Positions 1 through 64,000 of a DNA stretch of 64,000 nucleotides are shown here, in pieces. Position 1 is the stretch's first letter. Every line of letters begins with the position of its first letter. Location of the stretch: positions 1 through 64,000 of IMG/VR virus record IMGVR_UViG_3300023179_008562. The stretch is one strand, 5' to 3'. Under the pieces are notes generated by a model. It saw nothing but the letters and a program-made list of their open reading frames with translations. It made no database searches and had not been told where the DNA came from. The position numbers were made by a program, and so were the translations under genes. This stretch comes from a virus.

Positions 1-89
1 AACTTGGATTCCCACGCTTCATTCAATGCAGTTTGGGTATCTTCGTTGATGATGCCACTATCTAACAATGGTTTGATAGCATCTAACAT
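1..89 (-). CDS. Prohead core/scaffold protein (T4 gp22-like), 5' part only; runs off the window
   Basis: ATG at 89 with AGGAG SD; reads MLDAIKPLLDSGIINEDTQTALNEAWESK; directly downstream of the prohead protease, as in T4 gene order 20-21-22. Confidence 0.7.
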   Translation of the reverse strand, partial: MLDAIKPLLDSGIINEDTQTALNEAWESK

Positions 90-98
90 TGTGATCTC

Positions 99-740
99 CT
101 ATTTAATTTTTAAATCTTTGATTAGGCTTGTTACAGCTTGTTTCAAATACTTCTGTACTCTTTGATCTGCGCTGGCTTCACGGGCCACCTCGAATACCCG
201 ATGCCCGCCACGCATGTTCATTAGCCCTTCGTAAATGGCCTTGGGGTATGCGTTGGGTGCACTGGGTTGCGCAACTACATCCACAGTGACTATTTCAAAG
301 TCACTGACCTTGCCGTCTGCCTCGTTAACGTTTCCGCTGCCGCGACTTGATACGCCAAGTTTGACTCCACTTTCCAGCATGGTCTCAACTAGTTTGCCCA
401 TGGGGGTTGGTAGAATCTTGAGTTTACCAAAACCGTTGGGGCCATCCATCCACATTTCTGTGATCATATGGCTCACACGGTCCAGGTTAATTTTTAAATC
501 ATCTGGATGATCTACTTCGCCTAATACGCTGTAGCCACCCTTGATTTGTTCGTTGATGCTGGTGACAGCACTGCTAATTTCATCCACTGGATATATTCTT
601 TCATTGTGATTTTTAACACCACCCTGAATGAATATACCCTTCATGTAGAGATTCTTACTCTGACCGTCAGCATGACTTTCTCTCAGAACTTCCATTCTGG
701 CATGGTCAAACGTTAAATTTTCTCTAAGATACATGGACAT
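99..740 (-). CDS. gp21: Prohead protease (T4 gp21-like)
   Basis: Motifs KGIFIQGGVKNHNERIYP, GEVDHP, GVSSRGSG, DVVAQPSAPNA typical of T4-type head maturation proteases. Confidence 0.93.
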   Translation of the reverse strand: MSMYLRENLTFDHARMEVLRESHADGQSKNLYMKGIFIQGGVKNHNERIYPVDEISSAVTSINEQIKGGYSVLGEVDHPDDLKINLDRVSHMITEMWMDGPNGFGKLKILPTPMGKLVETMLESGVKLGVSSRGSGNVNEADGKVSDFEIVTVDVVAQPSAPNAYPKAIYEGLMNMRGGHRVFEVAREASADQRVQKYLKQAVTSLIKDLKIK

Positions 741-754
741 GGATGTTTCCTGTA

Positions 755-1651
755 TTAACGTACTTTGCCACCAACCAGACTCTTGTTACTGACTGGTAGT
801 TTGCCGTCAGTGGTCTGACCTTCGGCACCCTTGTTCTTTTCCCAGCTGGTTTCTTTGTGGCCGTAGAACTTGTCAGCACCGTGACCACCTGGCTTGTTGA
901 CATTACGCTTGGCAACATCTAGTTCCTGAGCTGGCTTGACAAATCCACTAGCCTTGCCTGCAGGACGTTGGCCGTCTGGAGCGGGGTTAGCTTTACCTGT
1001 GGCGATGTTCTTGGCTGAGCCGCCCATGTCATTCTTGCTGGCAACATTGCTTTGCTTGTTGATGCTGGCTGATTTGCCACCGCGACCAACTTCGCCGCCT
1101 TCGGACTTCTGACCAGTGTCACCCACACGCTCAACATACTCACGAACCATAGTTTCGTCTAGTTCTTCGTCTTCTTCCGAATCTTCTTCTGAATCTTCAG
1201 CTGATTCATCTTCATCACCGTGGATGCCTGGGAACATTTCTTCTTCATGTTCTTCGCCAGCCATCAGTTGATCGAATTCTGCCTTGAGTTCGTCCAGGGC
1301 ATCTTCCAGGTCCATGACGCGGTCTTCTAGTTCTTCTTCACCGCCAACGTCAGCATGGTGGTCCATTTCTTCGTCGTCCTGGTCCATATCAGCATCCATG
1401 TCCATGCCCATATCGGCATCCATGTCCATGTCGTCTTCTTCTTCGCTGATGCCCTCTTCGTCCATCTGAACGTCCTGCATCAGACCTTTAACAGGGTTGC
1501 CACCAACTGTTTCATCCATTTCTTCTTCATCGTCCATGATGCTTTCATAGATGTCACGTGACTTTTCAACAACGATTTCATGGAATAGTTCACGAGCACG
1601 ATCTGATTCATCATTGATGATGTACTCAATTAACTTTTCATACTTGTTCAT
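755..1651 (-). CDS. Highly acidic prohead core/internal head protein
   Basis: 298 aa; D/E/M-rich N-terminal half and K/G-rich C-terminal half; lies between portal and protease; AAGGAG SD and TAAATA motif upstream. Confidence 0.65.
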   Translation of the reverse strand: MNKYEKLIEYIINDESDRARELFHEIVVEKSRDIYESIMDDEEEMDETVGGNPVKGLMQDVQMDEEGISEEEDDMDMDADMGMDMDADMDQDDEEMDHHADVGGEEELEDRVMDLEDALDELKAEFDQLMAGEEHEEEMFPGIHGDEDESAEDSEEDSEEDEELDETMVREYVERVGDTGQKSEGGEVGRGGKSASINKQSNVASKNDMGGSAKNIATGKANPAPDGQRPAGKASGFVKPAQELDVAKRNVNKPGGHGADKFYGHKETSWEKNKGAEGQTTDGKLPVSNKSLVGGKVR

Positions 1652-1789
1652 AACAACTCCTTTAAGGTGTATACGGTACCCAAGTTACTATTTCAAACTT
1701 AGATATACAATTTGTATGTAATATTATTTACATATTTTGTAAAAATCAGGGGTTAAATGTGTGTTTTTCTAATTATTCTGTCAGAATAA

Positions 1790-2017
1790 TTAGAGGCCGG
1801 GAGGTTGTGCTGCTGGTGCTTTGTATTGATTCTGCACTTGTTCCAGATCTTTCTCATGCTCCAACTTACGCACATCGTTCATGATTCGCAGGCGATTTAT
1901 CTGTCTGAGAGTTATTTTTGTCTTTCTCAGATCGTTCAATCGCATGACAGTGTTATCGTCCTTTTCAGTCCGATATCCTTTCATATTGTCATCATCAAAC
2001 ATTTCCATTAGGCGCAT
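1790..2017 (-). CDS. Small head-module protein (75 aa)
   Basis: Co-oriented ORF between portal and core protein; TAAATA motif at 2023-2028. Confidence 0.65.
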   Translation of the reverse strand: MRLMEMFDDDNMKGYRTEKDDNTVMRLNDLRKTKITLRQINRLRIMNDVRKLEHEKDLEQVQNQYKAPAAQPPGL

Positions 2018-2037
2018 GTAGTTATTTACTTAAAATG

Positions 2038-3774
2038 TCAAATTCCAGCACCAGGGGCGGTGGGCCCACCAGCGGGTGCTGCAGGCGCATTTCCGGCCAC
2101 CGCACCAGCTTCGGGAGGAGTTTGCCCCAGCGGCATTTCACCACCGATGTCTGGTTCCGGCACGGCCAGGTTGTCCATGTCCTGTTGTATGCCCGCATTG
2201 GTCACGCCCACTGCACGCAATCCTGCTTCACCAGCTGGCGCCTCTTTGGCAGTCTGATTTTCTTCTGCCCAGAGTTCGTCATTTTCCTGCATTTCTTCTT
2301 CGCTAAGATCCAGGAATCTCTTGAGCAGGAAGCGTTTGCTCAGATAGGGGATCTGCTCCAGACTGGTGAATGCCTGGATTCTGACGCCGTCAATTTCACT
2401 CTGACGATACTTGGCAAAATTCTGTGGTTCATTGAATCTGAGTTCAAATAGTTGACCGTCAATGTTGATGCCGCGCCAACGCATGAACATTTTGAATTCC
2501 AGATCCAGCTTTTCCACAATCATGGTCTGCAGACGTTTACAATACTGGTTGAATCGCCATTCTTGAATCAGTGCGGTTGTGGTGCGACCATCGTTATAAG
2601 CCTGTGTGCCATCGTCATCAGTCTGTGGCAAATAACTACTGGGAATACGCAGACCTCTGAACAGCTTATTGGTAAAGAATCTCAGGTCAGTGATTTCGCC
2701 CAGATTGCTACCGCCGGGCAGTGTCTCAACACTGGATCCCCGACCCTCGGCAGTGACTGGAAAGAAGTAGTCCTCATTGGTGCTCAATGGGTTATAGGTG
2801 GCATCCATCATGTTTACCCCACCACCAGTCTGTGTGGGGATACGTCTCTGATGTATTTCGTTTTTGATGCGATCCACAAATGCCATGGCCATGTGTGTGG
2901 GCATGTTACCCACATCAATTTTGAAGATTCTGCGTTCGGGCGCACGTTGTATGCGGTAGATAATGATGGCGTCTTCCAACAGTTCTTTCTGTTTGAAGAT
3001 TTTAAACACACTTTCTAGCACACTGTTGCCAAATGGCCAGTTCAGATCCAGGCCTTCGGTCAGACTCAGATGCATGACATGCTCGGCATTGATGACTGCT
3101 TCATTCTGCGCATGACTGAATCTGGTGCCACCACTGTAGGGCACATTGGGCTGTGTGTATGCACCGCTGGGTCCGCCCACCTGAGGATGATTGACGTAGG
3201 TGTCACTGGCGCTGACTGCAGTGGCAGTCAGATTCTGGAAATTGATGTTGAGGTCTTTGATCACATACTGTTCGGGTTCTTTGCCTTCAGCTTCATTGAC
3301 AATGACCTTGATGACCTTGTGCATTTCGGTCCAGTACAGCTCAAATGTTTCGGGATCACGCAGGAAAACCTGATCACCGTACTTGATGGTGTTGCGCACC
3401 AGCTTGAACAGTCGTTTGTTGAGTTTGTTGAGAGTGACCCACTGCAGCAGTTGATCTTTCAGAATCTTGACTTCATTGTCGGTGGGTTTGTCTTTGAAAT
3501 ATAAATCAAATCCAGTGCCATTGTCGTCATTCAATTGAGTGCAGAAGTCAGCAATGATGTCCAGAGCAGCATTGATTTCTGAATCCATGTCCATCTGCTC
3601 GTATTGATTGTATCGCTCCACACGATTGGGGTGGCCAATGTAAACTTCGGGCAATTTACTGGCGAAATTTCTATAGCCAGGGTCAATTGCCGCCGTTGGT
3701 CCAGTGGCACCACTGATGGGACTCAAGCCACCGCTGACGTTTGCCGATTTAAAATACTTTTTCCATCCTGCCAT
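2038..3774 (-). CDS. gp20: Portal vertex protein (T4 gp20-like)
   Basis: EDAIIIYRIQRAPERRIFKIDVGNMP, EDYFFP, LPGGSNLGEITDLRFF, LRIPSSYL motifs of T4-family portals. Confidence 0.95.
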   Translation of the reverse strand: MAGWKKYFKSANVSGGLSPISGATGPTAAIDPGYRNFASKLPEVYIGHPNRVERYNQYEQMDMDSEINAALDIIADFCTQLNDDNGTGFDLYFKDKPTDNEVKILKDQLLQWVTLNKLNKRLFKLVRNTIKYGDQVFLRDPETFELYWTEMHKVIKVIVNEAEGKEPEQYVIKDLNINFQNLTATAVSASDTYVNHPQVGGPSGAYTQPNVPYSGGTRFSHAQNEAVINAEHVMHLSLTEGLDLNWPFGNSVLESVFKIFKQKELLEDAIIIYRIQRAPERRIFKIDVGNMPTHMAMAFVDRIKNEIHQRRIPTQTGGGVNMMDATYNPLSTNEDYFFPVTAEGRGSSVETLPGGSNLGEITDLRFFTNKLFRGLRIPSSYLPQTDDDGTQAYNDGRTTTALIQEWRFNQYCKRLQTMIVEKLDLEFKMFMRWRGINIDGQLFELRFNEPQNFAKYRQSEIDGVRIQAFTSLEQIPYLSKRFLLKRFLDLSEEEMQENDELWAEENQTAKEAPAGEAGLRAVGVTNAGIQQDMDNLAVPEPDIGGEMPLGQTPPEAGAVAGNAPAAPAGGPTAPGAGI

Positions 3775-3806
3775 GATTTTCTCTGAGAAGTATTATATTT
3801 AACAAT

Positions 3807-6533
3807 TTAGTAAGAAGCCGTCAATATATCTCGACTGACTCTGGTGCCACGCTGCTGTTCATTGATCATGCTTCGGGTCAGGTTGGTCTGCTCTTGCATG
3901 GCATCCAGTTGTCGTTGCATCAGACCCACCATTTCTTTATTACTGTCGGCAATGTCACTGGCTGCTTGTTCTGGAGTAACAGTTTGTCCAGCTGCTCGAT
4001 CTTGCTTGAACTGTTCCACTAGGTCCTGAATTTGTTTGGAAAAATCTTCCATTTTTAGATTTCTGGTGTCCTGGAAAGAACCCAGAGCATTGACTTTCTC
4101 ATCGCCCAGATCGTATGTGGTACCGTAACCCAGTAATTCCTTCCAGGTTTTGGTATCAGTGATGGTGCCACCACCAGCCTTGTCAAATGCTCCCAATTTT
4201 TCTGCCATGGCTGCAACAATACGCAGGTCTGTTCTCATGGGACCAATGTTGAGTCCGCTGAATTCTTTCAATCCCGGCAGCAATTCCTTTTCCATGCTCA
4301 TGGCCAACTGAACTGATATGGGTTTACTATCTGACATCGAATTTTTTATACTTGCCGATATTTGATCAGCAATGGCTGCGACGCCAGAAAGATCTTTTTC
4401 TCCGCGGTCTTGGGCGTTGATATTAACTGGAATTGTTTTACCATCTGGTAACGGAACCACTGCTTCAGTTCCATGTAATGTGGCAGCAAATCCAGTGGTT
4501 GGGCCTCTGGCTATACCACCATCTGCGAACATGGGCGAGGACTGTTCATCCCTCCAGCGTTTGTATTCTTCTTCTTTTTTTGCAAATTCTTTATCTACTT
4601 TTAGACGTTCTTGATATGCAGCACGCGCTTTATCCTCTGCGGCCGTTAATTGGGCACTCTTCTGACCAGTGGCCTCCTGCCAGGCAGTGGGCTTCTCTTC
4701 AGATCTGATGGACTTTGCCTCCTGAGCGGTCTGTGTCTGCTCTGTCTGCGCTTGTTCAAGTGCTTTTCCGCCGACACCAAACCCCAGCTCATTCATCATG
4801 TCCTGGACACCTTTGAGCATTTGGGCGGAAATAGCAGCAAAGTTTTTAATGGCTGGAGTCAAAGTTTCTTCTAGGGCCACTTTTAATTTTTGTGCTTGTT
4901 CTTCAGCCCCAACAACCGAGTTGGTTAGCCCATCAGTGGCCTCTTTTTGTTTTGCAGCAGCTTCCTCTGCTGCTGTGATGCCTTCTGCAGTGAATTTTCC
5001 AATTTGGGGCAGCTCGCGACCCATTGCCTCTGACAACTCACCCGCCGCACCGCCGACGCCAGCTAGACCGGCCTTGCCTATGGTGGCGCCCAACGCCAGA
5101 AGTTCTCGTTGATTCTGTTCGGCATGCTTCTTTTGATTTTCCAATGTGCGACGGCCATCCAGAACACCTGCTCGGGCGTCGCGTACCTGATCCTGGGTAA
5201 ATTCTGCCACGCTGGGCATTTGCGCAGCCATGATAGCACCAGTTTTGTTTATGATAGTCCCATACACCATCATGTCAACAAAGTTCTTTCTCTGTTGATC
5301 AGTCATGTTCTGCATGGCCGATTCAATACCAGCGCGTTGTTCGGGGCCCATTTTGGCAAGTTCAGCCTGGAACGCAATATTAGCCGAGGCTTGTCTGGCC
5401 TCGTCCTGACGTTTTTTGGCATCTTCGCCGGTGATGGCAGCAATGACTCTTAGATTTTCAGCATATTTTTGCGTCTGTTCAGCAACCTGCGCTTCTGTGG
5501 CTCTAAGTGGACCAGCTGCACTGCCACGCATGGCCTGCATGACATCAGCCACCAATGCGCCTTGTTCTTCAAAGCCATATCCCAATTTCAATAGAGATTG
5601 CTGCATTTTGCCGCCACCAGCAGCCAGAACTTTGCCGGTGTATTGGGCTGCTTCAGCCACACTCATGCCCGAGCTGGCCAGTTGTGCACTGGATCCTTTG
5701 ACCACCTGGCTGAATTGTTCCACTGTCAGCCCAGCGGCATGTGCAGAGGCGCGCATGCCGGTCATGCCATCGGCAAACATGGCGCCACTGGCGCTCATGC
5801 TATTGAATGCTTTGACTGTCTTTTCTACTTCTTTGGCCGCAATTTCCACACCAAATTTGGCCAATTTGGCGGCGGTTTCCTGAGCTGCATTGGCCAAAGC
5901 TCCCACACCCGACACCAGTGTACCAATTGCAGCAGTCCAGGGCGTGGGTATGGCTGCAATTGCTGCACCAGCACCGGTGATGCCCTTGGCTAGTGCGCCT
6001 GCTCCAGCACTAGCCACATCAATGGCAGTGTTCATCAGACCAGCAGAGAGTTCAGTGCCGCTGGATCCTGCTTGCAATCCTTTGACAAACTGTCCTGCGC
6101 TAGTAACTATTTGTGTGGAAGCAGTGCGCGTGGCTTCACCCACACCTTTGCCAAATTCCTGTGCTTGCTCTTTAAAATTCTGTTGGTAGGCCTGTCTGGC
6201 CACTTCCTCCTTCTGCTCAAGCAATCGCTTTCTTTCGGTGGCATCGCCGTGTGATTCAATGGATTCTTCGATGGCATCATTGAGTTGCTTAAGAAGCTGT
6301 TGCTGATCTTTGTAACCAGCCTCACCACGTTTGACAGACCTGCCCAGATTAACCATGTCTCGAGCAAAATCATCTGATGATCGTTTTATTCGACCATTAA
6401 ATATTTTCATCTCAGAACTGTTCGCATCAAAGCGATCAGTCAACTGTGTGAGTGCCTGAAATACCGCTTCTGCTACCTGGTGAGCGCCTTCTTCATCCAT
6501 GGGTGTTTTACTTTCTTGGGTTTTTAACACCAT
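3807..6533 (-). CDS. Tape-measure-like protein (true start may be ATG at 6500)
   Basis: 908 aa, Ala/Gln/Gly-rich and helical; FADGGIARGP...LHGTEAVVPL motif common in tape measure C-termini; next to the chaperone-like gene. Confidence 0.7.
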   Translation of the reverse strand: MVLKTQESKTPMDEEGAHQVAEAVFQALTQLTDRFDANSSEMKIFNGRIKRSSDDFARDMVNLGRSVKRGEAGYKDQQQLLKQLNDAIEESIESHGDATERKRLLEQKEEVARQAYQQNFKEQAQEFGKGVGEATRTASTQIVTSAGQFVKGLQAGSSGTELSAGLMNTAIDVASAGAGALAKGITGAGAAIAAIPTPWTAAIGTLVSGVGALANAAQETAAKLAKFGVEIAAKEVEKTVKAFNSMSASGAMFADGMTGMRASAHAAGLTVEQFSQVVKGSSAQLASSGMSVAEAAQYTGKVLAAGGGKMQQSLLKLGYGFEEQGALVADVMQAMRGSAAGPLRATEAQVAEQTQKYAENLRVIAAITGEDAKKRQDEARQASANIAFQAELAKMGPEQRAGIESAMQNMTDQQRKNFVDMMVYGTIINKTGAIMAAQMPSVAEFTQDQVRDARAGVLDGRRTLENQKKHAEQNQRELLALGATIGKAGLAGVGGAAGELSEAMGRELPQIGKFTAEGITAAEEAAAKQKEATDGLTNSVVGAEEQAQKLKVALEETLTPAIKNFAAISAQMLKGVQDMMNELGFGVGGKALEQAQTEQTQTAQEAKSIRSEEKPTAWQEATGQKSAQLTAAEDKARAAYQERLKVDKEFAKKEEEYKRWRDEQSSPMFADGGIARGPTTGFAATLHGTEAVVPLPDGKTIPVNINAQDRGEKDLSGVAAIADQISASIKNSMSDSKPISVQLAMSMEKELLPGLKEFSGLNIGPMRTDLRIVAAMAEKLGAFDKAGGGTITDTKTWKELLGYGTTYDLGDEKVNALGSFQDTRNLKMEDFSKQIQDLVEQFKQDRAAGQTVTPEQAASDIADSNKEMVGLMQRQLDAMQEQTNLTRSMINEQQRGTRVSRDILTASY

Positions 6534-6568
6534 AAATACAGAATATATGGCATTATCAATTATTTATA
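6531..6568. promoter_or_regulatory. Face-to-face pair of T4-type late promoters
   Basis: CATAAATA on + (6531-6538) toward the 6581 gene; TATAAATA on - (6561-6568) toward the tape measure gene; TATAAATA is the T4 gp55 consensus. Confidence 0.65.
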
Positions 6569-6580
6569 GGATTTCAAACC

Positions 6581-7441
6581 ATGGAAAATACACCGCAGAG
6601 ACCAGCGTCGACTAATCCTCTGGCCCGACATTTCAGACAGCCAGCAATTTATTTCCGACTGCCCAGCCAGGGCGCCCATTGGCCTGCCAATACTCTGACA
6701 CTGCCAGCGCACGGTGAAATTGGCATCATGCCCATGACCACTCGAGACGAAATCACACTCAAGACTCCTGATGCCTTGCTGAATGGTCAGGGTGTGGTCA
6801 GTGTGATTGAGAGTTGCTGCCCTGATATCCAGGATGCCTGGCAGATGCCCAGCATTGATGTGGACGCCACACTGATCGCCATACGCATCGCCAGTTATGG
6901 GCATCAGATGGATTTTGACACCACTTGCCCACATTGTGGGTCTACCAATGAGCATGCTATTGATCTGACCCAGGTGCTGAGTAATATTCAGGCACCAGAC
7001 TACAACACACCCCTGGACGTTGCGGGACTAAAAATCACTCTGAAGCCACAGCCCTATTTCAGTGCCAACAAAACCAACATGATTGCCTTTGAAGAACAAC
7101 AGTTGCTACGCACCCTGGGGGACATTGAAGATGATCCTGAATCAGCCAAAGCCAGATTTGATCAGCACCTGAGCAAAGTGATTGAACTGAATATTGGTCT
7201 GTTGAGCACCAGTACTGCGGCCATTATCACCGACGACGGCACTGTGGTGACTGACCAGCAATACATTAGTGAATTTTTCAACAATGCCGACAACCGTGTG
7301 ATCAAAGCGGTACAACGACGTCTGAAAGAATTGTCAGAAGAGGCCGGAATTAAACCCATCATTGTGGTATGTCTGAATCCAGACTGTCAGAAAGAATTCC
7401 CAGTCAGCATAACTTTCGATTATTCAAGTTTTTTCGGCTAA
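6581..7441 (+). CDS. Baseplate hub/tail assembly chaperone (T4 gp26-like)
   Basis: LPSQG, PMTTRDEITLKTPDALLNG, IAIRIASYG, CPHC and CLNPDC zinc-binding motifs of the gp26-like family; AGGA SD. Confidence 0.75.
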   Translation: MENTPQRPASTNPLARHFRQPAIYFRLPSQGAHWPANTLTLPAHGEIGIMPMTTRDEITLKTPDALLNGQGVVSVIESCCPDIQDAWQMPSIDVDATLIAIRIASYGHQMDFDTTCPHCGSTNEHAIDLTQVLSNIQAPDYNTPLDVAGLKITLKPQPYFSANKTNMIAFEEQQLLRTLGDIEDDPESAKARFDQHLSKVIELNIGLLSTSTAAIITDDGTVVTDQQYISEFFNNADNRVIKAVQRRLKELSEEAGIKPIIVVCLNPDCQKEFPVSITFDYSSFFG

Positions 7442-7665
7442 GGCTCTTGACTCTGGACCCAGACGCGGTCCAGAAACTGATCGACGGATACGAACGAGAC
7501 GTAAGAGCCTATAAAGATGATGCGTTGAGACTGTGCTGGTACATGCGCGGTGGGTTAAGTTACGACGATGCCATGCTGTTGTCATCAACTGATCGTGAAT
7601 TAATTGGTAAATTGGTCAAAGACAACTTAGAAACTACCAAAAAGTCCAACATGCCATTCTTTTAA
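7429..7665 (+). CDS. Small downstream ORF (gp51-like or chaperone extension), probably reached by -1 frameshift from the gp26-like gene
   Basis: Frame is -1 relative to the upstream gene; slippery T TTT TTC at 7429-7435; product has LCWYMRGGLSYDDAMLLS; no good independent start. Confidence 0.65.
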   Translation, partial: FFRLRLLTLDPDAVQKLIDGYERDVRAYKDDALRLCWYMRGGLSYDDAMLLSSTDRELIGKLVKDNLETTKKSNMPFF

Positions 7666-8083
7666 GATGTACTTCGTACATCTGCATTTTCGCTTGCGCT
7701 CAATGCCTTTTTTTCCTACTCTGGACATTCTGGATAACTTTGATGCTTTTAAGTGCTTTATCTAGATTCTAGTCATACTTCACCTATCACAGGCAAAGTA
7801 TGATGGTCTTTATCTGAGTCCCACACCATACCAACCAAAAGAGATTTGTGCTTGTCATGTGCACAGCGGAGGCGGTCAGCCGGTACCCCCTACTCTAGCT
7901 TCATCTGACGGACGCTGATATAGCCGTGGTTAGCCAACTATATCCGACGCATGGGTTGTGCCTTTTTCACAGAGCCCACATCCTTGGGTTTTTACACCTA
8001 GAAGTCCGGTGCCGTCTCTGCAAGGTCTAGTCCTTGCGTTCCATGTGCGGCCATCACGCGAGCACAATCACCTGAGACACAGC
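7665..8083 (-). ncRNA. Candidate ~420-nt structured non-coding RNA (or ssDNA origin-like element), family not identified
   Basis: Only long gene-free gap in the window; at least 8 stems readable by eye; the imperfect pairs are G-U on the minus strand and A-C on the plus strand. Confidence 0.55.
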
Positions 8084-8623
8084 TTACGCTGCAACAGTGG
8101 CTATTTGGTTACTGCAAAGTTCTGCAAATTTGTTGCTATTTAATTCAAAAAACAAATCCATGTCCATGATGAACCAGTGACCATGATGCTGTGTGCCATA
8201 ATTGAAGTGCCGGGTCAAGAATAAATTGGTGTGATTGGGTTGTGCCTGAAATGCTACGTATCGACCTTTGCGGTTAAACTTCATGAACAGTATGTTGAAA
8301 TCGCCTGTGTCAGCTGCATCCATACACTGTTCAATCCATTGATCTAAAATTTTAACTGAGCCTTGAAATAATTGATGAAAGGGAAAATCTTTGTAACTCT
8401 TGCATTCAGCATTCAATGCTGAGAAACTTTCACCAGGAACAATGTCACCTTTGAAACTGCGAATTTGTCCCTGATGCAAGAATTGTTTTCTAATGTTGTT
8501 GGTACCACCCACATAAGCCCCTGATCCTGGCGCGCGAATAAACGTCTGACCGAACTGTTGAGTCAGATACCGGGCGACTTCGCGCTCCCAACTGCTGCCT
8601 TTGGCTTTCTGTGGGCTGGGCAT
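8084..8623 (-). CDS. Holliday junction resolvase, Hjc/PD-(D/E)xK type
   Basis: KAKGSSWEREVA, RAPGSGA, GDIV, AECKSY motifs. Confidence 0.8.
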   Translation of the reverse strand: MPSPQKAKGSSWEREVARYLTQQFGQTFIRAPGSGAYVGGTNNIRKQFLHQGQIRSFKGDIVPGESFSALNAECKSYKDFPFHQLFQGSVKILDQWIEQCMDAADTGDFNILFMKFNRKGRYVAFQAQPNHTNLFLTRHFNYGTQHHGHWFIMDMDLFFELNSNKFAELCSNQIATVAA

Positions 8624-8817
8624 TACTTGGTGGCTGCCAGGGCGTTTTTCTTTTCCTGAATTTCAGCACGGCGTGCTTTGGACAGCTTGCCCAGATCACC
8701 CAGTGCTGAACGAGCACGGGCCGCAGCGGCTTTGACGCCCTTGACTTCAAACTTTTCGTTCTCTGCCAGGTATGTTTCGTATGCTGCTACGATTTGTTCA
8801 TGAATTGTTGTTTCCAT
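8623..8817 (-). CDS. Small basic histone H1-like (Hc1 family) DNA-binding protein
   Basis: 64 aa; KGVKAAAARARSALGDLGKLSKARR resembles the Hc1 core; AGGAGA SD; TAAATA upstream. Confidence 0.6.
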   Translation of the reverse strand: METTIHEQIVAAYETYLAENEKFEVKGVKAAAARARSALGDLGKLSKARRAEIQEKKNALAATK

Positions 8818-8894
8818 TTTATACTCTCCTTGTGATTTTATTTAACTGTAGAAATTTTCATTAAATGATTTTTTTATTTTGTGCATTGTTTAAA

Positions 8895-9770
8895 TTAAAA
8901 CTCTTTTTCAACTCGCCATTGATTTTTAAAGCTGTTGGTGTTGTCGGATGTGGTGCAGGTATTTACGCAAATTTTCACTGGGTTTTGGGAATTCCAGGAA
9001 GATTTTACAGTTTCAAAATCATTGATATCATGATCTGTATTGCCCAGCCAGCAGCAGGGGTAGAGTTTTCCCTGAGCAGACAAATAAACACTGGATTCCA
9101 CCAGTGCCTGACAGTGAATTTTTCCAGAGATCACCGTGGGGACCTCATATGTTTTGGGGGGTTTTAAAAATGTTATTGGTGATGATGAAAACCTTCGACT
9201 AACTTTACCTCGGAACCATCGGAAACCCAGGGATTTGGCCAAATTTTCTGCATCAATTATCTGATGCTCATTATGTTCAAAAATCAACATATCCCAATGG
9301 GCATTACCCCCTGCCTGGATAAATGCTCGGGCATTTTCAATTAATTTCTTCCAATTGACATTAATTCTATAAATGTGATTGGTGTCTTCTAATCCATCAA
9401 TACTCCATACCACAAAATCTTTGTCTTGATTGAGGACTAAAGCTAAATCCTGCCACCATTTTGCTGTTCGAATGCCACCATTGGTATTCATCCCCAGGAC
9501 AATGTTCGGATTTATTTTTCTAAAATATTTGAAAATTTCTATAGTGTGTGCACCAGCTGCTGGGTCTCCGTACACCCCGCACATAAACATTTTATCCAGA
9601 TTTCTTATTTCGTGGTCAGTAACTACCAATTTAATTTCTGCCAGAGTCAAATGTTTTACATTGTTTTTATCAAACGAGTTGTCAGTCTCTCGAGCACATT
9701 GGGGGCAGGCTGCATTGCATGCATTGGTGGGTTCTATGTGTAATACTTTTGTACTGGATATTGGAGACAT
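8895..9770 (-). CDS. Radical SAM protein with C-terminal SPASM/twitch-like Fe-S domain
   Basis: CNAACPQC (CX3CX2C), CGVYGDP, TNG, SIDG; C-terminal YPCC and CVNTC. Confidence 0.88.
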   Translation of the reverse strand: MSPISSTKVLHIEPTNACNAACPQCARETDNSFDKNNVKHLTLAEIKLVVTDHEIRNLDKMFMCGVYGDPAAGAHTIEIFKYFRKINPNIVLGMNTNGGIRTAKWWQDLALVLNQDKDFVVWSIDGLEDTNHIYRINVNWKKLIENARAFIQAGGNAHWDMLIFEHNEHQIIDAENLAKSLGFRWFRGKVSRRFSSSPITFLKPPKTYEVPTVISGKIHCQALVESSVYLSAQGKLYPCCWLGNTDHDINDFETVKSSWNSQNPVKICVNTCTTSDNTNSFKNQWRVEKEF

Positions 9771-9818
9771 ATATAAAGGCAGCTTTCTTTTATGCGAAAG
9801 AATTTTTAGGATGCGTGC

Positions 9819-10400
9819 TTATTCAAAATTAAAATTCACATATAAAATAATTTCTTCTACACAGGTATTGGGCTCAAGTGTCATTGAATACTTGATAAAA
9901 TCTACAACATCTGAACAGTTAATGCCATTACCGGTCCAATTTTCTCGAGATCTGGACAATGGGGTGTCCAATCGATCCAATGTTATCATTGAAGTTTTAA
10001 ATTTAACCAGATTATTTTTAAATGCAATAGTGCATTGCCGACTGGCGTGAGCTAATGCAGCTTTTGAAACTCGATATGTTTCAAACATGGGGTCTGGTTC
10101 TTTGATGTGCTTCTCACCAACACTGCCGATATTGAAAATCCATCCGGATTTATTATTTGTCTTCCATTCTTGATAAACTGCATGCAGTACATTGGTTTGT
10201 CCAAAATTTGCCCAGGGTTCGTGCGGGGGGCCGTCAAACGCATTGTTTATAAAAATGTCATAATCTAAGGATTTTTTCGCTATTTTATTATGATCTTTAG
10301 TGATGTCAAATCCTTCAGTTCTTGAAATACTCTCCCCATTGAGTGAATTGCATAATACTTGCCCTAATCCTCGATTGCCGCCTGTGACCAATACGCTCAT
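9819..10400 (-). CDS. Short-chain dehydrogenase/reductase (SDR)
   Basis: VLVTGGNRGLG Rossmann motif, INNA, NIGS, catalytic YRVSK (YxxxK). Confidence 0.88.
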   Translation of the reverse strand: MSVLVTGGNRGLGQVLCNSLNGESISRTEGFDITKDHNKIAKKSLDYDIFINNAFDGPPHEPWANFGQTNVLHAVYQEWKTNNKSGWIFNIGSVGEKHIKEPDPMFETYRVSKAALAHASRQCTIAFKNNLVKFKTSMITLDRLDTPLSRSRENWTGNGINCSDVVDFIKYSMTLEPNTCVEEIILYVNFNFE

Positions 10401-11521
10401 CGTTTATTGCCTCCCTGATCCCATACTTTAGTTAATTTATTACCACACGTCATGGCACATTCAAATATGCGGCCATTGGATAAATCTTTGCTCCAACTGT
10501 CAATTATCTCTTGCCAAAATTCACTGTCAAATATTTGTTTTAACGATCGGTGATGTATGTTGAGATTCTCAAACCCGTGTTTTTCTATCAATGATCTAAT
10601 TTGATTTTTGCCATCAACAAAACTCAATTCGTTTCTGCCCGGCAAAGTATCTGCGTCATAAAATCTTTTATCATAGAGGTTATGTGTAAAAAAATTGCAA
10701 GGCAATACCAGTCCTTCTGCAGTTATTACAACTTTTCTCCCCAGCAATGAATCACAGTTGATCTCGGTGCGGTCAAAGTAATCTCTGATATCAGGGTATT
10801 CTTGTTTTATTTCAGTTATCCGAACCATGGATTTATTCTTATAGCTGGGATTGACCGGCGGTTCCAGATAATAATTTGGGGAATGTCGCTGGTACACCGG
10901 CCATTGGTCCATCTCTTCAATTTTATTGTGATGAAAAAATCTACCAGTATTTCTAGGTAAAAAAGTTTCAAACCCCAGTTCTTTACTCATAGCCTCGGCG
11001 TCGTCGACTTGATGTTCGTTGTGTTTGAATACAATGAAATTCCATTGGGCCCGCCCCCCTGCGGCAATAAATGCTGCGGCGTTTTCTATTACTTTATTAA
11101 AGTTTACATTTTTCCGATACAAATGATTGGTATCAGATAATCCGTCGATACCAAAATCTATCTTACCGTACCCATTAATAATTTTAGCCAGCTCCGCCCA
11201 CCAGGATTTTCCACGTATTCCACCATTGGTGTGCAGATACAACCACACAGTGGGGCTTTTTTGTCTGAAATCTCTTAAGATTTCCAAAAAATCTGGGTGA
11301 GCAATGGGATCGCCATAGCTGCCACAAAAAAATATTTGTCTGAGTCGCTGTACTGTTTCGGTGGGAAACGCTTGATCAATGATATTTTTGGGTAAATTCA
11401 CCAATGGAAGGTGGGGATTAACTTCATCACCATTGATATTCCTGGGGCATTGCGGACAAGCGGCATTACATAGCGTAGTGATCTCAATTTGGTATTCGTC
11501 GATATTGTCGCAGGTGAACAT
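10397..11521 (-). CDS. Radical SAM protein with SPASM/twitch-like domain (paralog of 8895-9770)
   Basis: CNAACPQC, CGSYGDP, TNGG, IDG; C-terminal LPCNF and CAMTCG. Confidence 0.88.
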   Translation of the reverse strand: MFTCDNIDEYQIEITTLCNAACPQCPRNINGDEVNPHLPLVNLPKNIIDQAFPTETVQRLRQIFFCGSYGDPIAHPDFLEILRDFRQKSPTVWLYLHTNGGIRGKSWWAELAKIINGYGKIDFGIDGLSDTNHLYRKNVNFNKVIENAAAFIAAGGRAQWNFIVFKHNEHQVDDAEAMSKELGFETFLPRNTGRFFHHNKIEEMDQWPVYQRHSPNYYLEPPVNPSYKNKSMVRITEIKQEYPDIRDYFDRTEINCDSLLGRKVVITAEGLVLPCNFFTHNLYDKRFYDADTLPGRNELSFVDGKNQIRSLIEKHGFENLNIHHRSLKQIFDSEFWQEIIDSWSKDLSNGRIFECAMTCGNKLTKVWDQGGNKR

Positions 11522-11531
11522 TAATCAATGC

Positions 11532-13307
11532 CTATTGGAAAATTTCAACATCTGTGTTATAGGTTGTAAATCCATTTTCTTTGACCACTGTCATGATATT
11601 GTTGACTCTGCTGGTTAGTTCATCCTTATGGCTGACCAACCAGACACTCTTTTGTGACTCTCGGCTCATGCGTTTCAGTATGGCCAGAGCATTTTCCACA
11701 CCACTGGCATCCATGCCCGAATCGATCAGTTCATCAATGAATAGCAAATTGATGGGTTGATACAAGCTCTCCCAGACATCACGGAACGCCCAGCTCAGGC
11801 TCAAAATCAGTCGATTGCGTTCTCCTCGGCTCAGATTGTCAAAATCCAGTTCTCGGCCCAGCTCAGTGATGTTGACCGACAGATCATTCTGGAACATCAC
11901 TGTGTGTGGCAGACCAATTCTTTCCAGATACTGTCCCAGCCTGGTGTTCAGATAACTCAGATTCTGATCAATGATTCTCTTACGAATAAACGAGTCCTTG
12001 TTGGTCAAGAGTTTCAACAAAAACTCCTGGTGGTCTCGTATGCGATTGAGTTCATTAATTATACCATAATCAATTTCCACCAGAGCAGTCTGATGCATTT
12101 CCAGAATTTGCTCGGCGTAGGGGTCTATTTCGGCCCGCTTGGCAACAAGTTGCTGCTGAAGATTTGTAACTGTGCTGCGATGATGTATGGCATCTTCTTC
12201 TTTGCTATAAAATACTCGGGGCTCAATACCAGGCTCTCCCAGGTCCTGAACTGCCTGACTCAGCTGCTGTATTTGCTGTTGGGTGTCTGATAAATGCGCA
12301 AGTTCTTCCTGCAAACTTTGTTCTTTGGCCTGCAGAACTTCTTGATGTTTGACATCGTGTATGTCCTGCCCACAGGCGTAACACCGATGATCTTTTAAGT
12401 CTGTGATTTCTTTTTGTAATTTTTCAATATTGCGCTGTTGGCGTGACTGATCGGATTCTGCTCGGGCGATGAATTTATTAAGATCAGCTAAATCTCGAGA
12501 TTTCTGACGATATTGAGACAACTGTTGGTGTGCCAGTATTTCAGCGTCAATGTCCAGAGTCAACAACTCATCCAGGGCCATCTGCAGCTTGGCAACATCA
12601 TCGGCGTGCTTGTTCTGCCAGAGAGTCTGCCGACGAATCAGATTTTCTATTTGCTCTTTGATTTTGCCATTGGCTTCAATCAAGGCCTTGATGCGATATT
12701 CTTCTTCAGTGATGGCGTCTCGAGTCTGTTTGGACTGTTCTTTGAGACTTTCGGCCTTTTCACTCAGCAGAGTAATGCCCAGCAATTGTTCAATGATGCT
12801 GCGTTGGTCATTGGCTCTGAGATTCAGAAAGGGCTCAGTGTAGGTATTGAGTGCCACAATGTGCTTGAACATGTCGTGACTCATGCCCAACAGACGTTCA
12901 ATTTCCTGCTGTGTTTCTCTGCTGTCGCCCTGACTGTTGTCGTCTTTGCTCTCTTGCTCCTGATCACCGATATAGAACTTCAACACATTGGGTTTTCGAC
13001 CGCGTTCAATTCTGTACTCTGTGCCATTGACTTCGAAGTCAATGGTGGTCAGCATGTTTCGGGCATTGGTTTTGTTGATCAGGTTATCTTTGCGGATATT
13101 GGTCAGAGCATTGCCAAATAATGCATAGCTCAGGGCATTAATGATGGTGGTCTTACCGGTGCCATTTCTGGCACCTGAATCATCACCACCCAGATCAATG
13201 TTTTCTCCCAGTACCAGTGTTAGATCTCGACGATCAAAATTAACTGCTTGTGTGGCATTGCCCACACTCATGAAATTTTTAACGGTTAGAGTTTTTATTT
13301 TAAACAT
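11532..13307 (-). CDS. gp46: Recombination endonuclease ATPase subunit (gp46/SbcC/Rad50-like)
   Basis: Walker A NGTGKTT, coiled coil with CYAC zinc hook, LSRGE signature, LLFIDE Walker B, SH loop. Confidence 0.95.
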   Translation of the reverse strand: MFKIKTLTVKNFMSVGNATQAVNFDRRDLTLVLGENIDLGGDDSGARNGTGKTTIINALSYALFGNALTNIRKDNLINKTNARNMLTTIDFEVNGTEYRIERGRKPNVLKFYIGDQEQESKDDNSQGDSRETQQEIERLLGMSHDMFKHIVALNTYTEPFLNLRANDQRSIIEQLLGITLLSEKAESLKEQSKQTRDAITEEEYRIKALIEANGKIKEQIENLIRRQTLWQNKHADDVAKLQMALDELLTLDIDAEILAHQQLSQYRQKSRDLADLNKFIARAESDQSRQQRNIEKLQKEITDLKDHRCYACGQDIHDVKHQEVLQAKEQSLQEELAHLSDTQQQIQQLSQAVQDLGEPGIEPRVFYSKEEDAIHHRSTVTNLQQQLVAKRAEIDPYAEQILEMHQTALVEIDYGIINELNRIRDHQEFLLKLLTNKDSFIRKRIIDQNLSYLNTRLGQYLERIGLPHTVMFQNDLSVNITELGRELDFDNLSRGERNRLILSLSWAFRDVWESLYQPINLLFIDELIDSGMDASGVENALAILKRMSRESQKSVWLVSHKDELTSRVNNIMTVVKENGFTTYNTDVEIFQ

Positions 13308-13331
13308 TCAAGCATCTCAAAAATTTCTTTT

Positions 13332-13361
13332 ATTATAGCATTAAAATCATGACCGATGCAA
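13332..13361 (-). promoter_or_regulatory. Sigma70-like promoter upstream of gp46
   Basis: Minus strand TTGCAT-N18-TATAAT with extended TG(C) -10. Confidence 0.55.
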
Positions 13362-13365
13362 CGGC

Positions 13366-14280
13366 CTAAACTCGCAGAACTGCTGTTGGCGTCCATAAAT
13401 CATCAAATAATTTTTTCTCCACAATGCAGTCATTGACCATTTCGACCCACTCTCTTGTCTTATTGCTAATATTATATTCTGGAAGAATTGTGTCCAGATA
13501 TTTTAAATGTTCTAGAGGCACGGGGTGCAAGTCGTTGCCTACATCAAATACAAATGGTGTGCTTTTGGGATCAAAATATGCTTTTAAATAGATATTGTCG
13601 AATATTTCTTTAATAAACCTTTCGTTTACTCCTGACAGATCACGTTCTAAAAATTTATTAATGGGTGGCCAATCGTTCCCGGATAAAGATTTATATATTT
13701 TGATAATTTCTTCTTTTTTTGGTAGTCGATTATGACCCCAGGACGAATTAAAAATAACTTCAAAGACACTGGGTTTTATATTGTCAATGACATCTTTAAA
13801 TAAATCCAGTATATCGGTAACTTGGTCTTCTTTTAAATAATCAAAATTACTACATAGATTATCCAATGGCATCATGGCTAACATATTAAAATTGACGTTC
13901 CAACTCTTTAGTAAATTTGTGGCAGCAGAAATTAATCCAACATCGCACAAAAAATTCCCCCGCCAATCAAAATAATCTTTTACAAATTCTTTTGGCCACG
14001 CCAAATGATGATATACACTACCATTGCCACGCCAATGATTTTTGATATATCTATCTTCTCTATCAGTAGTAGACCACATGATGATAATAGTATCATTGGG
14101 GGTAAATTTGTTTTTTTGGTGGCATTCAATCAACGCATGAAAAATAAATTTATTGCCAGCTCCACCCTTTCCCCAGTTTTCAAAATAATCAAACTCGCGT
14201 CCTAAGATATCGGCCCAGGTGGGCCATTTATAATTGGTGAAACTACACCCAAACGTAAAAAGTCGTTTTTTGTTATTCAT
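13366..14280 (-). CDS. SGNH/GDSL-like hydrolase or acyltransferase
   Basis: FGCSFT (block I), GKGGAGN (block II), DLHP (block V); AT-rich. Confidence 0.6.
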   Translation of the reverse strand: MNNKKRLFTFGCSFTNYKWPTWADILGREFDYFENWGKGGAGNKFIFHALIECHQKNKFTPNDTIIIMWSTTDREDRYIKNHWRGNGSVYHHLAWPKEFVKDYFDWRGNFLCDVGLISAATNLLKSWNVNFNMLAMMPLDNLCSNFDYLKEDQVTDILDLFKDVIDNIKPSVFEVIFNSSWGHNRLPKKEEIIKIYKSLSGNDWPPINKFLERDLSGVNERFIKEIFDNIYLKAYFDPKSTPFVFDVGNDLHPVPLEHLKYLDTILPEYNISNKTREWVEMVNDCIVEKKLFDDLWTPTAVLRV

Positions 14281-15452
14281 AATATATGTTTGGCAATGCC
14301 GGTTAGTATTTTATTAAATTCTTGACCTGGTAAAACATTTTTTAAATGATTAAAATTGTAATCTAATATAGGTTGCATATCAACAGCCATTTTTTGCAGT
14401 TCATCTGATGATTTATTAGATAAACTATGTAATAGCTCTAGAATAGCATCAACACGATCTTCAAAATCTTCGATTTTGTCATAACTCTCGTCCCAATAAT
14501 CGGAAAATGTTTTAAACCCCAATGATCTTAGATGTGACAATAACCCTGGGGTACCAAACAATATAAACGGGCGTTTGGTTCCGATACCTTTAAATCCTAT
14601 TTCATCATTATAGGGTTCGGGGCAGTTTACAGTCGCTTCCAACCCAATATAAATTAAAGAATTTTGCAGCTCAGACCATTGATATGATGTAGATTTAGCT
14701 TTGTCTTTGATTAAATCAATTTTTTCACAGTTTGAATAGGATTTTACAGTCTGTTGAAAATTTTTCACTATCTCTCGATTTTTATTATTTTTAATTATTA
14801 TTTCTGGATAGGTTCTGGTGAATGGTATACTAGATAAGAAATAACAAGGCGCAGCGGTTAAGTTTTCTTTAGTCGATGGTTGATACGTGCTGTCATTGGT
14901 TTGCAAAATATTATAATAATTTATAAATCCAAAGTCTTCTAATTTTTTGTCAAACAATTGTGCCATGAAGTATGTTCGATGGAATCGGCTTAGTCTACTG
15001 CCAACGGAAAACAGTTTAGTGATACGGCTAGCATTTAATTCAATATCATCAACTACTAAAGATTTTAATTTGGTGTATGAAGAAGTAATACTACCAATTG
15101 GGCAAGGGTCCACAGTAAGACGCCCCTGTACCATTTTAGTATACCTTTGGTAATTTGGTAACTGAGTAATTATTAGACAAAAATTATTTGGTATATCTAA
15201 TTCTCGTAAAACTAATTGTAGATTGTATAAAATAAATCCTGGAACATTATTGTCAATAAAAAAATCATGGTCAGCATGTAAAAAAATGATTCTTTCATCA
15301 TGAGAAAATTCAATATTCCCATCAGGAAATCTATGGTCGATATACTTTTTAAGATCATGATAGAATAGATTCATATTAAAATCATAATCGAGCATGTCAT
15401 AAAATTGACATATTTTAACCTTTGGTAATCTTGCCTTGATTAGATCAATCAT
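14277..15452 (-). CDS. Putative glycosyltransferase-like protein (GT10-like C-terminus)
   Basis: C-terminal RPFILFG..LRSLGFKTFSDYWDESYD..R..YN region is paralogous to 56825-57919; AT-rich. Confidence 0.4.
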   Translation of the reverse strand: MIDLIKARLPKVKICQFYDMLDYDFNMNLFYHDLKKYIDHRFPDGNIEFSHDERIIFLHADHDFFIDNNVPGFILYNLQLVLRELDIPNNFCLIITQLPNYQRYTKMVQGRLTVDPCPIGSITSSYTKLKSLVVDDIELNASRITKLFSVGSRLSRFHRTYFMAQLFDKKLEDFGFINYYNILQTNDSTYQPSTKENLTAAPCYFLSSIPFTRTYPEIIIKNNKNREIVKNFQQTVKSYSNCEKIDLIKDKAKSTSYQWSELQNSLIYIGLEATVNCPEPYNDEIGFKGIGTKRPFILFGTPGLLSHLRSLGFKTFSDYWDESYDKIEDFEDRVDAILELLHSLSNKSSDELQKMAVDMQPILDYNFNHLKNVLPGQEFNKILTGIAKHIL

Positions 15453-16465
15453 AGATGTCTATATATGTCTAGTAAAATTTTGGAGTCGTAATGCTCGCTA
15501 GAAATATTAGTCAATTGATTGGTGACAATGGTATCTACGCTTTCAAATGCAATATTTCCAATGGCAGTGTCCGAACTCAGATCTAGATTTTTGTTGGGCA
15601 CCAGGGTCATTTCTCTGAGACCATAGGTGCCCACAAACGTTTCCTTGATGAAGGTTGATTCCTCGTAGGTGATATCAATGTCAATGTTAACACGGCAGTG
15701 CATGCCGGGCAACAGCAATTTTTCAGGAGTCTTGAGCACATCACTCAAACCATAGACTCTGTAACGAGGCTGATCAGGCCAGGCATAATACTTCGGCTCT
15801 TGACCCCAAGCGAGTATCATCATACCACGCTCATCATCTCCGGCATCGGCATAGTTATGTGGAAAACAGTTACCAATGTAGGTGATGTTGCCACGTTGTT
15901 GTCGTTTATGAAAGTGCCCAGTAAACACGCGTTCCACCCCGTTAAACGCGTCTTCCCTAATTTCACCATGGTCCGGCATCTGTACCATGGCGTTCATGTA
16001 AAAGTGCGGCAATTCAAAATGTCCAAACATATATTTGGCTTGGATCTTGCCTAGTTTCTTGTGATCATCGCCCACCAACCAAGGCACAATACTGACGTCA
16101 CCTTCAGTGTAGAAGTCATTGACAATTTCAATGTTGGGAATATGTCGAGCCCACTCGGCTGATTGTACATCACGCTTGTCTCTGTAGTACAAATCGTGGT
16201 TACCGGGAATAAAAAACACGCGATCAAAGGCCTGTCCCAACAGTTCCAGCGCAGTGAGACTGTAGTTGAGTGTGACAATGTTGATGGACGCACGATTGTT
16301 GTGCCAGTCACCTGTGACAAAACAGGTGTCACAGCCTTCTGTCTTGGCAGTTGCGATAAACCATTTGACAAAGTTAAGACAGTCGTCGTTGTGTGTCAGA
16401 CTGTTGCTTTTTAATCCAAAATGGATGTCAGTTAACACCGCTGCTTTTTTGAATAAATTACTCAT
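15449..16465 (-). CDS. gp47: Recombination endonuclease nuclease subunit (gp47/SbcD/Mre11-like)
   Basis: Metallophosphoesterase motifs DIHFG, GDW, GNHD, GHF, GHFH; ATG at 16465 overlaps the end of the sigma gene. Confidence 0.94.
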   Translation of the reverse strand: MSNLFKKAAVLTDIHFGLKSNSLTHNDDCLNFVKWFIATAKTEGCDTCFVTGDWHNNRASINIVTLNYSLTALELLGQAFDRVFFIPGNHDLYYRDKRDVQSAEWARHIPNIEIVNDFYTEGDVSIVPWLVGDDHKKLGKIQAKYMFGHFELPHFYMNAMVQMPDHGEIREDAFNGVERVFTGHFHKRQQRGNITYIGNCFPHNYADAGDDERGMMILAWGQEPKYYAWPDQPRYRVYGLSDVLKTPEKLLLPGMHCRVNIDIDITYEESTFIKETFVGTYGLREMTLVPNKNLDLSSDTAIGNIAFESVDTIVTNQLTNISSEHYDSKILLDIYRHL

Positions 16466-17330
16466 CGTAATGGCCACCACCCCATTCGTTTTGTCGGGTA
16501 TAACTGGGATTATAGTTGTTCATTTCCAGGATGTCATCTCGGATGTTCTGGTTGCGTTTTTCTATATTCAATACTCGAGTAAAACTGTTGGTAATAGCAG
16601 CGGTATAATAAGCAAATGGATTCTGTGATTTTGATTCATCAAATTGCAGACCAATCTGACTCAGCTGCAGCAGGGCCTGACTGCGCATCTCGTCGTTGTA
16701 GGTATAGCCTCGCCAGTTGCTGCGTGTGGCATAACGTTCGCACAGTTTGACAAACATATGAGCCAATTTGGGTGTCATGGCACCATGATCTCGACTGAAC
16801 ATGCCAGATTCCAAATCGCCCATCCAATGACTCCGGCCCACCAGCACAGGAGTTAGATCTTCAGTAACCCGGTAGTGTTGAAAAGGTGGGAAGTTGACCT
16901 TGACGTATTTGGCTGGTGCTCGAATCTGTATGGGTGGTTCGTCATATTCGGTCTCTGCCAGTTCATCTTCATAATCTTCCTGTGCTTTGGCGTCAGCCTT
17001 GCGTTGTTTGACATCATCAATGGGAATGTGCTCCCAGGACATGACACGAAAAATAATATCAGTGATGGGCACGGAAGTGGGTGCTATGGTCACGGCCTCT
17101 AATTTGACTTTGTTGCCCTGCGCCAGTTCGGCATCTTGTGCTTCTTTGCTGAGTCTGTCGGCCCGTAATTTTCTGGCCTCGGTGATGGTCTTTTTGGTAA
17201 TCCTGCCAACTGAGTCTACGATCATGTCATAATTGGCATCTTCTGGTGTGGAGAAACTACAGTATGTGATTTTGCTACGGTGTATTTCTTTTAGTATGTC
17301 TTTATTGTTTAGGTAATTGACTTTACGAAT
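16458..17330 (-). CDS. gp55: Late-transcription sigma factor (T4 gp55-like); proposed start is the non-canonical ATT at 17330
   Basis: [11 protein letters not shown]-terminus; [35 protein letters not shown] motifs; gene order 55-47-46 as in T4; AAGGGG SD 7 nt before ATT. Confidence 0.85.
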
Positions 17331-17976
17331 TTTGATTCCCCTTTTTATCTTGTGCAGCACGTCTGGCCTCTGACCAAGGTTTTCCTCGGTGCACTTTGCC
17401 AATATTTTCTCTGTGTTGTTCACTAAACGGTGCTTTGGGTTTTCCTGCTAGTGACCCGCTAATTTTTTTTCTGTGTTCAGTTGACAATGGTTTATTAATT
17501 TTGGCATTTGACATTTTTTCTTTGGATTCAACTGATCTTGTTTTTCCTTTATTGGATTCACTAATTTTTCTTTTTGTCTCTTCACTACAAGGGCGCTTTG
17601 CTCTATTTTTTGCAGCTATCGATCTTTTTAACCGGGTTTCAGCCGACTCGTTTCTTTTAGCATACGCTAATTTTTCTCTGGTTTCAAGACTTGGATTACT
17701 AATTCCTTCGCCACCATCTGTTCTATTATGCAGAATACCAGTTCCTAAATCTTTACGCCCGTATTCTGCAATCAATTTTTTTTCTAAATCGTGTGCCTGT
17801 TGTTCGGTTAAACTATCTTTAATGAAGATAATATTTGATTGATTTTTGGGAACTGGGGTAAAATGTTTAACATAAGCTCTGTTGCCGGTGCCTTTGCCTA
17901 TGTAATATGGGGTTCCTGATTTGCCTGTATTCGAGTCTTTGTCTCTAAGATAAGCATAAACATAAAAGTTTGACAT
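17323..17976 (-). mobile_element. Free-standing GIY-YIG homing endonuclease with NUMOD3 repeats
   Basis: FYVYAY...PYYIGKG..R, E..LI..YG, N.TDGGEG catalytic domain; repeats such as [30 protein letters not shown]; own CATAAATA promoter (17993-18000) and AAGG SD. Confidence 0.88.
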
Positions 17977-18029
17977 AAAATACCTTTTATATTATTTATG
18001 CTTCTATTAAGATAATTAACCTTGCGCAC
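17898..18029 (-). pseudogene. Orphaned original 5' end of the sigma gene (MRKVNYLN..., 43-aa remnant ORF)
   Basis: AAGGA SD then GTG CGC AAG GTT AAT TAT CTT AAT, encoding the same RKVNYLN as the sigma N-terminus; then runs out of frame into the endonuclease gene and stops at TAG 17898-17900. Confidence 0.75.
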
Positions 18030-18054
18030 CTGGGTTTTCCTTTTAACAACTACT

Positions 18055-18084
18055 ATTATATAGCAAATAAATATTCAATAGCAA
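18055..18084 (-). promoter_or_regulatory. Sigma70-like promoter for the sigma/gp47 operon, overlapping a divergent late promoter
   Basis: Minus strand TTGCTA-N18-TATAAT; plus strand ATAAATA at 18067-18073 lies inside the spacer. Confidence 0.5.
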
Positions 18085-18100
18085 AGGTTTATCTACCAAA

Positions 18101-19411
18101 ATGGCAATCTTTCTCCCTGATTCTCAAGTGGCTGACCCCATCACCGGGCAAACTGTGAGTTTTGGCTCACTGTCCCGAGATAATCAGGCGGCAGTCATGG
18201 AACAACAATACGCTGGTGAACGCGCCGATTTCAGATCTGCTGCAGGAGCATTGCGGCAGGCTGACTCCACCACCAATTCAGATCAGCAGATGAGTGATTA
18301 CTCTACGCCAGCCACCACCAATGGTGGATTTGTGGTGGGTGACGATGGCACAGTTTATGCACCATCAGGTGCAGTGAATGGTCAGCTCACCAGTTTTCCT
18401 GATGCAGCACAGGGCGACACCACATATTTTGGTGGTGGTACACAGGATGCATTTGCTGATACCTACTATAATGACGCTGGATCTGAAATAGGTACCACCA
18501 CAAATTTTGGCGATGGGCCCGACACTAATTTCAATCCTGAAGCCGACAACACTGCTGCATTGAGTGACCCCACTGCTGCCAGACAGGACGCCAGTGGGCT
18601 ACCGCCTGGCGGTGAACCACCAGGCGCCACCGGCGACACTCAGGTGGCGTTTCAGGCCACCAACGATGCCACACCATCAGCAGCTGATAGTGACTGGCGG
18701 GTGAGAATCAGCCTGGCCGACGGTGCCAACATATTTTACAAATCCACTGGCAGTAATCAGAATGAATTAATGCGGCCTCTGATTGAAACCAATGGTGTCA
18801 TCTGGCCCTATACTCCGGCCATCACTGTGACACATTCGGCCACTTATAATCAGACCAATCTGACACACAGCAACTATAACCCAAGTTTTTACCACCATAG
18901 TGATGTATCGGACATCAGCATCAGTGGTGAATTCACAGTACAGAGCCAGGAAGAAGGTCGATATCTCATGGCTGCGGTTTACTTTTTCAGATCAGCCACC
19001 AAGATGTTCTTTGGACAAGGGGCCAATGTGGGCAATCCTCCACCCATAGTGTTCCTGGACGGTTATGGTAGTCATTATTTTCCACACGTGCCCTGTGTGA
19101 TCACCAGTTTTGCTCACACCCTGCCAGCTGATGTGGATTATATCAGCGTGGACATCACCAGTTCAGAAATGGTGACCACCAGCACAGGGCCTGCCAGAAA
19201 CATCAGCCAAAATGGCGGCATCAGTGGCGGCCGAACTCGCGAACTTAAGACTGTGACCACCAGCACCCGAGTGCCCACCATGAGCACCATTGCGGTCACA
19301 GTCAAGCCCATGTACAGTCGCAAGAATTTGCATGACCGATTTAACCTGGACAAATTTGCTGCTGGGCTGTTGTTGGCAGACAGAAAAAATGGATATGGGG
19401 GATTCATCTGA
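18101..19411 (+). CDS. Baseplate/tail-tube initiator-like protein (gp48/gp54-like)
   Basis: First gene of the baseplate operon; C-terminal PYTPAI, FFRSATKMFFG, GNPPP, VPCVITSF tube-like domain; acidic low-complexity N-terminus. Confidence 0.55.
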   Translation: MAIFLPDSQVADPITGQTVSFGSLSRDNQAAVMEQQYAGERADFRSAAGALRQADSTTNSDQQMSDYSTPATTNGGFVVGDDGTVYAPSGAVNGQLTSFPDAAQGDTTYFGGGTQDAFADTYYNDAGSEIGTTTNFGDGPDTNFNPEADNTAALSDPTAARQDASGLPPGGEPPGATGDTQVAFQATNDATPSAADSDWRVRISLADGANIFYKSTGSNQNELMRPLIETNGVIWPYTPAITVTHSATYNQTNLTHSNYNPSFYHHSDVSDISISGEFTVQSQEEGRYLMAAVYFFRSATKMFFGQGANVGNPPPIVFLDGYGSHYFPHVPCVITSFAHTLPADVDYISVDITSSEMVTTSTGPARNISQNGGISGGRTRELKTVTTSTRVPTMSTIAVTVKPMYSRKNLHDRFNLDKFAAGLLLADRKNGYGGFI

Positions 19412-19713
19412 TGGCCGTCAGTTATAACAAAACCAGTCCCTACAGCCAGACTGAATTCTATGGATTTTTTCTGGATGTGGCCAGCATACCTGCGATACCG
19501 CAGGACCCCAGCGACATCCGGTATGAAATTGATGCCATCTATCGTCATCGTCCTGATCTGTTGGCACACGATTTATACGGTGACGTGGGCCTGTGGTGGG
19601 TGTTCTCAGTGCGCAACCCCAATGTGCTGCAGGATCCGGTGTTTGATTTCATACCCGGTGCCACTATATTCGTTCCTAAAAAATCCGTACTCAAATCTGT
19701 GTTGGGGTTGTAA
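19411..19713 (+). CDS. Baseplate wedge protein, LysM-like (gp53-like)
   Basis: YRHRPDLLAHDLYGDVGLWWVFSVRN motif. Confidence 0.78.
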   Translation: MAVSYNKTSPYSQTEFYGFFLDVASIPAIPQDPSDIRYEIDAIYRHRPDLLAHDLYGDVGLWWVFSVRNPNVLQDPVFDFIPGATIFVPKKSVLKSVLGL

Positions 19714-19719
19714 TCGGGT

Positions 19720-22700
19720 ATGGCTACCATTCAAGAACTTCAGGCCGCAGTGAACAGTGCCCAAGTGGCTTATGATAATGGCATTGCCGCAAATAATAGA
19801 TTGTCCGAACAATATTTTTCTTTGCAACGCACAGGGCAAAGCAATACTCCTGAGGCAATAAATCTCAGAGATCAGCGAGATCAACAATTCAATACCACAC
19901 AATCTTTGTTGCTGGAGTTGAATCAGGCCAAAAGTCGATTGGAAAATTTTTCAGCAGCCAATCAAACACCAACACCCCCCAACGCGTCTGCGGCTGATGC
20001 CATTAACAATGATACCCCGCCCCCACCAGCCACATCACCGGCTGCGGCCACTGAGCCCCCTGCTGGTGGTCTGAGCGACGAGGAACAGTCTCGACTGGAT
20101 CAGGCTCAGCCCAAAGATTCAGAACCTGTGATCGATCCTGCAGGGTCTAATAAAAAAGAATCTGATCCAGAGCCTCGGGCATTGACTGCCAATGCTCAGG
20201 GTGTTTATCAGGATGATCCAGTGGTGGTAACTGCTGCCAGGTTACCACCGCCTGTATTTGAACCCCTGATGAATCCCCTGCATGAATATCCCAGTTATAC
20301 CTATAATCTGAGTTTGCATATGTTGACTGGTCAGGAGTTTATAGATCTGTTGGAAACTCAACAGTACCAGGCGCGACGAGTTCTGATAGCCAGTGCTGGC
20401 AGATACAACAATTCTGCAGGATCAGACCAATTTGTTCGAGCACCCAGATTCCAGGAAGACTTTTATTTTGAAAGTCTCAATATGGAAACTGTGATTCAAC
20501 CCACTGAGCGCAACAGAAACACCAATGCCTTGACCTGTGATTTTACCATCATTGAACCCTATGGGTTTACTCTGATCGATCGTCTGCTAAAAACCAGTCA
20601 GGATGTGGGCAGTAAAAATTATCTGGACATGCCCTATCTGCTGCAGATAGATTTTTTTGCCATGAACAATGCTGGGGAAATTACAGGCATATTGGGCAAT
20701 CTGACCAAACGTATTCCCATTCGATTGCTCAATATGGAATCCACCATCACTGAACGGGGTGCAGAATATCATATCAAAGCAGTGGTGTATGGACAGGCGG
20801 CCTTTGGTGAGATCTACGGCACTACCCGAGCTGGATTCCAGGTCACAGGCAGCACTGTGGGCAGCTTTTTCCAGTCAGACAAACTCACCGAGGAACAAAC
20901 CACACGCATGGAACGTCAGGCGGGCGACAAGGTTGTCTTTAATCAGGCCATGAATGGCAGCATCAGTGGTGGTCGTCGAGCCGGGGCCGATGATTTCATC
21001 ACAGTGGACAGTTATGCTGCCGCTCTCAATTACTGGCAACAAGCACTCAAAAAAGAAAACAAAATTGAATACCCCGATGTCTATAAATTTGAATTTGACC
21101 CTGAGATAGCCAGTGCACAGTTTGTCAAAAACAACCTGATCAACCACCAGGACACTGCATTTGTGCCCAAGGACAGTGCGCAGCGAATCAGTGATCAATA
21201 CCTGAGTAATAATGGTCAGGCCAAAGCCATGCTGGATCAAGAAAGACAGAGTTTTACCATAAACGCCGGCACCGCGGTGGATCGAGTCATTGATTACATT
21301 GTCAGAAACAGCACATATATTCTGAATCAACTGGTGGTACCAGAAAATTCAGATTACGCGGCTAAAATAAAGGACAATAACAAACCGCTCATGTGGTGGA
21401 AGATTGTACCCAAAGTCAAATTACAGCAATTTGATAAAATTCGCAACACCTACAGCAAGGAAATCACCTACTACGTCAAAAAATATAAAATGAAGAATCT
21501 GCCATTGGATTTTGGTCCCCGAGGCATAGAGCAGTATCCAGCAAAAGTCTATAATTACATCTACACTGGAAAAAATGTCGACATTCTGGACTTTGAATTA
21601 AAGTTCAACATGACTTTCTATACTGTGGCCACTGCCTACCGGAGTGCTCTGGTGGAAGTCAATCCTGTGCCGGCAGACGGCGAAGACAACAAGGATAAAA
21701 ATGCCGACGGATATCAGGGCAGCAGCATAGGGTCAACCACCGCTGGCACCAGTGTGGCACCCATCCAACAACACCCCCTGGTGGCTGACACCAGATCCCG
21801 AGCCACTGGTGCTGCAGTGACTGCCGAACAGGTGGCTGCCACTGATCTGGAAAATTATGTTCTGAGCCGAGCCGAAGGTGAAATGATTCAGGTGGATTTA
21901 AAAATTCTGGGGGACCCACATTTTATCAAACAGGACGATGTGTTCTATCCTCCGGAATTCACCGCTGATCTGAACGAAGCATCTGACACTGCCAACACAC
22001 CGGATGTCAGACTCACGCCCAATGGCAGCATCAGAACCGATGATGGACAGATTTTTGTCAATCTGAATTTCAGAACTCCCACAGATATCAATGAAGCCGA
22101 CGGCCTGATCAAATTCAGTGATGAGAACCTGACTCGTAGTTCATTCAGCGGGCTCTATAGAATATTGACAGTGACCAACCATTTTAAAGATGGTCAGTTT
22201 ACTCAGCAGCTGACATTGGTCAGAGCCTCCCGACAGCAGGAAAATGAGGTCAATCAGATTAAAACTTCCACAGAGCAACGATCTGAATCCACTACGTCAG
22301 GCAACCCCACAGTGGAAAATGTCGGCACAGGTGGTGCAGCCACTAAAAAAACCATTGATCCTGAAGAAGGCACCAAACCCAATCAGAATGCACCTGACAG
22401 TCAGCCACCAGGACCCGACATTCCACCAGCTGCTGATCAGAAGGATCTGGCTGAGGTCAATGCCACCGCTGAAGAAAAGCCCATTACACAGCAGACTGAA
22501 CCGGCTCAGGTTCCACCGCCGCCCCCGCCGCCACCACCTTTGCCTCCTGGAGTCACAATAGACCCCCCCACTGGATTTTACATATACAAAGGCGAGAGAT
22601 TCTGGGGACCGACCCCTGAAATTCTATTAGGTACTATTAATAGTATAGATACAAATACTCCTTACACTTATGACGCGGTAGATCCCACCACCGGACTGAC

Positions 22701-22728
22701 GCGTACAACAACATTTAGACCAGGGTAA
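19720..22728 (+). CDS. Baseplate hub protein (gp27/VgrG-like)
   Basis: Lies between the gp53-like and gp5-like genes; LKILGDP and FSGLYRILTVTNHFKDGQFTQQL hub-type motifs; Pro-rich termini. Confidence 0.6.
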   Translation: MATIQELQAAVNSAQVAYDNGIAANNRLSEQYFSLQRTGQSNTPEAINLRDQRDQQFNTTQSLLLELNQAKSRLENFSAANQTPTPPNASAADAINNDTPPPPATSPAAATEPPAGGLSDEEQSRLDQAQPKDSEPVIDPAGSNKKESDPEPRALTANAQGVYQDDPVVVTAARLPPPVFEPLMNPLHEYPSYTYNLSLHMLTGQEFIDLLETQQYQARRVLIASAGRYNNSAGSDQFVRAPRFQEDFYFESLNMETVIQPTERNRNTNALTCDFTIIEPYGFTLIDRLLKTSQDVGSKNYLDMPYLLQIDFFAMNNAGEITGILGNLTKRIPIRLLNMESTITERGAEYHIKAVVYGQAAFGEIYGTTRAGFQVTGSTVGSFFQSDKLTEEQTTRMERQAGDKVVFNQAMNGSISGGRRAGADDFITVDSYAAALNYWQQALKKENKIEYPDVYKFEFDPEIASAQFVKNNLINHQDTAFVPKDSAQRISDQYLSNNGQAKAMLDQERQSFTINAGTAVDRVIDYIVRNSTYILNQLVVPENSDYAAKIKDNNKPLMWWKIVPKVKLQQFDKIRNTYSKEITYYVKKYKMKNLPLDFGPRGIEQYPAKVYNYIYTGKNVDILDFELKFNMTFYTVATAYRSALVEVNPVPADGEDNKDKNADGYQGSSIGSTTAGTSVAPIQQHPLVADTRSRATGAAVTAEQVAATDLENYVLSRAEGEMIQVDLKILGDPHFIKQDDVFYPPEFTADLNEASDTANTPDVRLTPNGSIRTDDGQIFVNLNFRTPTDINEADGLIKFSDENLTRSSFSGLYRILTVTNHFKDGQFTQQLTLVRASRQQENEVNQIKTSTEQRSESTTSGNPTVENVGTGGAATKKTIDPEEGTKPNQNAPDSQPPGPDIPPAADQKDLAEVNATAEEKPITQQTEPAQVPPPPPPPPPLPPGVTIDPPTGFYIYKGERFWGPTPEILLGTINSIDTNTPYTYDAVDPTTGLTRTTTFRPG

Positions 22729-22795
22729 TTATTATAAAGAATCACAAACACACATTATTCATAAAATAATTTTTTAATAATATAGGCAACACAAA

Positions 22796-24883
22796 ATGAC
22801 CGTAGACCGTAGATTAGGTACCAAAGTAGACAAGGCTTTCCGCAGAGAAGAGGCCACTGGCACCCGAGTGGATCCCTATCCCTATATTGGTGTGGTCAAA
22901 AACAACCTGGACCCCACACGCAGCGGCAGACTTCAGGTCTGGATTCCTGATCTGGGAGGTGATGAAAAAGATCGAAAAAATTGGCGCACAGTCAGATATG
23001 CCAGTCCTTTCCAGGGCTACAGCAACGCCGACAGCACCAGTCAGGTCAATGATTTTAAATCTGTATTACACACCTATGGCATGTGGATGGTGCCACCGGA
23101 CATTGGAGTGCAGGTCATCTGTATTTTTATCGCTGGTGACCCACAACGTGGTTACTGGATAGCCTGTGTTAACCCCCATCTGAGTCACCATATGACACCG
23201 GGTCTGGCTGGCAGTACCAATGTGGACATCACAACAGCCGGTGCTGAAGCCAAAAAAGGATTTGTTGCTGGCAACAATATGCCAGTGGTGGAATTCAATG
23301 AAACCAGTGCAAATTTGGTCAATGAGAAATTCTTCAACAATCTCAAACCCTTGCATGATATTCAGTACAACATCTATCGTCAGCAGGGTCTGGACCGTGA
23401 TGAGATACGCGGGGCCATCAGCAGCAGCAGTCAGCGTGAGAGTCCCAGCAATGTGTTTGGTATCAGCACACCCGGCAGACCAGTCAATGACCCTGCGGAT
23501 GACATAGATCGATTCAATCAGTTGGCCAATGCTGGCAAGATAACTGCAGAAACCTACCAGGTAGGTGCTCGTAAAGGCGGGCATACATTTGTTCTGGACG
23601 ATGGTACTACCCTGGGCCTGGACCAGTTGGTCAGATTGCGGACCGCCAAAGGACATCAGTTATTGATGCATGACACTGCCAACAGTGTGTACCTGGCGCA
23701 CGCTGACGGCACCAGCTGGGTTGAACTGACCACCGACGGATCAATAAAAATTTACAGTCAGAGTGGTGTCAGCATTCGCAGTCAGGGCACCATAAACTTG
23801 CACAGCGACGCCAACATCAACCTCAACGCTAAAAACAACATCAACATCAGAGCCGGTGGCAACGTCGTTGTGAACTCTGGCACCACTAACTTACTGCAGG
23901 GCCAATTGAATGTGGAGAGCACTGGAGAAATAGGATTAAAGTCAGGTGGTGATTTTAAAGTGGATGCCGGTGCCACCATTGGCTTACAGGCCGGTGGAGT
24001 CATCGCACATACCGGCAGCCTGATTAAACAAAACAGCGGTGGTACCAAATCCATAAAACCTCTGACAGCCTTGCCCAGTACCAGTTTCCCCGACACTGCG
24101 TTTGATGGAAAAACTGGATTGTGGATCAGCAAGCCCAAACAGACTGATAGTATCGCCACAGTGCTGCCCACACACGAGCCTCATGATCGTGATGCAGTGG
24201 CATCTTTTGTGGTACAACAAAATGATGCGCAATCACCTATTGCAGGTAGCACTCCAGACCAGGCCTACACTGGCACCGTGGATGCCATAAAGAACACCAC
24301 CGGCAGTGGTGTGAAAAGTCCTGCCAATGATAAAGATCTGAGAAATCAACCAGCTTGTGATTGCACGGTGGGTAATTTAAATTCCGATCAGATGACAGCA
24401 TACTATGCGCAGATAGGCAAAAAAGAAAGTGGTGGAAAATATGACACGGTGAATAGCATTGGGTTTGTGGGCAAGTATCAATTTGGTTACCCAGCCCTGA
24501 TAGATCTCAAAATGGTCAAAAGTTCGGTCACCAGTAATGCACAGTTGCGCAACCCCAACAGTTGGATCGGCAATGGTGGCCCTGCCAGCCTGGAAGAATT
24601 TCTCAGCAATGGCCCCCTGCAGGAAAAATTGATCTGTCAGTATACTCGCTCCAATTATACCACCATGGTGCGGATCGGTGTTATTGACAAAGATATGAAA
24701 CCTGAGGAAGTGGGCGGCATGCTGGCAGTCAGTCACTTGCTGGGTGCTGGCGGCGCTAAAAAATGGCGCAATGGTCAGGGCGGTTCAGATGCTTACGGCA
24801 CCACAGGCGATACTTATTTTAATGTGGGTAAATATGCCATAGCAGTGCTGGCTCCCAAGATTCCAGAAATCAAACAAGGTTAA
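22796..24883 (+). CDS. Baseplate spike (gp5/VgrG OB-fold) with C-terminal lysozyme-like domain
   Basis: GVVKNNLDPTRSGRLQVWIP, PPDIGVQV OB-fold; GH-containing beta-helix repeats; ESGG..Y..N..G..GKYQFG and SHLLGAGG muramidase-like tail. Confidence 0.8.
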   Translation: MTVDRRLGTKVDKAFRREEATGTRVDPYPYIGVVKNNLDPTRSGRLQVWIPDLGGDEKDRKNWRTVRYASPFQGYSNADSTSQVNDFKSVLHTYGMWMVPPDIGVQVICIFIAGDPQRGYWIACVNPHLSHHMTPGLAGSTNVDITTAGAEAKKGFVAGNNMPVVEFNETSANLVNEKFFNNLKPLHDIQYNIYRQQGLDRDEIRGAISSSSQRESPSNVFGISTPGRPVNDPADDIDRFNQLANAGKITAETYQVGARKGGHTFVLDDGTTLGLDQLVRLRTAKGHQLLMHDTANSVYLAHADGTSWVELTTDGSIKIYSQSGVSIRSQGTINLHSDANINLNAKNNINIRAGGNVVVNSGTTNLLQGQLNVESTGEIGLKSGGDFKVDAGATIGLQAGGVIAHTGSLIKQNSGGTKSIKPLTALPSTSFPDTAFDGKTGLWISKPKQTDSIATVLPTHEPHDRDAVASFVVQQNDAQSPIAGSTPDQAYTGTVDAIKNTTGSGVKSPANDKDLRNQPACDCTVGNLNSDQMTAYYAQIGKKESGGKYDTVNSIGFVGKYQFGYPALIDLKMVKSSVTSNAQLRNPNSWIGNGGPASLEEFLSNGPLQEKLICQYTRSNYTTMVRIGVIDKDMKPEEVGGMLAVSHLLGAGGAKKWRNGQGGSDAYGTTGDTYFNVGKYAIAVLAPKIPEIKQG

Positions 24884-24893
24884 ATACCAGACT

Positions 24894-25271
24894 ATGGCTA
24901 TAATGTATCGTGGATTCAGCACCGTTAATCGAAAGAAAAAATTTCGTCTGACTGATTTTGAGTTGGTTCGTCAGGATCTGATCAATCACTTTTATATTCG
25001 CAAAGGTGAAAAACTCATGAATCCCGGGTTCGGTACTATTATCTGGAACGTGTTGCACGAGCCTCTGACCGACAATCTCAAAAGCATTATAACCACTGAC
25101 ATTAAAAACATTGTGAGCTCAGACCCCAGACTGGCGGTGGATCGAGTCATGATCACCGAATATGATCAGGGCTTACAGATAGATCTGGAACTCAGATATG
25201 TTCAGACCAATCAGAGTAGTTTGTTAAATCTCAGATTTGACAACCAATCCAACCAACTGACTGCCCGTTAA
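24894..25271 (+). CDS. gp25: Baseplate wedge subunit (gp25-like)
   Basis: DLINHFYIRKGEKLMNPGFGT, EPL, DPR motifs. Confidence 0.88.
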   Translation: MAIMYRGFSTVNRKKKFRLTDFELVRQDLINHFYIRKGEKLMNPGFGTIIWNVLHEPLTDNLKSIITTDIKNIVSSDPRLAVDRVMITEYDQGLQIDLELRYVQTNQSSLLNLRFDNQSNQLTAR

Positions 25272-25322
25272 TAAACAACGTACATTTTCCTAATAATAAA
25301 TATATAATATCAGGAATTACAC

Positions 25323-28300
25323 ATGGCCATCACCACTCGGCAGTCGGGTCTTCTGGTAGCTGAAGACTGGACCAAGCTATATCAAACCTTCCGAAATGCA
25401 GATTTCCAGAGTTATGATTATGAAACTCTGCGCAAGAGCATGGTTGAATATTTGCGTCTGTACTATCCCGAAGACTTCAATGACTTTATTGAAAGCAGTG
25501 AATTTGTTGCCCTACTGGATCTGATTGCGTTCCTGGGTCAGAGTCTGGCATTCCGTGCCGACCTGAATGCCCGAGAAAACTACATAGACACTGCACAACG
25601 TCGTGACAGCGTGCTGAAACTGGCCCGACTCATCAGCTATACTCCCAAGAGAAATATTCCTGCCAGCGGATTCCTGAAAGTTGAAAGTGTCAGCACCACT
25701 GAAGTGGTGTATGACAGCAATGGCATCAATCTGTCGGGCCTGGTCGTCAGCTGGGCAGATTCCGGTAATGATAACTGGCTGGAACAGATGACCACTGTGA
25801 TCAATGCAGCTCTGGTGACAAATCAGGTCATCAGCAAGCCCAGCAATCGACAGACCATCAACGGCGTCATCAATGACGAATATCAGATAAATCTCATAGC
25901 CAGCTTGGCCCTGCCCACGTTTGCCTTCAAGACCAACATCGAGGGCACTGGCATGAGTTTTGAGGCAGTCAGCCCCACCAGTCTGGGTCAGAGTTACATC
26001 TATGAAGACAGCCCCAGACCCAACGGCCTGTTCAATCTATTATATCGAAATGACAACCAGGGCAATAACAGCACCAACACTGGATTCTTTCTGTATTTTA
26101 AACAGGGTGAACTCAAGAGCCTGGATGTGAATTTCCAGGACAGCATACCCAATCGAGTCTACGGCATCAACACCAATAACATCAACAACACTGACATCTG
26201 GGTCTACAGTGTGAGTCCTTCAGGCAGTCTGGACACACTCTGGCAGCCAGTGGCGTCAGTTAACAATACCAACGTCATATACAACAAGAGTGCCAATAAA
26301 AACATCTACCAGATCAATAGTCGCAGCAATGATCAGATTGATCTGATATTTGGTGACGGTGCATTTGCCAATATCCCACAGGGCCGATTCAGAATCTACT
26401 ATCGGGTCAGCAACGGACTGCAGTACAAGATCACCCCTGATGAAATGTCCAGTGTGATCATTCCCATCACTTACATGAGTCGAAATAATCGGCCCGAAAC
26501 CATCAACATCAGAGCCAGCCTGCAATACACAGTGGCCAACAGCAGCCCACGTGAAACCCTGGATGAAATTCGTCAGAAGGCGCCACAACAATATTACACA
26601 CAGGACCGCATGGTCACTGGTGAAGACTACAACATTTTGCCTTACACCTTGTTCAGTAACATATTGAAAGTCAAGGCCATAAATCGCACCAGCAGTGGTA
26701 TCAGCCGCTACCTGGATGTCATTGACACCACTGGCAAATATTCCAGCACCAATATTTTTGCTCAGGATGGTATCCTGTATCGAGACCCATTTGTCAAGTC
26801 ATTTAGTTTCGACTTTGCCACCAGAAATGACATTTATCGTGTTATCAATAACAAAATTAAACCCATTGCTGCGGCCAAGGAAACACAGCAATTTTTCTAT
26901 GCATTCTACAAGAAATTTGGAATCACCGGAATCCGCTGGCACCAGTCCACCGAAATTGCCAATGGCAGTACCGGATTTTTCTTCAATGATCTAAATGACG
27001 ATGCCATCTACTCCCGAGATTTTGATCTGATGCTGCAATTGGGCGCGGGCGCCGCCAGTGGTAACACCAGATACATCAGGCATGGGGCCATTTTGAGATT
27101 TAGTGCTGGTGAGGGAAAATATTTTGATGCCAGAAATAACATCAAAACTGGTGCACCGGTCAACAACACTGACAAATATTATATCTATGCCGCAATTCAG
27201 CAAATCATCGGCGATGGCACCAATGGCGGCATCGGTAACCTGTTAAATGGTCAGGGCCCAGTGACAGTTAATCAGGTAGTTCCCAATGGTGCACAGGTTG
27301 ATCATGTGATAGCAGTCTTCAATAATGAATTTGACAATTCATTAATCAATGATATCACCAATTATATTCAGACATATTCGGATTTTGGTCTCAGATACGA
27401 TGAAAATTTGTCCAAATGGCAGATCGTTAGTCCCGAGAACATCAGTATTGATTCTGAGTTCAGTCTGTCCTATGCTGGCAACACCAGTGGGCGTCAGTTG
27501 GATGCCAGCTGGTTTATCCAATTTACTGCCCAGGGACAGATCTACACTGTGAGCTACCGTGGATTGGATTATGTGTTTGAAAGTGTTCAAGAAACTGGGT
27601 TCTATTTTGACGGCACTACAAAAATTTATGACCCCAAGACTGGATTCACAGTTCATGATCAGATAAAGATTCTCAGAGTCAACTCACAATCCGATAGTTC
27701 TGCACCACTATTGTCAGACTACACCTGGTTCGTTCATAAGAACATTGTGGAGGTGGACGGGTACGAGAATACACAAAAAATTCTGGTGACATTCCCAGAC
27801 AGTGATTCAGACGGTGTGCCGGACAACCCCGAATTATTTGAACAGCTGGTAAATCCCGACGTCAACAGCCAGAACAAGCGGGTTTATTTTCGACAGGTCA
27901 TCAGTGATGACAACTTTGCCAGATTGCAATTGGTCAGACAGGAGCTGGTGTCAACTGACGCTGAAACATATTATGATCTGCAAAAAAACATCACTCTGTA
28001 TCGGGATGGGCAGATATTTTATATACCCAACATGAATAAATTCTATCAGTTGTCGGTATCGGGATCTGATTATAATATAAATGATCTGTCGGGGTACACT
28101 GCCAAGTATGGCAGACAAGATTTATATTTCCAATACCGCCATAACAGTCCCAACAACCGAAGAATTGACCCCAGTCCCAACAACATCATTGACCTATACA
28201 TACTGCCCAAACAGTATGCAGCTGACTACACTGCCTGGGTGCAGGACACTTCCAACAAGGTGACCAAACCTCGAGCGCCCACATCTGAAGAATTGAAACT

Positions 28301-28745
28301 GGAATTCAGCAGACTGGAAAACTACAAGACCATATCAGACACACTGATTTATAATCCTGTCAAGTTCAAACCCATTTTTGGCGCCAAGGCCGAGCCAAAT
28401 CTTCAGGCCATGTTCAAAGTGGTCAAAAACCCCAATGTGGTGGTCAGCGACAATGACATCAAAACATCAGTGGTGGCCGCCATCAATCAGTACTTTGATC
28501 TGGCCAACTGGGATTTTGGCGAGACCTTCTATTTCAGTGAGCTCAATGCATACCTGCATCAGGCCCTGGCACCCAACATTGCCAGTGTGATCATAGTTCC
28601 CGCCAGCAAGAACAGTGTGTTCGGAAGTCTGTTACAGATAAATGCCGAATATAATGAAGTTATCATTAGTGCTGCCACAGTGGACAATGTACAGATTATA
28701 ACTGCAATTACAGCAGCACAGATCAATCAGAACGTAATAGTTTAA
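25323..28745 (+). CDS. gp6: Baseplate wedge subunit (gp6-like)
   Basis: DYETLR, FNDFIESSE, LARLISYTPKR, IFGDG..ANIP, ETLDEIRQKAP..YYTQDRMVTGEDY; follows gp25. Confidence 0.85.
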   Translation: MAITTRQSGLLVAEDWTKLYQTFRNADFQSYDYETLRKSMVEYLRLYYPEDFNDFIESSEFVALLDLIAFLGQSLAFRADLNARENYIDTAQRRDSVLKLARLISYTPKRNIPASGFLKVESVSTTEVVYDSNGINLSGLVVSWADSGNDNWLEQMTTVINAALVTNQVISKPSNRQTINGVINDEYQINLIASLALPTFAFKTNIEGTGMSFEAVSPTSLGQSYIYEDSPRPNGLFNLLYRNDNQGNNSTNTGFFLYFKQGELKSLDVNFQDSIPNRVYGINTNNINNTDIWVYSVSPSGSLDTLWQPVASVNNTNVIYNKSANKNIYQINSRSNDQIDLIFGDGAFANIPQGRFRIYYRVSNGLQYKITPDEMSSVIIPITYMSRNNRPETINIRASLQYTVANSSPRETLDEIRQKAPQQYYTQDRMVTGEDYNILPYTLFSNILKVKAINRTSSGISRYLDVIDTTGKYSSTNIFAQDGILYRDPFVKSFSFDFATRNDIYRVINNKIKPIAAAKETQQFFYAFYKKFGITGIRWHQSTEIANGSTGFFFNDLNDDAIYSRDFDLMLQLGAGAASGNTRYIRHGAILRFSAGEGKYFDARNNIKTGAPVNNTDKYYIYAAIQQIIGDGTNGGIGNLLNGQGPVTVNQVVPNGAQVDHVIAVFNNEFDNSLINDITNYIQTYSDFGLRYDENLSKWQIVSPENISIDSEFSLSYAGNTSGRQLDASWFIQFTAQGQIYTVSYRGLDYVFESVQETGFYFDGTTKIYDPKTGFTVHDQIKILRVNSQSDSSAPLLSDYTWFVHKNIVEVDGYENTQKILVTFPDSDSDGVPDNPELFEQLVNPDVNSQNKRVYFRQVISDDNFARLQLVRQELVSTDAETYYDLQKNITLYRDGQIFYIPNMNKFYQLSVSGSDYNINDLSGYTAKYGRQDLYFQYRHNSPNNRRIDPSPNNIIDLYILPKQYAADYTAWVQDTSNKVTKPRAPTSEELKLEFSRLENYKTISDTLIYNPVKFKPIFGAKAEPNLQAMFKVVKNPNVVVSDNDIKTSVVAAINQYFDLANWDFGETFYFSELNAYLHQALAPNIASVIIVPASKNSVFGSLLQINAEYNEVIISAATVDNVQIITAITAAQINQNVIV

Positions 28746-28775
28746 GTAGTACAATTTTTTTTAAATGAGTTAATA

Positions 28776-31700
28776 ATGGCCGCAAGAAAAAGTTCAAATT
28801 TATTGCCAGGTGTATTTCAGACCGATACCAATCAGAAATTTTTATCTGCAACTGTGGATCAGCTGATATCCGAACCCAGACTAACCAAAGTCAACGGATA
28901 CATAGGCAGAAAGTTTGCGCCCACCTACAAGTCTGGTGACAACTACATCACAGAAATCAGTGCTGACAGACAAAACTATCAACTTGAGCCCAGTCTGTTG
29001 GTCAAGGATGAGTCTGGTCAGATAACTTTCTTTGCCAGTTATGACGATTTTCTAAACAAGATAAAATACTACGGTGGTTTTACTGATAAACAAAGTCGTC
29101 TGTTTGAGCAGGAATATTATAGTTTTGATCCTGGTATCAGTTACGACGCATTTGTTAACTTTAGTCAATATTACTGGCTCCCCGACGGTCCTGAAGCAGT
29201 GTCAGTGAATACCACCACAATTGAGTTGGTGAAAAATTTCCGAGTTGTCAGAAATGTTGCCAGTGACCGATATGACTTTTATGATAACAATATTGTCAAT
29301 AACAGCATTACTCTGGCACGTGGCGGCACTTACACATTTACGGTCAATCAGCCAGGTATACCTTTCTGGATACAGACTGAACTGGGAATCGACGGAGCAA
29401 TTAATGCCACACCTGCTATATCGTCACGTGACGTTTTGGGCGTGGAAAACAATGGGACTGATTCGGGTGTTATAACTTTCCGAGTGCCTCAGTCAGATGC
29501 ACAGGACCGTTTTGTCAAGATGAAAACAGTCTACAATGTGGATTATGCATTCTCCATGGCATATGCCGACATACATAATTCCCGACTGTCTGAGTTTCTA
29601 GAAAAGTTTCCAGAATATTATGGGATAACCAATCAGTTCGTTGGTAAAACCCTGGTTTTGGTTGACCAAAATCTTTTAACCAGTCGAGGTGAAGCAGCCT
29701 GGTCTGGCGATGGCATCTACGATGAGCAGAATTATAATACAAACCCATTTGATTCCAGTGACATCATACCAGAGAATCAGAGATCCGGGGTCTGGCAAAT
29801 ACTTTATTCAGAATCAGGAGTTCCAGAAGATCCAATCATAAAACTGGTACCAGTTCTGGTACTCAAACAAGATCAGAAAGTTTTTGTCAAATCTGGCATT
29901 CGAGCCAGTCGGGAATTTTATCAGGACTATGATGGCCTACTGAAACCCATGCCATTGTTGAGCAATCTACAGGATACTTTGTATTTTCAGGATGGCGACA
30001 GTGCCGGCATTTATGGATTTTTAAAAGTAGTCAATCCTGCCAATGATGTCATTGATGTTGACCGAGAGATCATTGGCAAGAAACTCTACACCAGCCCCAA
30101 TGGTGTCAAATTCACCAATGGTTTGAAAGTCAGATTTGGTTCAGATGTCAGCCCTGTACAATATCAGAACCAGGAGTTTTATGTTGAACGGGTAGGGCGC
30201 GGTATACATCTGGTGCCAGTTGATATTCTGGTGCGTCCCGAAGCATACAATGATGAAATTGCCCAGAATTATTCAGATGAAATTTTTCCTGAATACATCA
30301 CTATTAATCGTGATTCCATTGATCTGAATGCCTGGTCCAGAAACAACCGATGGTTCCATATTGACGTCATAATTAAAACTGCAGCCTATAATAATCGCCA
30401 GCCGGCGTTGGACCAGCGAGCGCGTGCACAAAGACCTATTATACAGTTTGATGTCAACTTTCAGTTGTTCAATAATGGTAGAACCGCCAAGAAGCCCATT
30501 GACATCCTGGACGTCACTACTAGTGATCCGTTTAATGCCTACGACGGTCAGATCATTGAATCAATTTTCGGTATCAAACCTTTTGATGGAATGCGTATCC
30601 TGTTTTCAGCAGCTGAAGATCCATTGGTGAGAAATAAGATTTATGTCATTAATCTCATACAGTATGATCTAGATGATTCTGGGTTGCCAACAGGACCACG
30701 ACGTATTGCCTTGTCTATTGCCGAGGACGGAGATGCCGCTGTCTGGGATTCAGTGGTGGTCACGCAAGGGCAATATCGGGGCGTCACCTGGTGGTTCAAT
30801 GGTAACCAATGGGTCCAGGGCCAGCAAAAAACACAATTGCAGCAAGAACCCCTGTTTGACATCATTGATTCAGATGGTCGTAGTTTGTCAGAGTTTTACC
30901 GCAGTACATTTAACGGAACTCGACTTTTTGGTTATGTAAGAAATGCCGCTGGGGTCACCGATAAAATTTTGGGATTTGCTCTGAAATACAGAAATTTCGG
31001 TACCCAGGGCGACATTGAATTTGAAAATTACTATGACACTGATGTGTTTAGTTATGTTGAAAATCAACTCACACAGAGTGATTTGAGAATTTCTGATTAC
31101 GGATTCCTTTATGAGATTCAGTCTGACGGGGAACTTGCCCCAAGAAACAACTGGCGCACAGCAGTGGAATCCAGCCGGCAGTATCAGATTTTAAACTTTA
31201 CATACGATGGCATTAATAATTCGTTTCAGCTGGATGTTGTTGCTGCGGAATCGACCAGTGTGCCCAGTCTGAAAGTATATAAAAATAATGTTTTTCTTCA
31301 GACCAATGAATATCAACTTGTCGATAATAAATTAACTGTCACTGCGTCATTGGCGACTAATGACAAAATTGATGTATTAATTTATAGCCGGAAACCCAGT
31401 AATATTGGATATTATGAAGTTCCCAGTAACTTAAACTTAAACGCACAGAACATAGACCTGAATCAGATATCTCTGGGGCAGGTGAGAAATCATCTGGTGG
31501 CTTTGAGCCAGAATTCCACAGAACTAGTGGGTAATATTCTGTCCACAAACAATCTCAGAGACATTGATATAACCTCACAGGGCGGCACCATACTACAGCA
31601 CAGTGCACCGGTGACATACTCCATGCTGTTTTTGATGGATAAGTCTGCAAATTTCATTGATGCATTGCGATTTGCACAACTAGAGTACAGTAAGTTTAAA

Positions 31701-34700
31701 AATAAGTTTTTGGAATTGGCTCAGACTCTGGGTGGCATTGAATCCATGACACCCGAGGCTGGTGTTGATGCCATTATGGTGAGTTTGACCAATATTAAAA
31801 ATATATCGTTCCCCTGGTATTATAGTGATATGGTACCATATGGTACGCTCAAGAGAGTGGTCAATGGACAGGGTTACACAGTATTTGATCCTCTGGTTCG
31901 TTCATACGAAATCAATGGAGTGTTTAATGATCAAGTATTAAGTAGCCGTGCAGTTCTGGTCTATCTGAAAAAATACAATCAGAATAATTTTGTGCAACTG
32001 ATTAACCGTTTAGATTATACATTTGATCAAACTCGTCCAGCCGTTACTATTGAAAGTCGTGTGGAACTGGACATAGATGATGTTATCAAAATTGTTGAAT
32101 ATGACAACACTGATGGCAATTATATACCCGAGACCCCCACCAAATTGGGGTTATATCCCAGATATGTGCCTGAAATTTTTCTAGACAATACCTATAGACA
32201 ACCCATAAATGTCATCAGAGGTCATGATGGTAGTATTATTCCAGCATTTAACGATTATCGAGATAATCTGATATTGGAACTGGAAAAAAGAATTTACAAT
32301 AATATAAAATTACCAGAGACAAATATCAACAGTGATATAATGTCATTGACTCCCGGCAAGTTCAGATCATCCGATTATACTCTGGGCGAAGTCACACAAC
32401 TGATTTCCCGAAGTTTTCTGGCCTGGGTGGGAAACAATCGATTGGACTTTTCCACCAATCAGACCTTTGCCAGCAACGATTCATTTACCTGGAATTATTC
32501 GGGCAGTCAGGACAGAATTGACGGCGAATACATGCCTGGAAATTGGCGTGCATGTTATCAATATTATTACGACACACAGCGACCACATCTGACACCCTGG
32601 GAAATGCTGGGATTTACTTCCCAGCCAGACTGGTGGCAGGACTATTATGGGCCTGCTCCCTACACTGGTGCCAATCAGGTGCTGTGGGATGATCTGGAAG
32701 CCGGTAGAATCAGACAGGGATTTAGAAGCCTGATAGATCAGGGGCAGGGCCCAGGCATTGATCCCACCTTTGCCAGACCCGGTCTCAGTCAGGTAATACC
32801 TGTGGACGAACATGGAATATTACTGAGCCCAGCTCAGATTTTGGCCAGATCCACCCATCCCAAATCTGCGGCCAGTGCCTGGAAAGTGGGGGATTTTGGT
32901 CCCGTCGAATGGGCCTGGCGCAGCAGCAGTGATTATCCTTTCGCAGTTCAACGTGCCATGGCTCTGGGAAAACCAGCCAGATATTTTGGGCTGTTAATCG
33001 ATACGTATGGATACAAATCAGACAGTCTGATTGATCAATATCTGACACCCAATAAAAATCACCTCAGGCAGACCGATGTCAAATTTAACGGCGATATTAC
33101 TCAGACTGGCGTAGTCAGAAGTGCCGGTTACATAAACTGGATCATTGATTATCTGAAAAACCAGGGCCTGGATCCTGTGAGCAAATTGTCATATATTCTG
33201 AAAAATTATCAGGTCAATCTGGCCTACAAGATGTCAGGGTTTACTGACAAAAAATTTATTCGGGTCCTGGCAGAGCAAAGTAGCCCCAGCAGCACCAATG
33301 ACAGCATTATGATTCCTGATGAAAACTATCAGATTCATTTGCATAAATCAACCCCCATACAGAAACTCACATACAGTGCAGTGATTGTACAAAAAACAAC
33401 CAATGGGTACAGTGTCAAGGGATACAATTTAAACAATCCTTTCTTTACCATTATACCCAGCCAGACCAACAATAACAGCACCAAAATACAGGTCTTAACC
33501 GAAATTGCAACTATTTTTAAAGACTATCAGAGAGTCAAACTCACTGTGCCTTATGGTTATGAATTTAAAAATCCGCAGCAAGTGGTGGATTTTCTCATAA
33601 GTTATGAGCGATATCTTCTGAGTCAGGGGTTTACATTTAATGGGCGAGATCCCGACCTCAGGCAGCCTCGTAACTGGAAACTCAGTGCGCAGGAATTTTT
33701 ATTCTGGTCACAGCAGGGCTGGGGTGTTGGCAGTATTTTGGTTTTGAGTCCCACGGTCAATGATCTGGCCCTGGTGACCAAAAATGCTGTGGTTGATGAA
33801 ATTAGCAATAGCCAGATTGGGTCAAGAATTCTTGATCAGAATTTCAAACTTGTCAAGAACAACAACTACAATGTGGTGAGAACTCCCACAGATTTTAAAA
33901 TATCATTGTCTGTCACCGGTAGCACAATTGGATTTGTGGAATTGGACCTGGTACAGTACGAACACGCATTAATTTTTGATAATCTCACAGTTTTTAATGA
34001 CATCATTTACAAACCAGAACTGGGCAATCGACAATATCGATTAAAATTAATCGGACAGAAGACCTCAAACTGGGACGGCAGTCTGAATGCACCGGGATTC
34101 GTATACAGTTCTGATCAGATTCAAACCTGGCAGCCTGGCCGAGATTACCAGAGAGGCGAACTTGTGCAATACAAGGCACAGTACTGGGTGGCGCTGGAAT
34201 TTGTGATTGCCACCACTGATTTTGCCTGGACCAAGTGGAAACAGATTGAGCAGTCGCAAGTCCGTGTTGGTATGCTACCAAATCTTTCTACTCTGGCGGT
34301 TAAAGGTCTGATTTCTTACGACAATTACGGGCAGATACAGGATTCAGATCAGTTGAAATACAGCTATGGGTTAATTGGATATAAACCCAGGCAGTATCTG
34401 ACAGATTTGGGTCTTTCAGACGCCACACAGATTGAACTTTACAAAGGATACATTAAGCAGAAGGGCACAGAAAATGCGGTCAATCAGCTGACCAAATCCA
34501 AATTCAATAACATTAATAGCGATATCAAATATTACGAAGAGTGGGCGGTGCGTGTGGGTGAGTACGGGGCGTTAAACATGAATCCCTATGTGGAAATCGC
34601 TCTGGACGAAACTAATTTTGGAGTCAATCCTTCCCTGGCCAGGTTTGTTGAGGATACGTCAAGGGATCAGGGTGATGGTATTACAGTTTTCAATAAAACA

Positions 34701-37700
34701 CAGTTATACGGGTCATCTGGGCACTTCAGTGGGTTTGTGGCACTAAACCGATCAGTGATCAGTGATATTAGTAATGACATTCCCACAGCTGGGTACGTTA
34801 ACATTGAAGATATAGATGCCACTTTATTTGATCTCAGCTATTATTCATACATTGGGTTAGATATAGATTACGTTGGCAGTGGTTACACCATCTGGTGTGC
34901 TCGAGATTTTGCCGGTGATTGGAACGTTTATCGAGTTACTGAAACCGACAACCACATTATCAGTGTTGCCAACAGTTTAGACAACTATGTGTCATTCACC
35001 ACACAGGCACCACATCAATTAACTATTGGTGATGTGTTTTTGGTCAAAGGACTGAATTCTGCATTTGATGGGTTTTATCGAGTTCACCAGACCCAGGGAC
35101 TTGATCAGATTATTGCTCTCTATCAGGGTGATCCCGCAAATTATCAAAATTTAACTTCTCTAGACGGATTTGCCATGTTACTCAGACTGGACAGCATGCG
35201 ATTCCGATACATGGAAGATGCCAGAATTTATGGTCTCAACAACCCCCTGCATGGGTGGAAAGCCGGAGATAAAATTTGGATTGATGTGGATGCGGCCACC
35301 ACAACAGCAAATGGTCAAAGTCAGGACACTGAAAGTGGAACCTGGAAGGTCTACGAGAAAACCATGCCCTGGGGGCTACAGCAGAACTTATCCAAGGCGT
35401 CTGGGGAATATGTGACCAATGATGGTTTTGGCACTTCAGTTAAAATGAATGCCGACGGGTTATACGCAGTTGTTGGGTCACCCAAATCTCTGAACACCGG
35501 CACAGTCACAGTATTCAATAAAAACGCTTCAGGAGTGTTGGTCGAAGGAGAACAATTATTACCTAAATTGGATCAGACTCTGGATTACGGCGCCGAGGTC
35601 AGTCTGGCCACTGAAAGGCTTGCAATCGGTGCCCCTGGCAGTGTCAGTAATACGGGTAGAGTCTTTGTTTACAACCGACCCACCGGGACCAGTACATTTT
35701 TACCAACACAGGTATTATCAGGACCAGCAAACTCTGCTGGGCGATTCGGATCCAGCCTGACATTTGATGAAGTTGGAAACTGGCTGTATGTTGGTGCTCC
35801 TGATGAAGACCGAGTATATGTGTATGGATTAAATCCCAGGGTCTCAGTCAAAACACAATCTCTGGCCATAAACTCTCCCACAAATATCATTACATTGTCC
35901 TTCAGTCCTGATGTTCCCAACAATGCCGAATCTTTGCTAATCACCGGAGTCAATCGAATATTTTTACCAGATATTGATTATACAGTTACTGGTAGAATTA
36001 TAACATTTGCATCCAATTTAAGTTCTGGTGATTATGAAATCACACAAAGAAGTTACTACACATTGGTAAAAGTGCTTACTGGTCCTGCTGGCAGCGAATT
36101 TGGATATGCTGTCAGTGCCAGTCTGGATGGTGCGCAATTGGCAGTTGGTGCACCAAATGATTCAGTCACGGTCGATGATGCAGCCATCCCTGGTGCTGGT
36201 GCAGTGTATGTCTATGACCGATCCATTGAAGCGTTTAACACCATCACTGATGCCACTGACACCGAAGGTGTGACTTATCAGACACGGGGTAATATTGGGT
36301 TGATCTATCGAGTCACCATCAATAACACTGAAGTCTCTGACTATGTTGTTGCTGGTGACCATACTCTGAAATTTAAGAAAACCCCAGTTATTGGCCAGGT
36401 CATTTATGTTGAGACCAATGAATTTAAATTGTTGGAAAAATTAATTGGCATCGACAGTCTGGAGGGTGGGCTAACAGCCATACAGGAAAACTGCAGATTT
36501 GGTACAAGCCTGACCATTTGCAGCAACAACTGTGCCATCTATGTGGGTGCTCCCAATTACGATGCTGGTACACAGTATAACACTGGTGCAGTCTGGAAAT
36601 TTCATAATCGAGGCAGATTGTATGGCACCAACACTGGCAGCACACGAGACCCAGTGTTCACACCAGGTGACACCATACGATTGGACAATTTTGAAATCAC
36701 TGTCACTGGCACCAGTCTGGATGATCTGGTTCAAGACATTAACAATGCCAGCGTCTTGGGTGTGACTGCAACTAACCAAAACGGACACCTGCGTCTGGAC
36801 AGTGATCGAACCGTGGCCAAAAATCTCTTGCGAATTCTCAGTGGTGAGAACAACACCGGGGATACTGACGGGGTCAGTAACGTTTATGCTGCTGCTGGCT
36901 TGTCAGTATTTGCGTTTATGCAAATTATCGTCACGCCCTATCGAAATGCCAATGAACAATTCGGTAAACGGGTTGTGCTGGCACGAAATGCCTACATGTT
37001 GGTGATTGCCAGTGATGGTGGCACCACCAGACATTATACTACTTTTGATCAGGATCAGACCTACATAGACGATCGTTCCACCGGTATATTTGATTCAGTC
37101 GTGAACAGCGGTAGTGTATACATATATGAATTATACGATGACCCCCGCAATGAGGTGGAACATCCGGGCAGATACGCATTTGCTCAGCAGCTGGACCCTG
37201 GCCAACTCAGAGCAGGAGATCGATTTGGTGCCGCCATAGATGTTGTGGGTCGTCAGATAGTGGTCACCGCACCGACGTCTGATCTGGTAAAAACCGACGC
37301 CGGCGCAGTTTATGTATTCAACAATCCCACAGGTCACAGAGGTTGGCATCTGATCAGATATCAGGAACCCAGGGTTGATATTGAAACTGTAAACAGAATG
37401 TATCTGTATGACACTATTTCACATACCATTTTAACTAATTTAGAATTTATTGATCCTGCCAAGGGAAAAATATTGGGCCTGGCCGAACAAGAAATTACTT
37501 TCAAAACTCCATATGACCCAGCCTATTACAATCGTGGCGCATCAACCCAGACTGATCTGGATCGCAATCTCTACTGGGGCCCATCACAGATTGGTCAGGT
37601 CTGGTGGAACCTGGACAACGTCAGATATCTGGATTACGAGCAGGGTGATTTGAGTTATAGAAGTGCCAACTGGGGCAGGGTATTCCCGGGATCAACAGTT

Positions 37701-40700
37701 GAAGTCTGTGAATGGGTGGAAAGTGACGTCCTGCCCAGTCAGTATTCTGGTGACGGCCAGGCCAAGCATGCCGACGACAGCGCCTATGTTGAGATCATGA
37801 CAGTGGATCCAGTCACCAACATAATAACCAGCAAATACTACTATTGGGTCACCGGAAAAACAGAATTAGACTATAACATCCCATTTAGAAAACTACCCCT
37901 GAATTCCATTCGAAATCTGATTGAAAATCCCAGAAATCAGGACATTGCATATGCTGCATTGATTCGAAATAATGCTGTGGTGTTTTACAACCTGGGAAAA
38001 TATTTGTCAGCACGCAATACCATATTACACCTGGACTATGAATTACAGCCCAACGATAGTCTGATACATAGCGAATATGACTTGTTACAGGTTGGTAATG
38101 TCAGCAGTGCCATACCTGAAAAAATTGTCAATAGGATGATTGACAGTTTATCGGGGATCAACAACACCGGAGCAAATGTGCCTGATCCAACATTGCCTCC
38201 GGCCAATCGTTATGGTATTAGTATCAGACCCAGACAGACCATGTTTGTGGACCGATTGCAGGCCATGTCGGATCTGGTGGACTTCGTTAATTCCATATTC
38301 ATCACAAAGCCCATCACCAGACAATACGATCTCAGACAACTGATGTCAGAGGAGCCCATACCAGATGTAAAATATTCAGAATATGATCATCAGGTGGAAA
38401 CCAGAATTGAACTGGATTATATTGACACGGTTAAAACACCTGTGGGGTATCGGGTATTGGTCAAAATAGACACCACCCAGGATGGCTTATGGGTAATATA
38501 TCAACTACGGTCAGACCGGACCTGGCAGGTGACCAGGGTTCAGAGGTATAAAACTGAACTGTATTGGGATTTCGTTGATTGGTATGCTGAGGGCTACAAC
38601 ATCACTGATAAAATAGAATATGTGGTGGAAACTCTAGTGGATGCTCTGGCATTGCCTGCCAGGCCGGGTGATGAAATATTAATTCGAGTAAATCGGGGAC
38701 TTAACAATGTCAGAGGTTGGAATTTAATTTCAGTCAGTGACAATGGTGAATTTCAGGTGGTTGGCATTGAAAATGGCACCATACAACTGAAATCATCACT
38801 ATACAATCTCACAGATAATCAATTGGGATTTGACGGTCGTGGATTTGATTCCAGCAGATATGATCAGAACCCAAATATTGAAATTCGACAAATTTTAGCA
38901 GCACTGAAGGATGACATTTTTGTCAATGAGTTGCGCTCCGAATTCAACAATTTGTTCTTTGTCATGATAAATTATCTGATGACCGAACAAAAATATGTGG
39001 ATTGGATTTTCAAAACCAGCTTCATTAGTGTGGCACACAAACTTCGTGATCTCAACCAATATCCCAATTATGTCAAAGATAATCAGACCTACTATCTGGA
39101 TTACATCAACGAAATCAAACCCTACGCAACCAAGGTCAGAGAATACCTGATCAAATATGCTGGTGATGACAATTACGCTGGTGATGTCACTGACTTCGAT
39201 CTGCCACCATACTATGACAGAGAACTTGGTCAGTGGAGAAGTCCGGACGGTGAGTATATTGAACAAGATCGACAACTCTGGGCCACCGGATATCTGGCTG
39301 ATGGTACGCTGATTAACCCAGATTACCCACAATGGTATCAACACAGACATCATCAGATTGTTGCGATTGTCGTTGAAGATTCTGGTCAGGGATATACATC
39401 TGAGCCCACTATCACCATCGTGGGCGGTGGTGGCAATGTGATAGCTGCCCGAGCACGCGCCCGGATAGATTTTGACACCGGGCAGGTTATTGACATTGAG
39501 ATTGTTAGTTCTGGTAATGGGTATGCCAGTACGCCCACGGTGGTAATCAATGGTAGTTGTGAACGCCCAGCGCGTGCATATGCAGTTTTAAAAAATTTAC
39601 AAGTCAGAAGCTTTGATTCAACCCTGAAGTTTGACAGAATCAACTATACCAGTCTGGTTAAAGAGTGGGCAGCAAACACTGTTTATGCGGCGGGTGATAT
39701 CCTGACTTACGCAGTGCCTGACGGTGGGACCCTGGTCAGAACGGCCTATCGTGTACTGAACAATATGGTTACTGGGGCACAATTTGACCCCACCAATCTG
39801 GAAATTTGCCCGGCGGATTACTTTACCAATGCCAATGACAGAATCATTGCCTATTATCAACCACTGACGGGCGCAGTGGGCAGAGATTTGAGAAAATTAA
39901 TATCAGGTATTGATTATCCGGGGGTGGGTATTACTGGGTTGACATTTGATCGGCAGCCGGGATTTGACGGACTATTAGATGGTGAGCCCTTTGATGCAGT
40001 GGAATATGACGAGGACGGAAACCCCATACTGAGTCGGTCTGCCGTTGACACAATCATTCGCAGCAACTATCTGGATAGTAATTTAGGTCTCAGACCCGAA
40101 GACATTGATGTCGATGGCGGTGCATATGTGGATACCTATAGTAGCCACGCTCCTGAAGAACTGGTGCCAGGCATAGTATTTGATACTTTAAATCTCAAAG
40201 TCTATACCAAGGTGGCTCTGGGAACAACACTTCTGGGGTATAGAATATTTGTTGATATGCTGGGAGTGCCTCACTATACCAGAATTGCATCTGCCTACTC
40301 CACCAAATTAACCAGAGATTTAAATCTAAATGATCAACGTATGTACGTGGCAGACGCCACCGTGTTGGCCAGACCTGATCCCACCACTGCCACACCAGGC
40401 GTGGTGTTTGTCAACGCCGAACGCATCACATACTATCGAAATTATGCCACTGAAGTCAGATTCTGGGTCCCCAATGTCAGTTATCGATCCGACACTGTGT
40501 TGAGCCACGGCAATATTATTACCTTCAGTGGCCCAGTGACTGCTAACATTGGCGATACCATCCATCAACCAGATTCTGGTGCTAACATCAGAGTGGTTTC
40601 CAATGTAGTGTCCAGTCTGGAGGTTCCAGCACAATATACATTATCGCAAGGGCGAATCGTTGGTAATGTGCTGATTATGGGATCGGGAACTGTACAAATA

Positions 40701-41945
40701 ATTGCCGCGGGTCAATTAAACGCCAGTAATTTATCAGTTTACCCCACTGACACTCGTACTGGATATTACCGCTCTCTGACAGAGCTGCCAGCGGCTACCA
40801 GCCTGGATTTTGACAATGTTGAGTTCATTGATGACATTAATATTTTGACTCAGCTAAGAAGAGGCACACAGGGAACCAAAGCTGGAATTCAGAGCGCCGG
40901 GTTGGCAGTGCTGGACGCTGGTGTAGATCAGAATATTCCTGGGATCAATATAACAGCAACAACCATTACTGGTAATGTGACATATCATACAACATCGACA
41001 CCGCCATACGAGTTATTACTGTCTGGTAATGTCGTACCCGAATTGGGCAGCTATATCACACAGTCCAGCAGTGGTGCAAATGTGACTGTGACTGCCATCA
41101 GTGATTCACCTGCTGACACCATTCAGTTAAGTGGGGTAATGTCTGCATTGCCGGGAGATTATATCACTCAACCCAGTACTGGTGCCAATGCTCTGATAAG
41201 AAACTCATCAGAAAACCAGATCTATCTGGACATTGTGTATACAGCAGGGCAATTTGGAATTGGGTCCGGTAACGTTTTCATCAACGGCAAAAACACTGGA
41301 GTATATCCCACCGCAGCCAAGCAACGTGGAGCATCACGCATTACTGTGACCTATAATACACCCACACCATTCGATTTCACAGATGCCACTATAGAATTAA
41401 GTGGAAGTGTCACAGTCAACTCCGGGGACTTGATTGGTCAACTCGTTGGTGGTGCTGAGCTACGGGCGAGTCGCACTACTATTGACTCTAATCGGATATA
41501 TACAGTTTACCAGAATACCAATGACCTTGTCATTGGTCAGGGCAATATACAGATCAACGGTCAGCCGACTTCAGTTTATCCAATAAATAGAACTTATAAT
41601 TCCACAATATCTAATGAAATCACCATTGACGGTGTTCGCCAACAGTTAATTTGCCCTGTGTCAGTGTCCTTGGTTGGTGGAACTGATGCAAACGGAAATG
41701 TGACACTGACCACAGGTACAAAAGTTTTACAAGAGAAAATTTGGTATAGTCCTGGTGTAGGCACTGCTGCCAACGGTGAGGGATTTGATACAACTTCAAC
41801 CGAGCAAGTTTTGTTCCTTAAACAGCGTGCTGCAGAATTACTGACCAGTTCGGAATTGTCTGATGAGGGCGATGAAGATATAGTAAATATACTAATTACT
41901 GAAGACGGAAAAATACTGTCGGCTGAGTTCGGAGGTTATCAATGA
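28776..41945 (+). CDS. Giant 4389-aa virion structural protein (baseplate wedge/gp7-like position) with FG-GAP beta-propeller repeats
   Basis: Uninterrupted 13.2-kb ORF after gp6; repeated FG(S/T/Y)..A.GAP motifs; W.P...Y..G carbohydrate-binding-like motifs; GQGYTSEPTITIVGGG repeats. Confidence 0.75.
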   Translation: MAARKSSNLLPGVFQTDTNQKFLSATVDQLISEPRLTKVNGYIGRKFAPTYKSGDNYITEISADRQNYQLEPSLLVKDESGQITFFASYDDFLNKIKYYGGFTDKQSRLFEQEYYSFDPGISYDAFVNFSQYYWLPDGPEAVSVNTTTIELVKNFRVVRNVASDRYDFYDNNIVNNSITLARGGTYTFTVNQPGIPFWIQTELGIDGAINATPAISSRDVLGVENNGTDSGVITFRVPQSDAQDRFVKMKTVYNVDYAFSMAYADIHNSRLSEFLEKFPEYYGITNQFVGKTLVLVDQNLLTSRGEAAWSGDGIYDEQNYNTNPFDSSDIIPENQRSGVWQILYSESGVPEDPIIKLVPVLVLKQDQKVFVKSGIRASREFYQDYDGLLKPMPLLSNLQDTLYFQDGDSAGIYGFLKVVNPANDVIDVDREIIGKKLYTSPNGVKFTNGLKVRFGSDVSPVQYQNQEFYVERVGRGIHLVPVDILVRPEAYNDEIAQNYSDEIFPEYITINRDSIDLNAWSRNNRWFHIDVIIKTAAYNNRQPALDQRARAQRPIIQFDVNFQLFNNGRTAKKPIDILDVTTSDPFNAYDGQIIESIFGIKPFDGMRILFSAAEDPLVRNKIYVINLIQYDLDDSGLPTGPRRIALSIAEDGDAAVWDSVVVTQGQYRGVTWWFNGNQWVQGQQKTQLQQEPLFDIIDSDGRSLSEFYRSTFNGTRLFGYVRNAAGVTDKILGFALKYRNFGTQGDIEFENYYDTDVFSYVENQLTQSDLRISDYGFLYEIQSDGELAPRNNWRTAVESSRQYQILNFTYDGINNSFQLDVVAAESTSVPSLKVYKNNVFLQTNEYQLVDNKLTVTASLATNDKIDVLIYSRKPSNIGYYEVPSNLNLNAQNIDLNQISLGQVRNHLVALSQNSTELVGNILSTNNLRDIDITSQGGTILQHSAPVTYSMLFLMDKSANFIDALRFAQLEYSKFKNKFLELAQTLGGIESMTPEAGVDAIMVSLTNIKNISFPWYYSDMVPYGTLKRVVNGQGYTVFDPLVRSYEINGVFNDQVLSSRAVLVYLKKYNQNNFVQLINRLDYTFDQTRPAVTIESRVELDIDDVIKIVEYDNTDGNYIPETPTKLGLYPRYVPEIFLDNTYRQPINVIRGHDGSIIPAFNDYRDNLILELEKRIYNNIKLPETNINSDIMSLTPGKFRSSDYTLGEVTQLISRSFLAWVGNNRLDFSTNQTFASNDSFTWNYSGSQDRIDGEYMPGNWRACYQYYYDTQRPHLTPWEMLGFTSQPDWWQDYYGPAPYTGANQVLWDDLEAGRIRQGFRSLIDQGQGPGIDPTFARPGLSQVIPVDEHGILLSPAQILARSTHPKSAASAWKVGDFGPVEWAWRSSSDYPFAVQRAMALGKPARYFGLLIDTYGYKSDSLIDQYLTPNKNHLRQTDVKFNGDITQTGVVRSAGYINWIIDYLKNQGLDPVSKLSYILKNYQVNLAYKMSGFTDKKFIRVLAEQSSPSSTNDSIMIPDENYQIHLHKSTPIQKLTYSAVIVQKTTNGYSVKGYNLNNPFFTIIPSQTNNNSTKIQVLTEIATIFKDYQRVKLTVPYGYEFKNPQQVVDFLISYERYLLSQGFTFNGRDPDLRQPRNWKLSAQEFLFWSQQGWGVGSILVLSPTVNDLALVTKNAVVDEISNSQIGSRILDQNFKLVKNNNYNVVRTPTDFKISLSVTGSTIGFVELDLVQYEHALIFDNLTVFNDIIYKPELGNRQYRLKLIGQKTSNWDGSLNAPGFVYSSDQIQTWQPGRDYQRGELVQYKAQYWVALEFVIATTDFAWTKWKQIEQSQVRVGMLPNLSTLAVKGLISYDNYGQIQDSDQLKYSYGLIGYKPRQYLTDLGLSDATQIELYKGYIKQKGTENAVNQLTKSKFNNINSDIKYYEEWAVRVGEYGALNMNPYVEIALDETNFGVNPSLARFVEDTSRDQGDGITVFNKTQLYGSSGHFSGFVALNRSVISDISNDIPTAGYVNIEDIDATLFDLSYYSYIGLDIDYVGSGYTIWCARDFAGDWNVYRVTETDNHIISVANSLDNYVSFTTQAPHQLTIGDVFLVKGLNSAFDGFYRVHQTQGLDQIIALYQGDPANYQNLTSLDGFAMLLRLDSMRFRYMEDARIYGLNNPLHGWKAGDKIWIDVDAATTTANGQSQDTESGTWKVYEKTMPWGLQQNLSKASGEYVTNDGFGTSVKMNADGLYAVVGSPKSLNTGTVTVFNKNASGVLVEGEQLLPKLDQTLDYGAEVSLATERLAIGAPGSVSNTGRVFVYNRPTGTSTFLPTQVLSGPANSAGRFGSSLTFDEVGNWLYVGAPDEDRVYVYGLNPRVSVKTQSLAINSPTNIITLSFSPDVPNNAESLLITGVNRIFLPDIDYTVTGRIITFASNLSSGDYEITQRSYYTLVKVLTGPAGSEFGYAVSASLDGAQLAVGAPNDSVTVDDAAIPGAGAVYVYDRSIEAFNTITDATDTEGVTYQTRGNIGLIYRVTINNTEVSDYVVAGDHTLKFKKTPVIGQVIYVETNEFKLLEKLIGIDSLEGGLTAIQENCRFGTSLTICSNNCAIYVGAPNYDAGTQYNTGAVWKFHNRGRLYGTNTGSTRDPVFTPGDTIRLDNFEITVTGTSLDDLVQDINNASVLGVTATNQNGHLRLDSDRTVAKNLLRILSGENNTGDTDGVSNVYAAAGLSVFAFMQIIVTPYRNANEQFGKRVVLARNAYMLVIASDGGTTRHYTTFDQDQTYIDDRSTGIFDSVVNSGSVYIYELYDDPRNEVEHPGRYAFAQQLDPGQLRAGDRFGAAIDVVGRQIVVTAPTSDLVKTDAGAVYVFNNPTGHRGWHLIRYQEPRVDIETVNRMYLYDTISHTILTNLEFIDPAKGKILGLAEQEITFKTPYDPAYYNRGASTQTDLDRNLYWGPSQIGQVWWNLDNVRYLDYEQGDLSYRSANWGRVFPGSTVEVCEWVESDVLPSQYSGDGQAKHADDSAYVEIMTVDPVTNIITSKYYYWVTGKTELDYNIPFRKLPLNSIRNLIENPRNQDIAYAALIRNNAVVFYNLGKYLSARNTILHLDYELQPNDSLIHSEYDLLQVGNVSSAIPEKIVNRMIDSLSGINNTGANVPDPTLPPANRYGISIRPRQTMFVDRLQAMSDLVDFVNSIFITKPITRQYDLRQLMSEEPIPDVKYSEYDHQVETRIELDYIDTVKTPVGYRVLVKIDTTQDGLWVIYQLRSDRTWQVTRVQRYKTELYWDFVDWYAEGYNITDKIEYVVETLVDALALPARPGDEILIRVNRGLNNVRGWNLISVSDNGEFQVVGIENGTIQLKSSLYNLTDNQLGFDGRGFDSSRYDQNPNIEIRQILAALKDDIFVNELRSEFNNLFFVMINYLMTEQKYVDWIFKTSFISVAHKLRDLNQYPNYVKDNQTYYLDYINEIKPYATKVREYLIKYAGDDNYAGDVTDFDLPPYYDRELGQWRSPDGEYIEQDRQLWATGYLADGTLINPDYPQWYQHRHHQIVAIVVEDSGQGYTSEPTITIVGGGGNVIAARARARIDFDTGQVIDIEIVSSGNGYASTPTVVINGSCERPARAYAVLKNLQVRSFDSTLKFDRINYTSLVKEWAANTVYAAGDILTYAVPDGGTLVRTAYRVLNNMVTGAQFDPTNLEICPADYFTNANDRIIAYYQPLTGAVGRDLRKLISGIDYPGVGITGLTFDRQPGFDGLLDGEPFDAVEYDEDGNPILSRSAVDTIIRSNYLDSNLGLRPEDIDVDGGAYVDTYSSHAPEELVPGIVFDTLNLKVYTKVALGTTLLGYRIFVDMLGVPHYTRIASAYSTKLTRDLNLNDQRMYVADATVLARPDPTTATPGVVFVNAERITYYRNYATEVRFWVPNVSYRSDTVLSHGNIITFSGPVTANIGDTIHQPDSGANIRVVSNVVSSLEVPAQYTLSQGRIVGNVLIMGSGTVQIIAAGQLNASNLSVYPTDTRTGYYRSLTELPAATSLDFDNVEFIDDINILTQLRRGTQGTKAGIQSAGLAVLDAGVDQNIPGINITATTITGNVTYHTTSTPPYELLLSGNVVPELGSYITQSSSGANVTVTAISDSPADTIQLSGVMSALPGDYITQPSTGANALIRNSSENQIYLDIVYTAGQFGIGSGNVFINGKNTGVYPTAAKQRGASRITVTYNTPTPFDFTDATIELSGSVTVNSGDLIGQLVGGAELRASRTTIDSNRIYTVYQNTNDLVIGQGNIQINGQPTSVYPINRTYNSTISNEITIDGVRQQLICPVSVSLVGGTDANGNVTLTTGTKVLQEKIWYSPGVGTAANGEGFDTTSTEQVLFLKQRAAELLTSSELSDEGDEDIVNILITEDGKILSAEFGGYQ

Positions 41946-43813
41946 CAATTAAAATTAGCCAGTTAGGAACACTGAGTACACTGGCTGGAAACACTCTTAT
42001 ACCAGTGGTGGAATCCACAGGAACTGGATTTACCAGCAAAAAAATTCAGGCGTCTGCTCTGAGAAGTTTTTTTGCCAATCTTGCCACCGGTGGAGATTCG
42101 GCAAATTTAAGAATTAATTCTGATTTAATCCCATCGGCCGCTGGGACATATAACCTGGGGTCTGCTGGCTCGCCCTATGCTGATTTTTATCTGTCAGGAA
42201 CTCTGGCTACCAGCAGTGTCATACAAAATACTTCTAATATTCAATCGCAGTCCACAACCACTGGTGCATTGGTGGTACAGGGTGGAGTTGGGGTAACCGG
42301 CAACATCAATGCTCAAAGTGTTGCTGCAACCAGTTTGACTGGTACACTTGCCACGCCTAATCAACCCAATATCACTGGGGTTGGGGTAATTACCAGTGGT
42401 ACCTGGCAAGGGATGTCCATCACTAATACATATCTGGCCAACAGCAGCCTGACAATCAACGGCACAAGTGTATCACTGGGCGGCATTGCGACCGTCACAG
42501 CCAACGCAGCAACCCTGACTGGTACCGCCCTGAACTCAACCGTTGTTGCATCGAGTTTGACATCAGTGGGTAACCTGACTTCATTGAGTGCTCGTGGTGC
42601 AATTACCACAACCGGTAATATAAGTGCCGCGTATTTCATTGGTGACGGCAGCCAATTGACCAATGTTCCGGCCAGTGCTCTGATTGGGACTGCCTCGTCA
42701 ATTGCAGTGAGCGGAAATATCACTGCAGGCAACGTTTCAGCAACTAGATTGACTGGTACATTAACTACGGCATCACAAACTAATATCACAGCAGTGGGCA
42801 ATATTGTCACTGGCACCTGGTCAGCGACACCAATTCAGAACGCATACTTGGCCAATAGCAGTATTACCATCAACGGCACAGCGGTATCATTGGGCGGCAG
42901 TGCAACTGTCACAGCCAACGCAGCCACACTGACTGGTACAACATTAAACGCAACAGTAGTTGCTTCAAGTTTGACATCAGTTGGTAACATCACAAGTGGT
43001 ACCTGGTCGGGTTCAGTAATTCAACCAGCTTACATTGCTACCCTGAACCAGAACACCACAGGAAGTGCAGCCAGCTTGACCACCTCACGTAACATCAACG
43101 GAGTGGCATTCAATGGCACAGCTGACATCACTGTCACAGCCAATGCGGCTACCCTGACTGGTACAACATTGAACTCAACAGTTGTGGCATCAAGTTTGAC
43201 CTCAGTGGGCAACCTGACTGCACTGAGTGCCAGTGGCAATATTAGTACTACCGGTAACGTTATTGCTGCCAAATACTACGGCGACGGTAGCAGCCTAACT
43301 GGAGTAGTGGCCACTGGTATCGGTAACCTGACGTCAATCACAGTGGGAAATATCACTAATGCCAATACCAATGGTGTTGGGAATATTGGGTCATCCACAA
43401 ATAGTTTTAATACTATATTTGCTCGAGCAACGTCTGCACAATACGCGGATATTGCCGAATGTTATTTGGCAGATGCTGCGTATACACCAGGCACAGTTCT
43501 GGAATTTGGTGGCAAATTTGAAGTCACTGAATCCACTGATGAGTCTCAGAGAATTGCTGGTGTGGTGTCCACCAATCCTGCATACGTCATGAATGATCAA
43601 TTACAAGGTCAGCACGTGGTGCAAGTGGCACTATTGGGCCGTGTGCCCTGTCGAGTTCGTGGAAAAATATTCAAAGGTGACTTCATGGTGGCAGGCGGCA
43701 GCGGCTATGCCAGGCCCACTGCCTATCCCAAATTTGGCACTGTGATTGGCAAGGCACTGGAAGATTTTGATGGTGTTGATGGTATTATTGAAATCGTGGT
43801 GGGTAGGCTCTGA
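41942..43813 (+). CDS. Tail fibre/spike with internal repeats and C-terminal intramolecular-chaperone-like domain
   Basis: IKISQL N-terminus; Thr/Ser/Gly-rich repeats; QYADIAECY...GVVSTNPA...GRVPCRV...IGKALE tail (Peptidase_G2-like). Confidence 0.72.
   Translation: MTIKISQLGTLSTLAGNTLIPVVESTGTGFTSKKIQASALRSFFANLATGGDSANLRINSDLIPSAAGTYNLGSAGSPYADFYLSGTLATSSVIQNTSNIQSQSTTTGALVVQGGVGVTGNINAQSVAATSLTGTLATPNQPNITGVGVITSGTWQGMSITNTYLANSSLTINGTSVSLGGIATVTANAATLTGTALNSTVVASSLTSVGNLTSLSARGAITTTGNISAAYFIGDGSQLTNVPASALIGTASSIAVSGNITAGNVSATRLTGTLTTASQTNITAVGNIVTGTWSATPIQNAYLANSSITINGTAVSLGGSATVTANAATLTGTTLNATVVASSLTSVGNITSGTWSGSVIQPAYIATLNQNTTGSAASLTTSRNINGVAFNGTADITVTANAATLTGTTLNSTVVASSLTSVGNLTALSASGNISTTGNVIAAKYYGDGSSLTGVVATGIGNLTSITVGNITNANTNGVGNIGSSTNSFNTIFARATSAQYADIAECYLADAAYTPGTVLEFGGKFEVTESTDESQRIAGVVSTNPAYVMNDQLQGQHVVQVALLGRVPCRVRGKIFKGDFMVAGGSGYARPTAYPKFGTVIGKALEDFDGVDGIIEIVVGRL
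42434..43213 (+). repeat. Three imperfect intragenic repeats (TVTANAATLTGTxLNxTVVASSLTSVGN)
   Basis: Copies at about 42434-42574, 42848-42989 and 43130-43213, similar at both protein and DNA level. Confidence 0.85.
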
Positions 43814-43844
43814 AATGCATACTCGGACCGAAATAAATAATGAT

Positions 43845-44507
43845 ATGAATAACATAAATCAACAATCATCAGAAATTCAGACACCTGAAAAGACCCCCGA
43901 CGAACGTGGCGGAGTGCACATTCAGGGTCATATCAAGATTTTTGATCCTGTGACACAGGAAGTTTTTGTGGACAAAAGAAATGCCATTCATTATGAGAAT
44001 ATGAGTGAGGCATTGGCATTGAGTGTAGCCAACAAAGGCAACTCGTTTATCAGCGAAATGCATTTTGGAAATGGTGGTACCACAGTGGATCCCACTGGCG
44101 TTATCACATATCTGCCCACAAACACCAATGTACAGAATGCCAATTTATACAGTCCCCAGTACTATAAAATTGTTGATGACACCAACGCTGCCAACGGTGA
44201 CCCTTCCAGAAACAGAATGGAAGTCACACACATTCCTGGCCAGATATACACTGATATTGTTGTCAGATGTCTGCTGGACTACGGTGAGCCCAGTGGGCAG
44301 GCAGCCTTTGATAACAGCCAGGACCTGAACGGTCAGTTTGTATTCGATGAATTGGGACTCAAGGGGTATAGTTTAAACGGCCCTGGTCAGGGAAAATTAC
44401 TGACACACGTAATTTTTAGTCCAGTTCAAAAATCACTCAACAGATTGATACAAATTGATTATACAGTTCGCATACAGACACTGACTAATTTGAGCACAAA
44501 CGCATAA
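43845..44507 (+). CDS. Tail fibre-collar/baseplate-associated protein
   Basis: ATG 43845 after ATAAATA (43833-43839); GHIKIFD..KRNAIHY, FGNGG, FDELGL, FSPVQKSLNR motifs; structural operon context. Confidence 0.6.
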   Translation: MNNINQQSSEIQTPEKTPDERGGVHIQGHIKIFDPVTQEVFVDKRNAIHYENMSEALALSVANKGNSFISEMHFGNGGTTVDPTGVITYLPTNTNVQNANLYSPQYYKIVDDTNAANGDPSRNRMEVTHIPGQIYTDIVVRCLLDYGEPSGQAAFDNSQDLNGQFVFDELGLKGYSLNGPGQGKLLTHVIFSPVQKSLNRLIQIDYTVRIQTLTNLSTNA

Positions 44508-44520
44508 CTAGGAAAAGATC

Positions 44521-45927
44521 ATGTCATATATTATAAGAAAAACCAACGGCACAACACTAGGCACCATCCTGGATGGCACCATTGATGACAGATCCAAGAC
44601 CAGTCTGCGGCTAGTGGGCAGAAATTACAGCAATTACGGTCAGATCATAGCCGACGATCTGGTGAGTTTACTGGAAAACTTTGCCTATGGCATTGCCCCA
44701 CCAAATCCTCTGGCGGGACAACTCTGGTGGAACACTGACGATCAGAGATTACGTGTTTACAATGGATCTGCATTTAAAATTGTCAGTAGTTGTACCGCAC
44801 AAGACACTGGTCCTGTGACCACCACTGCTGGTGACCTGTGGTGGGATTCAGTCAACAAACAATTGTATGTTTATGACGGAACTACCCCCTACAATTTGTC
44901 CGGCTGGCGTCTGATAGGCCCACAGAGAAATGGCAGTGGTGCCGTCTGGGAACAGATTGCTGATACTACGCAGACTGTCCACGACGTTGTTTCCATATAT
45001 CTGAACAGAGTTCGAGTTGGTATCATCTGTCTGGATACTGAGTTTACTCCAGCAACTCCCATTGCAGGATTCAGTACCATTAAGCCGGGGCATAATCTCA
45101 ACAGTTCGGGAATATTCAATGGCACCTCTGTTGATAGTCGGAAGTTGGCTGGAGTCGCAGCAGAAAACTATCTGAGAAGCGATGTCAATGGTACCACCAC
45201 AGGATCACTGACCATATCAAATAATTTGGGTCTGACCATTGGTAAATCAGCCAATCTGCAAATTACCACCAGTTCCATAGGTGATGTCAGTATAAAGAAC
45301 ACCAGACTCAATGGCAGAATCAGCTTGTATTCCAATACCCAGGGCTCAAATACCGAATCATTTTACATTGATGGCGGCACCGGTAAGACAGTGATGAACT
45401 CAGCGGCAGTGGGCGACATTACCACATCCACATCCACCACCACTGGTGCATTGGTTGTTGCTGGTGGGGTAGGCATTTCTGGTGGTTTGAATGTAGGCGG
45501 AGTCGCAAACTTTTTGGGATCAGCAACTGCTGTGACTATGCCCACAGGAACTGCCAACACCAGCGTGGCCACCACCGAGTTTGTTATCAGTAGTTCGGGA
45601 TTTTTGAAAAATAAAATTTATGTGGGTTCAGAAACATATGTGGCGGTTGAAGACTTTGGTGTGGGTAATATGTCCGTGGTTGTTGATGGTGTCACTGTGG
45701 TGACTGCTAGTCGAGACGGACTGAATTTAGCAAGTGGTGCCACCGCCGTCACCCAACCCGACGCCCACAACAGCGCAGGCAATGCCAGAGTTGCAACCAC
45801 CCAGTTTGTCAAAACAGCTACCCAATGGTGGGGCGGCAGTGCAAAATTTGTTAGTCCCCAATCCCCCAACCCCGGAGTTAATGATACGGGTTCTCGGGAT
45901 GGTGATTTTTGGTTTCAGTACATTTGA
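44521..45927 (+). CDS. Baseplate-anchored fibre protein
   Basis: N-terminal DGT...SLRLVGRNY..YG...LLENF shared with the next gene; GQLWW/GDLWWD repeats; VATTEFV/VATTQFV fibre motifs. Confidence 0.68.
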   Translation: MSYIIRKTNGTTLGTILDGTIDDRSKTSLRLVGRNYSNYGQIIADDLVSLLENFAYGIAPPNPLAGQLWWNTDDQRLRVYNGSAFKIVSSCTAQDTGPVTTTAGDLWWDSVNKQLYVYDGTTPYNLSGWRLIGPQRNGSGAVWEQIADTTQTVHDVVSIYLNRVRVGIICLDTEFTPATPIAGFSTIKPGHNLNSSGIFNGTSVDSRKLAGVAAENYLRSDVNGTTTGSLTISNNLGLTIGKSANLQITTSSIGDVSIKNTRLNGRISLYSNTQGSNTESFYIDGGTGKTVMNSAAVGDITTSTSTTTGALVVAGGVGISGGLNVGGVANFLGSATAVTMPTGTANTSVATTEFVISSSGFLKNKIYVGSETYVAVEDFGVGNMSVVVDGVTVVTASRDGLNLASGATAVTQPDAHNSAGNARVATTQFVKTATQWWGGSAKFVSPQSPNPGVNDTGSRDGDFWFQYI

Positions 45928-45968
45928 TCAGGTTTCGAATAAATATATACTATTATAGGTCATAAACG

Positions 45969-47447
45969 ATGTCATACACAATTACTACCACTTCGGGCAC
46001 CACAATTGCAACTGTTGCAGACGGGACCGTTAATAATTCCAACACCAGTTTGACTCTAATTGGTAAAAACTATGCTGGTTACGGGGTCTTTTTAAATGAA
46101 AACTTTGTAAAACTATTAGAAAACTTTTCTTACGGTACTCCCCCAGCCACTCCGCTAACTGGACAAATTTGGTATGACACCAGCGTTGGGGTTTTGAAGG
46201 TCTACACTGGATCAAACTGGAAGGCAATTAGTAGCTCTGCATCTGGTGCCACCTCCCCAGTAAACCCAGTCATTGGTGATTTGTGGTGGGATTCAACAAA
46301 TTCACAATTAAAAGTCTGGAGTGGCACCACCTGGGTCATCATTGGGCCATCCTATACTTCTACATCAGGCACCAGTGGTGCTCTGGTGGAAACCATACTG
46401 GACACATCCAGCGTCAGCCACGTCATTGTAAAATTTTATATTTCCAACACAGTTGTGGGAATACTGAGTAAAGACGCAGTATTTACTCCACAAACCAGCA
46501 TTGCTGGGTTCAGTACAATCAAACCAGGTTTTAACCTGGTAAGTACCAGTGCCATCACTGGATCACAGTTTTCAGGGGATGCCAGTAACGCTTTGTCACT
46601 ACAGGGCATCACGGCCAACCAATTACTGCGTAGTGATCAGAACACCAGCACCAGTTACAACATAACAGCCGGTGGGCTGACCATTGGATCAGATTTAAGT
46701 ATCTCTTCAGTTTCAGCGTCAGAAGTCGGCATTGTCAACACCACACTGAACAAAGATTTGAATTTGTATGTCAATGCCGGCGGGGTTCAGACCCGAGCCA
46801 TTGGTGTTTTTGGTGGCAACGCAGCAGTGTTTCTCAATGGGGCGTCCCTGTCAGTTGCTGGCAACGCCAGAGTCACTGGTGCATTGACTGCAGCATCAAA
46901 TCTAACAGTGTCCGGAACAGCAACATTTAACCAGACAGTCACAATTGGTGGACAAATTTTACCTAACAGCACAAACACAATTGAAATCGGGTCGAATAGC
47001 AATAAGTTTGCCAATGTTTGGGCAACTACCTTTAGAGGTACTGCAATAACTGCCAACTACGCTGACTTGGCAGAACGCTTTGCTGCAGATCAGCCCTACA
47101 CTGCTGGCACAGTAGTGGCACTGGGTGGCACACGAGAAGTCACTGCAGTATCAGAAGATTTGAGTGAGGATGTATTTGGGGTAGTCAGTGAGCGTGCTGG
47201 ATTTTTGATGAATGGTGCTGCTGGTGATGATTCAACACACCCCCCAATTGCAGTCAGTGGTAGAGTTCCGGTCAGAGTCATTGGCCGAGTTAAAAAAGGC
47301 GACAGATTGGTCGCAGCGGGCAATGGGCTTGCAAGATCTGCCAGACGGGACGAGATGACCGCGTTCAATGTCATTGGTAGATCTCTTGAAAATAAAGAAA
47401 AAGACGGCGAAGGCGTGGTAGAAGCCATCGTCAAACTAAATAGTTAA
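45969..47447 (+). CDS. Baseplate-anchored fibre protein with C-terminal chaperone-like domain
   Basis: N-terminus paralogous to 44521; NYADLAERF...GVVS...GRVPVRV...IGRSLE C-terminus as in the 41942 gene. Confidence 0.7.
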   Translation: MSYTITTTSGTTIATVADGTVNNSNTSLTLIGKNYAGYGVFLNENFVKLLENFSYGTPPATPLTGQIWYDTSVGVLKVYTGSNWKAISSSASGATSPVNPVIGDLWWDSTNSQLKVWSGTTWVIIGPSYTSTSGTSGALVETILDTSSVSHVIVKFYISNTVVGILSKDAVFTPQTSIAGFSTIKPGFNLVSTSAITGSQFSGDASNALSLQGITANQLLRSDQNTSTSYNITAGGLTIGSDLSISSVSASEVGIVNTTLNKDLNLYVNAGGVQTRAIGVFGGNAAVFLNGASLSVAGNARVTGALTAASNLTVSGTATFNQTVTIGGQILPNSTNTIEIGSNSNKFANVWATTFRGTAITANYADLAERFAADQPYTAGTVVALGGTREVTAVSEDLSEDVFGVVSERAGFLMNGAAGDDSTHPPIAVSGRVPVRVIGRVKKGDRLVAAGNGLARSARRDEMTAFNVIGRSLENKEKDGEGVVEAIVKLNS

Positions 47448-47460
47448 AAGGAACTAAAAA

Positions 47461-48402
47461 ATGGCTTATCAGACCGGTGACTTGATCCTACGCGATCACT
47501 ACAATACATTTGCAACAGGCAATGCCGATGGCACTGCCAACAATGCAGTAGCAAACATTAACACAGTATGGGGCGTGGGCTCAGGCGACAAGGGATATGG
47601 TCAGAGCACCACATTGTCGGCAGTGGCCACAGGTGATACTGTGACTGCCACACAATGGTCAACCTTGTTGGCAAGATTAAACAGCGTCCTGACACACCAA
47701 GCGGGCACTGGTTCAGGTATCACCAACCCAACTGCTGGTAGTATAATCACTGCCTTGAGTACACTTCAAACCAACGTTACCAACGCATTCAATAACCGCG
47801 CAAACTTTAACAGTACACGCGGTACACCAGCAACCACCAGTTTGGCTGGAACCTGGAACGTTGCAAGCCCAACAACATTCCAACAAGTTCGCACAGTGAC
47901 ATTTGCCAGCAGTGATCAGGCCAGATATTTCTTCAACGCCGGTGGCAGAATCGCATTGAGTTTTAGTGTGACCAACGGTGCAGACAATGCCAAAGAGTCA
48001 GCCTGGACCGCATTGTTGGGCACTAAATTGGCCACACTGAACTTTGATTTCACCACCAGTGGCCGTACCGGTACTGGCGGTACATTAACCACCGACGGCA
48101 GTGCAATTGGTTTCTGGGATCTGACAACATCAGATCAGACACTGATCAAATTAACAGATACCACTGCTGCTTACACCACCAACTATGTGGAAGTGCTGGC
48201 CAAAATTTCAGGTACTGCAGGCAGCAATGGTGGGTTGGGTAACGTTATCACCTTTACCATTAACTATAATGATGCTGCAACTGATACATTTGATGATGCA
48301 ATCAATATGATTATCAATGCCAACGTGGTTGTTACTCCACCAGAAACCACCAATCTTACCAACACCTGGGGCACAGTAACACCCGCCGCAACAGTAAACT
48401 AA
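47461..48402 (+). CDS. Thr-rich virion structural protein
   Basis: AAGGA SD; G.GD.GYGQ, VTATQW, ARYFFNAGG motifs; last gene before the terminator. Confidence 0.6.
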   Translation: MAYQTGDLILRDHYNTFATGNADGTANNAVANINTVWGVGSGDKGYGQSTTLSAVATGDTVTATQWSTLLARLNSVLTHQAGTGSGITNPTAGSIITALSTLQTNVTNAFNNRANFNSTRGTPATTSLAGTWNVASPTTFQQVRTVTFASSDQARYFFNAGGRIALSFSVTNGADNAKESAWTALLGTKLATLNFDFTTSGRTGTGGTLTTDGSAIGFWDLTTSDQTLIKLTDTTAAYTTNYVEVLAKISGTAGSNGGLGNVITFTINYNDAATDTFDDAINMIINANVVVTPPETTNLTNTWGTVTPAATVN

Positions 48403-48429
48403 TTTGATTTTAATCGGTTAAGTTTGTAT

Positions 48430-48462
48430 AATAAAAGCACTGCTAGTCAGTGCTTTTATTTT
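48430..48462 (+). terminator. Intrinsic (possibly bidirectional) terminator ending the structural operon
   Basis: Perfect 13-bp inverted repeat AATAAAAGCACTG-ctagt-CAGTGCTTTTATT with T-rich tail. Confidence 0.8.
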
Positions 48463-48492
48463 GACACCACACTTTCGTAGATAATTACAAGT

Positions 48493-48810
48493 ATGACCAC
48501 CACCACTGAAAATATTATCAATCAGGTTAAACAAGCCACCGATTTTCAAATCAACAAACGTGCATTGCAGGAACGAATTAAAATTGACCTGCACCTGGCC
48601 CACAATGGTGGGCTATTTTTAGTTGATCAAACTTTGCTGGCCTTTTTGTCCACCTGGCCCACAGATGAATTGTTTATTGAGGATGTCTATGGCAATCCCA
48701 TCTGTTGTGACCGATCAGAACTTTTGGCTCAGGCCCGGGAGTGTTATCAGACTGCAATGAATTCCTGGCATATTCAACATGAAGAACTGCGACGTGTTAG
48801 AAAAATCTAA
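48493..48810 (+). CDS. Hypothetical protein (105 aa), first gene of the modification operon
   Basis: Clean ORF whose end overlaps the next gene. Confidence 0.65.
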   Translation: MTTTTENIINQVKQATDFQINKRALQERIKIDLHLAHNGGLFLVDQTLLAFLSTWPTDELFIEDVYGNPICCDRSELLAQARECYQTAMNSWHIQHEELRRVRKI

Positions 48811-49555
48811 AGGCGTATTGATCTTTGCCAACAACACTGGTTATATAGATTACACCACAATTGCCGCCAGAGCCCAAACCCTTGCAGAACATTATCTTAA
48901 ACTGCCAGTGACCATTGTCACGGGTCAGGATTTTGCCAATAAAAGATATAATATTGACTCGGGGAATTTTGAAGCGTGGCACAATGGTGGCAGATATCTG
49001 GCCTATGAGTTGAGCCCCTACGATCAGACTATTCTGATAGACAGCGATTACTTTGTTTTTGATGACAATCTACTGAAAATTTTAGACGTGGTAAATGATT
49101 ATCAGATCACAAAAACAAATAATTATGTCTGCAGTCAACACAGCAATCAGATGGGACAATATAGCCTGGACACACTCTGGGCAACCGTGATTGTGTTTAA
49201 TAAAACTCCCAAGACCCGAATGTTATTTGATCTGGTGGGCGTAATTGAGCGCAATTATCAATATTACAGAGACCTCTACAACATCGAGGCCAGAAATTTC
49301 AGAAATGATTATGCATTTACCATTGCCGACAATATCATAAATGGATATTGTCCCAATCAGGAAAACTATTTACCCTGGCCTATTGTCAGCGTGCCTGGGC
49401 CCATTGATAGTCTGGAATTAAAAGATTTCAAGTTTTACCTGAAAACCTCAGGTCAGGCCCTGGTATTACCAAAGCAAAGTATTCATCTGATGAGCAAGGC
49501 CTGGTTATTATCTGATTCCTGCAAGCAATTAATCGAGGCAGCGACTAATGCGTGA
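48779..49555 (+). CDS. GT-A fold glycosyltransferase-like protein (GT8-like)
   Basis: YELSPYDQTILIDSDY (DxD), WATVIVF, RNDYAF. Confidence 0.62.
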   Translation: MKNCDVLEKSKGVLIFANNTGYIDYTTIAARAQTLAEHYLKLPVTIVTGQDFANKRYNIDSGNFEAWHNGGRYLAYELSPYDQTILIDSDYFVFDDNLLKILDVVNDYQITKTNNYVCSQHSNQMGQYSLDTLWATVIVFNKTPKTRMLFDLVGVIERNYQYYRDLYNIEARNFRNDYAFTIADNIINGYCPNQENYLPWPIVSVPGPIDSLELKDFKFYLKTSGQALVLPKQSIHLMSKAWLLSDSCKQLIEAATNA

Positions 49556-50366
49556 ATTTAAAAGTCAATTTGGGTTCTTGACCATTGCACAAAATAACGA
49601 CAACACTGATTATCTGGAGTTGGCGTATCAGCAAGCACTGAACGTCAAGGCAACACAAAAACAAAATCAATTTGCGGTACTGGTGGATGCTGACACTGCC
49701 AAATTCATCACTGATCAGCATCGTGAGATTTTTGATTATATTATTGAATTCTCGACTGACCATGCTAAAAATGAACACTGGAAGATGAGCAATGAATGGC
49801 AGGTATTCCATCTGACCCCTTTCAAAGAAACCATTAAACTTGAAAGTGATTTGTTATTCACGCGGGACATCACACATTGGTTAGACGGGCTAAGACTCAG
49901 AGACATCTGCTTTAGTTTGCACTGTAAAAATCTCCAGTCTGAGAATATTACATCGAGTCCCTACAGAAAGATTTTTAAAGAAAACGACTTGCCGGACATC
50001 TACACTGGCATGTATTATTTTAGATACAGTCAGACGAGTGCGGACTTTTTTAGAACGGTGCGTGATGTTTATGCTGGTTGGGATACAGTAAAAAATCATC
50101 TGGCGTTGATCAATGAACCGCCCACTACAGACCTTGCATTTGCAGTGGCGGTAAAAATCGTCGGGTCTGATATCTGCACCATTCCTACCCAGGATTTTTT
50201 TAACTTTGTTCATCTAAAACCACAAATTCAGGGCTGGAATGAAACTCAAGCAGTGACTGATCATACAAATATTGAATGGCAGAACGATATAGTAAGAATC
50301 AACAATCGCAATCAGTATTACCCAGTACATTATTACGAGAAGGGGTTTGTTCATGCTACCAGGTGA
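49548..50366 (+). CDS. GT-A fold glycosyltransferase-like protein (paralog of the previous gene)
   Basis: DYLELAY, LTPFKETIKLESDLL (ExD variant), YTGMYYF, TDLAFA, VHLK, HYYEK. Confidence 0.6.
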   Translation: MREFKSQFGFLTIAQNNDNTDYLELAYQQALNVKATQKQNQFAVLVDADTAKFITDQHREIFDYIIEFSTDHAKNEHWKMSNEWQVFHLTPFKETIKLESDLLFTRDITHWLDGLRLRDICFSLHCKNLQSENITSSPYRKIFKENDLPDIYTGMYYFRYSQTSADFFRTVRDVYAGWDTVKNHLALINEPPTTDLAFAVAVKIVGSDICTIPTQDFFNFVHLKPQIQGWNETQAVTDHTNIEWQNDIVRINNRNQYYPVHYYEKGFVHATR

Positions 50367-50709
50367 GTCTGAATTTTTGCAGGCATTGTCGTCGGCTATA
50401 TCAGCGACACCGGCGGTTGAAGAATACCGTGCATATTATGACGCGGATGGCTGGGTCACAGGATTTTCGGGCAGTGGATTTCCTGACAATGACAATTGGA
50501 TAAACATCAGCAGAGAAATGTATGTGACACATGATTGGAGTTGCATGCGAGTAGTTGATGGAAAAATTTGTCGAGTCGAACCTGTATATTTTCATCATTT
50601 TGCTTTGACTCGCAGCAACAAGGGTGTTAAAGTAGTAAAAGATCATGCTGGAATTGTTGTAGAAGATGACTATTTAGAGACGGAATATTATGAGCGTAGA
50701 AATCGTTGA
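50347..50709 (+). CDS. Hypothetical protein
   Basis: ORF overlapping both neighbours in the operon. Confidence 0.6.
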   Translation: MFMLPGESEFLQALSSAISATPAVEEYRAYYDADGWVTGFSGSGFPDNDNWINISREMYVTHDWSCMRVVDGKICRVEPVYFHHFALTRSNKGVKVVKDHAGIVVEDDYLETEYYERRNR

Positions 50710-51586
50710 TGTTGCAGATTTAGATTGTATTTTTCTCACCTATGACGAGCCAAAAAAAGAAGAATTCTGGATTAAAATTCAGAACATGGTGCCCTGGGCC
50801 CGACGTGTAGATGGAGTCAAAGGGTCGGATGCAGCACACAAAGCCGCTGCTGACGCCAGCGATACTGACCGCTTCGTGCTGATTGACGGTGACAATTTAC
50901 CAGATCCAGAATTTTTTAATCTGCAGTTGAAGCTGGATACAACCAATCGGGACTGTGTGTTTCGCTGGAAAGCCAGAAACATCATTAATGGCCTGCAATA
51001 TGGTAATGGTGGCATGAGCTGCTGGACCAAGGACTTTGTCCGCAACATGAAGACTCATGAAGCCAGTGACGGTTTAGCAGCCAACGATGTGGAATTCTGC
51101 TTCTACCCCAACTATTGGTCCATGAACGATTGTTACAGTGCAACCTATCCCAATGCCACACCTTTCCAGGCCTGGCGAGCTGGGTTCCGCGAGGGTGTCA
51201 AAATGTGTCTGGATCGTGGCGCCCGACCCAATATTGAACAATTCAAAGACCGTATTGTCAGTAGAAATTATGACAATCTCTGCATCTGGCAGACGGTGGG
51301 GGCAGATGTGGAAAATGGCTTCTGGGCCATCTATGGTGCCAGACTGGGCACACAACTAACCATGCTGCAGGACTGGGATTACCGGCAGGTACAGTGGTTT
51401 GATGCATTGTCTGAACTGTGGCAAAATTACAAAGATCACGAGCCTGATCATTGCACTGCTGTGGGCGATGAACTACGTCAGAGATTGGGGTTGAAAATTG
51501 TCGACATGGATCCCGACGCCAGTGCATTTTTCAAGCATCATTACCGGAGCAATTTTCAGAACAAAGGACCAATGATTCGTGAGTAA
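50690..51586 (+). CDS. GT-A fold (GT2-like) glycosyltransferase-like protein
   Basis: IFLTYDEP, VDGVKGSDAAHKAAA, FVLIDGDN (DxD), YGNGG, AWRAGFREGVK. Confidence 0.6.
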   Translation: MSVEIVDVADLDCIFLTYDEPKKEEFWIKIQNMVPWARRVDGVKGSDAAHKAAADASDTDRFVLIDGDNLPDPEFFNLQLKLDTTNRDCVFRWKARNIINGLQYGNGGMSCWTKDFVRNMKTHEASDGLAANDVEFCFYPNYWSMNDCYSATYPNATPFQAWRAGFREGVKMCLDRGARPNIEQFKDRIVSRNYDNLCIWQTVGADVENGFWAIYGARLGTQLTMLQDWDYRQVQWFDALSELWQNYKDHEPDHCTAVGDELRQRLGLKIVDMDPDASAFFKHHYRSNFQNKGPMIRE

Positions 51587-52970
51587 GAGCAAGTTCATGG
51601 GTACTGCTGAGGAAATGCGTGAAAAATTAGGTCATGCACTGTGCCTGGCCAAATGGCAGCAGGTTAGTTTACATTTGCCCACTGGGTTAACCAATAGTTG
51701 CTATCATCCTCCCTTGCATGAAATTGATGCTGCACCACTGACGTTTAATCCCGGTGCACTGCACAATACTGCACACAAGAAAGCGCAACGTAAGTTGATG
51801 CTAGAGCAGCAACGTCCGTCGGAGTGTGCCTATTGCTGGTCAGCTGAAGACAACGGCCAACTTAGTGACAGGCATTATCGCAGTGGCGAACCTTGGGCAG
51901 CAGAACACTATGAAGAAATAGCCCATGGCTCTTGGGATCAGGATGCCACACCCAGTTATGTGGAAGTTAACTTTAGTCATGGCTGCAACCTAGCTTGTAG
52001 TTATTGTAGCCCACAGTTCAGTACCGAGTGGGGCAAAGAAATTGATCGCTGGGGGGCCTATCCCACCACCACACCGCACAATGACCCCATACACTTTCAG
52101 GGACGCCGCAAACCCATTCCGGTTCGTGAAGAAAATCCCTATGTGGACGCCTTCTGGCGCTGGTGGCCAGAATTGTATCCCCACCTCAAGCATTTTCGCA
52201 TGACTGGTGGTGAGCCACTCATGGACAAAAACACTCACCGAGTGTTTGATTACATCCTGGCCCTGCCCAAAAGCGATTTGCATGTGGACGTCACCAGCAA
52301 TTTTAGTGTGGATGATGCACTGTTTGAAAAATACATGCACAAGGTTGAGCAACTGTGTCAGGGCACAAAAATTGAACACTTCATGCAGTATGTGAGTTTG
52401 GATTCGGGTATTAAAGAGCAGAGTGAGTACATACGCGGTGGGCTCAATCTAGACAAGTGTCTGCATAATACTGAAGAATTTCTAACCAGAGTGCCCTATC
52501 GTAACAGTCTGACTTATATCATTACCATGAGCAACCTCAATATTCTAGGTCTGCGAAAGTTATTGGAAATCATTCTGGAACAACGTAAAAAACACAGTCT
52601 GACTTATCAGCGTGTCTGGTTTGATACTCCCCTGCTGCGACAGCCCACCTGGCAGAGTCTGCAAATTTTGCCAGCTAGTTATGTTAGAATATTAGAAGAT
52701 GTTGCTGATTGGATGGAGTCCCATCAACTACCCGAAGGTGTTGATAGATTTGATGGATTCAAAGATTATGAAGTTCAACGCATGCGCAGAAATATTGCCT
52801 GGATGAAAAATGGGCGGGATCTAGATCCTGAATATATACAACAACAACGTGCAGATTTTTATAGATTTTTTAACGAATACGACAAGCGTCGAGGATTTAG
52901 TTTTATTAGCAGCTTCCCCACAATGAAGGAATTCTGGCAAGAGTGCCGATATTATGCCGAAAATACATAA
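51579..52970 (+). CDS. Radical SAM protein with N-terminal twitch-like Fe-S domain
   Basis: N-terminal CLAKW..SCYHP..CAYCW; CNLACSYC; TGGEPL. Confidence 0.9.
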   Translation: MSKSKFMGTAEEMREKLGHALCLAKWQQVSLHLPTGLTNSCYHPPLHEIDAAPLTFNPGALHNTAHKKAQRKLMLEQQRPSECAYCWSAEDNGQLSDRHYRSGEPWAAEHYEEIAHGSWDQDATPSYVEVNFSHGCNLACSYCSPQFSTEWGKEIDRWGAYPTTTPHNDPIHFQGRRKPIPVREENPYVDAFWRWWPELYPHLKHFRMTGGEPLMDKNTHRVFDYILALPKSDLHVDVTSNFSVDDALFEKYMHKVEQLCQGTKIEHFMQYVSLDSGIKEQSEYIRGGLNLDKCLHNTEEFLTRVPYRNSLTYIITMSNLNILGLRKLLEIILEQRKKHSLTYQRVWFDTPLLRQPTWQSLQILPASYVRILEDVADWMESHQLPEGVDRFDGFKDYEVQRMRRNIAWMKNGRDLDPEYIQQQRADFYRFFNEYDKRRGFSFISSFPTMKEFWQECRYYAENT

Positions 52971-54306
52971 CGAAACAGATTTAGAATATAGACGTAGAGT
53001 AATCGACATCAAGTCTGAAAGTTTCTGTGCCGCCAAATGGTACAATGCCACTATCTGGCTGGGGTCGGGTATGACCACTAGTTGTCATCACCCATTACCA
53101 CATAAAGTTTCAGTCCAAGAGGTAGAGGCCAACCCCAGAGCTCTGCATAATACGCCACGCAAAAAGCAAGAACGTCATCAGATGCAACAGGGAGAAAGAC
53201 CTACCGGCTGTGAGTATTGCTGGAAAATTGAAGACATGGGCGTGGATGCCATAAGCGATAGAGTATATAAAACTGTAATTTATAAAGACGAGGACCTGGA
53301 TCTTGCATACAACACTGATTGGAATTCGGACATTAATCTTAAAACTTTGGAAATCGCATTTGATAGAACTTGCCAGTTGGCCTGCAGCTATTGTAATCCT
53401 GCTTTCAGCACTAGCTGGGTACGCGATATTCACCGAAATGGAGCATACATCAATCTGGTCAGCGATGGTCGTAACCATTTCACTCATGAGCATGATAGTG
53501 CTCAACTTTATAAACTCGGTGAAACTAATCCGTATGTGGAAGCATTCTTCAAATGGTGGGAAACCGACCTCCACCAGACCCTGACTGAACTCAGAATCAC
53601 CGGCGGTGAACCGCTCATGAGCGGGTATACAAAACGTCTGTTGGATTGGTTCAAGAATAATCGTGGAGCTAGTACGACCAGACTGGCCATTAATAGCAAC
53701 CTGTGCTTTGACCAATCAGTGCTGGAAGAATTACTAGACAGTACCCAAGGCATCGAACTTGATCTGTATACCAGCAATGAAAGTCTGGGCGCTCATGCAG
53801 AATACATTCGCGATGGGCTTGAATGGCAGCAGTGGACGGATAACATGTGGTTCTTGATGCGCAGCGGTCGGTTGCGTAGCTTGCATGTCATGTGCACAAT
53901 TAATGCTCTTTGCCTGGAAAGTTTGCCAGAATTTCTAACCATGCTCATGGAATGGAAAAGTCAATGGGGTCGAAATAACCCCAACTTTACATTAAACATT
54001 CTGCGTTTTCCCAGTTTTCAGAGTCCATTGGTGCTGCCTGATGATATTCGTATGAAACATCGACAGAGACTGGTGGATTGGTTAAATAGATTTAATGATC
54101 ATTGCATGCTTCATGAGCATGAAAAGAATCATGTGCAACGTCTGATTGATTATTTGGATATTGTTAAAACTCCACACAGTGATGCGTTTGACTTGCCAGC
54201 ATTACATAACGATTTCAAACAGTTTCATCAACAATATGATCAGCGTCGTGACAAGGATTTTAAAACAACATTCCCACAACTGGCCGATTGGTACACAACA
54301 CTATGA
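52954..54306 (+). CDS. Radical SAM protein with N-terminal twitch-like domain
   Basis: FCAAKW..SCHHP..CEYCW; CQLACSYC; TGGEPL. Confidence 0.9.
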   Translation: MPKIHNETDLEYRRRVIDIKSESFCAAKWYNATIWLGSGMTTSCHHPLPHKVSVQEVEANPRALHNTPRKKQERHQMQQGERPTGCEYCWKIEDMGVDAISDRVYKTVIYKDEDLDLAYNTDWNSDINLKTLEIAFDRTCQLACSYCNPAFSTSWVRDIHRNGAYINLVSDGRNHFTHEHDSAQLYKLGETNPYVEAFFKWWETDLHQTLTELRITGGEPLMSGYTKRLLDWFKNNRGASTTRLAINSNLCFDQSVLEELLDSTQGIELDLYTSNESLGAHAEYIRDGLEWQQWTDNMWFLMRSGRLRSLHVMCTINALCLESLPEFLTMLMEWKSQWGRNNPNFTLNILRFPSFQSPLVLPDDIRMKHRQRLVDWLNRFNDHCMLHEHEKNHVQRLIDYLDIVKTPHSDAFDLPALHNDFKQFHQQYDQRRDKDFKTTFPQLADWYTTL

Positions 54307-55646
54307 GCGATTCAAACGATATTAAAAGTTTTTATAATAAAGGCTACAGTTACACGGCCAGAGCACCATATTTTGCTGATCTGGAAAGTTTAACAGAGAG
54401 ACAAAAAGAATTGCTTTTGGAGAGCAAGACATTTTGTATGTTGCCCTGGGTGCACATGCATGCATTTCCTGATGGAAGAGTTTATCCTTGTTGTTTGGCA
54501 GACTACTGGCATCCCCTGGGGGATTTACGTAAAGACGACATGGTGACTGTGTGGAATCAAGATGCCTATAAACAGTTGCGTCAAAACATGCTGACTGAGA
54601 AGCCTAGTAAGGAATGCAACAAATGCTATGAACAAGAGAAAAGTGGATTTTTCAGCATGCGGTATGATGCCAACAGAAATTATGGTCATCATATTGCAGA
54701 AGTAGAACAGACTCTTGAAGATGGTGAGCATCCAGAATTCAATATTAGATACTGGGATGTGAGATTCAGTAATCTCTGCAATTTCCGTTGCAGAACCTGT
54801 GGGCCTATCTTTAGCAGTAATTGGTATAGTGATCACATTAAACTTTATAATAGAAACCCAGATGTTTTGGGTAGGGAAATGACCACAGTGGAGTACGCTG
54901 GCCGCCATGAGATGGATATCTGGGAGCAAATGCAACCACACATCCCGCATTTGGAACAAGTTTATTTTGCTGGTGGCGAACCTTTGATCATGAAAGAGCA
55001 TTACCTGTTACTGGAAAAATTGATCGAGTTGGGCAAGACTGATGTCAGACTCATGTACAATACCAATTTTAGTGAGCTCAGATATAAAAATAAACATGTG
55101 TTTGAGTACTGGAAGCATTTTAAAACTGTTAACGTTGGTGCTAGTCTGGATGCCAGTGGTTCCCGCGCAGAAATCCTACGTAAAGGCACTGATTGGCAGC
55201 AAACGGTGGAGAATCGCGAGCGTATGATGCGTGAAGTCCCACACGCTGATTTTTATATCAGCGCAACTGTTAGTGCCGCTAATGTGTTGCATGTATTGGA
55301 TTTTCACCGTGAATGGACTGAGTTGGGCCTAATAAAAGCTAAAGATTTTAATGTTAACATTTGTCAGAGTCCTGAATGGCACAGAATTGATGTATTACCA
55401 GAACAATTTAAACGAGAAGTGGTTGAGCCAGCATATCGTAAACATCTGGAATGGTTGCGCCCGCAGGACGATTTAAAACGAGCTACAAATGGTTTTGAAA
55501 GTGCCATCAACTTTATGATGGCCAAGGACAACAGCCAACACTGGAATAAGTTTGTTGCGGAGACCGCCAAACTTGATCGAGTCAGAAATGAAGATTTCTG
55601 GCAAGTATTTACTGAATTGAGCTCTTTACCACATGACATTACCTAA
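54303..55646 (+). CDS. Radical SAM protein with N-terminal twitch-like domain
   Basis: FCMLPW..YPCC..CNKCY; CNFRCRTC; AGGEPL; ATGA overlap with the previous stop. Confidence 0.9.
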   Translation: MSDSNDIKSFYNKGYSYTARAPYFADLESLTERQKELLLESKTFCMLPWVHMHAFPDGRVYPCCLADYWHPLGDLRKDDMVTVWNQDAYKQLRQNMLTEKPSKECNKCYEQEKSGFFSMRYDANRNYGHHIAEVEQTLEDGEHPEFNIRYWDVRFSNLCNFRCRTCGPIFSSNWYSDHIKLYNRNPDVLGREMTTVEYAGRHEMDIWEQMQPHIPHLEQVYFAGGEPLIMKEHYLLLEKLIELGKTDVRLMYNTNFSELRYKNKHVFEYWKHFKTVNVGASLDASGSRAEILRKGTDWQQTVENRERMMREVPHADFYISATVSAANVLHVLDFHREWTELGLIKAKDFNVNICQSPEWHRIDVLPEQFKREVVEPAYRKHLEWLRPQDDLKRATNGFESAINFMMAKDNSQHWNKFVAETAKLDRVRNEDFWQVFTELSSLPHDIT

Positions 55647-56832
55647 TAGCATTTGCATATTGCCCTGGATTAGTGTTGAGACCAGCCCTGTTGGAACAGT
55701 GCGACCCTGTTGTTTAGCCAAAGATGAAATAACCAAACCATCGGGCGAAAAATACTTGCTTAAAGAGCATAATCTGGAAGAGATTTATCAGAGCAAGTAC
55801 ATGCAACGTCTCAGACAGGAATTTTTATCAGGAAATAAACCCCCCACTTGCGATCGTTGCTGGGAAGAGGAAGCTGCAGGTCGAACCAGCAAAAGAATCA
55901 ACAGTCGAGTTCGTCTTAAGGAGTATTATGATCAAGTGGATTGGCACAACGTCAATCCTGACCAATTGTGGTTCATTGATCTTAAATTGGGCAATATTTG
56001 CAATCTCAAATGTCGTATTTGCGGCAGCTGGAGCAGCAGCAAGTGGGTCCAGGAAGAAATTGATTATGTGCCAGGTCTTGTCAACAGAAAAGAACATCTG
56101 GCTTATAAGTTTTTGCAGCAGGGCGCTTGGCCCAGAGAAAGTCCTGATTTCTGGGAAAATTTAAAAAGTCTGTTGCCCAACATCAAATATTTTGAGTTTA
56201 CGGGCGGAGAACCTTTTCTAATTCAACAACATTTTGATTTGTTGGAGTATGCTGCAGAACATGGCCACAGTCAGCATATTGATATTCATTACAATACCAA
56301 TGGCACTGTGTTTCCCGACGCTGCTGAATTATGGAACAAGTTCAATCGTGTGGAAATTGCTTTCAGCATAGACAACGTTGGCGAGAGATTCGAGCTGGAA
56401 CGTTATGGTGCTGACTGGTCAGAAGTACAGGAAAATTTAAATAAATTTTCGGCCATGCGCAGCAAGAAAATCACCACGCAACTCTGCACCACCATGAATG
56501 CTCAGAATGTCTATTATTTGCCAGAAATTTGTGATTGGGCCAGTACTCAAGATTTTGACTACATATATTTCAATATGCTGCATGATCCCTGGCACATGAA
56601 TATTGGTCGTATGACTCCTGCAGCACAACAGTTGGTGATTGAACGATTAACCAATCACAAGTTTCACACCAAATATCGTGCAGAGATTGAACGTATTATT
56701 CAGTTTATTCGTAATGGGTCTGGCAGTGATGGTCAGAAATTTCTAACAACAATGAAATTGGCCGACCAATACAGAAAACAAAGTTTTGCTGAAACGCATC
56801 CTGAAATTGCCAAGGCCATGGGGTATGATTGA
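55633..56832 (+). CDS. Radical SAM protein with N-terminal twitch-like domain
   Basis: CILPW..RPCC..CDRCW; CNLKCRIC; TGGEPF; YNTNGT. Confidence 0.9.
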   Translation: MTLPNSICILPWISVETSPVGTVRPCCLAKDEITKPSGEKYLLKEHNLEEIYQSKYMQRLRQEFLSGNKPPTCDRCWEEEAAGRTSKRINSRVRLKEYYDQVDWHNVNPDQLWFIDLKLGNICNLKCRICGSWSSSKWVQEEIDYVPGLVNRKEHLAYKFLQQGAWPRESPDFWENLKSLLPNIKYFEFTGGEPFLIQQHFDLLEYAAEHGHSQHIDIHYNTNGTVFPDAAELWNKFNRVEIAFSIDNVGERFELERYGADWSEVQENLNKFSAMRSKKITTQLCTTMNAQNVYYLPEICDWASTQDFDYIYFNMLHDPWHMNIGRMTPAAQQLVIERLTNHKFHTKYRAEIERIIQFIRNGSGSDGQKFLTTMKLADQYRKQSFAETHPEIAKAMGYD

Positions 56833-57919
56833 TTATTTACCGACTGATGTTTGCGGGCCCTGGAAAGATGTTAACTCAAACAACATCTTTCAAACGGTGT
56901 ATCAACAATTTAAATTGTTACAATGGGGGCAGATTTATTTTGTTTTAAATGTGCAAGACATTACAAGAATTTCCATACCTAAAAATTATAAAAATATATT
57001 AATTAGTTTTCATACTGAATTTTATCATTATGACAAGTTGATACATTTTTTTAATTTACATGCTGACTGTGACTTTTTGTTAATTTGTGATGGTGATGCC
57101 AATGAAAATATATGGCCAGATCATGTAACATATTGTCCCTGGGTCACCTGGCACCAACAATTATCAATGGTTGTTGATCGGTACGGATACAATCAGGAAA
57201 AACGATCCCCAACAAAACGACTGAGTGCATTAAGTCGGCGCAATGATTTTAATCGCGCAGCAATTATTGCATATCTAATGAATGAATATGATCTAACAGA
57301 CTGTATTGTTAGTTGGCATAATATAGACTATGGAATTTCACCCTGGTATTTTGATGCATCTGCCGGTGTGCCTGACAGAATCTGGCGATATCTAAGTAGT
57401 GAAAAATTTAGCCAACTCACCAATCTTTTTGCTGACGGCCCACTTGTGTTGCCCAACTTGCCAATCACCAATGGTGATTGGAGAAAATCTGCGTATTTGG
57501 ATGCAATTTTAAATCTTACCAATGAAGGGGTTTATGGAACAATGTTCAATCAGGATAAATGTTATACTACTCCTTATTTAACAGAAAAAACTTGGAAACC
57601 TCTGATTGCCAGACAACCCTTTTTGCCAATAGGGCAGTTTAATACACTGACGCATCTTTCTAAATTGGGTATGAATTTTGACTATGGATTCAATTTGGAT
57701 TTTGATCAGTGCAAACATGATTTTGATCGAATGATCAAAATATATGAGTTGCTTGAACATATTAAAAATATGGATTTTAATTCTTTGTTGAATGATTCCC
57801 AACCGTCAGCTGATCATAATTTAGAAATTATTATTAACGGCGAATTTTCAAAAAAATGTCAGGAACATAATAATGAAAATTTTGATTTGGTTGACAACTG
57901 GGTCTCAAGACACAGATGA
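56825..57919 (+). CDS. Putative glycosyltransferase-like protein (GT10-like TEK motif)
   Basis: YLTEKTWKPLIARQPFLPIG motif resembles the GT10 donor-binding EK motif; AT-rich; ATG at 56825. Confidence 0.45.
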   Translation: MIDYLPTDVCGPWKDVNSNNIFQTVYQQFKLLQWGQIYFVLNVQDITRISIPKNYKNILISFHTEFYHYDKLIHFFNLHADCDFLLICDGDANENIWPDHVTYCPWVTWHQQLSMVVDRYGYNQEKRSPTKRLSALSRRNDFNRAAIIAYLMNEYDLTDCIVSWHNIDYGISPWYFDASAGVPDRIWRYLSSEKFSQLTNLFADGPLVLPNLPITNGDWRKSAYLDAILNLTNEGVYGTMFNQDKCYTTPYLTEKTWKPLIARQPFLPIGQFNTLTHLSKLGMNFDYGFNLDFDQCKHDFDRMIKIYELLEHIKNMDFNSLLNDSQPSADHNLEIIINGEFSKKCQEHNNENFDLVDNWVSRHR

Positions 57920-59238
57920 AATTAGAGAAATCAGAAATTGCTTTTCACAAAAAGCCACCAACACTTTGTATGGCCCCCTGGGCACACACCTATCTGAGTC
58001 CGCAGACTGAGAGAAGAATGTGCTGTGCTAGTCGTGAGCCGGCACAAAACTTTCAACAGTATATTGATACTCGGGCCGGCACAGGCAAGTACATTCCCAT
58101 CACACTAGAGCAGCATTGGAATAGCGAGCACATGAAGTCGGTGCGCCGGCGTATGATGGCAGGAGAAACATTGCCTGAGTGCGAAGTCTGCAATAATAAG
58201 CTACTAAATACCGACGTATACCGCAGCTATTTTAATCAGTTGTTCGGACATAAGTACAATAGCATATGGGAAACCACAGATGAATCGGGGTATACTACCA
58301 TGCAACCTGTCAGCTGGGATTATCGTTTCAGTAATCTCTGCAACTTCAAATGCCGTACGTGCGGCGACATGTTGAGCAGTGCCTGGGAAACCGAACAACG
58401 GCAGCACAACATGATCAACTGGCATGACTCCAAGAATAATTGGCAGCGTCCAGAAATAAAAAAACAAATCGAATATTTTCAAGAAACACAGATTGAACAA
58501 GAGTTCGCTCAAGCAGTCGAGAACCATCAAGTTGAGGAGGTATATTGGGTAGGCGGTGAGCCTCTGATGTACGAACAGCACTGGCGTTATATGCGGCGCA
58601 TTGTTGAACTGGGAGATGGTAAAAATGTTTACGCTAGATACAACACAAACCTTAGTCGCATCAATTATCGCGGCATCAATCTCTATAGCGATATTTTGGC
58701 TGGGCTACGCGACTGGCAAATATGTGCAAGCATCGATGGTACGGGCCGAGTTGGAGAGTATATACGAACAGGTCTCGATTATGCAACGTGGCTTGAAAAC
58801 TTTAAGGCTGGTGTTCGAGTCGCTACGCATCGTCGTCAGATGAGAATTGATTTCACACTTACCCTGCCGGGTATGTTTGAAATAGCGAATATTCAAAAGT
58901 TAGCAGATGAACTGGGGGTGGATATCCTGGCCAAAGTGGTGTTTAGCTTCGGTCCGGATATCCTGCTTTCACCTCTGGCTTTACCTCGAGACATATTACA
59001 TACTTGGATAGATGAATTGCTACCAGAGACTCAGGGAGCATTGCGGGATATATTGGTACAACTCAAAACTCGACCCACCTTCGCCGAGCAATGGCCCAAC
59101 GAGTATACTGCGGGATTATGCGAAGGTAAAGCCAGAATTTTAAAATTGGAATCTATTCGCAAGGATACATATACATTAGCAGATATTCTTAGTCAGAGGC
59201 CCCAAGTTCATGAGTGGTACAAATCCATCGACAGTTAA
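57916..59238 (+). CDS. Radical SAM protein with N-terminal twitch-like domain
   Basis: LCMAPW..RMCC..CEVC; CNFKCRTC; VGGEPL; YNTNLS. Confidence 0.9.
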   Translation: MKLEKSEIAFHKKPPTLCMAPWAHTYLSPQTERRMCCASREPAQNFQQYIDTRAGTGKYIPITLEQHWNSEHMKSVRRRMMAGETLPECEVCNNKLLNTDVYRSYFNQLFGHKYNSIWETTDESGYTTMQPVSWDYRFSNLCNFKCRTCGDMLSSAWETEQRQHNMINWHDSKNNWQRPEIKKQIEYFQETQIEQEFAQAVENHQVEEVYWVGGEPLMYEQHWRYMRRIVELGDGKNVYARYNTNLSRINYRGINLYSDILAGLRDWQICASIDGTGRVGEYIRTGLDYATWLENFKAGVRVATHRRQMRIDFTLTLPGMFEIANIQKLADELGVDILAKVVFSFGPDILLSPLALPRDILHTWIDELLPETQGALRDILVQLKTRPTFAEQWPNEYTAGLCEGKARILKLESIRKDTYTLADILSQRPQVHEWYKSIDS

Positions 59239-60361
59239 AGTCACTTTAAGAAATCCCGTCAATAAGTCAGAGACCTGGGATTACTGGATCATTCCAGACC
59301 ACCATCAACTGGCCCAGGATTGGGTAGTTGCACTTAGAGAATTGTTAAAGTCTGGCAGACCATTGGAAAAAAATTATTGTTTTATGGGATTTCCAGACAC
59401 TGCTAGAAATTTAGAATATTTGTGTAACGAGCTCAATCGACACATTAAAACCATCAATCTTTTTAATCGAACAAAGGTCTGGCAAAATGCAGGGTTAGAA
59501 TCATATGTCATTGAGGATTACTTTACTCCTGATGTTGTGAGATTTGGTAGTGACTATTCCGTTGGCTGGGACGATGAAAACCTGGGGCTCAGTGTCAAAC
59601 ACGAAGTAATGAACCGTCTGCATAATCATTTTGAAGTATTGCAGGGAGTTGCCTGGGACCTCAGCAGCTATTATAAATTAGCGGATTATGATACCAAATA
59701 CGCCATCAGGCAATTAAACAATATTTGTCATGAAATTGAAACTCTGATTCTGAGTCAGCGTAAACGGGCAGTTTTACCAGACTGGGTGCGCCCCAGTCAG
59801 ATTACCACATTCCTGCAAGCCCAACGATATGAATTAACGCCCGAGCACAGACAGTTATTTTTGACCAATGGTTATGATCGAGAATTTGGTAGAGTCTACA
59901 TGCATTGGACACAGATTGGAAAAACTCTGTTTGAAGTCTTTCGTGACGAACATGCTCCCAGACTGACTGACACAATTTGTGAAGCCATCACTGAGCTCAA
60001 ATACTACAGTGGCGAATTTGACATTGAGTGGGGCAATAATGTCACCTATGGTCGGGGATTCAAATGGCACGATCAGGAACAGGATCAGTTCCGCCAATGG
60101 TTGATAGATAACGGTCGTGACCCTGGGGATACCAATCTGAGTCTGGGATATTTGCCTATTGGGCAAGTTGATCTAATTAAAAGTTTTAATACCCAAAACC
60201 CGATTAAAATCAGAGAAATTTTGGGGAAGTATTTGGACATATATCAGATACAAATTGACGATGTCATTGGGGTCTATGATAATTGTTGGTCGGATGATGA
60301 CCACCAACAGCAGCAAATTAATGCAATGATGGCTGGTTATGATTTTAGTAGCCGGGGGTGA
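59210..60361 (+). CDS. Hypothetical protein (383 aa)
   Basis: Long ORF coupled to both neighbours; conserved-looking LHNHFE, LNNICHEIE, HWTQIGK motifs; no family recognised. Confidence 0.7.
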   Translation: MSGTNPSTVKVTLRNPVNKSETWDYWIIPDHHQLAQDWVVALRELLKSGRPLEKNYCFMGFPDTARNLEYLCNELNRHIKTINLFNRTKVWQNAGLESYVIEDYFTPDVVRFGSDYSVGWDDENLGLSVKHEVMNRLHNHFEVLQGVAWDLSSYYKLADYDTKYAIRQLNNICHEIETLILSQRKRAVLPDWVRPSQITTFLQAQRYELTPEHRQLFLTNGYDREFGRVYMHWTQIGKTLFEVFRDEHAPRLTDTICEAITELKYYSGEFDIEWGNNVTYGRGFKWHDQEQDQFRQWLIDNGRDPGDTNLSLGYLPIGQVDLIKSFNTQNPIKIREILGKYLDIYQIQIDDVIGVYDNCWSDDDHQQQQINAMMAGYDFSSRG

Positions 60362-61160
60362 CAGCCTAATTTTTGGGTCGGAGTTATCTGATCAGATTAA
60401 TCAAACACCTAGTGAAAAGACGTTTTCTGCTCAACTAGCTAGACTTGCTGGTCTGGAATATGTATCAACTGCCTTTCCTGGTAATGCTAACTCGGCTATT
60501 TCCAGAACAACTCTAAGAAAATGTCAGGACCTACAACGTCAGGGAAAGAAATTTGCTGTACTAATAATGTGGAGTTTTGTTTCCAGATTTGAATTTAGAT
60601 TTAATTATCAGACACATCAACGAAATAGTCCCTGGTATAGCATAAATCCCTGGACCATTGAATCAGACTTAAAGAAAATTTCTGACAATTATTTTACTCC
60701 CAATTCTGATATTGAACAACGACAACTCAACAATATATTAACTGCCAGAACCACTGGAGTCGCAGATTTTGCATCAGTATTTTACAAACATGTAGGCAAC
60801 AGTGAATATTATGAAATGTATTCCAGTTTTAGAGAATTTATTTTCATGCAAGATTATCTAAAATTAAATGGGATCCCCTATATTTTCCTGACAGCTGGTA
60901 ATACATTTTATCAACATGAAAATTATATTAGGAGTCAGGATCACTGGCTATCTGATTTATATCAACTGATTGACTGGGACCAATGGTTTTTCTTTCCTGC
61001 AACATCGGTCAGTTTGACCCAGGAACCCAAAGGATTTTTTCACTGGGCGACAGAAAATAAATACCCAATGGGCACTACACACCCGCTCGAGGCAGCACAC
61101 GATGATGCTGCTAATTTGATTAGGGAAAAATTCAATGAATTGGTTACGAAAAATTTATGA
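60339..61160 (+). CDS. SGNH/GDSL-like hydrolase or acyltransferase
   Basis: GGDSLIFG, PGNANSAI, MWS, C-terminal THPLEAAH. Confidence 0.65.
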   Translation: MILVAGGDSLIFGSELSDQINQTPSEKTFSAQLARLAGLEYVSTAFPGNANSAISRTTLRKCQDLQRQGKKFAVLIMWSFVSRFEFRFNYQTHQRNSPWYSINPWTIESDLKKISDNYFTPNSDIEQRQLNNILTARTTGVADFASVFYKHVGNSEYYEMYSSFREFIFMQDYLKLNGIPYIFLTAGNTFYQHENYIRSQDHWLSDLYQLIDWDQWFFFPATSVSLTQEPKGFFHWATENKYPMGTTHPLEAAHDDAANLIREKFNELVTKNL

Positions 61161-61236
61161 TCGTATTGTTTTAGAAATTACCTACCGTAAGAGACTCCGA
61201 GAGTTGCGTAAACGTGATCCATTCATCTACAAATGA
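61135..61236 (+). CDS. 33-aa peptide MNWLRKIYDRIVLEITYRKRLRELRKRDPFIYK (not in the ORF track)
   Basis: AGGG SD; ATG at 61135; TGA overlaps the next ATG (ATGA); fills the gap between two SGNH-like genes exactly. Confidence 0.72.
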   Translation: MNWLRKIYDRIVLEITYRKRLRELRKRDPFIYK

Positions 61237-61784
61237 TATTGGTCAACGGCTGTAGTTTTACATCGGGCGAAGAATCTCCCATTGCTTGGCCTCGCCTGCT
61301 AGATTTCGATGTAGTCAACATTGCGACTGCTGGTGCCAGCAATGATTATATTTTAAGAAGTACGGTGGATTTTGTGGATAACCATCGAGTGGACAGGGTC
61401 ATTATTGCCTGGACCAGCCCCCATAGAATAGAAATTTCAAATAAACATTTGACTTCAGGTAGTTTTAGAAAATACGGAAAAATTGTTGAAGAAGTTTTCA
61501 AAGATTGGGATGAACAATGGGCATACTTAAAATTTTTAACGCAGATTAAATTACTTGATAACTATCTTAAGGACATACCACATGTCTTTGTCAGTGCATT
61601 TGATATACAGAAATATGCTTCTGGTGTTGGGTTAGATTGTTATTTGGGCTGGCCCAAGCAAGGTTTGGTGGAGTGGATGGGAGATTGTAGTTTGGGCCCT
61701 GGCGGGCACCCATTGGAAGTTGGACATCAATTAATAGCAGATCGAATCAATGAACATATTAGGAATCTCGGCTGGATTTCATGA
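61233..61784 (+). CDS. SGNH/GDSL-like hydrolase or acyltransferase
   Basis: NGCSFTSG, AGASNDYI, AWTS, GGHPLEVGH. Confidence 0.65.
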   Translation: MILVNGCSFTSGEESPIAWPRLLDFDVVNIATAGASNDYILRSTVDFVDNHRVDRVIIAWTSPHRIEISNKHLTSGSFRKYGKIVEEVFKDWDEQWAYLKFLTQIKLLDNYLKDIPHVFVSAFDIQKYASGVGLDCYLGWPKQGLVEWMGDCSLGPGGHPLEVGHQLIADRINEHIRNLGWIS

Positions 61785-63222
61785 CGCAGGTGCTACAGTA
61801 GTTGATGGTAGCACCGGTGACATCCTATTTGCGGCACACAGTGAAAGATACAGCAAGCAAAAAAACGATGCCGACCTCTGTCAGGGCATAGCAGAAGCTG
61901 CGTTGGCACATGGGCCCATTGGCACAATTGCCTATTATGAAACTCCCTGGCTGAAGCAACTGCGACAGCTATACAGCGGTCAGGGCATCGAATGGGATAA
62001 ACTAAATACCAAAAAAATCATAACAGACCAGTTGGGATTCAAAATCTCAGTCCCTGTCAGGACTTATCAGCATCATCTGAGTCATGCCGCTGCGGGATTT
62101 CAGACCAGCCCATTCGATCGGGCCACCGTGGTGGTGATTGATGCCATCGGTGAATGGGACACCATAACCATCTGGGCCGCAGAATACGTCAATGGTCAGG
62201 CCCAATATAACAAACTCTGGGGTCAGAAATATCCACACAGTCTGGGGCTGTTTTATTCAGCCATGACTCAACGTGCAGGGTTGCGGCCATTGGATGAAGA
62301 ATACATTCTCATGGGTATGGCAGCTTATGGCACTGCTGATCCTAGCATGCTAGCGGATTTCGTTCAGAATTTGGACACTCTGGAGTTTCGACGGAATCTC
62401 CATGCGGGTGCTGATGATTATCGTCCAGACATGAGTGATTTTGATATCGCGGCCAGTGCCCAGCAGACTCTGGAAACTTGTCTGGCCAGTGTGATGACAC
62501 GAGCCAGGGCATTCGGCTGGAGCACGAATTTGGTCTATATGGGTGGAGTCGCTTTAAATTGTTCAGCAAACGCCAGACTGGGACAATATTTCGACGACAT
62601 CTGGATCATGCCCAACCCTGGTGATTGCGGCAGCAGTCTGGGGGCCGCGGCTCTGGCTTATAGTGGTCGAATAAACTGGCAACATCCCTATCTGGGCACA
62701 GAAATTCCAGGACCATATCCTCTGGCTGGTCTGATGAATGAACTACTGACTCGTCAGATTGTGGGGGTGGCCAGTGGTCGAGCAGAGTTTGGTCCCAGGG
62801 CCCTGGGCAACCGTAGTCTGTTAGCAGATCCACGGGGTCCTGAAATTAAAGACCGAGTTAACGAAATCAAACGCAGACAAAAGTTCAGACCATTTGCCCC
62901 GGTGATTTTACAAGAGCACGCCAACGACTATTTTGAAATGCCAGTGGGCTTTGCCACCAGCCCATATATGCAGGTCATAGCCAAATGTCGGCATCCTGAA
63001 CAATTTCCTGCTATAATACATGTGGACGGCACCAGTCGAGTGCAGACCGTGTCTGAAAATTGTGGTAGCGGCATCAGACAATTGTTGGAATCCTGGTATG
63101 CACAGACTGGCTGTCCCATGTTGTTGAACACCAGTCTGAACATACGCGGAGAACCCATGGTCAACAATCGTGCAGATGCCGACAGGTTTGAACAGTTGTA
63201 TAATGTAAAGGTCATGTCATGA
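61750..63222 (+). CDS. Carbamoyltransferase (NodU/CmcH/TobZ family)
   Basis: GISAGFHDA, ERYS, HHLSHAA, DAIGE, MGMAAYG, GGVALNC, GDCGSSLG, EFGPRALGNRS, FRPFAP, HVDGTSRVQTV, LLNTSLN. Confidence 0.95.
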   Translation: MNILGISAGFHDAGATVVDGSTGDILFAAHSERYSKQKNDADLCQGIAEAALAHGPIGTIAYYETPWLKQLRQLYSGQGIEWDKLNTKKIITDQLGFKISVPVRTYQHHLSHAAAGFQTSPFDRATVVVIDAIGEWDTITIWAAEYVNGQAQYNKLWGQKYPHSLGLFYSAMTQRAGLRPLDEEYILMGMAAYGTADPSMLADFVQNLDTLEFRRNLHAGADDYRPDMSDFDIAASAQQTLETCLASVMTRARAFGWSTNLVYMGGVALNCSANARLGQYFDDIWIMPNPGDCGSSLGAAALAYSGRINWQHPYLGTEIPGPYPLAGLMNELLTRQIVGVASGRAEFGPRALGNRSLLADPRGPEIKDRVNEIKRRQKFRPFAPVILQEHANDYFEMPVGFATSPYMQVIAKCRHPEQFPAIIHVDGTSRVQTVSENCGSGIRQLLESWYAQTGCPMLLNTSLNIRGEPMVNNRADADRFEQLYNVKVMS

Positions 63223-63953
63223 AGAATCTTATTGTTGTTGGTGATAGTTTTTGTGCTAGCCGAAATGTAAACAATGATAACTTAAATCACCCCCCCTGCT
63301 GGCCAAATCTTTTGGCCCAGGAGTTAAAATTAAATTTATTGGGTGAAGGCATTGGTGGTGCTGGATGGTGGTCCACAAGACAATCGTTAAGAAAATTAAC
63401 ACCAGAACAGATCAATAACACTGAATGCATGGTTTTTTGTCATTCAGATGCCAATCGTTTATTAAATCACAACCTAAATCAAAATCATCTAGATAAACAT
63501 GATCCAAATCCTGCTAATGAAGAACATTTAGCAGTAAAGTTATACTACAAATATATTTTAGATATGGAATTTGCAAACTGGGCTCAATAGATGTGGCTTA
63601 GGGAAATTTCAGACATATATGGGCATTTAAAATTGATTCACTTGCATTGTTTTCCTTGGTCAGTAGAAAAATTAACAATTTCTCCCACTGAGGTTTCTGT
63701 TTCACCTGCACTTGCATCAGTATCTCTTAACGAATTTGAACTTGGGTTATTTGACAGCAAAAATACAATTGTTGAGAAATTAAGGCACGACACGAGGCAT
63801 AATCATCTGAGTGAATTTAATAATATTGAATTGGCCAGACAATTGGCTGAGATTATAAGAAATTACTCAGTAAAAAATTCAAGCCTTGATGTTGGTAAAT
63901 TTCAAACCAAATCTATTAAGTGGTTTGACATTGACTTTTGGGACATTAAATAA
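63219..63953 (+). pseudogene. SGNH-like gene interrupted by one in-frame TAG (63588-63590)
   Basis: The 63219-63590 and 63591-63953 ORFs are contiguous and in frame; GDSF motif is in the first half and RHNHLS (His block) in the second. Confidence 0.6.
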
Positions 63954-64000
63954 TGAAGAAGATATTAATCATGGGGTTGCCGGGCAGTGGCAAAACCACT
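63953..64000 (+). CDS. P-loop kinase, 5' fragment (adenylyl-sulfate/nucleotide kinase-like)
   Basis: MKKILIMGLPGSGKTT Walker A; TAATG overlap with the previous stop; truncated by the window end. Confidence 0.7.
   Translation, partial: MKKILIMGLPGSGKTT

What the first reader, a model, noticed from the sequence alone, without database searches (positions are those of the whole stretch)
7665..8083. About 420 nt of densely structured non-coding sequence between convergent genes: candidate large phage ncRNA or origin
Seen: stems at 8020-8037 (GCAAGG/CCTTGC), about 7952-7978 (TGGG..TGTG/CACA..CCCA), 7917-7944 (GATATAGTT/GGCTATATC), 7868-7890 (GGGGG..CGG-CTGA-CCG..CCTCC), about 7847-7865 (TGTGC/GCACA) and 7773-7803 (TCATACTTTGCCT/AGGTGAAGTATGA, 13 bp). 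Enclosing helices AC(T)TCTAG/CTAGAGT and GGATG/CGTCC would form a multi-branch fold. The imperfect pairs are G-U on the minus strand and A-C on the plus strand, which points to a minus-strand transcript starting right after the resolvase stop. It does not look like tRNA, tmRNA, RNase P or a group I/II core to me. This is the only large gene-free gap in a compact genome.
Basis: partly seen in the sequence, partly recalled or inferred. Interest (0 to 1): 0.75.

Follow-up and report, generated by a model that had tools for sequence, protein, structure and literature searches.

The report
Large twin-box RNA of lake phages
The 418-base gene-free gap encodes a real, doubly knotted non-coding RNA that is shared by well over a hundred giant freshwater phages and, more distantly, by cultured Klebsiella and E. 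coli jumbo phages; its job is unknown, and it carries one 7-letter word twice that always changes in both places at once.

Summary
The gap (window 7666-8083) is a non-coding RNA gene on the minus strand. Its two "enclosing helices" are not supported; the true long-range contacts are helix M/N and two pseudoknots. Homologs were found in 66 of 70 syntenic viral contigs and 109 of 119 contigs found by an RNA motif, none in 120 cellular-genome motif hits, and one copy per genome where checked.

Covariation is strong: 89-92% of cells paired against 68-77% in shuffles, 0 of 500 shuffles as high. G·U outnumbers A·C about 7:1, which fixes the strand.

Two 7-nt boxes about 52 nt apart are identical in 106 of 108 sequences and flipped together about 30 times.

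No Rfam family matches the window. In subgroup-A relatives, however, the 5' third is Rfam Polynucleobacter-1 (RF01718), an orphan motif. Weak but compensated core homologs lie in 720-740-nt gaps of phages RaK2 and 121Q.

This scan has already followed up the same RNA class on many other genomes. The window adds a variant without the Rfam domain, behind a PD-(D/E)XK nuclease.

Function unknown. Best guess: a stable trans-acting scaffold. An origin is unlikely.

The parts
7666..8083 (-). Whole ncRNA gene (about 418 nt, read 8083 to 7666). The 5' end abuts or overlaps the PDDEXK stop codon. The ends have not been mapped.
   Evidence: The nhmmer profile covers the whole gap in relatives. There is no conserved ORF.
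8014..8078 (-). 5' domain of the window's subgroup: outer helix GUCUC/GAGAC (8074-8078 with 8014-8018) enclosing two hairpins, one of them 8020-8025 with 8032-8037.
   Evidence: fold_alignment of 5 subgroup members: 10 of 19 pairs compensated. Canonical in the window. No RF01718 match.
7995..8011 (-). H3 hairpin (8008-8011 with 7995-7998).
   Evidence: 3 of 3 pairs change on both sides, 84% of cells paired.
7951..7979 (-). H4: outer stem (7975-7979 with 7951-7955), inner stem (7968-7971 with 7957-7960) and a conserved A-rich loop GAAAAAG.
   Evidence: 98-100% paired; UA/GC/AU/CG at two positions.
7917..7944 (-). H5 hairpin (7936-7944 with 7917-7925). Its loop, 7928-7933, is the 5' strand of pseudoknot PK2.
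   Evidence: 13-14 pairs change on both sides.
7905..7909 (-). Strand a of pseudoknot PK1 (GUCAG). It pairs with a' at 7875-7879, inside the loop of hairpin b.
   Evidence: 98.6% paired in 87 sequences on an alignment whose model did not contain this helix; UA/CG, GC/AU/GU and UA/AU/GC/CG.
7893..7896 (-). Strand M (AGAG) of the long-range helix M/N. It pairs with N at 7840-7843.
   Evidence: Compensated variants GGAG/CUCC, UGGG/CCCA, UGAG/CUCA, GAGC/GCUC and CAAC/GUUG.
7868..7890 (-). Hairpin b (7886-7890 with 7868-7872). Its near-invariant loop GUACCGG-a'-CCG contains a' at 7875-7879.
   Evidence: 100% paired; GC/AU, GU/AU and GC/CG changes. It is the most conserved block of the family.
7847..7865 (-). 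Variable hairpin Hv (7861-7865 with 7847-7851). It is absent in subgroup A.
   Evidence: 4 of 4 pairs compensated.
7840..7843 (-). Strand N (CUCU) of helix M/N.
7831..7836 (-). 3' strand of pseudoknot PK2 (GGUUGG). It pairs with the H5 loop at 7928-7933.
   Evidence: 5-6 pairs change on both sides; CG/UA and GC/AU/UG/CG/UA.
7809..7819 (-). Twin box X1 (ACUC-AGAUAA-A), probably in the loop of a short, variable stem.
   Evidence: Six-mer identical to X2 in 106/108 sequences. MI 0.87 and 0.84 bit with X2 only. About 30 joint flips. The closing stem is only 2-5 bp and tentative.
7773..7803 (-). 13-bp hairpin H13 (7791-7803 with 7773-7785), followed by a conserved UGAC.
   Evidence: A perfect hairpin of at least 7 bp in 105/106 sequences, 61 distinct arm sequences. 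Canonical in the window by direct reading.
7757..7767 (-). Twin box X2 (AUCU-AGAUAA-A). AUCURGAU is self-complementary.
7684..7706 (-). Hairpin Hg: covarying stem, conserved UGAGCG-NN-AGCGAA (tandem G.A, a GC/CG step, a GNNA loop), preceded by an A7 run. Read on the + strand it is a hairpin followed by U7, a likely terminator for the p98 operon.
   Evidence: 6 of 6 pairs compensated, including GC to AU inside the motif. No strand bias in these hairpins.
7666..7682 (-). Terminal hairpin Ht (7676-7682 with 7666-7672) with a C-GNA-G loop, starting right after the p98 stop codon on the + strand.
   Evidence: 98.4% paired, 7 of 7 pairs compensated.
8084..8623 (-). Upstream neighbour: PD-(D/E)XK nuclease, annotated as a Holliday-junction resolvase in cultured relatives. 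It is a fixed neighbour in this clade, not a shown partner.
   Evidence: Pfam PF24608, E = 9e-25. Annotations in isolates. The neighbour differs in other clades.

Best explanation
The gap is the gene of a roughly 420-nt structured non-coding RNA, transcribed from the minus strand at the end of the gp55-gp47-gp46-...-resolvase gene run of an uncultured freshwater jumbo myovirus. It belongs to a large phage-specific family, called the 'twin-box' RNA in earlier notes of this scan. In subgroup A of that family, the 5' third is the orphan Rfam motif Polynucleobacter-1. The window's copy is a variant with a different 5' domain.

Shown: a conserved fold. It comprises a 5' domain, hairpins H3, H4 and H5, a core closed by helix M/N, hairpin b, and two pseudoknots (PK1 joins strand a to the loop of b; PK2 joins the H5 loop to the segment after N). 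The 3' domain shows two identical 7-nt boxes on either side of a 13-bp hairpin. Two terminal hairpins also serve as the terminator of the convergent baseplate operon.

Inferred (about 35-40% likely): it acts in trans as a stable scaffold. The knotted core would hold the two boxes in a fixed geometry, so that they engage two copies of one partner or each other. The boxes flip together about 30 times while no third site in the RNA follows them. A direct box-to-box constraint, or concerted copying between the boxes, is therefore more economical than a separately evolving partner.
For: Conservation and distribution:
- Homologs in 66/70 syntenic loci, always on the nuclease strand, and in 109/119 viral contigs found by an RNA motif, against 0/120 cellular motif hits.
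- Inserted DNA lies on either side of the element, so it is a self-contained unit.
- One copy in the window's record and in a 99%-complete 345-kb relative.

Structure:
- A3 (46 sequences): 91.5% of cells paired versus 76.7% shuffled, covariation score 0.405 versus 0.162; slid registers 0.05-0.10.
- A2 (73 sequences): 89.7% versus 68.3%, score 0.565 versus 0.215.
- A4 (87 sequences): PK1, which was not in the model, is 98.6% paired with three covarying positions.
- 3' hairpins: 95% paired, 13/13 pairs compensated.
- H13: a hairpin in 105/106 sequences.

Strand: G.U versus A.C is 325:40 and 338:55.

Twin boxes: identical in 106/108 sequences across 8 variants; MI 0.87 and 0.84 bit, all other columns at most 0.28 bit; Fitch changes 31 and 31 with 32 joint changes, 16 and 18 with 19, 27 and 24 with 28.

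Family links: RF01718 at 82-121 bits lies directly 5' of the R1 core in 13/20 relatives. RaK2 and 121Q carry compensated a/a' and b/b' in gene-free gaps that begin with a terminator and a GATATAAT box.

Transcription: a weak hint only. Two 151-nt contigs of one lake metatranscriptome cover 7822-8107.
Against: - No transcript ends, abundance or stability have been measured. The metatranscriptome cover has depth 2 and could be DNA carry-over.
- No sigma-70-type promoter was found directly upstream in the window, so the RNA may simply be the 3' end of the nuclease mRNA.
- No partner for the boxes was found within the RNA or in about 8 kb of flanks in 135 loci.
- The window's sequence alone folds no better than shuffles (z about -1.6).
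- The X1 closing stem is weak.
- The 5' domain of the window's subgroup rests on only five sequences.
- The RaK2 and 121Q matches score only about 15 bits.
Confidence: 0.75

Rival explanations
1. A cis-acting 3'-UTR element: the structure is simply the protected 3' end of the nuclease-operon mRNA, acting as a barrier to 3'-5' exonucleases and as an insulator or terminator between convergent operons.
For: The RNA starts within a few nucleotides of the stop codon of the upstream ORF in 148/162 loci. It sits at a convergent junction. Its last two hairpins have no strand bias and read as hairpin plus U7 on the + strand. No own promoter was detected in the window.
Against: About 350 nt with two pseudoknots, near-invariant unpaired nucleotides and the coupled twin boxes is far more than a terminator or decay barrier needs. 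The upstream gene varies: GIY-YIG, PD-(D/E)XK, a sigma factor, or unknown. In RaK2 and 121Q the element follows a terminator and a -10-like box, so it looks like its own unit.
Confidence: 0.13
2. A ribozyme: the knotted core is a catalytic centre (self-cleaving, ligating or other), and the twin boxes are substrate or processing sites flanking the 13-bp hairpin.
For: Size, multiple pseudoknots and highly conserved unpaired nucleotides are the features that mark known large ribozymes (general knowledge). Two identical sites flank a discrete hairpin.
Against: No match to any Rfam ribozyme family, even at E <= 10. No joint or excised form appears in the few RNA contigs (table 5). Nothing was tested biochemically.
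Confidence: 0.1
3. A guide or adaptor RNA for the adjacent small nuclease: the twin boxes would pair with the two identical half-sites of a palindromic DNA or RNA target.
For: A small nuclease gene (SegE-type GIY-YIG in 65 loci, PD-(D/E)XK in 56) ends right at the RNA's 5' end. Two identical single-stranded words are what a two-fold symmetric target would need (inference).
Against: The neighbour is not constant. In 121Q it is a sigma factor, and several clusters have no nuclease domain. SegE-type genes are free-standing homing endonucleases that typically lodge beside conserved genes (established for T4 seg genes). No complementary site turns up in the flanks. An external target would need three-way co-changes about 30 times. 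Earlier follow-ups in this scan reached the same negative view (unchecked notes).
Confidence: 0.05
4. A DNA element: a replication origin or iteron pair, or a structured origin-primer transcript.
For: Two direct repeats about 52 bp (five helical turns) apart, and an A-rich run. T4-type phages do use transcripts as origin primers (established for oriF and oriG).
Against: Selection acts on RNA features, which have no meaning in duplex DNA: G.U pairs versus A.C at 7:1, and pseudoknot covariation. The locus is a convergent junction, not a divergent one. The repeat does not recur elsewhere in the window.
Confidence: 0.03
5. A hidden or decayed protein-coding gene.
For: Some relatives have open frames of 90-120 aa in the gap.
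Against: Those frames differ in strand, phase and length. The window's longest stop-to-stop frame is 50 aa. Similarities among gap frames occur in all six frames, which is the signature of nucleotide-level conservation.
Confidence: 0.01

Closest known systems
Polynucleobacter-1 RNA motif (Rfam RF01718; Weinberg et al. 2010, PMC2864571)
   Same: In subgroup-A homologs, RF01718 (141 positions) matches at 82-121 bits and lies directly 5' of the core shared with the window's RNA. The habitat is the same: fresh water. Its function is likewise unknown.
   Different: The window's copy does not match RF01718, not even at E <= 10; its 5' domain is different. RF01718 covers only the first third. The core with two pseudoknots, the twin boxes and the 3' hairpins are not in Rfam. 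The 2010 table lists it for Burkholderiales and fresh water or estuary, not as a phage RNA.
GOLLD and ROOL large ornate RNAs (Rfam RF01998, RF03087; cryo-EM in PMC12286853)
   Same: Large, ornate, pseudoknotted RNAs, often phage-borne, of unknown function. GOLLD was also first seen in lake metagenomes. X2 (AUCURGAU) is self-complementary, which would allow RNA-RNA contacts between molecules (inference).
   Different: No Rfam match at all. This RNA is smaller (about 420 versus about 580-800 nt). No tRNA genes are nearby. No evidence of oligomers.
CsrB/RsmZ-type sponge RNAs (works-like comparison only)
   Same: They show copies of one short word in loops and linkers for a dimeric binder.
   Different: Here there are only two copies, the word is not a fixed GGA motif, it is embedded in a rigid knotted fold, and the copies covary by identity.
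T4 gene 60 translational bypass (matched take-off and landing sites about 50 nt apart)
   Same: A T4-like phage; two identical words about 50 nt apart around a hairpin; most box variants contain UGA or UAA.
   Different: No ORF enters the first box. The second box is followed by the same stop codon. Rare variants lack a stop. Considered and rejected.

Membership tests
Rfam RF01718 Polynucleobacter-1 | Covariance-model score at or above the gathering score (37 bits) | tested here: not met
   No hit in the window at gathering or at E <= 10 over 7400-8300. Met in 13/20 relatives, all subgroup A, at 82-121 bits and in the 345-kb relative.
Twin-box RNA family (full-length RNA containing RF01718 in subgroup A), as defined here | Match to the core model R1 (H5, M/N, b; 114 positions) | tested here: met
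   Window 7819-7951, minus strand, 57.4 bits, E = 5e-12, single copy. The window was one of the 73 seed sequences, so it matches partly by construction. Non-seed relatives also match.
Twin-box RNA family | Pseudoknot PK1: the segment after CCG pairs with the loop of hairpin b | tested here: met
   Window GUCAG/CUGAC. 98.6% paired with three covarying positions in 87 sequences, and the helix was not in the model.
Twin-box RNA family | Pseudoknot PK2: the H5 loop pairs with the segment after N | tested here: met
   Window CUAACC/GGUUGG. 5-6 pairs compensated.
Twin-box RNA family | Two identical 7-nt boxes 45-60 nt apart around a hairpin | tested here: met
   Window AGAUAAA at 7809-7815 and 7757-7763. 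106/108 identical family-wide.
Twin-box RNA family | Position directly behind a small nuclease gene | tested here: met
   PDDEXK_15 gene ends at 8084. Family-wide the neighbour is GIY-YIG (65 loci), PD-(D/E)XK (56) or another gene, so this is a tendency and not a rule.
tRNA, tmRNA, RNase P, group I/II introns, 6S, GOLLD, ROOL, HEARO and all other Rfam 15 families | Match to the family model | tested here: not met
   ARAGORN found 0 genes. cmscan found nothing at gathering and only chance-level hits at E <= 10.
Intrinsic terminator of the + strand operon (3' 55 nt only) | Stable hairpin followed by a U run on the + strand | tested here: inconclusive
   Read on the + strand, Hg is followed by T7, and Hg and Ht show no strand bias. 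The simple terminator scan did not call it.
Replication origin | Initiation of DNA synthesis; iterons bound by an initiator; skew switch | not testable with these tools
   Only indirect evidence is available, and it argues against: RNA-type constraints and a convergent junction. The local skew profile is uninformative.

The most novel reading that the evidence does not exclude
The twin boxes touch each other base for base: a register-parallel pairing of identical letters (A.A, G.G, U.U) held in place by the knotted core. That would be a tertiary motif not known from natural RNAs, in a new class of large phage RNA that may be catalytic or self-assembling.

This reading explains three things: identity rather than complementarity is conserved, any word is tolerated as long as both copies carry it, and no third site co-varies. 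The evidence does not exclude it, and nothing tests it directly.
Probability: 0.1. Interest if true: 0.9.

Novelty: new variant of a known kind. Interest (0 to 1): 0.6.

Why it matters
Large, multiply knotted RNAs are rare, and those whose function is known are mostly ribozymes or cores of essential ribonucleoproteins. This one is widespread in giant freshwater phages and single-copy where checked. It has been catalogued publicly only as a 141-nt orphan fragment since 2010.

The window shows that the Rfam fragment is a replaceable module: the pseudoknotted core and the twin boxes persist without it.

The compensated core homologs in RaK2 (Klebsiella) and 121Q (E. coli) would make the class testable by ordinary phage genetics.

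The identity-coupled boxes are a constraint that ordinary base-pairing models do not predict. Explaining them should reveal either a new RNA-RNA contact or an unusual mode of concerted evolution.

Tried and rejected
- **Folding the window's sequence alone:** z about -1.6 on both strands, uninformative.
- **Global MAFFT plus RNAalifold on all gaps:** too gappy, almost no structure returned. Subgroup runs were inconsistent.
- **Register problems:** R1 and MAFFT keep subgroup B one or two columns out of register at M/N, PK2 and H13. H13 and the X1 stem were therefore analysed sequence by sequence.
- **Box as a genome-wide promoter word:** it does not recur in the window.
- **Complementary partner for the boxes:** none inside the RNA or in the flanks.
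- **tRNA genes near expanded loci:** none.
- **blastn against cultured phages:** no match with the window or a subgroup-A copy.
- **R1 in other phage genomes:** nothing in SCTP-2, Phosso, PA5oct, phiR1-37 or two complete distant relatives.
- **PA5oct ncRNA002 and ncRNA004 (RNA-seq defined):** 11-12 bits only; the b-like module in ncRNA004 has a different order of elements, inconclusive.
- **Motif hits in cellular genomes:** all 120 are chance matches.
- **Metatranscriptome runs X16, X18, X19:** they cover only the flanking genes; no conclusion was drawn from parts without cover.
- **Ideas dropped:** gene-60-type bypass, CsrA-type GGA sites, a tRNA-anticodon 'specifier' reading (AUG/AUA/CGA/GAA followed by A) and RF2 stop-codon mimicry. 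Each explains part of the box variants, but none explains the coupling at positions 1 and 7.

Full report
**What is there.** The window is part of a 90.7-kb IMG/VR record estimated at 26% complete, which implies a jumbo phage. Complete relatives measure 345-385 kb. The 418-nt gap at 7666-8083 lies between two convergent genes. On the + strand is a baseplate-type gene pair: p286 (Pfam T4_baseplate) and p98. On the minus strand is a PDDEXK_15 nuclease gene, annotated as a Holliday-junction resolvase in cultured relatives. That gene closes a minus-strand run containing Hc1-like, radical-SAM, gp46/47-like and gp55-like genes. ARAGORN and Rfam find nothing in the window. The sequence on its own folds no better than shuffles, with z about -1.6 on either strand.

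**Conservation.** Using the nuclease protein as bait, 70 related viral loci were fetched. Synteny is conserved, and a gap of 380-500 nt persists down to about 53% nuclease identity. The gaps hold no conserved ORF; similarities between them occur in all six frames, so the conservation is at the nucleotide level. An nhmmer profile finds the element in 66 of the 70 loci, always on the nuclease strand. Where the gap is expanded to 1.2-3.7 kb, the extra DNA lies on either side of the element, so it behaves as a unit. A 19-nt degenerate core motif then retrieved 119 or more further viral contigs, of which 109 carry the whole element. All 120 motif hits in cellular genomes lack it. The locus is held by lake and freshwater metagenomes of about 15 studies.

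**Structure.** Reading the alignments and scanning all column pairs blindly gave the same helices. They were then tested with the count of structure pairs.

| Alignment | Sequences | Cells paired vs shuffled | Covariation score vs shuffled | Notes |
|---|---|---|---|---|
| A3 (window's subgroups B/E, H3 to GUGAC) | 46 | 91.5% vs 76.7% | 0.405 vs 0.162 | 36 of 50 pairs change on both sides; 0/500 shuffles as high; slid registers 0.05-0.10 |
| A2 (all subgroups, H5 to GUGAC) | 73 | 89.7% vs 68.3% | 0.565 vs 0.215 | |

A covariance model of the nested part (R1, 114 positions) aligned 91 copies. On that alignment, pseudoknot PK1 is 98.6% paired, with UA/CG, GC/AU/GU and UA/AU/GC/CG exchanges. PK1 was not in the model, so this is an independent test. 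PK2 has 5-6 compensated pairs. The 13-bp hairpin is a perfect hairpin of at least 7 bp in 105/106 sequences, with 61 different arms. The two 3' hairpins are 95% paired, with 13/13 pairs compensated. The 5' domain of the window's small subgroup (5 sequences) folds as an outer helix around two hairpins, with 10/19 pairs compensated. Every helix is canonical in the window itself.

All six local stems are confirmed. The two 'enclosing helices' are not: 59% pairing for one, and 81% pairing without compensation for the other. The CUAGAG segment instead covaries with the CUCU segment 50 nt downstream, forming helix M/N.

**Strand.** Across the supported core pairs, G.U outnumbers A.C by 325:40 and by 338:55. 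The last two hairpins show no bias (9:14). On the + strand they follow the p98 stop codon and end in U7, so they probably also terminate the convergent operon. The conserved UGAGCG-NN-AGCGAA motif (tandem G.A plus a GNNA loop) only makes sense on the minus strand.

**Transcription.** Evidence is weak. One lake metatranscriptome holds two read-length contigs over 7822-8107 at depth 2. The other RNA runs cover only the neighbouring genes.

**Twin boxes.** Box X1 (7809-7819) and box X2 (7757-7767) flank the 13-bp hairpin. Their six-mers are identical in 106/108 unique sequences across eight variants: AGAUGA, GGAUGA, AGAUAA, GGAUAA, ACAUGA, ACCGAA, ACGAAA and GACGAA. Mutual information between matching positions is 0.87 and 0.84 bit. 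No other column of the RNA exceeds 0.28 bit, and that includes the hairpin between the boxes. This rules out an internal complementary partner, and it rules out simple linkage or recombination of haplotype blocks.

On a tree built from the other columns, position 1 changed at least 31 times in each box with only 32 joint changes. Positions 5 and 7 behave alike. No complementary word is enriched in about 8 kb of flanks in 135 loci, and the word is not a genome-wide motif. A separately encoded partner would need about 30 three-way co-changes. A direct box-to-box constraint, or concerted copying between the boxes with selection for two equal sites, is more economical. This remains unexplained.

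**Relation to what is known.** Earlier notes of this scan describe the same class on many other genomes. They name Rfam Polynucleobacter-1 as its first third and suggest copies in cultured jumbo phages. I tested both claims.
- RF01718 matches 13 of 20 family members at 82-121 bits, directly 5' of the R1 core. In the 345-kb relative, RF01718 lies at 207544-207679 and R1 at 207391-207502. The window and its subgroup have no RF01718 match.
- In RaK2 and 121Q, R1 gives only about 15 bits. Both hits sit in gene-free gaps of 740 and 722 nt, 373 and 371 nt behind the upstream gene. The two phages keep a/a' (GUUGC/GCAAC versus GUCAU/AUGAC) and b/b' (AGGGG/CCUCU versus GAGAG/CUUUC) by compensatory changes. 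The gaps begin with a terminator hairpin and a GATATAAT box. I regard these as probable homologs.
- SCTP-2, Phosso, PA5oct and phiR1-37 give nothing convincing.
- In the paper library only the 2010 catalogue mentions the motif.

**Neighbours.** In the motif-derived set, which is unbiased with respect to neighbours, the ORF ending at the RNA's 5' end is most often a SegE-type GIY-YIG endonuclease (65 loci). Next come the PD-(D/E)XK nuclease (56 loci, mostly from the bait set) and several unknown proteins. In 121Q it is a sigma-70-like factor. The neighbour is thus not a fixed partner. Seg-type homing endonuclease genes typically lodge next to conserved genes (established for T4).

**Verdict.** This is a real minus-strand ncRNA gene: a new variant (different 5' domain, PD-(D/E)XK neighbour) of a widespread phage RNA class that is publicly known only as an orphan fragment. 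How it works is unknown. I commit, at roughly 35-40%, to a stable trans-acting scaffold whose knotted core positions the two boxes. The rivals are a cis-acting 3'-UTR element (about 13%), a ribozyme (about 10%), a nuclease guide (about 5%), an origin (about 3%) and a coding gene (about 1%).

Noticed in passing
NC_019526 (RaK2) 279606-280344; NC_025447 (121Q) 90233-90954: Gene-free gaps of 740 and 722 nt hold a probable distant homolog of the core (compensated a/a' and b/b'). Each gap begins with a terminator hairpin and a GATATAAT box. In 121Q the upstream gene is a sigma-70-like factor. Neither record annotates an RNA there.
   Followed up: partly
NC_071039 (PA5oct) 246116-246734 (ncRNA004 of PMC7318152): This RNA-seq-defined 619-nt ncRNA contains a hairpin GAGG...CGG-UGCC-CG-CCUC that resembles hairpin b, with a matching upstream CCGGCA. 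The order of elements differs from this family, and R1 scores only 12 bits.
   Followed up: partly
L009-L013, L016-L018, L020-L025, L031, L058, L059, L066 (gaps of 1.2-3.7 kb): Extra ORFs are inserted on either side of the RNA in several relatives. Representatives of 238-356 aa have no Pfam match.
   Followed up: partly
window 7369-7665 and 6581-7441: In relatives, only residues of about 28-99 of p98 are conserved, that is, the part beyond its overlap with p286.
   Followed up: no
window 7666-7706 and all relatives: The terminal hairpin loop is almost always C-GNA-G (GAA, GUA or GCA). The preceding hairpin carries an invariant UGAGCG-NN-AGCGAA in which G-C changes to A-U in a coordinated way. 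Both are conserved far beyond what a terminator needs.
   Followed up: partly
window about 7826-7830 and 7770-7773, and relatives: A second short word, RUGAC, also occurs twice, each time 5-8 nt before a twin box. The 3' domain may be a tandem duplication of a module of about 25 nt.
   Followed up: no
window 1652-2037: This is the only other apparent gap between large ORFs. It holds a 75-aa ORF (1790-2017, minus strand) co-oriented with its neighbours, so it is probably a small gene and not a second RNA.
   Followed up: partly
window 28776-41945: A single 4389-aa ORF, presumably a giant virion protein. Not examined.
   Followed up: no

Follow-up and report, generated by a model that had tools for sequence, protein, structure and literature searches.

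On the standard view, a homing endonuclease gains entry to an essential coding sequence either by riding in an intron or intein that splices itself out or by dividing the protein in two. A route by which such an element supplies its own gene start we found described only as a mirror image, in fungal mitochondria, and partly for MobA of T4. The mitochondrial counterparts are mORFs that carry a foreign gene end, present in atp6 of Allomyces macrogynus and in atp6, atp9, cox2, and nad3 of Glomus sp. (PMC3630166). They encode LAGLIDADG endonucleases or, in atp9, a GIY-YIG enzyme, and the protein sequence of their duplicate gene ends is conserved whereas the DNA has diverged, largely through synonymous changes (64–81% identity). 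The inserted ends have their relatives in other lineages, a sign of horizontal transfer, and expression of the hybrid genes was shown by RT-PCR (PMC3630166). The MobA element of T4-like phages comprises mobA and an N-terminal extension of gene 60; its HomR is 67–81% identical in DNA to the parental sequence, and the downstream part has a new start, which overlaps the endonuclease ORF out of frame by 8–32 nt (bioRxiv 10.1101/2022.08.31.505936; PMC2988022). T4 also harbors free-standing GIY-YIG endonucleases of the Seg type (SegB, SegF, SegG), known for 'intronless homing' and for control by a late promoter within a hairpin (PMC2988022). As for unusual start codons, the E. coli genes infC and pcnB are initiated at AUU, and translation measured at the infC junction is the sum of reinitiation and de novo initiation (PMC3592434).

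Here we analyze a stretch of 64,000 nt (the window) from an uncultured freshwater (lake) jumbo phage, in which a late sigma gene harbors an endonuclease gene after its eighth codon. Our preferred reading, to which we assign a probability of about three in four, is that a GIY-YIG homing-type cassette entered at this codon, that sigma is restarted from the cassette without any splicing, and that the cassette is mobile or recombining. Like the mORFs, this cassette consists of an endonuclease ORF within a gene that has no intron, brings a protein-conserved, DNA-diverged duplicate of a gene end, and leaves the native end as an unused remnant. The mORFs, however, replace the 3′ (C-terminal) end, often in phase, whereas the sigma cassette replaces the 5′ end and must therefore also supply a Shine–Dalgarno sequence (SD) and a start codon. 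Moreover, its host is a phage and its target a regulatory sigma factor, and it is known from sequence alone, in contrast to the RT-PCR data from mitochondria. It works like a mORF but, being neither mitochondrial nor located at a 3′ end, falls outside that group.

The parallels with MobA are equally close: both are free-standing phage endonucleases inside an essential ORF with neither intron nor intein, both carry a target-homologous region and a new start for the downstream part, and both occur as independent pairs of filled and empty alleles—that is, with and without the endonuclease—in several clades. The new sigma start overlaps the endonuclease ORF by 8 nt in the window and by 32 nt in a related contig (L082), compared with the 8–32 nt of MobA. 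MobA, however, is an HNH enzyme that splits topoisomerase into two polypeptides and requires a 50-nt ribosomal bypass, whereas the sigma cassette encodes a GIY-YIG enzyme and does not divide the gene product, at the cost of no more than an 8-codon stub and with no need for a bypass.

Results

A late sigma gene with a stub and a second copy of its start

The locus lies on the minus strand throughout, and all coordinates below refer to that strand. The sigma ORF (16,458–17,330; 290 codons when counted from ATT) matched phrog_12791, 'sigma factor for late transcription' (E 6e-78), as well as phrog_234 (E 2e-23), and in tblastn was 39–44% identical to the late sigma factors of PA5oct, Phosso, Atu_ph07, and Rak2-like jumbo phages; a Pfam search of the protein gave no match. 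These similarities assign it to the gp55-type late sigma family, and an SbcD/gp47-like gene directly follows it. Among isolated phages, the sole blastn match was a short one (73%), to Synechococcus phage S-SRM01, so the phage has no close isolate.

The original sigma promoter is sigma-70-like (TTGCTA, 18 nt, TATAAT; 18,055–18,084; 10 of 12 matches), and its –10 region together with the next bases (tataatagtagt.gtt.aaaagga) is also present upstream of the endonuclease-free relatives L006, L008–L010, and L052. It is followed by the original SD, AAGGA (18,038–18,042), at the position where endonuclease-free relatives have the same AAAAGGAA, and then by GTG plus seven codons (GTG CGC AAG GTT AAT TAT CTT AAT, 18,029–18,006; M-RKVNYLN), after which the reading is truncated. 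In endonuclease-free relatives the alignment revealed the predicted uninterrupted protein start, directly behind the same promoter and SD. What separates the stub from the rest of the gene in the window is a 29-nt leader (17,977–18,005) and an endonuclease gene of 217 codons' worth of protein (217 aa; 17,323–17,976). Within the last endonuclease codons, a new SD (AAGGGG, 17,338–17,343) stands 7 nt before an ATT that opens a second copy of the sigma start (ATT CGT AAA GTC AAT TAC CTA AAC, 17,330–17,307; I/M-RKVNYLN), in frame onward to 16,458. The endonuclease TAA (17,325–17,323) falls within sigma codons 2–3, and the 675 nt between the two start copies consist of 646 nt of endonuclease ORF and the 29-nt leader.

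The stub and the replacement copy agree in seven of seven residues, although six of the seven codons differ, all by synonymous third-position changes. As a chance control, we counted identical 7-residue words that recur on the same strand no more than 2 kb apart: codon-shuffled windows contained zero or one such pair, and in the window itself every pair other than stub and copy stems from true paralogous repeats. The stub and its copy are not a chance match. Both this pattern of differences and the coordinates of the two starts with their SDs had been read by the earlier note, and the sequence bears them out.

We found no minus-strand terminator from the sigma-70-like promoter down to the sigma gene. 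The original promoter now lies upstream of the stub, so that early transcripts of sigma have to traverse the endonuclease gene. The stub GTG also opens a leftover ORF of 43 codons (17,898–18,029) that runs out of frame across the endonuclease start. We rejected it as a conserved upstream ORF: its length varies, with an early stop in the contigs L243 and L005, and since this length is not conserved the ORF is probably a by-product.

Neither intron nor intein

Could the insert be removed as a group I intron or an intein, with the GTG stub as the true first exon? In favor of this, the stubs of the window and of several relatives still have their SD and start codon and read M-RKVNYLN perfectly. 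However, an Rfam scan of 16,800–18,400 at E values up to 1 found no RNA family, and outside the endonuclease ORF the insert amounts to just 29 nt, in keeping with the earlier view that it contains no ribozyme. An intein is excluded by the stub ORF, which is out of frame with the endonuclease and ends after its 43 codons, and there is thus neither a ribozyme core nor an in-frame Hint domain. In addition, the stub of L005 has decayed—ATC replaces ATG and a TAA follows the junction—while sigma itself remains intact there, at 94% identity to the empty allele L004. Splicing would, moreover, make the downstream start copy redundant. We therefore regard removal by splicing as extremely improbable and return to the reading in which sigma is restarted from the cassette.

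The insert encodes a GIY-YIG homing-type enzyme

The insert had been taken for a homing endonuclease gene within the first codons of a gp55-like late sigma gene, and this assignment holds; the gene is free-standing, is placed after codon 8, and encodes an enzyme of the GIY-YIG type. The 217-aa protein matched the homing endonuclease family phrog_314 and, in three stretches, NUMOD3 (PF07460, E 2e-7). Direct searches did not recover the catalytic domain: the Pfam GIY-YIG model gave no match at E values up to 10, phmmer with the single protein found nothing in the PDB, and Foldseek against the PDB returned only weak GIY-YIG matches (E 0.1–0.6). A profile search and a VIA-align search were needed. 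A profile of 34 endonuclease homologues matched the GIY-YIG chain 9u75 (E 1e-3), with Y7, Y9, Y24, Y25, G27, R33, E65, and N84 among the residues invariant in all 34. For the AlphaFold model (pLDDT 86.6), the top three structural matches in VIA-align were all GIY-YIG domains, namely 9u75 (Z 7.2, rmsd 2.8, 71 aligned), that of UvrC (Z 5.8), and the I-TevI catalytic domain (Z 5.6); residues 97–215 were modeled as helical repeats. The protein thus has the GIY-YIG catalytic fold with its conserved Tyr motifs, Arg, Glu, and Asn, and the C-terminal DNA-binding modules of GIY-YIG homing endonucleases. Between copies, dN/dS was ~0.1 (0.08–0.14) at dS values of 0.7–2.9, indicative of strong purifying selection.

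By fold and motifs, the enzyme resembles the Seg endonucleases, with which it shares a GIY-YIG domain followed by C-terminal DNA-binding modules, its free-standing state, and perhaps a T4-like gene order. Seg genes, however, are intergenic, cut a neighboring gene, derive immunity from polymorphism, and have no duplicated gene start.

The leader carries a late-promoter-like motif

A further likeness to the Seg genes is a late-promoter-like motif in the 5′ arm of a predicted hairpin covering the ribosome binding site. In the 29-nt leader, ATAAATA (17,999–17,993), a possible TATAAATA-like late promoter motif, precedes the endonuclease SD (AAAGG, 17,987–17,983) and occupies the same leader position in eight of eight lineages. 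The motif is not enriched in the window (nine found versus 10.7 expected), and five of the nine sites lie 17–30 nt upstream of gene starts. A hairpin is predicted at 17,952–18,003, with ATAAATA in its 5′ arm and the endonuclease SD and AUG in stem and loop (–13.4 kcal/mol, z –3.3; 2 of 200 shuffles as good). The L163 hairpin reached –12, and those of L082, L164, and L005 were weaker or absent (three of the five lineages folded), so that support for this predicted structure is modest. We also considered that the stub might once have reached beyond codon 8, with sigma codons 9–16 as the source of the endonuclease promoter and SD, and discarded this idea, the alignment being no better than shuffles (p 0.25–0.85).

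Recurrence and modular exchange of the cassette

We recovered 13 other metagenomic contigs from about nine lineages (L163, L165, L166, L082, L164, L005, and L243–L249) with the same stub-plus-copy layout at the same codon. The stub junction, AAT followed by A, is common to eight lineages, and in eight lineages stub and copy agree in protein but have diverged in DNA. An exact search for the 25-nt leader plus stub in viral contigs gave no matches.

The cassettes carry one of two 3′ modules, each consisting of the endonuclease C-terminal domain and the sigma start, the latter being ATT in type A and ATG in type B. Sequence comparisons show that these modules have been exchanged between lineages. 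L163 and L165 are 99–100% identical upstream and over endonuclease nt 1–480, drop to 49% over the endonuclease 3′ part and the sigma start, and recover to 88% over sigma nt 1–300 and 96.6% further on. Conversely, the 3′ blocks of L165 and L082 are 97% identical, against 74–80% for the rest of both loci. The replacement start is thus physically joined to the 3′ end of the endonuclease gene and travels with it (in type A, with the type A C-terminal module), which upholds the earlier proposal that the element carries its own gene start.

Filled and empty alleles side by side

We compared 80 of the 597 sigma loci in IMG/VR. In the sigma tree, all filled alleles fell into one 16-row clade (support 99), in which they are interleaved with empty alleles. 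Close pairs illustrate the difference at this one site, as expected for a homing endonuclease: the flanks of filled L005 and empty L004 are 93–94% identical, those of filled L082 and empty L006 91%. In four runs from four studies (lake metagenomes, depth 2–15), contigs that skip 699–720 nt across the insert occurred alongside filled contigs. The matching sides at these joints are short (28–50 nt, at 85% likeness), and the skipping contigs are evidence that these lakes also harbor endonuclease-free relatives; they do not demonstrate that a single strain underwent excision or homing. Runs from 2018 and 2022, from different studies, contained filled contigs without a single difference over 17,292–18,048.

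Stubs share 14.5 of 18 bases with empty alleles, the same as the empty-versus-empty mean. The cassette-borne copies are somewhat more deviant, with 12.0 versus 14.6 of 18 bases in common with empty alleles. Stub and copy have 13 of 18 bases in common, at the low end of ordinary between-lineage variation (12–17 of 18), and the divergence of the two starts is about that between alleles of different lineages. Their synonymous differences need not be adaptive.

These data also bear on whether the cassette is an old, immobile fossil, created by one accidental insertion with duplication and since then inherited vertically, its enzyme domesticated and its absences due to deletions between the repeats. 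The dS of 0.7–2.9 between endonuclease copies means that the arrangement is old, a single sigma clade holds all filled alleles, and the 24-nt direct repeat could mediate precise loss of the cassette. The fossil account is at odds, however, with recent exchange of the 3′ module, seen in the L165/L082 blocks and in the otherwise identical L163/L165 pair. It is also at odds with the stubs, which resemble fresh empty alleles even though the endonucleases are saturated at silent sites, a combination for which repeated invasion or co-conversion is the easier explanation. That the GIY-YIG/NUMOD3 protein is under strong purifying selection is as one would expect of an active homing enzyme, though no proof of it. 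Altogether, we consider a fossil origin improbable and favor a cassette that is mobile or recombining.

ATT as the likely start codon of sigma

Two upstream codons compete with ATT for sigma initiation within the same cassette layout; were either used, ATT would be an ordinary internal isoleucine codon and sigma would gain an N-terminal extension of 10 or 31 residues. The GTG at 17,423, named as the rival start by the earlier note, is indeed in frame and is where ORF finders begin the sigma ORF. A nearer competitor, overlooked there, is the GTG at 17,360–17,358, in frame 10 codons upstream of ATT and preceded by GAGG and 6 nt. In L243 and in the L244 group, moreover, an in-frame ATG lies seven codons upstream of ATT.

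None of these upstream canonical codons is conserved, however: the position of 17,360 reads CTG in L163 and is absent in L249, and the ATG of L243/L244 lacks an SD and arises from a Tyr codon of the endonuclease frame. In L163 and L249, the reading frame from the upstream stop to ATT is devoid of ATG, GTG, and TTG. By contrast, AAGGRG + 7 nt + ATT CGT AAA GT is kept in all nine type A contigs, with ATT the sole start feature conserved in every type A copy. Likewise, the sigma protein begins 2–4 residues before NYLNN in 80 relatives, and the phrog_12791 alignment sets in at residue 2 of the ATT-started protein (profile position 5). Initiation at an upstream GTG is hence a reading to which we give little credence, and the replacement sigma start is most likely the rare start codon ATT, as first proposed.

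The same start occurs outside the cassette. Eight endonuclease-free relatives display GGAG + 6–7 nt + ATT, and seven of the eight have no canonical start between the upstream in-frame stop and ATT; in L028 that stop lies only two codons before ATT, whereas L053 has a TTG upstream of its SD. On the sigma tree the ATT state needs at least four changes. The absence of a canonical start, together with a conserved and properly spaced SD, is the pattern that suggests AUU-initiated genes.

Among type A copies, ATT and the endonuclease stop are never more than 5 nt apart, and in L163, L243, and L249 the stop comes first. We rejected an endonuclease–sigma fusion by frameshifting, given that sigma is in the +1 frame, that the A-rich run before the stop gives no –1 route, and that in the latter three contigs the stop comes before ATT. 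The stop/ATT geometry would fit coupled translation of endonuclease and sigma. The eight endonuclease-free sigma genes with SD and ATT mean, however, that such coupling is not required. The arrangement recalls infC and pcnB, where a weak AUU behind a good SD also stands a few nucleotides from the stop of the upstream gene; the junction reads UAA GGU AUU in infC and UAA A AUU in L163, L243, and L249. Unlike infC with its IF3-dependent autoregulation, the gene here encodes a phage sigma factor, and the case for AUU initiation is made by sequence conservation only.

Discussion

We propose that the cassette has three parts: a short leader with the late-promoter-like ATAAATA and an SD, the endonuclease gene, and—in and just after the last endonuclease codons—a new SD with re-spelled sigma codons 1–8. 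The original promoter, SD, and first eight sigma codons would remain as a dead stub. Sigma would be transcribed by read-through from the old promoter and translated from the cassette-borne start, putatively AUU in type A cassettes, and splicing would play no part in its expression. The enzyme would presumably cut sigma alleles that lack the endonuclease, its probable target, and the cassette would spread as the double-strand break is repaired. The re-spelled copy may be immune to cleavage, and the late promoter and hairpin may control the endonuclease.

More tentatively, and on balance doubtful, type A cassettes may resist loss. A weak AUU near the endonuclease stop could be served by termination–reinitiation, making sigma partly dependent on endonuclease translation. 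If so, nonsense or frameshift mutations in the endonuclease would lower late transcription, and selection at the level of the phage would keep the endonuclease intact. ATAAATA would then close a positive loop in which sigma drives the endonuclease and endonuclease translation boosts sigma.

For annotation, the locus is a reminder that standard gene callers extend the sigma ORF to the GTG at 17,423 or miss ATT starts; the sigma family offers at least 17 natural SD-plus-ATT starts of at least four origins. The exchange of a block that unites DNA-binding domain and sigma start is a clear case from nature of how target specificity can travel together with target repair. Beside the intron or intein and the split protein, the sigma cassette would represent a third way into an essential gene, in which the element comes equipped with SD, start codon, and first codons while the old start stays behind as a stub. 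Should translation of sigma prove to be coupled to that of the endonuclease, the switch that times late phage gene expression would have a selfish element built into it.

A second, re-spelled sigma start overlaps the end of the endonuclease gene

On the minus strand of the window, a sigma-70-like promoter (TTGCTA, 18 nt, TATAAT; 18084–18055) and an AAGGA Shine-Dalgarno sequence (SD; 18042–18038) precede GTG CGC AAG GTT AAT TAT CTT AAT (18029–18006), the original sigma gene start left upstream of an insert, hereafter the stub. Directly 3′ of the stub lie a 29-nt leader (AGAAGC ATAAATA ATATAAAAGG TATTTT) and a 217-codon endonuclease ORF (ATG 17976 to TAA 17325–17323), whose final codons contain AAGGGG (17343–17338), 7 nt before a second, cassette-borne start, ATT CGT AAA GTC AAT TAC CTA AAC (17330–17307). 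As the earlier note had described, this copy is recoded: the seven post-start residues are the same as in the stub, and six of seven codons are re-spelled, at third positions only. It runs in frame from its ATT through a sigma ORF of 290 codons (17330–16458). Codon-shuffled control windows held 0–1 pairs each of the same seven-residue word at most 2 kb apart, and all other such pairs in the window were true paralogous repeats. Among the latter, a 623-aa ORF (41942–43813) carries three tandem protein repeats (...TVTANAATLTGT...VVASSLTSVGN...) at 42488–43200, spaced by ~70–140 codons.

Judged by its sequence, the ORF downstream of the endonuclease encodes a gp55-type late sigma factor. When the protein is read from the ATT, it aligns with phrog_12791 ("sigma factor for late transcription"; E 6e-78) from residue 2 onward, and it shares 39–44% identity with late sigma factors annotated in the jumbo phages PA5oct, Phosso and Atu_ph07 and in the Rak2-like group. 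An SbcD/gp47-like gene comes next, the same succession as in T4; the two genes overlap by 23 nt (16458–16480), with no ORF between them. In two related contigs, a second, different GIY-YIG-like ORF (223 aa, YGYVYEW...YIGS) sits between these genes (L082:2603–3274, L005:2986–3657). The parent IMG/VR record, at 90.7 kb and a rated completeness of 26%, is consistent with a genome of ~350 kb.

The inserted ORF encodes a GIY-YIG endonuclease with NUMOD3 repeats (E 2e-7) and a match to phrog_314 (homing endonuclease); the Pfam GIY-YIG model gave no match to the protein. A profile of 34 endonuclease sequences, whose invariant residues include Y7, Y9, Y24, Y25, G27, R33, E65 and N84, found GIY-YIG chain 9u75 (E 1e-3), and the top three structural matches of the AlphaFold model (pLDDT 86.6) are all GIY-YIG domains (9u75, Z 7.2; UvrC, Z 5.8; I-TevI, Z 5.6). 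The N-terminal domain is under purifying selection (dN/dS 0.08–0.14, dS 0.7–2.9).

Empty alleles and a recurrent layout without splicing

We compared the locus with 80 related sigma loci from IMG/VR (of 597; L-numbers). The nearest endonuclease-free loci among them, L006–L011, share the tataatagtagtagtt-aaaagga leader of the window and continue at once with ATG AGA AAG GTN AAT TAT CTN AAY AAT AAA GA, the uninterrupted sigma start that had been predicted for such relatives. Stub, endonuclease gene and second sigma start recur at the identical junction AAT|A in 13 more contigs from about nine lineages (L082/L162, L005, L163, L164, L165, L166, L243, the L244–L248 group and L249). This junction is conserved in an eight-lineage alignment, with ATAAATA (17999–17993 in the window, minus strand) immediately behind it in all eight. 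The L249 stub reads MSKVKYLN, and an extra G+C-rich segment of ~50 nt between ATAAATA and the endonuclease SD of that contig (L249:920–1050) may be a different leader structure.

The stub of L005 has decayed (ATC for ATG, one extra codon, and TAA directly after the junction), while the sigma gene of this contig remains intact and matches the empty allele L004 at 94% identity; the stub is therefore dispensable. Together with an Rfam scan of the locus that returned no RNA family and non-coding room of only 29 nt, this rules out splicing, so that the insert cannot be read as a spliced intron and the proposed absence of a ribozyme holds.

In a quick sigma protein tree, all filled alleles (those with the insert) fall within one 16-row clade (support 99), interleaved with empty ones, and filled/empty pairs are 93–94% (L005/L004) and 91% (L082/L006) identical in their flanks. 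Four lake metagenome runs, from four studies, supplied Logan contigs that were mapped onto 17000–18300 of the window. Filled contigs with zero differences over 17292–18048 came from one 2018 and one 2022 run. The same lake runs contained contigs joining 17315–17331 to 18019–18037 (699–720 nt skipped, depth 2–15). The matching sides of these joints are short and the accepted likeness was 85%; the joints are evidence of endonuclease-free relatives sharing these waters, not of excision within one strain.

Exchangeable 3′ modules and re-spelling

The N-terminal 160 residues of the endonuclease are homologous across all copies, and the C-terminal part exists in two unrelated versions. Type A (the window, L163 and L243–L249) has more NUMOD3-like repeats and the sigma start ATT CGT AAA GT (I/M-RKV); type B (L165, L166, L082, L164 and L005) has unrelated sequence and the sigma start ATG ACC/GCA CGT/AGA CGN GT (M-T/A-RRV). 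The identity of L165 to L163 and to L082, respectively, is 99% and 77% in the upstream 130 nt, 100% and 80% in endonuclease nt 1–480, 49% and 97% in the endonuclease 3′ part plus sigma start, 88% and 74% in sigma nt 1–300, and 96.6% and 80% in sigma nt 300–860. Thus, a block comprising the DNA-binding part of the endonuclease and the sigma start was exchanged between lineages, and a tract of lowered identity extending into sigma was left behind. The metagenomic contigs L163 and L165, 99–100% identical outside the swapped block, may be recombinant siblings and make a natural pair well suited to conversion-tract measurement.

Over the 18 nt encoding (K/R)VNYLN, in a small sample of non-independent comparisons, empty alleles share on average 14.6 bases with one another (range 12–17), stubs 14.5 and cassette-borne copies 12.0 with empty alleles, and stub and copy of the same genome 10–13. 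The stubs resemble normal alleles that functioned until recently, and the copies deviate more, which fits a start travelling with the endonuclease and does not conflict with selection for a site that cannot be cut; most of this deviance is accounted for by ordinary divergence between lineages. The native sigma coding sequence is complete from codon 2 on downstream of the insert, so insertion alone does not disrupt the putative cleavage site, and any immunity would have to come from the new spelling or the replaced upstream half.

A predicted ATT start for the sigma gene

AAGGRG, 7 nt and ATT CGT AAA GT are retained in all type A contigs, and the sigma frames of L163 and L249 are devoid of ATG, GTG and TTG from the upstream stop to the ATT. 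This conservation, with ATT as the sole option in two contigs, supports the proposed ATT start at the sequence level. GTG 17360 of the window is CTG in L163; an ATG seven codons upstream of the ATT in L243 and the L244 group lacks an SD and arises incidentally where the endonuclease frame encodes Tyr. That two studies yielded zero-difference contigs speaks against the ATT being an assembly error.

Eight endonuclease-free relatives (L027–L029, L035, L041, L042, L048 and L053) carry, downstream of a promoter region of their own, a strong GGAG SD, 6–7 nt and ATT AAA CAY AAT TAY; their sigma starts map to around position 3001 of the respective locus. Seven of the eight lack a canonical start from the upstream in-frame stop (two codons before ATT in L028) to the ATT, and their next canonical codon follows 31–88 codons downstream, past the family's best-conserved motif; the exception, L053, has a TTG upstream of the SD and another two codons after N. 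Other relatives start with GTG (10) or TTG (2). The ATT state takes at least four changes on the sigma tree, and it appears that weak initiation codons have repeatedly been favoured in this late sigma gene; in E. coli, AUU is 6–8 times weaker than AUG.

The endonuclease stop of type A either precedes the start (TAA-A-ATT in L163, L243 and L249) or overlaps it (ATT CGT AA in the window and the L244 group), a closeness that makes sigma–endonuclease translational coupling geometrically possible. The E. coli infC junction UAA GGU AUU is translated via both reinitiation and de novo initiation (PMC3592434). Coupling is not required, since endonuclease-free ATT genes exist.

Putative late control of the endonuclease

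Five of the nine ATAAATA sites in the window lie 17–30 nt upstream of starts (6533, 17976, 18101, 25323 and 45969), and those upstream of genes are candidate phage late promoters. Sites at 6532–6567, 18067–18073, 25296–25302 and 45939–45945 stand 17–45 nt before starts 6581 (plus strand), 6533 (minus strand), 18101, 25323 and 45969, with those at 6532 and 6561 forming a divergent pair. A predicted hairpin at 18003–17952 (−13.4 kcal/mol, z −3.3), similar in L163 and weaker in three other lineages, places ATAAATA in its 5′ arm and the endonuclease SD and AUG in stem and loop. T4 I-TevI/II/III, segB and mobE have the same late-motif/hairpin arrangement, with the ribosome binding site masked in read-through transcripts and free in late ones (PMC2988022, section 12); by analogy, the cassette may be controlled likewise.

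Relation to known mobile elements

The sigma cassette is the mirror image of fungal mitochondrial mORFs, which supply a foreign end for the C-terminal part of the gene while the native end persists as a relic, the two having diverged mostly at synonymous sites (PMC3630166). The T4 MobA element carries sequence homologous to the target that it displaces (67–81% DNA identity), together with a new N-terminal start whose overlap with mobA is 8–32 nt; unlike the sigma cassette, it splits the protein and needs bypass (bioRxiv 10.1101/2022.08.31.505936). A review of T4 mobile DNA describes gene-splitting endonuclease insertions in nrdA, gene 60 and gene 43 but none that duplicates a gene start (PMC2988022), and our literature search found no paper on an endonuclease within a gp55-type gene.

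The observation of the earlier note is thus confirmed, and its interpretation, an element that invades the sigma gene without splicing by carrying a recoded gene start, is supported, with AUU initiation, cleavage target and immunity, and translational coupling as putative parts. The window adds the type A module, an ATT start that recurs independently in sigma genes lacking the endonuclease, the module exchange and the polymorphism seen in lakes.

Follow-up and report, generated by a model that had tools for sequence, protein, structure and literature searches.

A phage microprotein with a DPFIY tail, probable partner of a NodU/TobZ-type carbamoyltransferase

The window analysed here is a stretch of 64,000 nucleotides, positions 1 to 64,000 of the IMG/VR virus record IMGVR_UViG_3300023179_008562. 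On its plus strand, at 61135..61236, lies a frame for a 33-aa basic microprotein, labelled PEP hereafter, in the company of genes for SGNH-fold proteins and for a carbamoyltransferase (CT). Is this frame a gene, and what could its product do there? The initial annotation had proposed a relay running from the CT to the PEP tyrosine, then to an SGNH-like transferase and finally to a glycan.

The PEP gene and its family

PEP was assigned from its translation, its conservation and its codon-level selection. The product, MNWLRKIYDRIVLEITYRKRLRELRKRDPFIYK, counts 33 residues, with an ATG start and a TGA stop. A Shine-Dalgarno-like AGGGA, read from the sequence at 61122..61126 on the plus strand, stands 8 nt 5' of the ATG, and the relatives of PEP carry GGAG- or AGGA-type motifs at an equal distance from their starts. 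The initial 26 nt are shared, in a different frame, with the 3' end of a 273-aa gene (60339-61160), and the stop shares bases with the ATG of a 183-aa gene at 61233 (AAATGA). The window PEP has a net charge of +7; the description of a short basic ORF with a Shine-Dalgarno motif and a stop/start overlap thus holds. The peptide begins with an amphipathic helix, continues with a basic one and closes with the tail DPFIYK, net charges being of +7 to +8 and N-terminal hydrophobic moments of 0.69-0.76. As previously noted, no membrane helix is visible in the window PEP, in which the top 19-residue Kyte-Doolittle mean is -0.42; podovirus-type PEPs, with a maximum of -0.30, likewise have none.

The frame might still be a chance or regulatory one from which no protein is made, its conservation coming from the overlapping neighbours or from an RNA element; the 26 nt common to PEP and the upstream gene, and the fact that no RNA run is listed as holding the sequence, are in its favour. 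The codon patterns point the other way. Among 78 distinct DNA versions of PEP, the entropy is 1.07 bits at third codon positions versus 0.50 and 0.32 at first and second positions, the ATG is kept in 78/78, and invariant residues are spelled by up to six synonymous codons. This third-position variation with kept amino acids spans the 70 nt of PEP located outside the overlap. PEP is therefore conserved and under protein-level selection. Moreover, the family is found in unrelated genomic contexts and forms 503 representative clusters at 50% identity. A search of Rfam gave no match to the PEP region, which together with the codon pattern rules out an RNA element. We consider the chance or regulatory frame effectively refuted by the codon analysis, with next to no probability left to it: PEP is a genuine protein-coding gene.

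In IMG/VR, the type seen in the window is represented by at least 348 contigs and the QDPFIYK form by 78 further ones, and no model of Pfam, PHROG or NCBIfam matches PEP. Among the 150 representative clusters listed, the tyrosine is present in 150, in line with the constancy anticipated for this residue, and DPFIY in 139. The residue following the tyrosine is K in 105 of these 150 clusters and missing in 11, the rest having E, D, R, H or others. The tyrosine is followed by 0-2 residues in 142 of the 147 clusters listed for this feature, and one alone ends in KNF. Thus the tyrosine is invariant and the terminal lysine is not. In contrast with this conserved C-terminal 'core', the N-terminus is variable.

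Neighbours of the PEP gene

The CT of the window (61750..63222, plus strand, 490 aa) is of the NodU/TobZ O-carbamoyltransferase type, with Pfam matches to Carbam_trans_N (3.7e-39) and Carbam_trans_C (3.6e-52), so that the Kae1-like N-domain and the YrdC-like C-domain are both present. Its PDB matches are NovN, GdmN and TobZ (5e-53 to 4e-43), and the NCBIfam search returned a weak match to hypF. A CT was found in 81/85 T4-like PEP loci, 2 of the 4 exceptions being cut off at the locus end, and in 74/78 QDPFIYK-type loci, all four exceptions being cut off. The latter loci were collected purely by the pattern QDPFIYK-stop. Most of them are T7-like podovirus replication modules with the gene order primase-PEP-CT-helicase, and in these podovirus modules neither radical SAM genes nor the 383-aa gene described below were detected. 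Two further loci, reached via the CT and not via the peptide, also carry PEP directly 5' of the CT: that of Ralstonia phage RsoM2USA (...RKQDPFIYK) and that of the marine virus AG-345-D19 (...SDPYIYEE). The linkage of PEP to CTs in phages, which had been put forward for verification, is thus near-absolute across very different phages, and the NodU/TobZ-type CT is the only constant neighbour of PEP.

The PEP-linked CTs form one phage clade with a support of 100, within which the window CT falls and in which PEP stands beside 54 of 56 rows. Outside this clade, the CTs of cyanophages and pelagiphages are without PEP, and one CT of the phage clade (L169) has none nearby. In one 289-kb contig, PEP is still located between SGNH genes while about 110 kb separate it from the CT. 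ATGA was found at 103/127 distinct PEP 3' ends. In most cases PEP is translationally coupled to the gene that follows, so that its quantity is probably close to that of the CT. No CT-PEP fusion occurs in any fetched locus. Searching cultured phages with tblastn recovered RsoM2USA alone, the sole cultured phage found with PEP, in which the gene is unannotated and occupies 125891-126001 of the phage record on the complement strand. Additional tblastn matches in phages Turkey5 and S-SM1 were rejected as apparent chance hits, being placed inside annotated genes or opposite to them. Neither megablast nor blastn found anything similar to the window region among phage records. The near-constant adjacency of the two genes argues that PEP is probably an obligate partner of the neighbouring CT.

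PEP is flanked by two SGNH-like genes. The 183-aa protein encoded 3' of it (61233..61784, plus strand) matches Pfam DUF6071 with 30.6 bits. Its AF2 model has a pLDDT of 92 and its Foldseek matches are GDSL/SGNH esterases, TesA and PatB (probability 1.0, E from 1.7e-5); S8, H159 and H165 are invariant and N37 near-invariant. The SGNH fold of this DUF6071 protein is thereby confirmed at the level of the predicted model. The 273-aa protein encoded 5' (60339..61160, plus strand) has GGDS at its N-terminus and a DUF6071 match of 25 bits, just below the cut-off, and an SGNH profile derived from A6 recovers it at 1.7e-55. The gene order given in the initial annotation, in which PEP stood between SGNH genes and the CT, was accurate in that PEP adjoins SGNH genes and inaccurate in that the CT follows the second of the two. 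Within a radius of 5 kb, SGNH-fold genes were counted beside PEP in 54/86 T4-like and 15/78 QDPFIYK-type loci, that is 69/164 overall (about 40%), about 60% of loci being without a recognisable SGNH gene; no SGNH-like ORF was found in 63/78 QDPFIYK-type loci. Where present, these genes flank the PEP-CT pair in four distinct arrangements. A C-terminal tyrosine tail was seen on none of the 120 closest SGNH relatives; DUF6071 did not turn up in 301 sampled Actinomycetota genomes or in control genomes, and searching with the DUF6071 protein of RsoM2USA gave 3 matches only. The SGNH protein is accordingly optional, contrary to the fixed place that the proposed relay gave it.

Upstream in the window, five N-terminal-twitch radical SAM paralogues and a 377-aa unknown occupy 51579..59238 on the plus strand (NCBIfam NF033640 N_Twi_rSAM, 1e-85 to 1e-119). 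This array suggested, as an alternative already raised in the initial annotation, that PEP could serve the radical SAM enzymes as substrate or scaffold, its D-x-x-x-Y tail having a PqqA/MftA-like role. The presence of five paralogues 5' of PEP, the co-occurrence of radical SAM genes in 86/88 T4-like and related loci and a further one carried by RsoM2USA are consistent with such a role. However, radical SAM matches were obtained in only about 5/78 QDPFIYK-type loci versus 74/78 for the CT, no recognition-element domain was detected, and NF033640 is no known peptide maturase family. Because most members of the PEP family have no radical SAM gene nearby, we consider this alternative contradicted and its probability very low. 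The array is context, outside the universal PEP-CT module. Directly 5' of the PEP/SGNH block in all T4-like relatives, a 383-aa protein (59210..60361, plus strand), likewise context, is encoded in 84/88 loci and is absent at podovirus and RsoM2USA loci. It has 3683 homologue clusters and an AF2 pLDDT of 90.9; Foldseek found no match against the PDB, and VIA-align returned only borderline cyclophilin-fold matches (Z 7.2-8.5).

Counterparts beside bacterial carbamoyltransferases

SxtK/DUF5989 (PF19451) is a microprotein of about 50 aa encoded with SxtJ beside SxtI-type O-carbamoyltransferases (PMC2885083). As the initial annotation had noted, proteins of this type are neighbours of CTs, and they end in APFIYTLF: DUF5989 was detected in 46/80 loci around the closest bacterial CTs, with Pfam scores of 41-94 bits, and often lies directly 5' of the CT, for instance in the order GT2-GT1-SxtJ-DUF5989-CT at locus L204. 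In the tail ...APFIYTLF, the invariant columns are P43, F44 and Y46. Like PEP, DUF5989 is thus a small protein encoded beside, and usually 5' of, a NodU-family CT. Both have an N-terminal amphipathic segment containing W and a C-terminal P-F-x-Y, in which P, F and Y are invariant in DUF5989 and Y in PEP, and podovirus-type PEPs further share with DUF5989 a second invariant proline 22 residues before the motif. When the N-termini were matched without gaps, register 0 was the best among 17 tried.

The two families differ in several respects. DUF5989 has a single membrane helix between its N-terminal segment and the motif (top 19-residue Kyte-Doolittle mean 3.18), whereas the PEP segment of the same length is a charged helix; DUF5989 continues with TLF after the motif, whereas PEP ends 0-2 residues past the tyrosine; and DUF5989 is accompanied by SxtJ, whereas PEP has no SxtJ gene and is restricted to the phage-specific CT clade. 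Six PEP sequences were scanned with the Pfam DUF5989 model and none matched, although E values as high as 10 were admitted, and hhalign aligned five columns only (DPFIY with APFIY) at a probability of 33-38%. At the sequence level, homology between PEP and DUF5989 is thus not demonstrable beyond the five-residue motif. Our search of the literature yielded neither a paper on DUF5989 nor one tying CTs to a tyrosine microprotein.

A second system to be compared is that of StdF, a NodU-like CT which makes homocitrulline from a lysine near the C-terminus of the ribosomal peptide StdA, a RiPP (PMC13174530). In StdF/StdA as in CT-PEP, a NodU-like CT is found together with a small ribosomal peptide that has a conserved motif close to its C-terminus. 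By analogy, PEP could be an end substrate on which the CT makes O-carbamoyl-tyrosine, or homocitrulline at Lys33, yielding a RiPP-like product such as an infection effector or inhibitor. The conserved C-terminal 'core' and variable N-terminus of PEP resemble those of RiPP precursors, and the minimal two-gene cassette would fit. The StdA target, however, is a lysine, and a fused protease and further maturases take part, whereas the PEP lysine is dispensable: 11 of the 150 clusters listed end at the tyrosine, and in others the lysine is replaced by E, D, R or H, which rules out Lys33 as the carbamoyl acceptor. Moreover, no maturation, protease, exporter or recognition-element gene was found among the annotated conserved PEP neighbours, the stop-start overlap suggests an enzyme-like stoichiometry, and the bacterial counterpart sits in the membrane. 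We regard PEP as an end substrate as rather unlikely.

Possible roles of the tyrosine tail

What, then, could the CT do with its partner? The reading that we favour, with a confidence that stays somewhat below even, is that PEP is the dedicated partner of the CT, loaded with carbamoyl at Tyr32 and handing it on; judging from conservation and gene linkage, the invariant tyrosine may carry the carbamoyl group. Besides StdF, two known systems offer precedents. The FXYXXF acyl-tyrosine shuttles of DltX and of MBOAT proteins such as PatA feed the SGNH transferases DltD and PatB (PMC12148441). DltX/PatA and PEP both show a near-C-terminal F-x-Y with an invariant tyrosine, borne by a microprotein or a tail, and in either case SGNH-fold proteins are encoded alongside; PatB itself is among the Foldseek matches of the window SGNH protein. 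They differ in that DltX/PatA move acyl groups whereas PEP would carry carbamoyl, and in that DltX is a membrane microprotein whereas PEP is cytoplasmic and soluble, with an optional SGNH partner. PEP is without MBOAT, the proposed loader being the soluble ATP-dependent CT; a Pfam scan of the ORFs between 44.5 and 68.8 kb found no MBOAT-like or SxtJ-like membrane partner. The parallel with DltX drawn in the initial annotation therefore stands in part: the acyl-tyrosine shuttle is documented, and the PEP tail is FIYK-stop and not FXYXXF, its XXF half being absent.

The second precedent is HypF, which carbamoylates the C-terminal cysteine of HypE, a 35-kDa ATPase, via carbamoyl-AMP, the carbamoyl product later becoming cyanide. 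The proposed CT-PEP pair would resemble HypF-HypE in combining a YrdC/Kae1 superfamily enzyme with a partner whose flexible C-terminal tail is the acceptor. The acceptor residue is a cysteine in HypE versus a tyrosine on a 33-residue peptide in PEP, and no relation of PEP to hydrogenase maturation was seen.

A somewhat more tentative scheme makes PEP a soluble carbamoyl carrier whose Tyr32 the CT would load and the SGNH DUF6071 protein (or the CT) would unload onto a glycan or other acceptor. In the favoured reading, we infer the physical binding of PEP to the CT, the formation of carbamoyl-tyrosine, its hand-over and what the acceptor is. PEP is translated from its own ATG, its amphipathic N-terminal helix and its basic helix probably dock it on the CT or on an anionic surface, and the D-P-F-I-Y tail is taken as its functional end. 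In the mechanism that we consider the most likely, the CT would form carbamoyl-AMP out of carbamoyl phosphate and ATP, then move the carbamoyl onto the Tyr32 hydroxyl to give an aryl carbamate, which the tail would offer to a second active site. Neighbouring SGNH-fold DUF6071 proteins, where present as in the window, would be the likely takers via their conserved serine and would in turn deliver it to the final acceptor, probably a glycan in the window operon. At loci without an SGNH gene, the CT-PEP pair would work alone.

Several points have to be set against a carrier. Cytoplasmic CTs such as TobZ and NodU carbamoylate their acceptors directly, and therefore a carrier has no obvious purpose within one compartment. 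For carbamoyl-serine enzymes, slow turnover is usual. An invariant tyrosine would equally be expected of a purely structural plug, about 60% of the loci lack a recognisable SGNH gene within 5 kb, and the tail stops 0-2 residues after FIY instead of forming FXYXXF.

Another explanation, somewhat less probable than the favoured one, is the following: PEP would be a non-covalent CT subunit, never loaded with carbamoyl, whose PFIY tail plugs a hydrophobic pocket and which stabilises, activates or localises the enzyme. The site to which its amphipathic and strongly basic helices bring the CT could be the inner membrane face, DNA or an anionic glycan. Such a subunit would agree with the near-universal pairing and translational coupling of the two genes, with the net charges and N-terminal hydrophobic moments given above, with the podovirus two-gene cassette standing alone without a second enzyme as receiver, and with the membrane anchor nature of the DUF5989 counterpart. 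It leaves unexplained, however, why a nucleophilic tyrosine near the C-terminus is never replaced, even by phenylalanine, in PEP and DUF5989, and why SGNH-fold enzymes are recurrently recruited.

The PEP family thus comprises hundreds of clusters without a model in Pfam, PHROGs or NCBIfam, and it is tied to one CT branch in aquatic myoviruses, jumbo phages and podoviruses. Even as a mere subunit, PEP would be needed whenever these CTs are expressed or assayed. If its tyrosine carries carbamoyl, the carrier chemistry would be of a new kind: the acyl-tyrosine principle known from DltX and PatA would then also hold for carbamoyl, in the cytoplasm and with a loader that does not depend on an MBOAT. 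It would also help to explain the widespread 'Nol-like' carbamoyltransferases of phages. By extension, it would assign a role to SxtK/DUF5989, which has lacked an explanation ever since the description of the saxitoxin cluster, and that role, beside bacterial CTs including the one of the saxitoxin cluster, would be directly testable.

The peptide gene and its surroundings

The peptide is encoded at 61135-61236 (+ strand) by an ATG-to-TGA frame of 33 codons, with an AGGGA lying 8 nt 5' of the ATG. Its product, MNWLRKIYDRIVLEITYRKRLRELRKRDPFIYK (net charge +7), carries an amphipathic helix at the N-terminus (hydrophobic moment 0.76) and lacks a membrane helix. The first 26 nt of the gene are overlapped by the end of a 273-aa SGNH-like gene (60339-61160) and its stop by the ATG of a 183-aa SGNH-like gene (61233-61784), both weak matches to DUF6071. 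The model of the 183-aa protein (pLDDT 92) was matched by Foldseek to GDSL/SGNH esterases, TesA and PatB, and among its relatives Ser8 and two His are invariant and Asn37 is near-invariant. The carbamoyltransferase gene follows (61750-63222, + strand, 490 aa); its product matches the two Pfam domains of such enzymes (3.7e-39 and 3.6e-52) and is clearly similar to NovN, GdmN and TobZ. The window comes from a T4-like phage contig of 90.7 kb, of which it is the first 64 kb. The one sequencing run containing almost the whole window is a lake-water metagenome, which may be the contig's own assembly sample.

Upstream of this block lie a 383-aa protein without family (59210-60361) and five radical SAM paralogues with an N-terminal twitch (51579-59238; NCBIfam NF033640, 1e-85 to 1e-119, a family with no assigned function); Ralstonia jumbo phage RsoM2USA has one orthologue of these, 49% identical to the second paralogue. 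The 383-aa protein, with 3683 homologue clusters, is always directly 5' of the peptide/SGNH block in T4-like relatives. Its confident AF2 model (pLDDT 90.9) had no Foldseek match in the PDB. VIA-align returned a run of cyclophilin-fold chains at borderline Z values of 7.2-8.5, residues 61-192 forming a helical insert; this is worth noting because the peptide has an invariant Pro. Downstream of the carbamoyltransferase, two short ORFs (63219-63953; 123 and 120 aa) match neither the SGNH profile (E 1e-3) nor any Pfam family; the first begins MKNLIVVGDSF, resembling SGNH block I, and the pair may represent a third SGNH gene that has been split or has degenerated. Just beyond the window end, straight after this block (contig 63953-65359; positions 954-2360 of the fetched locus L254), are an APS-kinase-like P-loop kinase (PF01583, 1.7e-11) and a dCMP deaminase; the kinase lies 3' of the carbamoyltransferase in about 33 related loci.

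The peptide frame is a real gene. In IMG/VR relatives retrieved with the 183-aa protein, the peptide has 21 of its 33 positions invariant, against only 59-66% identity for the proteins on either side. At least 348 viral contigs were confirmed in a scan based on the peptide alignment, and the 80 that were retained all code for a protein of 33 aa matching M.W[IL]...RDPFIYK. Over 78 distinct DNA versions, the positional entropy was 0.50, 0.32 and 1.07 bits at codon positions 1, 2 and 3, respectively, with six codons used at the invariant Leu21, six at Arg27 and all four at Pro29. Since the search pattern included the C-terminal heptapeptide, invariance of the latter in that set is partly built in, whereas the synonymous variation is not; retrieval of loci by motif patterns biases the C-terminus in the same way. 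The tail was also present in members reached through the carbamoyltransferase and not through the peptide, namely those of RsoM2USA and of marine virus AG-345-D19 (...RKSDPYIYEE). In RsoM2USA, the only cultured phage found with a family member, the 36-aa peptide MIQKLVNWLKSFFVKEKTEAEKIRDQIRKQDPFIYK (tail ...RKQDPFIYK) is encoded in an unannotated gap between RsoM2USA_201 and RsoM2USA_200 (record 125891-126001, complement; 5026-5136 of locus L001). No Rfam family matches the peptide region. The initial annotation of a short basic ORF ending in PFIYK is borne out.

Genes associated with the peptide

The gene order in T4-like loci is radical SAM genes, 383-aa gene, [SGNH], peptide, [SGNH], carbamoyltransferase, many loci having no SGNH gene; in one (L019), ATGA overlaps occur at both junctions of the 383-aa gene, the peptide and the carbamoyltransferase. 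A scan for the pattern QDPFIYK-stop yielded 78 further loci, whose peptides (27-47 aa) have very divergent N-termini and share only the tail and a basic character. T7-like replication modules, ordered Toprim primase, peptide, carbamoyltransferase and DnaB-like helicase, make up most of this set. In many T7-like podovirus contigs (L091-L168), the peptide and the carbamoyltransferase thus form a two-gene cassette inserted between primase and helicase. The representative library also contains a 75-aa ORF (P0122) made of two tandem peptide units, T4-type and podovirus-type, each ending in DPFIYK.

The carbamoyltransferase is directly 3' of the peptide in 73 of the 78 QDPFIYK-type loci and directly 5' in one, the remaining 4 stopping within about 150 nt of the peptide. 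An SGNH-profile match was found inside the fetched locus in 54/86 T4-like and 15/78 QDPFIYK-type loci, with a profile built from T4-like sequences that divergent members may escape; RsoM2USA has three matches and AG-345-D19 two. Four arrangements occur (SG-peptide-SG-CT, SG-rSAM-SG-peptide-SG-CT, SG-SG-peptide-CT and peptide-CT-SG, where SG, CT and rSAM stand for SGNH, carbamoyltransferase and radical SAM genes). On a 289-kb IMG/VR contig (L061/L253), the peptide lies between two SGNH-like genes, the sole carbamoyltransferase being about 110 kb away with no second peptide. From these counts and arrangements, the carbamoyltransferase is the universal partner of the peptide, SGNH-fold enzymes recur as an optional third component and radical SAM enzymes are lineage-specific neighbours. 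Of the linkage initially proposed to both enzymes, that to the carbamoyltransferase holds (74/78 QDPFIYK-type loci) and that to SGNH genes is not general. The suggestion that the peptide is a radical SAM substrate, compatible with the T4-like gene order, is highly improbable, radical SAM genes, like the 383-aa gene, being present in only a handful of the 78 loci.

A FastTree phylogeny of 134 non-redundant carbamoyltransferases, midpoint-rooted and with several long branches, was read for clustering only and not for direction of descent. All 54 peptide-linked phage enzymes fall in one clade (support 100), together with the long-branched phage C48C1 and one peptide-less MAG sequence; the other side of the tree holds bacterial enzymes and the peptide-less enzymes of cyanophages and a pelagiphage. 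No peptide-like frame was found next to the carbamoyltransferase in cultured phages S-SSM7, S-CAM1, P-SSM2 and HTVC008M, where neighbouring genes are tightly packed. One locus labelled as a Gammaproteobacteria MAG (L169) carries a phage-clade carbamoyltransferase, 48% identical to that of the window and with no peptide nearby, adjoining a nucleotidyltransferase-like gene also present in podovirus loci; this contig probably represents a phage fragment placed in a bacterial genome bin.

The C-terminal tail and its bacterial counterpart

Searching 1.84 billion representative proteins with a profile recovered 503 clusters (E ≤ 0.001), nearly all of 29-62 aa. Among the 150 listed clusters on which the tail tallies rest, Tyr is present in all 150 and DPFIY in 139, the others showing DPFVY, DPYIY, DPFMY, VPFIY, GPFIY or a variant with a polar residue in place of Ile. 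The Tyr is followed by K in 105 and is last in 11; elsewhere E, D, R, H, NH, KH or other residues follow, one cluster ending in DPFIYKNF. Because this residue varies or is absent, Lys33 is not essential. This argues against a homocitrulline-type modification of the kind made by StdF (PMC13174530). The peptide is unlikely to be the end substrate of the carbamoyltransferase.

Small frames were also sought in the 80 bacterial loci, from many phyla, that encode the nearest relatives of the phage carbamoyltransferases (31-36% identity). In 46 of them, the carbamoyltransferase has within 3 kb, and often immediately 5' of it, a gene for a roughly 50-aa protein with the pattern M.FLKDLW.FLK.RKK.WLLP-(hydrophobic helix)-GSA.APFIYTLF. 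The six tested all belong to Pfam DUF5989 (41-94 bits), whose invariant columns are one Pro and the P, F and Y of the tail. Tandem carbamoyltransferase paralogues are frequent in DUF5989 loci (120 ORFs in 76 loci; L170-L248), and in at least one locus, from Bacteroidota, an SxtJ-DUF5989-carbamoyltransferase trio comes straight after GT2 and GT1 glycosyltransferases. In the literature, sxtJ and sxtK figure only as short ORFs next to sxtI with no known function (PMC2885083); our literature search found no paper on DUF5989.

The phage peptide does not match the DUF5989 Pfam model, and hhalign aligned only DPFIY to APFIY (probability 33-38%). In podovirus-type peptides, as in DUF5989 (P21/P43), another invariant Pro sits exactly 22 residues N-terminal to that of the tail, and an ungapped, PFIY-anchored comparison of the N-terminal segments of the two families scored best at register 0 of 17 tried. 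A common origin, in which a charged helix of equal length would have replaced the membrane helix, is plausible but unproven.

Possible role of the peptide

An ATGA is found at 103 of 127 distinct peptide gene 3' ends. This stop-start overlap, together with the pairing of the two genes, argues for a partner produced alongside the enzyme rather than for an excess precursor. The peptide is very probably a dedicated partner of the carbamoyltransferase. Such a partner could act as a non-covalent subunit or anchor of the enzyme, which we consider somewhat unlikely.

Alternatively, the peptide may act as a tyrosine carrier. It shares with DUF5989 an invariant Tyr, a nucleophile, placed right at the end of a flexible tail, and HypF-HypE sets a precedent for a C-terminal residue of a protein carrying a carbamoyl group. 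In the acyl-tyrosine shuttle of DltX and PatA, the Tyr of an FXYXXF motif brings the group to an SGNH transferase (PMC12148441), which the end-of-tail Tyr and the repeated recruitment of SGNH-fold enzymes fit. Against such a shuttle, the peptide motif is devoid of the XXF half, no MBOAT was found among the ORFs scanned at 44.5-68.8 kb, the SGNH gene is missing from most loci and enzymes of the carbamoyltransferase family normally carbamoylate their acceptor directly. We favour the carrier over the subunit and end-substrate readings, though only tentatively. The tail Tyr might carry a carbamoyl group: by analogy with DltX/PatA, the carbamoyltransferase would load it on this Tyr and an SGNH-fold enzyme would receive it.
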